Notes under the pieces: generated by a model
The model's database searches: none
The model's input: only the letters and a program-made list of their open reading frames with translations
What the model was told of the DNA's origin: nothing
Position numbers and translations under genes: made by a program
Origin: Candidatus Helarchaeota archaeon
GTDB taxonomy: Archaea; Asgardarchaeota; Lokiarchaeia; Helarchaeales; RDOG01
Assembly: GCA_029838215.1 (NCBI GenBank)
Contig: JALGVI010000060.1
Coordinates: 1-24,672 of the forward strand
Length of the DNA: 24,672 nt
Reading direction: 5' to 3'
In this document: positions 1 through 24,672 of the stretch, piece by piece
Position numbering within the stretch: the first letter of the stretch is position 1
How the letters are laid out: the number at the start of each line of letters is the position of its first letter

Positions 1-87
1 AGATGTAAAATAATCTGATTCTTCTATTTTTTTTACTTCTTTTTTAACTTCACTTTTACTCAAGTTGATTTTAAGCTTCTCGCTCAC
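1..87 (-). CDS. 5' end of a gene running off the left edge (partial, unknown product)
   Basis: Minus-strand frame opens at GTG (87-85) directly after a TGA and reads (M)SEKLKINLSKSEVKKEVKKIEESDYFTS to the window edge without a stop. The composition looks protein-like. It is not in the ORF track. Confidence 0.4.
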   Translation of the reverse strand, partial: MSEKLKINLSKSEVKKEVKKIEESDYFTS

Positions 88-490
88 TCAAATCGTCCTT
101 CTTTAACTCACTTTAAGATCAAGACTTATCAGAAAATCATGTGATGAAGTTATGTTTTATTTTTGTAATGAAAAATTTTTTCTTTAGAATGTTATTGGAT
201 TCTTGACTCGATTCATTGAAACTGGTTTTTTTTCCAATGAAAACTTGCATGATAACCACGAGTGACATGATATTTTTTTTCTGATGAGAATTAATTGGAT
301 TGCTATCCTGAGAATTTTATCGATAATAAATAGTATTATAACGGGTCTGGGCAAGGAATTAGTGAAGAGGGAGGGAATAATTTAATTCTAAGGGAGAAAT
401 TAAAAAATTAGGTCTTGCCGCGACCTTTCGTCTTACGAATCCCTCTAATCATATATTTCTTTCATAAGGATATTAATGTTTGTTTTTCAT

Positions 491-506
491 TTTTTATATA
501 TAAAAA
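491..506. promoter_or_regulatory. Perfect 16-bp palindrome containing a TATA box, candidate promoter of the 558 gene
   Basis: TTTTTATATATAAAAA is its own reverse complement and ends about 50 bp upstream of ATG 558, in the divergent intergenic region 88-557. Confidence 0.45.
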
Positions 507-557
507 TATTGAACGAATTCTGATTTATTAGTTTAGTTACCATTAATTAAATCTTTT

Positions 558-1655
558 ATGGTGGTGTTTAAAATCGTGATTTCGGAAGTAAAAGCTGAGC
601 TCATTGAGTTTCCATTAAAAAATAAAATTGGTTCCATGCCAAAATTCAAAGTAACCGCAACTATTCTGCGTATCAAGAATAACGAAGGGATCGAGGGTGT
701 TTCTGCTTCTCATTTTCCAAATGCTGATGAAGCTCTCGTAGCTTTTTTCAAGCGATGGAAGAAGCTCCTATTGAAACGCGATCCGTTCGAAATTGAAGCC
801 ATAACGGCGGATTTTAACAATTATACTCAAAGAATCCTGATTGGAATTCCGCAAGCCGTTTCTCTGGTGAACTGCGCGCTATGGGATTTAGTTGGCAAGA
901 TCGTAAACAAGCCCGTTTGCAAGCTTTTAGGACTATTTCAGAAAAAAGTGAAGACTTATGCTTCAATGCCTTATTGGATGAAACCAGAGGAAACCATTAA
1001 AATGTCGAATAGTGCCAAAGATCGTGGTTTTGATGCGATTAAAGTCCGACTCGGTGAGAGTTTACAAAAAGATCATGCCGTATTGAAAATCTTGAGAGAT
1101 ACGTTTCCCTCTCCCAATGATCTTGAAATCATGGCTGATGTCAACTCCGGGTATCCTTATCAGAAAACTCTGAAGCTTGCCAGGCTTGCTACTGAATTTG
1201 AACTCGAATGGTTGGAAGAGCCTTTATTCTCTGATGACATTTCAGGACTTGCACGATTACGAAGTTCCGTGGATGTTCCGATTGCTGGTGGTGAGAATAA
1301 TTATGGTCTTTTCGAATTTAAGAATCTTTTAGACCACGGCTGTTACGATGTCGTGCAACCAGATGCCACGCGTTCCGGCGGAATTTCAATGGTCAAGCAA
1401 ATTGGAACTCTTGCTGAAGCACATGGTGTTCGATGCATTCCGCACGTTTTTGGAACGGGATTAATTCAGGCAGCAAACTTGCAAGTCATTGCATGTCTTC
1501 CAAATTGTCAGTACTTCGAATATGGTTATTATCCAAAATTCATTCTCCTAATGAAGGATGAAATCCCTGTTCGCGATGGATACGTGGACATTCCAATGAA
1601 TCCTGGCTTAGGATTGGAATTAGATGAAACTGAAGTTGCCAAGTTTCGAAAATGA
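558..1655 (+). CDS. Mandelate racemase/muconate lactonizing enzyme family protein (enolase superfamily), substrate unknown
   Basis: Capping-domain motif ALWDLVGK; KxR at barrel strand 2 (AIKVRLG); metal ligands in MADVN, WLEEP and AGGE; VVQPD..GG; C-terminal His base (PHVF); PGLGLELD ending. Confidence 0.92.
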   Translation: MVVFKIVISEVKAELIEFPLKNKIGSMPKFKVTATILRIKNNEGIEGVSASHFPNADEALVAFFKRWKKLLLKRDPFEIEAITADFNNYTQRILIGIPQAVSLVNCALWDLVGKIVNKPVCKLLGLFQKKVKTYASMPYWMKPEETIKMSNSAKDRGFDAIKVRLGESLQKDHAVLKILRDTFPSPNDLEIMADVNSGYPYQKTLKLARLATEFELEWLEEPLFSDDISGLARLRSSVDVPIAGGENNYGLFEFKNLLDHGCYDVVQPDATRSGGISMVKQIGTLAEAHGVRCIPHVFGTGLIQAANLQVIACLPNCQYFEYGYYPKFILLMKDEIPVRDGYVDIPMNPGLGLELDETEVAKFRK

Positions 1656-1680
1656 TTTAGTCATGGCCAACCCTTACTAC

Positions 1681-1686
1681 TTTTTT
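1681..1686 (+). terminator. Oligo-T tract, possible archaeal intrinsic terminator
   Basis: T6 run 25 bp after the 1655 stop, in a convergent intergenic gap. Weak evidence in AT-rich DNA. Confidence 0.25.
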
Positions 1687-1725
1687 ATCTTTGCGTGCGA
1701 ATTTCAGGTCTAAATGATGACATTT

Positions 1726-2868
1726 CTAACTTTTATCGATTATTTTGTCAACATATGCGTCAAGAATTTCAAAAATTATTCCCGCAATCTGTTTATAATC
1801 CGGAATGCAATCTTTTTTCATTATTTTCCTGTCCACCTCTGTAATTTCATGTGAATTCCTTCCGATTGAAAAATCCATCTGTCGCATTCTAAAATTCTTT
1901 TGGTGTGTTTTAATTAGTCGTTTCTCGATGATTTGTTTATCCTCGAACATGTAATCCGTGAATTTATTGTTTATATCACGAAAATATTTAAGAGGTTGAT
2001 TTTCTTTCATTTTCGAGATTTCTATGGCATTATCATCCCAAACGCGTCGAACAATCTTATCCAAAATCTTCATTAGATCCTTTCTTTCATGTTCTTCGAA
2101 CTTTTTTTTCTTGATGATGCTGGTTCTGATGTATCGTTCTATTTCATCTGCACCCACGGTTATTTGTTGAATGGGATTAAAGACAGTAGAAACTGCATTT
2201 AAATCTACTTCTTTCTTCTGCAGTCTTTGTCGCATGACATCAAGCAAATTCGTTTTTCCTTGCAGGTCTCGAATGACTCTTTTCTTTTTTTCTTTTATTT
2301 TGTGTTCTGTTTTTTCGATTCGTGGTCTAATTGGATCTGTATTTATGAGAAATTGACTTTCAAGAAATCCCGATGATTCGGGAAAGGTGGGAAAAAATTC
2401 TTCTCTTGTTTTCAAATCTAGAGGATGTTCAAAAATAATCGTTCTTGCCAACAAGCATGCTTCAATGTTTATCAAATCAAAATGGGCATAGATGTTTTTA
2501 AAAAGAGGCATTAATAGTTCGAATATCAAATCGAGTTCTAATGCCCCTGTGGATGGATATCCTTCAATAATTGCCAGTTTTTTTAGCAATTCATTCCGGA
2601 TGGCTGGCCCTATTAGATAAAAGTAAGCCAAGTAAATTTTTTTACTTTTCAATTTTTGAGAGAGTTCTTTAAACTCTTGAACCAATTCTTCTGCATTTCG
2701 ATTAAGACCATGAGTGATTAAACCATCGATTAGAAGAGCAAAGTCTTCGCTACATTTATCTTTTACTTGTCGAAAGATAAATCCCGTTCGCTTCGATTCT
2801 ATTCGTCTTTTAAAATTTTGACAAAGATGTTTTGCGTAATTTTGATCGAAAAACCACTTTTCACTCAT
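1726..2868 (-). CDS. Hypothetical 380-aa, predominantly alpha-helical, Lys/Glu-rich protein
   Basis: Long open frame. Its ATG lies 2 nt after the stop of the upstream gene (TAG AG ATG). No family motif recognised. Confidence 0.82.
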   Translation of the reverse strand: MSEKWFFDQNYAKHLCQNFKRRIESKRTGFIFRQVKDKCSEDFALLIDGLITHGLNRNAEELVQEFKELSQKLKSKKIYLAYFYLIGPAIRNELLKKLAIIEGYPSTGALELDLIFELLMPLFKNIYAHFDLINIEACLLARTIIFEHPLDLKTREEFFPTFPESSGFLESQFLINTDPIRPRIEKTEHKIKEKKKRVIRDLQGKTNLLDVMRQRLQKKEVDLNAVSTVFNPIQQITVGADEIERYIRTSIIKKKKFEEHERKDLMKILDKIVRRVWDDNAIEISKMKENQPLKYFRDINNKFTDYMFEDKQIIEKRLIKTHQKNFRMRQMDFSIGRNSHEITEVDRKIMKKDCIPDYKQIAGIIFEILDAYVDKIIDKS

Positions 2869-2870
2869 CT

Positions 2871-3923
2871 CTAACCAACCAAGTGCATTCCAAATTCTCT
2901 CTTTAATTCTTGACTCAATAATTGTTTGGTCTGTTCTGACGGCATTTTTTTCGTTTTTAGGAGAATCCGATTTAGCGCGTTTCTACAAGTTGCTCCTGAA
3001 AAACTATGGTTTAGATTTTTCGATGAATATCCCAAAGAGAAAATCGACCTCAGTTCGATTTTTGTTGTTCCAACTCCAAATGGTTCATGTATTCCTTGAA
3101 ACAGTAAATATTCTCCCTGTTCTTTATCCAACTCGAATATTACACCGTCTATTTGAGGCGTTAACATGTTGTATTCTCGAGAGGAAATTTCACCAAACTT
3201 CATTATTCCTTCATTGTTTGCTTGAATTAATCCCTTGAGATATTCACCGAAAAGGGGTGGAATCGTGGGAAATATGTTTGAATTTTTCATTGCCTTATTT
3301 TCAAAAGTCAATTGTTCTTCAATAATGGGAAAAATTGGTTGAGAACTTTGAATCCTCTTTCGCTCATAGATCATTTGCAAGGGTGTAATTCGCAAGTCAA
3401 AGATTTTATTAATGAAGGTGCTGGGTGTTGTATGAATTTTATAATTGATATATGCTGGAAAATCTTGAAGCTTGACAAACTGATTCAAGAATTTTCGTGT
3501 TTCATCTCTCATCATGTTACTTCTCTTACACGCTTCGTAATATTTTAGAGAATCTCTTACCGCCACGTGCAAGTCTTCGGTTAAATGAAGAATCTGGTCC
3601 ACTGAAATGACTTTCGTTGAAATCACGAATACAAAGACTTCTGGTGATACGGGGTAATATGCATAGCAAATTGACTGAGGAATGGGAACTTTTTCCTCTA
3701 GGTTGAAAAAGCTGAACACATTAATACGGGATGCAACTAGGGGAAACCCTACTGTTTTCAAACTTGATAGTATGATGGATTGCAAATCTCCGAATAGTTC
3801 CAACTTGCTGAGATCCGCTTCAATTTCTGCCGATTCTATGACATATGTTGTCCAAAAGATGGCAAGACCGTCAGTTGGGTCTAACGTGCACGTTCCGATA
3901 AGATTTTCCAAATATTCCTGCAT
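2871..3923 (-). CDS. Hypothetical 350-aa protein with a putative N-terminal uDENN/longin-like domain
   Basis: Long ORF. N-terminus LIGTCTLDPTDGLAIFW resembles the hydrophobic-strand/D-P-x-x-G/strand opening of uDENN and NPRL2-type longins, and the following pattern fits beta-beta-alpha-beta-beta-beta-alpha. The CDS is solid; the domain call is inference. Confidence 0.7.
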   Translation of the reverse strand: MQEYLENLIGTCTLDPTDGLAIFWTTYVIESAEIEADLSKLELFGDLQSIILSSLKTVGFPLVASRINVFSFFNLEEKVPIPQSICYAYYPVSPEVFVFVISTKVISVDQILHLTEDLHVAVRDSLKYYEACKRSNMMRDETRKFLNQFVKLQDFPAYINYKIHTTPSTFINKIFDLRITPLQMIYERKRIQSSQPIFPIIEEQLTFENKAMKNSNIFPTIPPLFGEYLKGLIQANNEGIMKFGEISSREYNMLTPQIDGVIFELDKEQGEYLLFQGIHEPFGVGTTKIELRSIFSLGYSSKNLNHSFSGATCRNALNRILLKTKKMPSEQTKQLLSQELKREFGMHLVG

Positions 3924-4041
3924 GTAGAAAATATCTCCATCCTCAAATGAAAATCATTAATTTATGTAAATTTAGAAGCAAATATATTTTGCCATGAATT
4001 ATTTGAATGAGATTAGAGAAGTGCAAATCGAATTTGTCAAT

Positions 4042-5496
4042 TTAAATGCGAATCTTTTTGTTCTCTAGATATTCGTATAATATATTCACGGCATTGTTCA
4101 AGCTTGATTTCAAGTTTGAACCATCAGCCATCCAATTAAAAATTATTGCCGCTTTTCCCGCATTTATTGCGGCTTCAAATAAATTTCCCATTAAATAATG
4201 TGTTTGTGCTAACAACCCGTGCGCTCGACCCAATATACGGGGATTCTTTAATTCATCTTGGTACGACAATATTCGTTCGAGGTGTTTTAGAGCATTCGCG
4301 TAATTTTTTTGTTGAATGGCAAAATAAGTTAGTTCAAATAATGCCATGGCAGCATGTCCGTGCGCTAAATATGTTTTTTCAAAATTTGTTACTGCTTTTT
4401 TGAGCGTTTTTTCCGCTGCTTTACTTTGTTTTTTAAGATAAATTCGCCCCAAATTTAAAGATATTAGTCCATTTAAAAAGGTATTAAGTCTATTTGGACG
4501 ATTTTTTATCTTATTCAACGTGGACTGTGCCAATTTACTAAACTCTAATGCCCGATTGAATTTATTGAATTGCAAGCAAGCGGGAATCGCTTCGTTATAA
4601 GCCACAACGCAGACATATGGAGAAACTGCGGGATCACTTTCCACTTTTTTACACGTGTCTATCAGAAATTGCGGATCTTCCAATATTTTCTCGCGCGCTT
4701 TCATGATATTACTCAAATGAAAATGATCCACGTCCTCGAGTTTTTTATCTGCCATTTCTGCAAGAACTTCTAAAAATTCTTTCCCCAGCGTAGGAATGTC
4801 ATTTTTCTCTAATTCAAATAGACGTTCAAGCTGGATATTGCCATCAAGTATGGCTTGTTCGATTTTCTTCTCCCATAATTTATCGTGTTTATTCTTATCT
4901 TTCGTTATTTTCAAAAACGGTGTGATGACCGCCAGTGAAAAATAATTAAAGAAATCACCGTCTTCATTCACGTGTGCAAGATAATGGAACAATAATGGGC
5001 TTAAGAATATCATGGCAACAAGTGATCCGTGGTTATTTCTGAAGTTTTGGTCCCAATACTTTTGTAAGATTTTTAGAACTACTTTAATACCGTTAACGCG
5101 ATTTAGTGCGGTTATGTACTTCTCAAAAATGGAAAAATATTCAATCTGCAAATCCAAGTCGGATATGTCCGTCTTTTCAAAGAATTTGATGCTTTTTTCG
5201 TAATTATTTTTTACCAGCGAGTATTCTTGGAGTCTATTATGTAATTCCGCGATGATCGCATGGGCACGTCCGATAAAAACGTTCCTAAGGTCGCCTTTTA
5301 CTTTTTTTGCGGATTTCAAACTATTGTTGGCATATTGTTGGGCATTCGACCATTGTTCTTTTGAAATATAGTGGTTTGCAAGGAAATAATTTGCTTGAAA
5401 GTGCTTGATCTTTTGTTGTTCTGTCTTGGGTTTTTTCCCTACCGATACTAATATTCGGGATGCTGTCTCGTAATCTTTAATTTCTTCTTCCATCAT
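4042..5496 (-). CDS. Tetratricopeptide-like helical repeat protein (484 aa)
   Basis: TPR-like helix pairs at both ends, e.g. ANYFLANHYISKEQWSNAQQYANNSLK, RAHAIIAELHNRLQEYSLVKNNYEKSIKFF, ALFELTYFAIQQKNYANALKHLERIL and RAHGLLAQTHYLMGNLFEAAINAGKAA. Confidence 0.85.
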   Translation of the reverse strand: MMEEEIKDYETASRILVSVGKKPKTEQQKIKHFQANYFLANHYISKEQWSNAQQYANNSLKSAKKVKGDLRNVFIGRAHAIIAELHNRLQEYSLVKNNYEKSIKFFEKTDISDLDLQIEYFSIFEKYITALNRVNGIKVVLKILQKYWDQNFRNNHGSLVAMIFLSPLLFHYLAHVNEDGDFFNYFSLAVITPFLKITKDKNKHDKLWEKKIEQAILDGNIQLERLFELEKNDIPTLGKEFLEVLAEMADKKLEDVDHFHLSNIMKAREKILEDPQFLIDTCKKVESDPAVSPYVCVVAYNEAIPACLQFNKFNRALEFSKLAQSTLNKIKNRPNRLNTFLNGLISLNLGRIYLKKQSKAAEKTLKKAVTNFEKTYLAHGHAAMALFELTYFAIQQKNYANALKHLERILSYQDELKNPRILGRAHGLLAQTHYLMGNLFEAAINAGKAAIIFNWMADGSNLKSSLNNAVNILYEYLENKKIRI

Positions 5497-5583
5497 GAGT
5501 CCAAAACTCTAATCGTTTCAAGGTTAATATTCGTTTACCAGATCGAATTCATTCATATAATTGTTGTTTTTTGAAATCGGGAT

Positions 5584-6153
5584 TCAGAACACGAGAAGCT
5601 TGTCTTTAGATTCAAGTTTTTCTGTTGCAGGTGGGTTGATAATTATCTTATCTCCTCTAACAAATCCAATTAAAATTTGATTTCGCTCTTCCTTCAGTTT
5701 TAATAAAGCCTTCCCGATGGTTAAACCTATCAATCCTAGTTGTCGAATGTCCTTCAATTGAGTAAACTCCCTGATGCTCCCAGAACCCTTTCCAGACTCC
5801 GCTGCCTGTTTTTCAAACTTGCGTTGGATGAAGTGGGATGCAACGAGACCTGAAGTCATCATCATCACGCCACTACCGTAAACAGCAATGATCATGCCGA
5901 AGACACGCGTTATAAAGTTACTCGGGGTTATATCTCCATAACCAACTGTTGTAATTGTAATTACTGCCCAATAGAATGCATCATCAATAGTTATCGGACT
6001 GCCGTCTGGTGGAAGATGGTGACCGAGAATATATTCCAAGAAATTAAACATGAACGCCGCAAAAATCACTACACAAACGGTTAGGATTATTGCTTGCACT
6101 ATTAGATTATTCAATCCGCGCTTAAATGCATCGATAAATTTTTGTTCATCCAT
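5584..6153 (-). CDS. Two-TM potassium channel pore (KcsA/MthK type) with a C-terminal RCK_C (TrkA-C) domain
   Basis: Pore helix DAFYWAVITITT plus selectivity filter TVGYGD between two TM helices. C-terminal LIGLTIGKAL...ILIGFVRGDKIIINPPATEKLESKDKLLVF is TrkA-C-like. ATG 6153 chosen; the track start at 6162 is TTG. Confidence 0.93.
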   Translation of the reverse strand: MDEQKFIDAFKRGLNNLIVQAIILTVCVVIFAAFMFNFLEYILGHHLPPDGSPITIDDAFYWAVITITTVGYGDITPSNFITRVFGMIIAVYGSGVMMMTSGLVASHFIQRKFEKQAAESGKGSGSIREFTQLKDIRQLGLIGLTIGKALLKLKEERNQILIGFVRGDKIIINPPATEKLESKDKLLVF

Positions 6154-6380
6154 TATCTTCAACCTTTCTTAATTTCTTATGAACTCGTTTATTGTGAGTA
6201 ATATTAACTTTCATTTGACTAAAGAAATTAATCTTTTTTTGTCAATGGTAAGATAAATCATTAAAGTTTCTATTTAGTAAATGGCTTATTTTCCTCAAGT
6301 AAAGATAAATAGAAGAAAATTGCTTGTAAACCTATAAAAAATATTCAAGTAATTGAAAAGAATTAAAATGGACCTAGATA

Positions 6381-6698
6381 ATGCCAACTGAAAATAATAT
6401 GGAGGAGGATGTCGAAGAAAGTTATCCATTTGGCATATATAAATGCATCTGTGGTATTCTTTACATCTGGTATCCCGATAGCAAGAATGATCCGTCTCAA
6501 AATTTTTTTCCCGAAAACGTAAAATGCACGTGCGGCGGGACGGCTGAAATACTGGAAAAATTGAGGTTGAGATTCGACGAAATCCACGAGAAATTAGTGC
6601 CGCTATTCCTTTCGGTGTCAGCCCGTTACGATTTCAAGCAGCTTATGATGATAGATGCAGAGCACGTGCATCTCATATGGAATGCAAAAAAAGAATGA
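6381..6698 (+). CDS. Small putative zinc-binding protein (105 aa)
   Basis: Two CxCG knuckles (YKCICG and VKCTCGG), acidic N-terminus. Fills the gap between the divergent channel gene and the convergent kinase gene. Confidence 0.68.
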   Translation: MPTENNMEEDVEESYPFGIYKCICGILYIWYPDSKNDPSQNFFPENVKCTCGGTAEILEKLRLRFDEIHEKLVPLFLSVSARYDFKQLMMIDAEHVHLIWNAKKE

Positions 6699-6702
6699 AA
6701 TA

Positions 6703-7862
6703 TTATAAGATCGCCACGAATCCGAACGTGTAATAACTAATAAATAATGTTGGGTAGAAAATTAGATAGACAGGAAGCATGCACGCCGCACATATGATTG
6801 GATTGATGATGTTATCGGAAATTTGAAGTGGAGGGGAATAATAATCTGTCAGGAACATGACTGTTGCTCCTATTACTGATATTATCAACCCGAAAATTAA
6901 TAGTTTCAAATCAAAATGGCCAAATACCGTTGGCACTGTTGTCATTATCATGAACACGATAAAACTGAATCCGAAAGCTCCGATCACTCCACCTATGCAT
7001 CCTTCAACGGTCTTCCTGGAGTCGGGATGACTTGGGCGAATTTTTCGTTTTCCTGTCGTCACGCCAACGATTGTTGCCATTGCATCGCCTAATGCGGCGA
7101 CGGTGATTGCTACCATTGAAATAATTGGTGGAAATAGAACCGAAACGAATAATGCCCCCGTTATGAGAAATACGTGTGGACCGATTGCATATCGTTCCTT
7201 CTCTCGATATATATTTGCAAGGGGTTTCATGGGGTAGTAGCGGTACGCATGTACTCGAAGCAAATCTGTTAAAACAATGATGAAAAAGATTGCCACGAAT
7301 GCAAAGTTAACCATTACTTGACCTGCACGGGCAAAAATAATATCATGAAAGACCGTGAAAAAATTCGGCGGTATTGGATTAGAACCGATGTATTCAATGA
7401 AAATAGATAACAAACAATTATGCCATCAATTATGGTATGAAATAACTTCCTCGCCAATTCTAAATCAAGTTTATGAACCTTAGCCGTTTGAATGCTCTTT
7501 TCCTGAGCCTCCTTTGTTTCGTAATGCTTTAACTTATACTCAATTCCCACTACCAAAGCGATGAAGCAAAAGATCAGGAATGAAAAGATAAATAATGCTT
7601 GGATTAAGGGCTGAGGGATGGGAAGAAGCAAGAAATTCAAAAGTATGGCAATGGTATATGGAATGAAAAATGATATTATGAAAAGTGATAATCCCATGAC
7701 GAGAAAATAGCCACCAACTACGCACAACGCAATGCCGGTGATAAACGTTGAATATCCACTTTCACGATTAATTTTGAAAGATCGTTTCGTATCATGAATG
7801 AAAAAAACTCCCACCGCAGCGAGAAGAAGTCCCATAAAAATGGTGTACATACCAAAAGACAT
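6703..7862 (-). pseudogene. Frameshifted CTP-dependent isoprenoid-alcohol kinase (phytol/dolichol/DGK1-like, cytidylyltransferase family); real lesion or assembly indel
   Basis: ORF 7314..7862 holds the N-terminal ARKLFH motif. ORF 6703..7413 holds LRV, GDAMATIVG..GKRK and KTVEGCIGG. The two frames overlap by about 110 nt, and one added base joins them into a 386-aa membrane protein. Confidence 0.8.
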
Positions 7863-8027
7863 TTCTATCTCAATCCATTTGACGATTACTTTTCTCTCGT
7901 GTCGTTTCGGTCTAAATTAATGATGACTCGGATTATTTACTTTTCCCCGATTTCCTTAAAAATTCTTTTAGGTATTGAGATAATGAAATTAGTGAAAAAA
8001 AAAGTTTCATGACTTGGTGAAATAACA

Positions 8028-8243
8028 ATGGTAATCTTTCTCATTCCTGATTTTGTGGAGCTTGCAATTAGCATTTGTGGTTTTCTATCTGTATTGTTCT
8101 TTATATTAGCACTTGCCTCAAAGGAAGAGATTAAGAGAAGAAATTTCGCATTGTTATGTTTTGCGTCTGCCATGGGTATTTTAGTTACTTTTATAGTTTC
8201 GTTGATTATCGGAGCTCCAGTAATAATGGTTTATTATACTTGA
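8028..8243 (+). CDS. Small two-TM membrane protein (71 aa)
   Basis: Two hydrophobic helices joined by a charged loop (SKEEIKRRN). GGTGA at 8016-8020 lies 7 nt before the ATG. Confidence 0.65.
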   Translation: MVIFLIPDFVELAISICGFLSVLFFILALASKEEIKRRNFALLCFASAMGILVTFIVSLIIGAPVIMVYYT

Positions 8244-8360
8244 ATTTAACAAGAAATCCATGTTTAAGCATCAAAAACTCACGTCGTGCATTAAAGGACG
8301 TTGGTAGAAAATTTATCGAGTGTATTATATGTTTTTTCTTGAAGTTTTTCTAAGAAATGG

Positions 8361-8395
8361 TGAGATGTGAGTGGTCCCCTTCCCCACTCATCTCA
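8361..8395. other. Intergenic hairpin (12-bp stem, 2-nt bulge, 9-nt loop)
   Basis: TGAGA(TG)TGAGTGG-TCCCCTTCC-CCACTCATCTCA; the arms are reverse complements. GC-rich relative to the flanks. Confidence 0.55.
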
Positions 8396-8503
8396 ATCCT
8401 ATCGATACTTCCCGCCTTTTGACAGGTTTTCTGACCTCCTAACGAAATATGATTCGAGAAAAAAGAAATTCATTGGTCAATATTGTATATAAATGCCCAT
8501 AAA

Positions 8504-8532
8504 TTTATAAACTAATCGTAAACGATCGTAGT
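8504..8532 (+). promoter_or_regulatory. TATA box followed by an imperfect inverted repeat (candidate operator) upstream of the TrmB-like gene
   Basis: TTTATAAA at 8504-8511, then ACTA-ATCGT-AA-ACGAT-(CG)-TAGT at 8511-8532, ending 50 bp before the start at 8582. Confidence 0.35.
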
Positions 8533-8581
8533 TAATTGTTGTAAAATGTAAATTCCCAATTATGTTTTGTGAACACGGGTC

Positions 8582-11500
8582 GTGAAAATGGACGTTAAAA
8601 AGCTACGCATTCTTGGATTGAGTGAAAAAGAAGCCCAAGTATTGTATTTATTTCTCATGAATGTTGGAAAATCCATAGAAAAGAAAATATTAGTGAAGAG
8701 CTCCGATATTGGAGAAAATTATTTTGGGCAGATTCTTACTAAACTAGTCAGAGAGGGATTAATCCGAGCTGAAGGCAATAAACCTCGAAAATATAAATTC
8801 GAAGTGAGTTATCTTCAAAACTTTTTCGATCAGTTAATAGAAAATCATCATAAGACGCTTTCTGCAATAAATGATGCCCAAGATGAAACCATGCTTTTCA
8901 ATTATTTACCATTAAGTGATGAACATGTTTTTATCTTAAAGAGAATGATAAATTTGAAAAATAAGAAAAAAGGTTTTATTACTCTCCAAGAGATCGGAAA
9001 AAATGGAATGCCCGAATTCAAAGTTAGGAGAATTCTGAACGATCTAGTCAGTCGGAATTTTCTAATAAAGAAGAAGATAAAAAATCGCAATTATTTTTCC
9101 GTTGAGGATTTTTTCACGTTAAAAAACATGCAAAGAAAAAAGCTCGAACTCGAATTTTCAAACCAAGAGCAAATGATCGAAGAAATCATTCTTGAGGTAA
9201 TGAAAGAACAAAAATCAAGAGATCGAATAAAGAAAGACTGGGAACGTTTTCCAATAATCTATCGACTGAAAGAATTGACGAGAATATTGCCCCGTGAAAT
9301 ACGAAATGCCAAGAAACTTCTTGTAAAATTTAATATCGATTTTCTTCCCGATGATGTTAGGACAAGAATATATTTTGAATTGGGTTCATTATTGTTAGAC
9401 ACATATGAATTTAATAGAGACCTTGTCATTAATATCGTTCTTTATACAAGTCCTCCTTATGATTTTTTAATAGAAATGGACGAATTGACTCAAGAATTGT
9501 TTAAAAAATATGTAAAGGTTTTAAGACCCACTCAATTTGAAATCCGAGTTCAGAATGAGCCTGGACCGCATCCACTTTACGTTTTAATTGATGGAAAAAT
9601 AATTTTAATTCCTCTAGGAGATCGAATTGATCAATTCATGTTCCTTGAGGACAAGAGTTCCTTTAAATTATTTGAAGAAATATTTTATAAGGAATGGCAA
9701 AAATCGACTGATTTAAGAAAATATATTGCAGAGCTTCCCATTCCACCGGATTTTTTTTCATTACTCATAGACTCTCTTCGCGATTATCCTCCAATTGATA
9801 AAAAGCAAACCGATCTCCTATCACAAACACTTTCAACGATTAACGGTTTTAACCAAATGGAGAAGGTTTTAGTTAAAGAATTGCTCACGACGAAAGAGGT
9901 TTTAATAAAGATAGAATCTGCTGCAGGTGATGCCGCATCCACTTCTGACTTGGTCATCAGACTGGGGAACATTCTTCTTGCGATAATGAACAAGAATAAA
10001 GATATCAAAATAAAAATCGTGCAATATATCGAACCACCATATGAATACTTGGTTCGAATGGAAGAAAGAGCTCCTGAGGTTTTACGAAATATTATAAAAA
10101 CCATAAAGCCTGATCGGTTCGAGATTCGCATTCCAAATTCTCCCGGAACTTTTCCGTTTTACATAATTCTGGACTCAAGTACTACTATCTTTTCTTTGGG
10201 AGAAAATAGGGGCAAGATGTTAATAATTGAAGACCCTGCCACCTCAAGCTATGCTGAGCTTGCATTTCATAAAGAATGGGAAAATTCGATTGACGTGCGT
10301 GAATTGGTTGATGATCTTCCACTTCGAGGCGAGTTAAAAGATTTAGTTCATATTTCTCTAGCTCGGTATCCTCCAACAGCACTAAAAAAACTTCAAAAAT
10401 ATCAAGAGATCATGGGGCGTGCAAAATCCAAGCGCGTGTTCTTAGATCTTCTCAAAAATGTGCGATATAAGATTCAGCGCGTGGGCAATAATTTATTTGA
10501 TAACCGACTCGGACGAGATTATTATTATGACCTTCAGCAAATAATGATGGAAAAAGGAAGTGCGGTTAAATGGTATGGCCTTTTCCCTGAGAGTAGTGAT
10601 GATTTCTTCCGATGGAGTGAAAACATGAAAAATAGTAATTCGGACATACTTAATTTCGTGCTTGATTGGATTAAAACAAAGCGATTTCTACTGCGAACAT
10701 GTGAATACGTACTTGACTTGAACTTTTGTATTTTGGATGAGAGTCTTGTGGTTCTTTTCTATTATGATGATAAGAATAACCTATCAAAAATTGTTCTCGT
10801 TAACGAAGAAGAGATTGTTAAAAATTACCTGCATCTTTTCTCTGAATATTGGAAATCTAGCACTGATGCTCGAGAGTTATGGAGCATTAAATATCCTGAA
10901 TTAAAGAATCCCATCTTAAAATCTTACAAGTCTCTACCTTTCCAAATAACACTTCCTGAACATGGCGAAATTAGAATTTTTAAGAATAAGGATGGATATT
11001 TAGTTCAAGATCGGCTTGTCCGTGAAGCAAAAAAGCACATTTATACCATGCAAATCGTTCCAATGAAAGGGCACTTCTTTAGATTTGAGTATGATAACTC
11101 GGAATCACAAGTTCGTTATATCCAATCGCTCACGAATTTCTTGGAATTATACATGTCAATGAAGGCGATTCGGGAAGAAGAATTTACCATAAGAATCGTG
11201 CATTCATACTCTCCTGATTTCATATCATATTTAAAATTCATACCTACTAAAAGAGTAACTGCATTTTTTGAGAATCTATCAAAATTTTATCCTCAGGTTG
11301 ATTTGCGGTTTTTTCCTCCGAATAAATTTTCATTTCTAAACTTTACTTGTTATGACGATTACGTGACTCATCAGACTGGAGGATTTCAAAGTGCAATTCC
11401 CGGACGAATTCTTGTCATTCATGATGATCGAATTAGCGCGGCATATCAATCCTTGTTTTTCAATGGATGGGAAGAATCCATCGATTATAGAGTCTTGGCG

Positions 11501-11641
11501 GCGGCGGTTTTTAAAAATAATGCAAAAATCACCAAAATTATAAATAATCACATCGACGAATATCCCATTCAAGGGAAATACTCTAAAGAAGATTGTGAAT
11601 TTCTATTGAAAAATGGTGATCTCCCTCATCATAAACTCTAG
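8582..11641 (+). CDS. Giant TrmB-family regulator: two winged-HTH domains plus four tandem PLD-fold (TrmB sensor-like) repeats
   Basis: N-terminal LGLSEKEAQVLY...LVREGLI...GNKPRKY matches the TrmB HTH. A second wHTH spans aa ~110-175. Four ~190-205-aa repeats each end in W-x-x-S-[TI]-D-x-R. Start is GTG 8582 or ATG 8588. Confidence 0.87.
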   Translation: MKMDVKKLRILGLSEKEAQVLYLFLMNVGKSIEKKILVKSSDIGENYFGQILTKLVREGLIRAEGNKPRKYKFEVSYLQNFFDQLIENHHKTLSAINDAQDETMLFNYLPLSDEHVFILKRMINLKNKKKGFITLQEIGKNGMPEFKVRRILNDLVSRNFLIKKKIKNRNYFSVEDFFTLKNMQRKKLELEFSNQEQMIEEIILEVMKEQKSRDRIKKDWERFPIIYRLKELTRILPREIRNAKKLLVKFNIDFLPDDVRTRIYFELGSLLLDTYEFNRDLVINIVLYTSPPYDFLIEMDELTQELFKKYVKVLRPTQFEIRVQNEPGPHPLYVLIDGKIILIPLGDRIDQFMFLEDKSSFKLFEEIFYKEWQKSTDLRKYIAELPIPPDFFSLLIDSLRDYPPIDKKQTDLLSQTLSTINGFNQMEKVLVKELLTTKEVLIKIESAAGDAASTSDLVIRLGNILLAIMNKNKDIKIKIVQYIEPPYEYLVRMEERAPEVLRNIIKTIKPDRFEIRIPNSPGTFPFYIILDSSTTIFSLGENRGKMLIIEDPATSSYAELAFHKEWENSIDVRELVDDLPLRGELKDLVHISLARYPPTALKKLQKYQEIMGRAKSKRVFLDLLKNVRYKIQRVGNNLFDNRLGRDYYYDLQQIMMEKGSAVKWYGLFPESSDDFFRWSENMKNSNSDILNFVLDWIKTKRFLLRTCEYVLDLNFCILDESLVVLFYYDDKNNLSKIVLVNEEEIVKNYLHLFSEYWKSSTDARELWSIKYPELKNPILKSYKSLPFQITLPEHGEIRIFKNKDGYLVQDRLVREAKKHIYTMQIVPMKGHFFRFEYDNSESQVRYIQSLTNFLELYMSMKAIREEEFTIRIVHSYSPDFISYLKFIPTKRVTAFFENLSKFYPQVDLRFFPPNKFSFLNFTCYDDYVTHQTGGFQSAIPGRILVIHDDRISAAYQSLFFNGWEESIDYRVLAAAVFKNNAKITKIINNHIDEYPIQGKYSKEDCEFLLKNGDLPHHKL

Positions 11642-11753
11642 TAAAGTCAAGCTTTTTTTGAAGAAGATCTGCACAAATAATAAGTTATTAATCGATCTTA
11701 TTTCTAATAGGAACTCGTTGATTTTTTTACGTGATTCAGGTGCTTTACGTCGA

Positions 11754-13532
11754 GTGATAAAATTGGAAGATTTAGATGGGAAAATTACACCCAGAGATTA
11801 TCAAAGTAATGCTCGAGATCAGATTATCAATGCAATTGAAAATGAGAATAAGTTAGTTTCCCTCGTGCTCTTGCCTACAGGAATGGGTAAGACACTCGTG
11901 AGCACCATCACGATTGAAACATTGATCGAAGAAGGTCTAATATCTGATAACGATAAGGTACTGTTTTTGGTTCAAGATCGCAAGTTGAAGCACCAACTCT
12001 ATACAATGGCACGGGATTATGGGTTAGATCGTCACGGGCACCTTTTTCTTCTTGATGACAATAGAAGCATTCCTGCACGAATCACGCGGCAACATGCGGC
12101 ACTGGCGAAAATCATTTTTGCAACACCCGTTCTTCTCATGAATTCGTTGATAGCAAAACGACCGGGTCAAGAACGAATTGAACGAAAAACACTGCAGGAC
12201 ATTAAAGTCGTGGTAATCGATGAAATTTTGGACATTTTTGCACAGAGTTACGGGCAGAAGCGTGATCGTCAAGAAACAATCCAATACATTGAAAAACGTT
12301 TCAAAAAGAAATTATCTGAAATTATTGAAGACGTTAAAAAACAGTATCCTGAATTCGACTTGAATGAACGAAAAATAGAGGCTTATTTAATTAATGAATT
12401 TGCACCTAAAGAGTACCGCTTGAATAAAAAATTCGAACCGATTTTAAACTTGCTCAATTTATTGAACCCCGATAATCAAAAAATCGTGATTGGACTTACG
12501 GCATCGCTGTCACAAGATATTAAAATCGACTTGTTAGAGAAATATTTCGGGGGACCTACTCAAGTCGCAAAGATCTATCCTGAAGGCGATGATTTCGAGA
12601 ATTTCCGACCGGAAATTAAATTGAAAAAGATACGTGTTTTCGATGACTGGGTTTCTGAAGTCGATCATCGAATAAAGGAAATGAAAGGTGGCACACTAAA
12701 AATCATTAATTCGGCCTATACGTTATTAACTGGTAAGTCCCGCTTGCCGTCCGAACGCATCTTATTATTCACGAACGACGTGATCAATAACAAGAAATTG
12801 CAAAAAAAACTCGAAGAAAAGTTTTTGGAAAGGAATCCCAAGGGAGATGCCCAAGAATTCTTGAATCGCCTGATTACCCATGCAAGTGCATTTTTATTAT
12901 TGACCGTTGCCAGGCAAACGTTGCTGGAAAATACATTTCCATCATTCATTCGATTCATGCGAAACATCAAGAATGGATTTCTCACGAATAATTCCTCTTT
13001 CATAAAAATCCTTTCTCAAATCGATGACCGAGTGGCGGAACTGAAGAAGAAAGAGAAAAAACTCGGAAAAAAAGAAGAACGTCTCATTTTTTGGCTAGAA
13101 AAATTTGTTAAAGAAGGCAAGAAAGCATTGGTGTTATGCCGCTTCGTGAACATGACCAAATATCTCCACCAGATTGCCACGGAAATAGGAATTGTAAGCT
13201 CTTTTGTTCACGGTAAAATGGCAGGGAAAGTGCAACATGAGCAAATCATGAAGTTCAAGAAAGGAAATGCCCAGGTGCTTTTTGCGTCAGAACGTTTGAT
13301 TGAAAAGGGTACTGACTTGCCTGAAGCTGATGTTGCCGTTTATTACGGAACAACAGTTTCATTGGAAAGGTATGAACAGTCCTTGGGAAGAATCAGGAGC
13401 AATGTAAAAAACGTTAAGACTTCTTATACAATAAGCTATAATCAAACCGTAGAAGATGAAAAATCTCTAAAACGTGATGCCCTATTTCTCAAGATGATGG
13501 CAAAAGGAAAACTTCAAGTCCTTGAAGAATAA
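11754..13532 (+). CDS. Divergent SF2 helicase, Hef/FANCM/Mph1-like, without a C-terminal ERCC4 nuclease
   Basis: Q motif PRDYQ, motif I LPTGMGKT, FATP, motif II DEIL, motif III GLTAS, HGKM, motif V EKGTDLPEAD, motif VI QSLGRIRS. In-frame GTG 11754 with AGGTG about 11 nt upstream is preferred over track start 11613, which overlaps the previous gene. Confidence 0.87.
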   Translation: MIKLEDLDGKITPRDYQSNARDQIINAIENENKLVSLVLLPTGMGKTLVSTITIETLIEEGLISDNDKVLFLVQDRKLKHQLYTMARDYGLDRHGHLFLLDDNRSIPARITRQHAALAKIIFATPVLLMNSLIAKRPGQERIERKTLQDIKVVVIDEILDIFAQSYGQKRDRQETIQYIEKRFKKKLSEIIEDVKKQYPEFDLNERKIEAYLINEFAPKEYRLNKKFEPILNLLNLLNPDNQKIVIGLTASLSQDIKIDLLEKYFGGPTQVAKIYPEGDDFENFRPEIKLKKIRVFDDWVSEVDHRIKEMKGGTLKIINSAYTLLTGKSRLPSERILLFTNDVINNKKLQKKLEEKFLERNPKGDAQEFLNRLITHASAFLLLTVARQTLLENTFPSFIRFMRNIKNGFLTNNSSFIKILSQIDDRVAELKKKEKKLGKKEERLIFWLEKFVKEGKKALVLCRFVNMTKYLHQIATEIGIVSSFVHGKMAGKVQHEQIMKFKKGNAQVLFASERLIEKGTDLPEADVAVYYGTTVSLERYEQSLGRIRSNVKNVKTSYTISYNQTVEDEKSLKRDALFLKMMAKGKLQVLEE

Positions 13533-13542
13533 AAATTAGATA

Positions 13543-14274
13543 TTAAATTTTTGCGATGTAAGCACTGATCTCTTGTGGTAAGAGACTTTTAAATTCCGGT
13601 TCCTTCGTGCTGATGGTTGCAATCCCTACTTTTTGTTCGTTGAATTCTTCTGAGATCACTTCTTTAAGAAGCTTCAATCCAAGAATGATGGCTTCATTTA
13701 AAGTCATGCTAGGACTATAACCATTCTGTTCTTTTTGTAATTGCTCTGCTACTTGTTCTGCTCCCGCTCCAATGGCTTGGGCTTGATATCCTGAAAATGC
13801 TCCCGAAGGTGCGGTCATGAATAATTGAGGTCCCGATACATCAATGCCTGCAATCAAAAAAGCAACACCAAAAGGTCGGACACCAGCATTGTGCGTGTAA
13901 ACTTGTTTCAAATCACAAATCTTTTTCACGAGAATCTTGATATCGATCGCTTCATCATAACTCATGCGATTAATCTGGGCTTGAACCCGGGCATGATCTA
14001 TAAGAACCATTGCGTCTGCAGTCAAACCTGCAATGGTTGCTCCTACGTGCTTGTCAATCAAGAATATTTTTTGCACGGTTTCTGGGACCTGTAACTTTGA
14101 AATGCGTTTTTCGGCTAATAATACTACACCCTCATTGGTGCGAATGCCAATGGCGGTCGTTCCCTGTTCAATGGCTTTCGTAGCGTATTCAACTTGATAA
14201 AGCCTACCTGCAGGACTGAAAGTCGTGAGTCCCATATCGTAACCTGCTTCACCTGTTTCTCCGTTTCCAAACAA
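13543..14274 (-). CDS. psmA: 20S proteasome alpha subunit
   Basis: GYDMGLTTFSPAGRLYQVEYA signature, GTTAIG, KIFLIDKHVG, RPFGVAFLIAG, AIGAG. TTG start lies 6 nt after GGTGA (14285-14281). Confidence 0.97.
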   Translation of the reverse strand: MFGNGETGEAGYDMGLTTFSPAGRLYQVEYATKAIEQGTTAIGIRTNEGVVLLAEKRISKLQVPETVQKIFLIDKHVGATIAGLTADAMVLIDHARVQAQINRMSYDEAIDIKILVKKICDLKQVYTHNAGVRPFGVAFLIAGIDVSGPQLFMTAPSGAFSGYQAQAIGAGAEQVAEQLQKEQNGYSPSMTLNEAIILGLKLLKEVISEEFNEQKVGIATISTKEPEFKSLLPQEISAYIAKI

Positions 14275-14372
14275 GACCTTTCACCAATAATTCATTACTA
14301 AACGTCATCTATTCTAACATGTTAAAAGATATTACTAATATCCAATAAAAGACCATATAAAAAACTTTATTG

Positions 14373-15824
14373 TCATTTTTTTTGTCGGTTTTCGTGTAGA
14401 TTTATGTGGCCTACGACCATTTTTAAAGTCTTGATCGCTCGAATTGGCGTGGGGAAGCACGGGAGATGCTGTTGATGTAACATGTCCTGAAATGCTTGGT
14501 AACGTTGAAAATTTTCTGATGTTTCCCACGATTTTGGTATGATCACAATTATTTTCTTTCGATTTTTACCATCAATTCTCATTGCAGCTGCGTGCATCTT
14601 TCCAACATCTTCCACGCCTAGTTCTTTACTGAGATAACCAAACCGTTCAACTTCGCGAACGGTTATGATGACATCCGTGTTCGGATCATCATTTAGTATT
14701 TCAAAAACCTGCCTTGAAATTCTCGGATCAAAACCACTTGCCCCAAGATCCAGTGGATTGATTGTTATCGTATTCACGTCAGGAAGGACTGATTTTAATC
14801 GTTCTCGTGTATCCTGAGAAAACTCGGGGATGTTGAGATCGAATGATTCTGCTATGTCCGTGAGCTCGACTGAAAATCCTCCTCCTGTATTTACAATTGC
14901 TACATTTCTGCTCAGACCTTGAAGATCTTCTAACACAGAAAGCATGGTGAGAACATCACATAATTCTTCAAATGTTTCGACTTGAATTGCACCGGTCTGT
15001 TGCACCAAGCCGTGAAAAACCTCATTCGAACCTGATATTGATCCCGTATGACTGATAACTGCCTGTTCTCCTCTTTTTGTTCGTCCCGTCTTGAGGATAA
15101 CCACGGGTTTTTGAGCCGCGACTTTTTTTAACGTGGTTACGAATGCCTTGCCGTTCTTTACGCCTTCCAAATACATGGCAATGATGCGCGTTTTTGAGTC
15201 ATGCAGGAAGAATTCCATCAATTCTTGCACGGAAATATCCGTTTGATTGCCAAAAGAAATTCCTGCTCGCAGGTTAAAACCACGCGTGAATCCTGTCCAA
15301 ATAAACGTGCGCATTATTCCTCCGCTTTGCGACAAGAAAGTCACGGGACCTTCTTTTTCTGGAATCTGGTCCGAAAAATAACATATCTTACTCTCGGTTG
15401 AATAAACGCCTATGCAATTTGGTCCCAAAATTCTTGTTTTTGAGCCGCGGATTGTCCGTTGAATTTCTTCTTCGAGATTTACGTTTCCAATTTCGCCAAA
15501 ACCTGATGAAAAAATAACTAAAAACTTGACTCCCGCTCGGACGCACTTCTTCACTTCATCAACGGCGAATCGTGCTGGAACGGCTAAAAAAGCATAATCA
15601 ATGGGCATTTGCACGGCTTCGATATCCGAATATGCTTTCACGCCTAGAATTTCGTCCGCTCGTGGATTTATCGGAAAGATCTTGCCTTGATATCCGCTTT
15701 TTAGAAGTCCGACTATCAAGCGATTCGTTGCAGATCGAGGATTTCTTGATGCTCCGATGATTGCATAAGATTTTGGATTTATTAATGCTGAGAAATCCAT
15801 GGGAAGAAAAATAATTCTCGCCAT
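14373..15824 (-). CDS. acdA: Acetate/acyl-CoA ligase (ADP-forming), alpha-subunit family
   Basis: CoA-binding domain PKSYAIIGAS, ILGPNCIG, SQSGG, GNQTD, phospho-His motif SHTGS, NTGGG and NPLDL. No ATP-grasp domain. Confidence 0.9.
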   Translation of the reverse strand: MARIIFLPMDFSALINPKSYAIIGASRNPRSATNRLIVGLLKSGYQGKIFPINPRADEILGVKAYSDIEAVQMPIDYAFLAVPARFAVDEVKKCVRAGVKFLVIFSSGFGEIGNVNLEEEIQRTIRGSKTRILGPNCIGVYSTESKICYFSDQIPEKEGPVTFLSQSGGIMRTFIWTGFTRGFNLRAGISFGNQTDISVQELMEFFLHDSKTRIIAMYLEGVKNGKAFVTTLKKVAAQKPVVILKTGRTKRGEQAVISHTGSISGSNEVFHGLVQQTGAIQVETFEELCDVLTMLSVLEDLQGLSRNVAIVNTGGGFSVELTDIAESFDLNIPEFSQDTRERLKSVLPDVNTITINPLDLGASGFDPRISRQVFEILNDDPNTDVIITVREVERFGYLSKELGVEDVGKMHAAAMRIDGKNRKKIIVIIPKSWETSENFQRYQAFQDMLHQQHLPCFPTPIRAIKTLKMVVGHINLHENRQKK

Positions 15825-15895
15825 AAAAATTTATCTCCGTTCGTTTCATTTAGAAAATCGCCAAAATAATTAAATATTGGCTTCAAGAGTTTTTC

Positions 15896-16930
15896 ATGGT
15901 GAATGGAATGAAAGCTCTCATAACGGGAAGTAACGGATTTATCGGTAGTCATCTTGCGGCATTGTTAAAGAAAAAAGGATACTCTGTTAGATGTCTGGTG
16001 CGAAAAACCAGCAATCTTGACCTGTTAAAAGATCTCACCGATGATCTCGAAGGCATTGATCTATTTTATGGCGATGTTACTGATTCATCTTCTCTTGAAA
16101 ATGCCGTACAGGACGTTGATGTTGTTTTTCATCTGGCAGCCGTGCTTAATGCCATTGATCAGGAAGAATTTGATCGCGTGAATGTTGCCGGCACGAAGAA
16201 CCTGTATGAAGCAATTCTAAAGAGGAATCCTGACATGAAGCGGGTCGTTCTCGTTTCCTCCTTTGCTGCTGCAGGAGCGGCACGGTCTAAGGAGCGACCT
16301 GCTAGAGAAAGTGATCCACCAAAACCTGTAACTCGTTATGGTTTAAGTAAGCTTAAAGCGGAGATGCTTTCGAAAAAATATTCATCTCGCTTGCCAATTG
16401 TCATCGTGCGACCGCCAATGGTCTTTGGAGAAGGCGATCTTCCCTCATTAGATTTATTTCGGAGTGTAAAGTCAAACGTCAAACTCTATCAGAACACACC
16501 TGAAAAATACGTGTCCACAATAGATGCAAGCGAATTATCCGAAGCACTCATCCTATGTGCTGAAAATCAAAAAGCCATTGGCGAGACATTTTATTTTGCA
16601 TTTGACGAAATGGTTTCCTATACGGATTTCCATGAAATAATAGGGAATGTTGTTTTTAATAAGAGATATGGGAGCTTGATTCCTTTAAAATTACCTCTTT
16701 GGTTGTATTGGACTCTAGTTTGGCTTCTTGAGTGCTTGAGGAAACTCACTGGAAATATTCTTCTTCAGAATTTGGTGGTGGCAAACGGACGTGTTTATGA
16801 ATCTTTAGAGCCATATCAAATCGTTAGCACGGAAAAAGCCAAGCAGGTTCTGAAATGGCGACAAAAAGGATCACTGATTAAAGCCATAGAACGGACTGGA
16901 AAATGGTACGTCGAAAGAAAATGGCTATAA
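15896..16930 (+). CDS. NAD-dependent epimerase/dehydratase (extended SDR)
   Basis: TGSNGFIG, GDVTD, VFHLAA, NVAGT, VSS and catalytic YGLSK (YxxxK); hydrophobic segment LPLWLYWTLVWLL near the C-terminus. Confidence 0.92.
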   Translation: MVNGMKALITGSNGFIGSHLAALLKKKGYSVRCLVRKTSNLDLLKDLTDDLEGIDLFYGDVTDSSSLENAVQDVDVVFHLAAVLNAIDQEEFDRVNVAGTKNLYEAILKRNPDMKRVVLVSSFAAAGAARSKERPARESDPPKPVTRYGLSKLKAEMLSKKYSSRLPIVIVRPPMVFGEGDLPSLDLFRSVKSNVKLYQNTPEKYVSTIDASELSEALILCAENQKAIGETFYFAFDEMVSYTDFHEIIGNVVFNKRYGSLIPLKLPLWLYWTLVWLLECLRKLTGNILLQNLVVANGRVYESLEPYQIVSTEKAKQVLKWRQKGSLIKAIERTGKWYVERKWL

Positions 16931-17050
16931 TTGAGAAATAATCGAATTTGGATAAACTCCATTTAAATATTTCTTCAAAAATATTTTAAAAAATTGGAAA
17001 TCATTAATGAGTACGTAAAGCTTAAACAAATTTAAGAGAAAGTGGCATTT

Positions 17051-18616
17051 ATGGTTTATATTTTGGTATCAGATGTTGGGACTTCTGGAACAATGACAAG
17101 TCTCATCGATGCTGAAAAAGGACTGATTTTGAAATCCATAGTTCGCGAATATGAAACCATTTATCCTCGGGTTAATTGGGCAGAGCAAGATCCTCTTGTT
17201 TGGTGGCGAACCATCTGTGAAAATACAAGAGATGTAATGAAAGCGTCAAAAATTTCACCAAATGATGTCGATGCTCTTGTTTTCGCCTGTCAAATGATGG
17301 GACTTTTGCCTGTCACGAAAGAAGGGGAACCACTAAACAATTGCATGATATGGCTGGATTCTCGAGCGGCTGAAGTTTCGAAACGATTCTTTAACGTTCT
17401 CTCCACTAAATTTCTTTTGACGCACTTACCACGCATTCTGTCCTTTTTAAAAATTACTGCTGGCGGTCCCGGTCCGAAAGACACGCTCACGAAAATAATG
17501 TGGTTAAAAGAAAAACGTCGCAAAATATATGATCGTTCTTATAAGTTTCTGGATTGTAAGGATTGGTTTATTTATAAGACAACGGGGAATTTTCTGGCAA
17601 CAAGGGATTGTGCAAGCACGACTTGGCTTTTAGACACTCGAAATCCGAAAAAACTTGAATGGTCTTCCAAAATCGCTAGCATGGCAAAAATTGATTTAGA
17701 CAAGATGCCATCTCTACGTAATTCAACAGATATCATGGGTGAATTGAGTTCAGTCGCGGCAGAAGAAATGGGTTTGCGTCCTGGCATACCTGTTATTGGA
17801 GGTGCTGGTGACTTAGGAGCTGCAATGGTGGGGTCTGGTGCCGTTGCAGAGAACGATGTTCATTTGTACGTGGGGTCCAGTGCCTGGCTAATTAGTCCCA
17901 TTCGAAAACGCTTTTATTCAATAAAATATATGATGACCTGCCTTGTTTCTCCCCATCCTGACATTCCATACTTTTTCATAGCCGAACAAGAAAATGCCGG
18001 CGCCTGTTTAAAATGGATCAGAGATGTCATTTCCATGAAAAATGAGAGCTATTCAAACTTGGATGTTCTTGCGAGTCATAGCCCGACTGGCTCAAATAAA
18101 TTGTTTTTCCTTCCATGGATGTATGGCGAACGATCTCCTGTTGAAGGACATGCATTGCGAGGTGGTTTTATTAATCTTGGCTTGAATCATGCAAGAAATG
18201 ACGTTATCCGGTCTGTATTGGAAGGCGTGGCTTTTCATACAAAATGGATGTTGGACGGGTTCGAAATATTGCTCAAGAAGAAGAATGATGCAACGATTGA
18301 CAGGATTAATTTTATTGGTGGTGGTGCAATGAGTGATATTTGGTGTCAGATTTACGCAGACGTTTTTAACAAGCCGATCTTGCAGGTTGCAAATCCAATG
18401 GCATCCGGTGCTTTAGGTGCGGCATTAATCGCAGCATGTGGAATTGGTCAGATCAAGAACTTCACGACTGACGTGAAAGATAGGATCACGATTAAAAAGA
18501 CTTTTCTTCCAAATCAAGAGAATGTAAGAATACTCGAAAAGAATTTTAAAATATTTGTTCGCCTGTATCATCAGTTAAAGGATTTATACATGACGTTGAA
18601 TCATGATAAAGATTAA
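17051..18616 (+). CDS. FGGY-family carbohydrate kinase (xylulokinase-like)
   Basis: DVGTSG, WAEQDP, IWLDSRA, GAGD, YVGSS, FLPWMYGERSP, RSVLEGVAF, GGGAMS and GALGAA motifs. ATG 17051 chosen; GTG 17042 is the alternative. Confidence 0.93.
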   Translation: MVYILVSDVGTSGTMTSLIDAEKGLILKSIVREYETIYPRVNWAEQDPLVWWRTICENTRDVMKASKISPNDVDALVFACQMMGLLPVTKEGEPLNNCMIWLDSRAAEVSKRFFNVLSTKFLLTHLPRILSFLKITAGGPGPKDTLTKIMWLKEKRRKIYDRSYKFLDCKDWFIYKTTGNFLATRDCASTTWLLDTRNPKKLEWSSKIASMAKIDLDKMPSLRNSTDIMGELSSVAAEEMGLRPGIPVIGGAGDLGAAMVGSGAVAENDVHLYVGSSAWLISPIRKRFYSIKYMMTCLVSPHPDIPYFFIAEQENAGACLKWIRDVISMKNESYSNLDVLASHSPTGSNKLFFLPWMYGERSPVEGHALRGGFINLGLNHARNDVIRSVLEGVAFHTKWMLDGFEILLKKKNDATIDRINFIGGGAMSDIWCQIYADVFNKPILQVANPMASGALGAALIAACGIGQIKNFTTDVKDRITIKKTFLPNQENVRILEKNFKIFVRLYHQLKDLYMTLNHDKD

Positions 18617-18619
18617 AAC

Positions 18620-19915
<1,296 letters not shown>

Positions 19916-20093
19916 TCATACCTTTACTGAATCTGTTGATAATCGGATTTTTTTATTCTGAAATAATCCAAAAATATTACCATAGTTTGCATTTTTATTT
20001 CTTTCCTTGACAAATCCCGCAGAAAAAGAAACATTCAAGATTAACTTAATGAAGATATTTACTGGATTAAATGGAAAAATGATTTAATTCCTA

Positions 20094-21218
20094 TTAATAG
20101 ATGGCATTTGATAGAAGATGCTGATTTCCAATCTTTACTCGTCTAAGTCCTTCGTCTCTTGCTGCCTTTAGACAACGGTTGGCATGACTTTTGCTTGTTC
20201 TTGGTAGGTCATTGAGATAAAAATGCGGATAGAAACCCAATAATGAATATGGGATGTTGGGATTGATGCCTGCGATCATTCTTGCAATCTCACGGACCTC
20301 ATCTTCATCAACATATCCCGGAATCAATAAAGTTGTTCCGATCAAGAGCGGTATGTCCGGGCACTCCGGGACGCTTTTTGCGAGCAATTTAAAATTTTCA
20401 AGTGTTCGTTTGTTCGAAACACCGCATAAAGCCTTGTGAAGATTTTCATCGTGGCACTTCAAGTCAATTTTTATGCATCCCCCTGAATCCAATGCAATAT
20501 CACGTGCTCGTTTAAGTAATTGCCAAGACATGCCTCCATTCGTTTCCCAACAAACACGCAAGATCTGTTTGTTTTTCCTTGCTTTTTCTACCGCTAATTC
20601 TGAAGTCCTCAGGCTATGTATCATTTGCGGACTTGGATCTCCACCAAAATAACAAATACAGCTCACTTTTTTATGAATCTCCGCAACCAAGTCTTCAGGA
20701 CGAATTAATTTTGGTTTCTTCTTGACTGACATCTCTCGAAAATGCCAGTTTTGACAAAAAAGACAATTGAAGTTACATGCTCCATAAAAAACTGCAAGAT
20801 TAAAATACCCTCGTTCGGGACCTTGCACGTTTGCGTGAGTTGGATAACCACATCCCGTACCTGCGGGACATACCCAGCTTGCGCAACAATTTGTCGGATT
20901 AGGATCAAAATAATAACTCAAAATTCCTTGTTTTTTAGTCCCTGCGTGTCGAACCAAAGAATTCTCCACGTTTTCTACTAGACCGCAAAAACCACGTTCT
21001 CCTTGTTGTATGATGCATTCATTCAAACAAATCTTACATTGGAGACCGTCTATAGATTTTGGAGGTTGAAGTGGAAGATCAAACCGTTTTCTACTCTTTT
21101 CGTGAGTTTTTTTAATTTTTTCATCTAACTCTACCGATTTTTTTCGGATGCAATCCGCGCACGCTTCAAAAACGCGTGTTACTATTGTTTCCTTACCACA
21201 AAAACGACACTTCGTGAT
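20094..21218 (-). CDS. Radical SAM protein (PflA/AmmeMemoRadiSam-like) with a Cys-rich N-terminus; probable ATC start; 374 aa
   Basis: CxxxCxxC (CNFNCLFC), YFGGDP, WETNG, KIDLK, TTLLIPG. The frame is open upstream of track start 21026 through ITKCRFCG...CADC...CKICLNEC, back to a TAA at 21248-21246. Confidence 0.9.
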   Translation of the reverse strand: MTKCRFCGKETIVTRVFEACADCIRKKSVELDEKIKKTHEKSRKRFDLPLQPPKSIDGLQCKICLNECIIQQGERGFCGLVENVENSLVRHAGTKKQGILSYYFDPNPTNCCASWVCPAGTGCGYPTHANVQGPERGYFNLAVFYGACNFNCLFCQNWHFREMSVKKKPKLIRPEDLVAEIHKKVSCICYFGGDPSPQMIHSLRTSELAVEKARKNKQILRVCWETNGGMSWQLLKRARDIALDSGGCIKIDLKCHDENLHKALCGVSNKRTLENFKLLAKSVPECPDIPLLIGTTLLIPGYVDEDEVREIARMIAGINPNIPYSLLGFYPHFYLNDLPRTSKSHANRCLKAARDEGLRRVKIGNQHLLSNAIY

Positions 21219-21223
21219 TTTTT

Positions 21224-21230
21224 CTCCTCC
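21224..21230 (-). promoter_or_regulatory. Shine-Dalgarno GGAGGAG for the radical SAM gene
   Basis: GGAGGAG-AAAAA-ATC on the minus strand. Confidence 0.7.
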
Positions 21231-21266
21231 GTATTGAAGAGCCGATTATTGAATTAATGATCAAAA

Positions 21267-22061
21267 TTAGAGTGGATGTTGAACGCGTTTTGAAATAATT
21301 TTTTCAATATCAAGTATCAAGCCATTTATTTTAATTTCGTCTTTAATGATGGTTTCATGATCTTGACCAATCACCGCCAACAGTGTTTCTTCTTCGATTT
21401 GCTTGATGAGGACGGTGAATCTTTCTCCATATTTAAACTCGATACAAAATCGGTTAATGCCCGTTAATCGTGTTCCATAAATGGCGTTAAATAGTATTTT
21501 TGAGGCGTTTCTATGATTTTCCTGCTTGAATTCATCGATGAGAATGTCGCCCGTAAACGAGAAAATAGCCAGACCTTTAATGTTTTTATTTTTCTTATTA
21601 AATTCAACTAAAAGTCTATGAACTTTTTCTTTTTCATCATCATCGATGTAACGAACATCACCGTGAATGATTTCATCAACGACAGGAATGAACTTGTTGA
21701 AGTATTCAAGCTCTAACCTGCTATCGGATAATTCTTCGGGTGAAAATTCATTTAGGAAAATTGTTTCGATAGTTGTTATCTTGAATAATAAATCAAGGGG
21801 ATTAACCGTAGTTCCTGTTATGGCTGTAAAAACAACATTTTCTTTTTCAGTAAAGATGAATCTCAGGTCTTCCATGTCGATCATTTTCAAATCTGTTTTC
21901 CCAACTTCTCTCGAAAACTTGAGTATTGCCGTGAGAAATCCGATAACCAGAAAAGATTCAACGTTGAAGTCCTGTTTATTTCTGATATAACGAATGAAGG
22001 GACGACCGTTCTTTTTGTTGAAAATAAAAACCGCCTTAACGATCTCGGGTCCTAAGTCCAT
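21267..22061 (-). CDS. Longin-domain + roadblock/LC7-domain fusion protein
   Basis: aa 1-130 fit a longin (AVFIFNKKNGRPF, GFLTAILKFSREV, IDMEDLRFIF, ETIFLNEF, FNKFIPVVDEII). aa ~140-260 fit a roadblock (helix, IKGLAIFSFTGDILI, helix, three strands, helix). ATG 22061 chosen; track start 22064 is TTG. Confidence 0.83.
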   Translation of the reverse strand: MDLGPEIVKAVFIFNKKNGRPFIRYIRNKQDFNVESFLVIGFLTAILKFSREVGKTDLKMIDMEDLRFIFTEKENVVFTAITGTTVNPLDLLFKITTIETIFLNEFSPEELSDSRLELEYFNKFIPVVDEIIHGDVRYIDDDEKEKVHRLLVEFNKKNKNIKGLAIFSFTGDILIDEFKQENHRNASKILFNAIYGTRLTGINRFCIEFKYGERFTVLIKQIEEETLLAVIGQDHETIIKDEIKINGLILDIEKIISKRVQHPL

Positions 22062-22071
22062 CAACAGCTTT

Positions 22072-22080
22072 CCCCTCCTT
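22072..22080 (-). promoter_or_regulatory. Shine-Dalgarno AAGGAGGGG overlapping the GTPase stop codon
   Basis: Minus strand reads GGT TAA GGAGGGG AAAGCTG TTG ATG. Confidence 0.7.
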
Positions 22081-22615
22081 AACCACCTCTACTACTCCTC
22101 ATTAAAAATTCGACCAGTGTTTTAAATGCTTCATCTACATTTTCGCCCGTTGCTGCTGAAGTTTCCGAAAAACACACGATATTTTCGTGTAACTTTGCAA
22201 ACTGCTCCCCATATATTCGTGTTACCAGTCTTTGATCTACAAGGTCAACCTTATTTCCGAGTAGTGCAATTTTTGTTTTTCTTGTCGTGCGTTGTAAGGC
22301 ATCAGTAATCCAAATCGACAGGTTTTCAAAGGTTCGAGGGCGTGTTATGTCATAAACAAGGATTATGCCCTCGGCGTCCCTATAATACAAATGGCGATAA
22401 GAAGTAAACTTACTCTGCCCTGCAATATCCCAAATTATCAATTTAACGCTTTCATTTTCCGTTTCCACGACTTTCGTCATGAACTGCACGCCGATAGTAC
22501 TCTTATAATCCGGTTCAAATGTATTATCGATAAAACGATGAAGCAAACTCGTCTTTCCAACACCGCCATCTCCTAAGAGTAGGATTTTAAAGACGTACTG
22601 GTCGCGTGGTGTCAT
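22079..22615 (-). CDS. Rab-like small GTPase A (178 aa)
   Basis: G1 GDGGVGKTS, G2 STIGVQF, G3 WDIAGQ, YYRDA, LVYDIT, G4 NKVD, G5 ETSA. ATG 22615 follows GAGGAG; the extra 44 N-terminal codons in the track look non-coding. Confidence 0.95.
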   Translation of the reverse strand: MTPRDQYVFKILLLGDGGVGKTSLLHRFIDNTFEPDYKSTIGVQFMTKVVETENESVKLIIWDIAGQSKFTSYRHLYYRDAEGIILVYDITRPRTFENLSIWITDALQRTTRKTKIALLGNKVDLVDQRLVTRIYGEQFAKLHENIVCFSETSAATGENVDEAFKTLVEFLMRSSRGG

Positions 22616-23081
22616 TCGCCTTTCTCCTCGAACTCGAATCGAAATCTGTTTAATTACTTTCAAGTATCCATGTAAAAGATAATCATATAAATGTTTAGCG
22701 GCAAAACTTGCTATAACATGACAGTATGGAAATATATTACTACTCAAATACCATCAATTTGTAAAAACCATTGAATTTTATTTTATCAATTAATGCATGT
22801 TAATTTTAAGTTCATTGAGAAAAGACATTCTAAAAGCCATTTCTGCTCGAAACATTGTTTATATCTCTTTTTTTTATCTTTTTTTGTACTAAATCATTTA
22901 GAAAACTCATGAAAACAAGCTGAAAGAAGTCTTGCTCGAAGAGCTTTCACAAAATTTTTCTTTAGCTTGAAGTTCATCAGAGAGATAAAATTATAAATTT
23001 TGACTTACAATTGACTATAAACAACATACGACTTAAATGCAAAAATTTCTTCGTAAAATTTGATGATTTCGAGGGCTTTGA

Positions 23082-23612
23082 ATGGGCAAAAAGAAAATTT
23101 TCTTAAAAGCCGTTTTGATTGGCGATGGAGGCGTTGGAAAGACTTCCTTGCTTATAAGACATGTTGACAAGAAATTCAGTACTGATTACAAGCCGACTCT
23201 TGGCTTTGATATCAGCCTGAAGACCATAACAGTTCAGGAGAACCAAGTAGAACTCTTGATTTGGGATGTTGCAGGGCAATCCATATTCAAGGAGATTCGG
23301 CAGAGTTACCTTGAAGGGAGTCATTGTGCCTTGCTGGTTTATGACATAACAAATCACGAGACGTTCGATAATACTGGTTTATGGTTAAAAGAACTGAAGA
23401 AATATGCTGGGGAAGTACCCTTTATTTTAGTCGGTAATAAGATCGATCTTCAGGATAAACGCCTCATTTCGGCTGAAAGTGGAGAGGAAAAAGCAAAAGA
23501 ATTAGGTGCTGTTGGATTCTTTGAAACATCTGCTAAAAATGGCGATAAAGTAGATGATGCGTTCGAATTACTAACTAGTAAGAGTGTTCAATTTTTTCAA
23601 TCACAAACATGA
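23082..23612 (+). CDS. Rab-like small GTPase B (176 aa)
   Basis: G1 GDGGVGKTS, G2 PTLGFDI, G3 WDVAGQ, LVYDIT, G4 NKID, G5 ETSAK. Confidence 0.95.
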   Translation: MGKKKIFLKAVLIGDGGVGKTSLLIRHVDKKFSTDYKPTLGFDISLKTITVQENQVELLIWDVAGQSIFKEIRQSYLEGSHCALLVYDITNHETFDNTGLWLKELKKYAGEVPFILVGNKIDLQDKRLISAESGEEKAKELGAVGFFETSAKNGDKVDDAFELLTSKSVQFFQSQT

Positions 23613-23643
23613 TTTCCAATTTCTTTTTATTTATGGCTCAAAA

Positions 23644-24672
23644 TTAAATGGCTTCGGTGGTTTCATCTTCTTTCATTTTTATTCGGAAATAGTCCATGAA
23701 GATGATTTTATCTATTAGAATTGTTTCGATTTGGTCATAAACCTTGATTTCCTTCAGATCTTCTAATAAATTATCGAGTCTTTTGGGTAAATTTGAAGCA
23801 AATATTTTTAACGTTCTACGACCTGTTTTCAAAACATGTTGGACATTTGGAAGTGCTTGAATTTTATTTAATATGTTTTTTGAAAAAAAACGGTACTTGA
23901 AGATTGCCCGGACTGCTTTTCCGTCAGATAATTTATTTATCATTTCAATAGGGTTTCCAAACGCAATTACATGTCCTTTTTTTAAAATTACGATTCTATC
24001 ACAATACGTTGCGGTTTCAAGATCGTGTGAAACGATGATAATTGTAACGTTCATTGTCTTGTTAAGGTGTTTTAAGAAATTCAAGACTTCAATTCGAAGC
24101 GTGGGATCAAGCCCTGTTGTTGGTTCATCGAGGAAAAGAATATCCGGGTCATGAACCAACCCCACGGCAATAGAGACTCGTTTAAGCTCTCCTCCCGAGA
24201 GATTTTTCGCCTTTTTTTTCATGAGTTCTTCATTCTTAAACCCTAATATGTTCAGAATTTTCTTAGCTCGTTTTTTGATTTCACTGGTTGGGATGTTGTA
24301 CATTCTACCGAAATGAATCGCATTTTGAATGGCATTGAAATCCAAATAAACGTCTTCATTACTACCGAGTTGAGGTACAAAACCCGTCTGCATTTTTAGG
24401 CCATCAAGATTTTTTGGATTGGAAACATCCATCCCTAAGACTAGTGCCTTTCCTTTTGTTGGCTTGAGTTGTCCCGTCAACACGCGTAGCGAAGTAGTTT
24501 TGCCCGCCCCTGATGCTCCGATAATTCCCAAGATCTCGCCTTTATTCACGTAAAAAGACACGTTTTCAATTAATTTCGAATGGTCTTTTGTTACCGTTAC
24601 GTTGTCCATTAAAATGGCGTGTTTACTCTCTTTTAAGTTTCCTACACTTTTTCCTATCGTATTGGAAGACAT
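23644..24672 (-). CDS. ABC transporter ATP-binding protein (ABC-2/exporter type) with a C-terminal extension
   Basis: Walker A GASGAGKT, Q-loop FVPQ, signature LSGGE, Walker B LFLDEPT, H-switch VSHD. The ATG is at the window edge, so the true start may lie further upstream. Confidence 0.93.
   Translation of the reverse strand: MSSNTIGKSVGNLKESKHAILMDNVTVTKDHSKLIENVSFYVNKGEILGIIGASGAGKTTSLRVLTGQLKPTKGKALVLGMDVSNPKNLDGLKMQTGFVPQLGSNEDVYLDFNAIQNAIHFGRMYNIPTSEIKKRAKKILNILGFKNEELMKKKAKNLSGGELKRVSIAVGLVHDPDILFLDEPTTGLDPTLRIEVLNFLKHLNKTMNVTIIIVSHDLETATYCDRIVILKKGHVIAFGNPIEMINKLSDGKAVRAIFKYRFFSKNILNKIQALPNVQHVLKTGRRTLKIFASNLPKRLDNLLEDLKEIKVYDQIETILIDKIIFMDYFRIKMKEDETTEAI

Follow-up and report, generated by a model that had tools for sequence, protein, structure and literature searches.

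A Helarchaeota protein of the TrmB/TrmBL2 superfamily with two predicted winged helices and four PLD-like repeats

Major regulators in archaea include the proteins of the TrmB family, of which TrmBL2 is a chromatin protein. TrmBL2 (PF0496 / TK0471; PDB 5bqt, 5box, 5bpd, 5bpi) is found in all Thermococcales and has 264 aa with one DNA-binding head and one PLD-like domain. It consists of a winged helix-turn-helix (wHTH), a helix for dimerisation and, at the C-terminus, a domain that lacks the sugar domain; it is a tetramer and acts as chromatin protein and repressor (PMC4877046, PMC4158304). Chromatin proteins of the TrmBL2 type coat DNA non-specifically. TrmB and TrmBL1 (PDB 2f5t, 3qph) have in addition a C-terminal subdomain with the sugar-binding residues. 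The sugar contacts of TrmB (G320, E326) are placed in this C-terminal part, and TrmBL2, which lacks the ~70 aa concerned, has no effector domain (PMC4158304). Two further groups are relevant for comparison. The PLD HKD enzymes (Nuc 1byr, NucT 6ehi, Zucchini/MitoPLD 4ggj, poxvirus F13 9fhk, PLD3/4) are catalytic, while the FAM83 DUF1669 pseudo-PLD (4urj, 5lzk) is a eukaryotic single domain without a DNA-binding head.

The protein described here shares its domain types with the TrmBL2 layout (ewHTH, helix and PLD-like domain in ~264 aa), including a PLD-like domain placed after a predicted helix as is characteristic of the TrmB family, but departs from that layout in that its single 1019-aa chain carries four PLD-like domains behind two heads. 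The sequence similarity to TrmBL2 is marginal and the distribution is different, the family being found in a few Helarchaeota. The layout matches no characterised family, and literature searches found no paper on it.

Gene, reading frame and DNA-reading heads

The window, that is the whole stretch of 24,672 nucleotides analysed, comes from a Candidatus Helarchaeota archaeon (Asgard). It contains a TrmB-like open reading frame which is stop-free over 1019 aa and which is present as a single copy in the genome. ATG 8588 is a likelier start than GTG 8582, since the database copy of the protein (P0002, 1017 aa, MDVKKL...) begins there and the N-termini of the homologues agree. The gene and its parts are as follows, all on the + strand.

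8582..11641, +, TrmB-like gene, 1019 aa via GTG 8582 or 1017 aa via ATG 8588
8603..8797, +, wHTH 1 of TrmB type (aa 8-72), Pfam PF01978
8900..9154, +, wHTH 2 (aa 107-191), by hhalign homology to head 1, with a long helix predicted after it as far as ~aa 208 in a low-confidence model
9227..9793, +, PLD-like repeat 1 (aa 216-404), HKD position HPLYVLID
9809..10375, +, PLD-like repeat 2 (aa 410-598), HKD position FPFYIILD, structure modelled
10379..10942, +, PLD-like repeat 3 (aa 600-787), HKD position DLNFCILD
10946..11569, +, PLD-like repeat 4 (aa 789-996), HKD position FLNFTCYD, insert after strand 1
11570..11638, +, C-terminal tail (aa 997-1019), from family alignments
11639-11641, +, stop codon of the TrmB-like gene
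11613..13532, +, SF2 helicase gene, Pfam ResIII, DEAD and Helicase_C

The initial annotation had proposed two wHTHs, and both are borne out. The Pfam TrmB family (PF01978) scores 27.6 bits on aa 8-72, above its cut-off of 25.6; in the closest relative, P0007, the score is 25.1 bits, slightly below the cut-off, and it is lower still in members of the G001 group. Head 2 is homologous to head 1 (hhalign 95%, E 3.5e-8, 74 columns), and the DnaD_N wHTH reaches 25.1 bits on it, which is under the DnaD_N cut-off. The family alignment shows three invariant residues in head 2: R149, L155 and K165. Both heads lie in basic segments (pI 9.5-9.7; aa 1-99 pI 9.5), in contrast to the acidic repeats 1 and 2 (pI 5.2-5.4), and in the window protein the recognition-helix region of the TrmB-type wHTH has an aromatic residue, Y47. 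Helices at aa 75-93 and 175-208, candidates for the amphipathic dimerisation helix of TrmB proteins, are predicted only in the full-length single-sequence AlphaFold2 model, made without an alignment and of low confidence (pLDDT 33).

The four repeats, each of ~190 aa, abut one another and leave only a tail of 23 aa after repeat 4, so there is no space for the C-terminal sugar-binding subdomain of TrmB. The Pfam family Regulator_TrmB (PF11495), searched with E values up to 10, matched neither the full-length protein nor any of its segments. Because this subdomain is missing, the protein is classed from its sequence as TrmBL2-like rather than as a sugar-sensing TrmB. The tail is conserved with the homologues that have three and four repeats, Y1000 and P1015 being invariant.

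Homology and fold of the repeats

The repeat spacings given earlier, 194, 188 and 206 aa, were reproduced, and all eight motifs are found at their residues, the HKD positions at 330, 524, 712 and 918 and the end motifs at 370, 564, 755 and 961. The motifs described as common to repeats 1 and 2 (PPYD/PPYE, FEIR, RDYPP/ARYPP) are likewise present, and these two repeats are indeed the most alike, with 30% identity over 189 aa (BLASTP E 8.6e-37) compared with 12-20% for the other pairs. BLASTP also joins repeat 2 with repeat 3 (E 1e-5) and with repeat 4 (E 2.5e-5). Alignments of the four repeat types match one another in hhalign with a probability of 92.6-98.8% (E 5e-17 to 4.5e-7, 116-165 columns). 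All four window repeats were recovered by HMMs made from the repeats of other proteins, with the window protein excluded from training; repeat 4 scored 127.5 bits against the HMM of other proteins' repeat 4. Chance repeats are ruled out by BLASTP, hhalign and these HMMs.

A PLD-type alpha/beta fold is predicted for the repeats, by modelling for repeat 2 and by homology for repeats 1, 3 and 4. A pooled profile of 18 repeats matches positions 11-163 (of 192) of the TrmBL2 sequence with E 1.2e-3, and also the poxvirus F13 PLD sequence. In related genomes a true PLDc_2 enzyme and a 273-aa protein in which the TrmB wHTH is strong are among the only matches of this profile outside the family. Among PDB sequences the type-specific profiles, built from 6 sequences for repeat 3 and from 4 for repeat 4, had no meaningful match, and TrmBL2 and the PLD enzymes were reached by the pooled profile only. 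In Pfam, repeat 3 matches DUF6879 on aa 714-765 (25.8 bits against 23.9) and, with E 0.022, FilR1_middle. The orthologous repeat 3 of P0003 matches DUF7436 (54 bits against 34.2), a family which in an ordinary Helarchaeota protein of 298 aa also follows a TrmB wHTH. The description of four tandem, catalytically dead PLD-fold repeats is upheld.

Of 36 repeats of the family, 35 retain the Asp of the HKD site, four have the His and none has the Lys, which extends to the family what had been observed for the window protein, namely an Asp in all four repeats and no Lys. The end motif W-x-x-S-x-D-x-R is conserved across the repeats. With no Lys in any repeat and a His in very few, the repeats appear to be catalytically dead, in contrast to the HKD enzymes, and phosphodiesterase chemistry is not expected.

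Family and repeat evolution

The search for homologues of the same architecture, which had been suggested as a check, gave about a dozen Helarchaeota proteins with two heads and 2, 3 or 4 repeats. The window protein is one member, and all named members are annotated 'hypothetical protein'. The layout had not been recognised as described; this stands in so far as no characterised family has it, but it is not confined to this gene. A tandem trio of 1019, 839 and 596 aa and a 635-aa paralogue in Candidatus Helarchaeota archaeon LW55_61 (JAHPZH010000001) have two heads and 4, 3 or 2 repeats of the same types and 21-25% identity to the window protein. The genes of LW55_61 lie in tandem arrays, in contrast to the single copy of the window genome.

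A profile search of genome contigs with one family alignment (A3) gave two loci, and the same alignment gave none in JGI metagenome contigs. There was no NCBIfam family for the window protein. A full-length query against 5.8 billion proteins matched only itself, and the repeat profile found only three family members among the longer proteins of this word-indexed set; the word filter makes weak negatives of both results. Judged from these sequences, the family is small, unannotated and lineage-restricted, being confined to a few Helarchaeota.

The repeat 3 type is found in every member, and the core common to all members consists of the two heads with repeats 2 and 3. Repeats 2, 3 and 4 are orthologous between the LW55_61 proteins and the window protein. 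The first repeat of LW55_61 is a separate type, whereas repeat 1 of the window protein groups with repeat 2. In the repeat tree it nests within the repeat-2 clade, while the clades of repeat 3 and repeat 4 each have 100% support. Repeat 1 of the window protein therefore probably arose from repeat 2 by a lineage-specific duplication, in agreement with the stepwise duplication that had been suggested, and the fourth module has probably been gained twice.

The adjoining helicase and the likely role

The helicase gene overlaps the stop region of the TrmB-like gene by up to 29 nt and the two are probably co-transcribed in the window. The helicase orthologue in G001 (41-44% identity) is located ~350 kb away from the TrmB-like array and has its upstream neighbour on the opposite strand, and no helicase adjoins the array itself. 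The helicase is thus not a conserved partner of the TrmB-like gene. Rfam and tRNA scans of the window found nothing. It is very improbable that the gene codes for an active PLD-family nuclease which would work with the overlapping helicase in restriction or defence, as a pair of genes of the SauUSI or NgoAVII kind, and we reject this reading on account of the dead HKD motif and the lack of conserved linkage. In PADLOC no family matches the protein or its homologues (P0001, P0003 and P0005), and the helicase has generic helicase-domain matches only.

In the multi-input sensor that had been suggested, every PLD-like repeat would take a small ligand of its own, and integration of these would control DNA binding. 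Distinct specificities would fit with the age of the repeat types and with the conservation of each as its own clade. The part that carries the sugar contacts in TrmB is however missing, as it is in TrmBL2, which is ligand-less and also the best structural match, so that the sensor is unsupported and appears unlikely. Rather less probable still is a scaffold that is not centred on DNA, in which the dead PLD modules dock proteins in the manner of FAM83 DUF1669 and the winged helices contact protein or RNA. The likeness to FAM83 is at the level of the fold only, with 8-13% identity, and the TrmB-type wHTH above the Pfam cut-off, the aromatic Y47 and the basic character of both heads all speak against it.

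The protein can be described as a member of the TrmB/TrmBL2 superfamily built, according to its sequence, as wHTH-wHTH followed by four PLD-fold modules. As a whole it is probably best explained, from sequence and by analogy, as a DNA binder or regulator of TrmBL2-like type in a single chain. The grounds for this reading are the TrmB wHTH with its homologous second head, the basic heads as opposed to the acidic repeats 1 and 2, the homology of the repeat types over most of their length together with the absent HKD Lys, the match of the pooled profile to TrmBL2 and its matches outside the family, and the occurrence of DUF7436 behind a TrmB wHTH elsewhere. The two basic winged helices of one chain would bind DNA as the heads paired in dimers of TrmB or TrmBL2 do when they read adjacent major grooves. 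The PLD-like modules, being inert, would be structural, offering surfaces for self-association or partner binding as separate subunits do in the TrmBL2 tetramer. In its domains the common core would then match a TrmBL2-like dimer whose subunits are covalently joined, with repeats 1 and 4 as add-ons that differ between paralogues. The single-chain pseudo-oligomer proposed in the initial annotation is accordingly plausible for this core only; it fits less well with the paralogues that have three repeats, and the order head-head-PLD-PLD, which is not alternating, is a point against a simple fusion of two TrmBL2 genes. The role is probably that of a Helarchaeota-specific transcription regulator or a nucleoid-associated protein.

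A more tentative possibility, on the whole doubtful, is a new class of modular single-chain nucleoid-associated protein derived from a TrmBL2-like ancestor, where a chain with two DNA-reading heads would carry a varying number (2-4) of inert PLD modules, and these would set stacking or bridging along the DNA. If this is true, the ladders of paralogues with four, three and two modules would give chromatin fibres or repressor assemblies of differing geometry. For the TrmBL2-like DNA binder, parts that are normally joined by oligomerisation would be written into one chain, in a lineage near the origin of eukaryotes. The paralogues with two, three and four modules would be a natural series for the part played by a dead PLD domain in DNA binding, spacing and cooperativity, and the family would be an example of a pseudoenzyme domain that has grown repeatedly via internal duplication.

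The TrmB-like gene and its surroundings

The window has a GC content of about 36%. Its genes for a proteasome alpha subunit and for two GTPases of the Ras family mark it as coming from an Asgard archaeal genome. The relevant genes are:

7314..7862 (-), divergent membrane-protein gene, upstream of the TrmB-like gene
8582..11641 (+), TrmB-like gene
11613-13532, SF2 helicase (ResIII, DEAD, Helicase_C), sharing up to 29 nt with the 3' end of the TrmB-like gene
13543..14274, proteasome alpha subunit
22079-23612, flanking pair of Ras/Rab-like small GTPase genes (Pfam Ras 178 and 184 bits)

The TrmB-like gene is a single ORF without interruption, encoding 1019 amino acids when counted from the GTG at 8582. 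The identical database protein has 1017 amino acids, and the ATG at 8588 is the likelier start because the N-termini of the homologues align with MDVKKL. The 720-nt gap (7863-8581) separating the gene from the divergent membrane-protein gene contains a 71-aa ORF (8028..8243) resembling a small two-helix membrane protein, a hairpin with a 14-nt stem (8361-8395) and, about 75 nt upstream of the ATG, AT-rich palindromes (8485-8516) that are a possible TATA/BRE region or operator.

A conserved two-gene system with the helicase is not supported. In Candidatus Helarchaeota LW55_61 the helicase orthologue (41-44% identity) is some 350 kb away from the array of family genes and has no TrmB-like neighbour. 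That array is bordered instead by unrelated genes, for a wHTH protein, GlmS and phosphoglucomutase. PADLOC matched neither the TrmB-like protein nor its homologues, and gave only generic helicase-domain matches for the helicase.

Winged helices and PLD-like repeats

Amino acids 8-72 score above the Pfam TrmB cut-off (27.6 bits vs 25.6), while amino acids 107-191 resemble another winged helix (DnaD_N, 25.1 bits, under its cut-off). Family alignments of these two head segments match each other with a probability of 95% (E 3.5e-8), and the protein therefore carries two winged helices, as the initial annotation had proposed, which are homologous to each other. The two segments have a basic pI (9.5 and 9.7); repeats 1 and 2 are acidic. 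A common model of 194 positions places the repeats as follows:

aa 216-404, repeat 1
aa 410-598, repeat 2
aa 600-787, repeat 3
aa 789-996, repeat 4

All repeat motifs of the initial annotation were recovered at their residues, and the repeats are spaced 194, 188 and 206 aa apart, as it stated. With BLASTP, repeat 1 matches repeat 2 over 189 aa (E 8.6e-37, 30% identity) and repeat 2 matches repeats 3 and 4 at about 1e-5. When alignments of each repeat type, drawn from 12 family members, were compared with hhalign, all pairs matched (probability 92.6-98.8%, E 5e-17 to 4.5e-7, 116-165 columns), and HMMs made without the window protein still recover all four of its repeats. Judged by these comparisons, the four-repeat pattern is not due to chance.

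The end motif W-x-x-S-x-D-x-R is conserved in the window repeats (aa 370-379, 564-573, 755-764 and 961-970). Across 18 repeats the motif's Asp and Arg hardly vary, and they are located after the PLD C-terminal helix; the S-x-D-x-R portion is without equivalent in the alignment with TrmBL2.

A single-sequence model of the full-length protein was not usable (pLDDT 33). Repeat 2, modelled with an alignment (A4) of 18 repeats from the window, LW55_61 and a short Promethearchaeota-labelled contig, reached a pLDDT of 91.0 and a pTM of 0.88. Foldseek gave 99 PDB matches to this model at E <= 1e-3, headed by TrmBL2 (5bpd, E 4e-7) and followed by FAM83, Nuc, bacterial PLDs, Zucchini and TrmB. In a second structural list all 50 entries listed are PLD-fold proteins; TrmBL2 is the best match, and below it rank FAM83B (12.4), NucT (12.3), TrmB 2f5t (12.2), Zucchini and Nuc, and further down TrmB 3qph (11.6), F13, PLD3 and SauUSI. 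The sequence profiles independently agree with these matches. The A4 profile matches poxvirus F13 phospholipase and TrmBL2 (E 1.2e-3, positions 11-163 of 192) and MitoPLD at 0.048; among 161 same-class genomes, the only non-family proteins it matches include one of 273 aa with a strong TrmB wHTH and a PLDc_2 enzyme of 498 aa. Repeat 3 of the homologue P0003 scores above the cut-off of Pfam DUF7436 (54 bits vs 34.2). The same domain follows a TrmB wHTH in a Helarchaeota protein of ordinary make-up (298 aa) and overlaps both PLDc_2 and Regulator_TrmB in a 517-aa PLD enzyme. In two loci of Asgard genomes (L026 787-2283 and L035 712-2265), which encode true two-domain PLD enzymes, Regulator_TrmB and DUF7436 match the PLDc_2 stretch, so DUF7436 appears to be a TrmB-type PLD-like domain and not an unknown fold. 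The proposed PLD fold is thus shown by the model for repeat 2, and for repeats 1, 3 and 4 homology across most of their length points to it.

The invariant Asp was taken as the D of the HxK(x)4D catalytic motif from its place in the F13 alignment. Across the family this Asp is kept in 35 of 36 repeats, His occurs at its position in four and Lys in none. The initial annotation had read the four repeats as catalytically dead with the Asp kept, and this extends to the family, whose PLD-like modules are, on this assignment, pseudoenzymes, as is the same domain in TrmB and TrmBL2.

Relatives and history of the repeats

When 1.84 billion cluster representatives were searched exhaustively with HMMER, only 11 clusters matched, and every named member comes from a Candidatus Helarchaeota or Promethearchaeota MAG and is annotated as 'hypothetical protein'. 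The closest relative, P0007 (850 aa, 38% identity), combines two heads with three repeats, repeat 1 being absent; the remaining homologues (23-27% identity) have two heads and 2, 3 or 4 repeats. Family-profile searches found members in three of 400 Asgard genomes and one weak partial match in a fourth (E 2.7e-6), and none in five other genomes of the same order. The window genome has one copy. LW55_61 has a 635-aa copy elsewhere in the genome in addition to a tandem array:

L005 10551-18130 (G001:C3), three co-oriented paralogues of 1019, 839 and 596 aa with 4, 3 and 2 PLD-like repeats

After the array come a wHTH protein of 220 aa and another protein, of 417 aa, without Pfam match. The homologues P0011 and P0014 are neighbouring genes in another Helarchaeota MAG. 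The 2651-nt contig JBHLNT010000356 (L011/L008, G195:C152) carries two members 71% identical to LW55_61 genes, and towards the end of the contig the second loses its frame. Since the genome to which this contig is assigned belongs to a different family (f4) of the class, the contig may be Helarchaeota DNA that was mis-binned. On these searches the family is small, uncharacterised and confined to a few Helarchaeota.

The tree, built from 36 repeats, shows separate clades for repeat 3 (100/100), for repeat 4 (100/98) and for the first repeats of the LW55_61 group (100/99). Window repeat 1 is nested in the repeat-2 clade (95/94) with the second repeats of the window protein and P0007, in agreement with the stepwise duplication proposed from the likeness of repeats 1 and 2. 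Its score is 57.7 bits against a repeat-2 HMM from which the window protein was left out, vs 20.8 bits against an HMM of repeat 1 of the other group. A common origin of all first repeats was rejected only marginally by the AU test (p 0.047). A fourth module was thus probably gained twice. The core common to the family is head-head-repeat 2-repeat 3.

Comparison with TrmBL2 and proposed mechanism

In TrmB and TrmBL1 the sugar-binding residues lie in an additional C-terminal subdomain, whereas TrmBL2 lacks this subdomain and any effector domain (PMC4158304; PMC4877046). The subdomain is likewise absent from the window protein, which has no match to Pfam Regulator_TrmB, directly consecutive repeats and only a 23-aa tail after repeat 4, and which on these grounds is classed as TrmBL2-like. 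The same features give no positive support to the multi-ligand sensor of the initial annotation. The architecture of the initial annotation, with two heads and four dead modules, is confirmed, and its interpretation holds in part.

In TrmBL2 a dimerisation helix sets paired heads in adjacent major grooves, and tetramers and filaments form (PMC4877046). The three-repeat paralogues show that within one chain not all modules can pair. Because the family core matches a covalent TrmBL2-like dimer in domain content, we infer by analogy that the window protein as a whole would be a single-chain DNA binder, in which the inert PLD modules would supply rigid self-association or docking surfaces.

Follow-up and report, generated by a model that had tools for sequence, protein, structure and literature searches.

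The window analysed here is the whole stretch of 24,672 nucleotides of a Candidatus Helarchaeota contig (JALGVI010000060.1, assembly GCA_029838215.1). Near its end lie two small GTPase genes in divergent orientation, which we call GTPase A and GTPase B, and a gene for a two-domain protein, X, directly downstream of GTPase A (Table 1). The ribosome-binding site between GTPase A and X lies immediately 3' of the GTPase stop codon; if the box is taken to be AAGGAGG, its first two letters coincide with the final two A of the TAA. An alternative start of X, TTG at 22064, is found one codon upstream of the ATG and would give a protein of 265 aa. The arrangement is that described in the first-pass annotation, namely GTPase A, 17 nt and then a 264-aa gene with a ribosome-binding site that overlaps the GTPase stop. 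As the gap leaves no room for a promoter, co-transcription and translational coupling of the two genes are presumed, and their sequence arrangement presumably represents a conserved two-gene operon. The 466-nt divergent spacer may hold the promoters of both GTPase A and GTPase B. An Rfam scan of the whole window for RNA families, including this spacer, gave 0 matches.

Table 1. Features of the GTPase A-gene X locus, with positions counted from the first nucleotide of the window.
Feature	Position	Strand	Details
GTPase A, Rab-like small GTPase	22079..22615	-	178 aa; ATG 22615, TAA 22081-22079
Spacer with ribosome-binding site GGAGGGG	22062..22078	-	17 nt, GTPase A to gene X
Gene X, two-domain protein, apparent Mon1/Ccz1/Fuzzy-like LD1+LD2 relative	21267..22061	-	264 aa; ATG 22061, TAA 21269-21267
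Longin domain of X, aa 8-133, predicted bb-a-bbb-a-a	21663..22040	-	AF2 fold, structure match, PF19036
Roadblock-type domain of X, aa 141-256, predicted a-bb-a-bbb-a	21294..21641	-	AF2 fold, structure match
GTPase B, Rab-like, divergent from GTPase A	23082..23612	+	176 aa
GTPase A/GTPase B divergent spacer	22616..23081		466 nt; both promoters presumed here

GTPase A and GTPase B are both canonical proteins of the Ras/Rab type (Pfam Ras, E 5.7e-53 and 1.8e-54, respectively). They share 42% identity, and GTPase B falls in a separate clade. Each has a Ras-superfamily G domain with motifs G1-G5 that is closest to Rabs. In GTPase A the motifs include the P-loop GDGGVGKT, DIAGQ (which contains the catalytic Gln), NKVD and ETSA. 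Its best solved relatives are Rab14, Rab2B, Rab10, Rab4B and Rab1 (E 1e-44 to 1e-41), together with a Thorarchaeota Rab. A C-terminal Cys prenylation motif is absent from the last 6 residues in all 16 aligned GTPases, the tails of which are short, and GTPase A itself has no C-terminal Cys. In switch I, alignment identifies F33, Y37-K38 and T40. The first three of these residues (F33, Y37 and K38) occupy the positions of the Y-K/R motif that is required in substrates of the tri-longin ('HerMon') Rab GEFs (PMC12383261), whose subunits form Mon1-Ccz1 (acting on Rab7/Ypt7), Fuzzy-Inturned (Rab23) and HPS1-HPS4/BLOC-3 (Rab32/38). GTPase A carries Y-K at these positions, but some orthologous pairs have lost the motif, with Y-Q in one Helarchaeales-type ortholog and Y-S in Hodarchaeales-type orthologs. 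Within the same genome it is present in 22 of 62 GTPase-like ORFs, and on both counts we rejected it as a discriminating marker of tri-longin GEF substrates.

The structure of X was modelled with AF2 (pLDDT 79.7 for the full-length protein and 88.3 for the N domain alone). Residues 2-135 of the N domain matched the longin domain of VAMP7 (VIA-align Z 15.5, rmsd 2.5 Å, 119 residues aligned). The C domain, about residues 137-260, matched a C-terminal roadblock domain of Rag type from the FLCN-Rag-Ragulator structure 8dhb (Z 14.6), Asgard Roadblock3 (Z 14.2) and MglB (Z 13.5), and structural matches to LAMTOR proteins were found as well. The predicted structure confirms that a canonical longin domain precedes one of roadblock type, and the longin and roadblock call that the first-pass annotation had made from sequence pattern agrees with both the models and the fold matches. 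The roadblock half has no Pfam match, and in a profile search it gave weak sequence matches to Asgard Roadblock/LC7 and MglB (E 0.18-0.8). The orientation of the two domains is uncertain in the AF2 model (pTM 0.57; rmsd about 12 Å to solved chains). Between them lies a linker of ~7 residues (134-140), predicted with low confidence and devoid of secondary structure, and the chain ends 8 residues past the C-terminal helix of the roadblock domain.

Further sequence and structure comparisons connect X with one eukaryotic family. Its only Pfam match is PF19036, the first longin domain of FUZ/MON1/HPS1, with E 1e-3 for the full protein and 3e-4 for the N half alone; the score of 19.6 bits is under the curated cut-off of 26.1. 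The same family is matched by all 13 close homologs of X (best E 1.4e-6), seven of which carry it as precomputed annotation. In the wider X family, PF19036 is found in 31 of 34 members and PF19031 (INTU/CCZ1/HPS4 LD1) in the other three, and no other longin or GAP-longin Pfam family was found at E <= 0.1 across the 34 members. Assignment to the LD1-family longins therefore holds for the X family and is sub-threshold for X alone. In a Foldseek search of the PDB, the best 23 matches of X were all tri-longin GEF subunits with both domains aligned (E 8e-11 to 1e-5), and two-domain alignments were obtained to Fuzzy, MON1A, CCZ1 and HPS subunits. Residues 8-280 of Fuzzy aligned with 236 residues of X at Z 14.2, but with an rmsd of 11.8 Å. 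Eukaryotic FUZ/MON1/HPS1 clusters in the ESM Atlas superposed on X with TM values of 0.59 and 0.56 over 212-214 residues. The order of secondary-structure elements in the AF2 model equals the published topology of tri-longin GEF subunits, bbabbbaa for LD1 and abbabbba for LD2 (PMC8833172), and the second domain is of roadblock type.

Searches of PDB sequences with X and with the 13-member and 34-member profiles retrieved no tri-longin GEF chain; the only matches were sub-significant ones to roadblock, MglB and SRX proteins. Folding the X longin domain by itself did not single out the LD1 of Mon1 or Fuzzy as its nearest structure, since the longins of Mon1, Fuzzy, AP sigma/mu and TRAPP were matched about equally well, at close to E 1e-5. 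Structural specificity hence rests on the order of the two domains. An aX helix and a bX strand in the LD1-LD2 linker have been called defining for the tri-longin family (PMC8833172). Unlike the tri-longin GEF subunits of 400-700 aa, X comprises ~260 aa, its linker shows no aX-bX in the AF2 model, and LD3, the third, lamtor-type longin domain, is absent. Lacking these two elements, X is a relative of the tri-longin GEF subunits rather than a member. With the shared LD1-LD2 order, the PF19036/PF19031 family matches and the best two-domain Foldseek matches, it looks like an archaeal two-domain (LD1+LD2) relative of these Rab GEF subunits.

At each of the 26 assessable ortholog loci, an A-clade GTPase gene sits immediately upstream of X on the same strand, with -14 to +17 nt between the two. 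The genomes concerned are of Helarchaeales type and of Hodarchaeales/Heimdall type, lineage names that rest on the inconsistent labels given by submitters to homologous proteins (Helarchaeota, Hodarchaeota/Hodarchaeales, Heimdallarchaeota, Thorarchaeota). Trees of the GTPase and of X contain the same major clades, with the A-type GTPases monophyletic versus the B type, and in one genome the whole GTPase-X cassette is duplicated. No other conserved neighbour of the pair was found; neighbouring genes for a radical SAM protein, adenylosuccinate synthetase and an ABC ATPase are not kept with it. At this locus and 24 other ortholog loci there is one X gene per GTPase, and only in G079 do two divergent X genes (23% identity) stand in tandem behind one GTPase. 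The 3.6-Mb genome studied here encodes 66 GTPase-like and 34 longin-like ORFs. Since 66 GTPase-like ORFs are spread over 3.6 Mb, yet 26 of 26 ortholog loci carry the upstream GTPase, the linkage exceeds chance. The first-pass annotation had made its proposal dependent on conservation of the pairing in related genomes, which is now found throughout, and the tight gene coupling that it claimed recurs as near-zero spacing at every assessable locus. GTPase B adjoins the pair only here and in one other genome, of the same family (G128). Full-length two-domain paralogs number four in the genome, X included, and the other three have no adjacent GTPase; with these paralogs and the 34 longin-like ORFs, X is not a unique fusion. 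We conclude that X is likely the cognate regulator of GTPase A.

The two halves of X differ in conservation, with a mean pairwise identity of 49% for the longin core (aa 8-105) versus 27% for the roadblock domain. If the conserved function resides in LD1, a far better conserved longin half is what one would expect. The longin domain is acidic, the roadblock domain variable and close to neutral. Net charge per domain gave no consistent signal of a basic membrane-binding patch, and a search for membrane-binding features found no hydrophobic segments in X. In the b1-b2 hairpin of the longin domain G19 is invariant. The hairpin sequence is G-R-P in X, other orthologs having G-N-T or G-T-T, and the Pro at +2 is present in Helarchaeales-type members and lost in Hodarchaeales-type ones. 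R67 of the longin domain is conserved in all operon-linked orthologs. Apart from a structural S-F-T-G strand, the roadblock half has no conserved catalytic-looking residue. All family members (n=34) are 250-273 aa long, and the family profile found no longer or fused forms at E <= 0.01, a search that is itself weak evidence.

Our analysis favours exchange-factor activity as the predicted mechanism. That X, encoded in a conserved operon, acts as the exchange factor for GTPase A in the manner of a tri-longin GEF relative is a tentative proposal, which we place a little short of an even chance. In tri-longin GEF subunits LD1 is catalytic and the roadblock-type LD2 forms a scaffold and localisation layer, not a GAP (PMC8833172). 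By homology, X would dimerise via its longin domains, and possibly its roadblock domains too, and so form a platform. Because the operon has a single X gene, a homodimer is expected rather than a heterodimer of paralogs; in this respect X is unlike the tri-longin GEF heterodimers, with the tandem genes of G079 as the exception. GTPase A might bind to this platform on the conserved acidic longin face, upon which its switch I would be remodelled and its nucleotide released. The roadblock domain would contribute scaffolding or localisation rather than a further catalytic activity. Complex prediction for two X and one GTPase A gave a score of 0.48, against 0.00 for the best control, which lends weak support to binding. 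Of 80 solved complexes, 58 attained the mark applied in this prediction, as did 2 of 110 mismatched pairs; in the range up to 0.60, those attaining it were 7 of the 80 solved complexes and both of the passing mismatches. The runs agreed in at least 76% of contacts, with a partner pLDDT of at least 78. The pass may be owed to likeness with solved Mon1-Ccz1-Rab complexes.

X could instead be a GAP for GTPase A, acting either through a longin arginine finger, as in FLCN, NPRL2 and SMCR8, or by MglB-like positioning of the catalytic residues of the GTPase itself. We consider this unlikely, although it draws on the same linkage evidence as the exchange-factor reading. The hallmark of GAP longins, also found in some Asgard longins, is a GP motif in the b1-b2 hairpin together with an arginine finger (PMC12290439). 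X shares a hairpin Gly and a conserved Arg with FLCN-FNIP, GATOR1 NPRL2-NPRL3, C9orf72-SMCR8 and the FLCN/SMCR8-type Asgard longins: G19 is invariant, the +2 Pro is present in Helarchaeales-type members, and R67, kept in all operon-linked orthologs, is a candidate finger. The hairpin is, however, G-x-P and not G-P, and it is not kept across orthologs, since the Pro is lost in the Hodarchaeales-type ones. X also has no sequence match to the longin GAP complexes, its C-terminal domain is of roadblock rather than DENN type, and no Folliculin, NPR2, NPR3 or C9orf72-type Pfam match was found, whereas 31 of 34 family members match the Mon1/Fuzzy LD1 family. The MglB-like variant is suggested by the match of the C domain to MglB. 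As in MglA-MglB of Myxococcus and Thermus, a prokaryotic GTPase and a roadblock-containing partner are encoded side by side; the roadblock fold of the C domain resembles both this system and archaeal/Asgard Roadblock/LC7 proteins (Z 12.9-14.2). MglB, in contrast, is a single roadblock acting as a GAP on an MglA-type GTPase, whereas the roadblock of X follows a better conserved longin domain and is itself the poorly conserved half. GTPase A, moreover, is Rab-like with a DxxGQ motif and not MglA-like, and X does not qualify as an MglB-type protein.

Conserved adjacency demonstrates partnership and not catalysis, and X might be a non-catalytic effector, adaptor or scaffold, a holder like the roadblocks of Ragulator and Rag that leaves the nucleotide cycle of GTPase A unchanged. 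Dimers of longin and of roadblock domains serve generally as platforms for GTPases (PMC10933270), and the C domain matches the Rag-type C-terminal roadblock domain and LAMTOR proteins. We nevertheless regard such a role as improbable, because by sequence X is linked to LD1, the catalytic domain of the Rab GEFs, and no membrane-binding feature was found in X. The first-pass annotation had proposed two regulator folds in one chain, which implies a GEF longin half and a GAP roadblock half forming a self-contained switch. Both folds are indeed present in X, and dual GEF/GAP roles have been described for MglB (PMC10933270). The same tandem occurs in tri-longin GEF subunits, however, where LD2 has no GAP role (PMC8833172), and the roadblock half of X is weakly conserved and, its S-F-T-G strand aside, offers no conserved catalytic-looking residue. 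The tandem is better read as an LD1-LD2 architecture, and a dual activity appears very unlikely. That GTPase A and X are neighbours without a functional link would fit the three full-length X paralogs that are not beside a GTPase, and the GTPases of the cultured Lokiarchaeon, for which Tran et al. (PMC10933270) report that an operon shared with roadblock or longin genes is generally not seen. Adjacency in 26 of 26 loci at near-zero spacing, in lineages that share no other neighbour, and duplication of the cassette as a unit in one genome render this highly improbable.

An Asgard operon combining a LAMTOR1-like roadblock protein, a Rab-like GTPase and a DENN-domain protein has been reported (Liu et al., bioRxiv 10.1101/2020.10.19.343400). 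The GTPase A-X pair resembles it as a conserved Asgard cluster of a Rab-like GTPase with longin/roadblock-superfamily proteins, proposed to be an exchange module. Unlike the three-gene operon, the present one has two genes and no separate upstream roadblock gene, that side being occupied by the 466-nt spacer and the divergent GTPase B. X also differs from the DENN protein in having no DENN/folliculin Pfam match and a Mon1-type longin instead. The setting is unlike that of the tri-longin GEFs in that the archaeal host has no known endomembranes, the GTPase bears no prenylation signal and the partner is operon-encoded.

In the literature outside subscription journals, we found neither a report of a prokaryotic relative of the tri-longin GEF family nor a published description of an Asgard protein tied to Mon1/Ccz1, Fuzzy/Inturned, tri-longin proteins or PF19036. 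Asgard genomes encode dozens of Rab-like GTPases along with dozens of longin and roadblock proteins. As Asgard GTPases are generally not in operons (PMC10933270), their regulators cannot be matched to them from genome layout, and the conserved GTPase A-X pair is one of the few GTPase-regulator matches that can be read from the genome. It also ties a predicted regulator, by sequence and architecture, to a specific eukaryotic family of Rab exchange factors. The ancestor of the tri-longin GEF family has been predicted to be a homodimer (PMC7703760). On a more far-reaching and rather doubtful reading, the X family would be the surviving archaeal form of the tri-longin GEF precursor, a homodimeric longin-roadblock activator of a Rab-like GTPase from before the addition of LD3 and the change to a heterodimer. 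Activation of Rabs on a longin platform, through remodelling of switch I, would then be older than eukaryotes, and within the present genome family GTPase B could be the upstream recruiter in a two-GTPase cascade like that of Rab5, Mon1-Ccz1 and Rab7. GTPase A and X, two small soluble proteins, suffice for testing whether longin platforms regulated GTPases in archaea and which of the activities arose first.

The pairing of GTPase A, one of two Rab-like GTPases of the window, with X, the protein encoded after it, is kept in related genomes. In all 26 assessable ortholog loci (26/26), an A-type GTPase lay directly upstream of X on the same strand, with gaps of -14 to +17 nt, and no other neighbour gene was conserved around the pair in these loci. 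When we searched 400 genomes from the phylum with a profile of X, clear orthologs came from five families, spread over two classes, with E-values between 1e-32 and 1e-112. They form two lineages, namely the window's own order, labelled Helarchaeota, and proteins labelled Hodarchaeales, Hodarchaeota or Heimdallarchaeota; outside these lineages, the 400 genomes contained only weaker X paralogs of ~260 aa. X-like proteins are Asgard-specific, and the public copies that we found are all named 'hypothetical protein'. The GTPase and X trees contain the same major clades, with the A-type GTPases in one clade, separate from the B type. GTPase B adjoins the pair only in the window and in one same-family genome.

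The 17-nt gap between the genes of GTPase A and X opens with GGAGGGG immediately past the GTPase A stop codon, and therefore both genes are presumably carried on one transcript and their translation is probably coupled. A TTG one codon 5' of the X ATG is an alternative start. The upstream extension of the GTPase A frame is probably untranslated, since homologs begin at the equivalent of the ATG at 22615, an ATG with a GAGGAG box to itself. The radical SAM gene 3' of X is not kept beside the pair in related genomes.

Coordinates of the GTPase-X pair, its surroundings and comparable loci
Feature	Location	Strand	Details
GTPase A gene	window, ATG 22615 to TAA 22081-22079	minus	178 aa
Gene X	window, ATG 22061 to TAA 21269-21267	minus	264 aa
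GTPase B gene	window, 23082-23612	plus	176 aa; divergent from GTPase A across 466-nt spacer
Upstream extension of GTPase A frame	window, 22616-22747	minus	44 codons, to TTG 22747
Radical SAM gene	window, 20094-21248	minus	open beyond first TTG (21026) to stop 21248-21246; GGAGGAG box near 21224; extended frame 383 aa, Radical_SAM match at residues 153-315
Tandem cassettes, LW55_61	L039, 4437-8117		divergent B-type GTPase beside two GTPase-X cassettes
GTPase with two X genes	L036 (G079:C134), 639-2807	minus	GTPase 2238-2807; X paralogs 1443-2234, 639-1433; gaps 3, 9 nt
GTPase, 140-aa longin, GTPase	window's genome (G000), C164:33260-35049
Further candidate pair	G000, C13:25329-27870
Longin-GTPase fusion	G000, C122:19289-20455 (L006 1507-2673)	plus	388 aa

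The assignment of a longin and a roadblock domain to X in the first-pass annotation was correct. In an AlphaFold2 model built from an alignment of 13 homologs (pLDDT 79.7, pTM 0.57), residues 8-133 form bb-a-bbb-a-a and residues 141-256 form a-bb-a-bbb-a. The N domain, with a pLDDT of 88.3 when modelled alone, aligned with the VAMP7 longin (VIA-align Z 15.5, rmsd 2.5 A, 119 aligned), and the C domain with a Rag-type C-terminal roadblock domain (Z 14.6), Asgard Roadblock3 (14.2) and MglB (13.5).

From the Pfam and structural comparisons, we conclude that X is a two-domain relative of the tri-longin Rab exchange factor subunits. Its sole Pfam match was PF19036, the first longin domain (LD1) of FUZ, MON1 and HPS1, at 19.6 bits, under the 26.1-bit cut-off; all 13 close homologs matched the same profile (best 1.4e-6), seven of them in precomputed annotation. 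Across the 34-member family alignment, PF19036 was matched in 31 and PF19031 (LD1 of INTU/CCZ1/HPS4) in 3, and no Pfam match to other longin families, GAP longins included, was found. The best 23 Foldseek matches in the PDB (E 8e-11 to 1e-5) were all tri-longin subunits, comprising MON1A, CCZ1, Fuzzy, Inturned and BLOC-3 subunits, each covering both domains of X, and ESM Atlas clusters of eukaryotic FUZ/MON1/HPS1 gave TM 0.59 and 0.56 over 212-214 residues. In the Mon1-Ccz1 structure, LD1 is a canonical longin (bbabbbaa), LD2 is of the roadblock type (abbabbba) and LD3 of the lamtor type, while the aX helix of the LD1-LD2 linker completes LD3 and the aX-bX linker is termed family-defining (PMC8833172). 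X has the same order of LD1 then LD2, but lacks LD3 and has a linker of only seven residues, and is therefore a relative rather than a member. The specific tri-longin assignment rests on the Pfam profile and domain order, because profile searches of PDB sequences from X do not reach Mon1 or Fuzzy, the X longin domain alone is equally close to AP sigma/mu and TRAPP longins in structure comparison, and the inter-domain orientation in the model is uncertain.

A homodimeric Mon1/Ccz1 precursor was inferred in the 'HerMon' paper, which named no prokaryotic relative (PMC7703760), and we found no description of X in literature on Asgard with Mon1/Ccz1, Fuzzy/Inturned, tri-longin or PF19036. A different Asgard operon combines a LAMTOR1-like roadblock protein, a Rab-like GTPase and a DENN protein (Liu et al., 10.1101/2020.10.19.343400). 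In the cultured Lokiarchaeon, GTPases as a rule do not share operons with roadblock or longin genes, which makes them hard to match to regulators (Tran et al., PMC10933270). The GTPase A-X pair makes the regulator question directly testable.

GTPase A and GTPase B are each a canonical member of the Ras/Rab type (E 6e-53 and 2e-54, respectively, to Pfam Ras). GTPase A, with P-loop, DIAGQ, NKVD and ETSA motifs, has Rab14, Rab2B, Rab10, Rab4B, Rab1 and a Thorarchaeota Rab as closest solved relatives. It lacks a C-terminal cysteine, and no membrane-binding feature was found in X. The Hodarchaeales-type GTPases (L015-L034) in the GTPase alignment have a net charge of +6 to +10. They end in K-K-F-L or K-E-F-L, a basic-hydrophobic tail that is conserved among them and might provide a membrane or partner contact substituting for prenylation.

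GTPase A very probably has X as its cognate partner, and by homology we favour nucleotide exchange as the candidate activity of X: an X dimer would present its longin domains as a platform for remodelling switch I of GTPase A. This is supported by the far better conservation of the longin half (mean pairwise identity among X proteins 49% vs 27% for the roadblock half), and by F33, Y37 and K38 of GTPase A, which in the alignment occupy the positions of the Y-K/R motif needed in substrates of tri-longin exchange factors (PMC12383261). The motif argument is weakened because Y-K/R is widespread in the window's genome (22/62 GTPase-like ORFs) and some orthologous pairs have Y-Q or Y-S in its place. 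Complex prediction for two X and GTPase A gave a weak pass, scoring 0.48 vs 0.00 for the best control, where the mark was reached by 58/80 solved complexes and 2/110 mismatches; those that reached it with a score of 0.60 or less were only 7/80 solved complexes and both passing mismatches. Contacts were reproduced between runs to at least 76%, with partner pLDDT of at least 78; the pass may reflect mere likeness to solved Mon1-Ccz1-Rab complexes. A less probable alternative is that X is a GAP for GTPase A. What distinguishes longin GAPs is a hairpin with a GP motif, together with an arginine finger (PMC12290439); in X, the b1-b2 hairpin (G-R-P in the window) contains a Gly that is invariant, and R67 is conserved. 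The proposal of the first-pass annotation that the two folds carry two opposite activities found no support. The roadblock-type LD2 of the eukaryotic tri-longin relatives is part of a scaffold and localisation layer (PMC8833172).

Duplicated versions of the pair also occur. In Candidatus Helarchaeota archaeon LW55_61 (L039), two cassettes stand in tandem; their X proteins are 39% identical and their GTPases 65%, so that divergence is faster in the regulator than in the switch. In another genome (G079), the gene of one A-type GTPase precedes two X genes that have diverged to 23% identity, an arrangement that may represent a heterodimeric form of the module, comparable to Mon1 and Ccz1. The window's genome contains 66 small-GTPase-like and 34 longin-like ORFs, including four full two-domain X paralogs, and of these four only the window's X adjoins a GTPase. 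Among all the longin-like ORFs, seven are no more than 1.5 kb away from a GTPase ORF and are candidate further pairs, those on C164 and C13 being examples. One further ORF encodes a fusion of a Sybindin-like longin (weak match), an Arf-like GTPase and ~100 residues, an architecture already known for Asgard Rag/Arf-like GTPases (PMC10933270).
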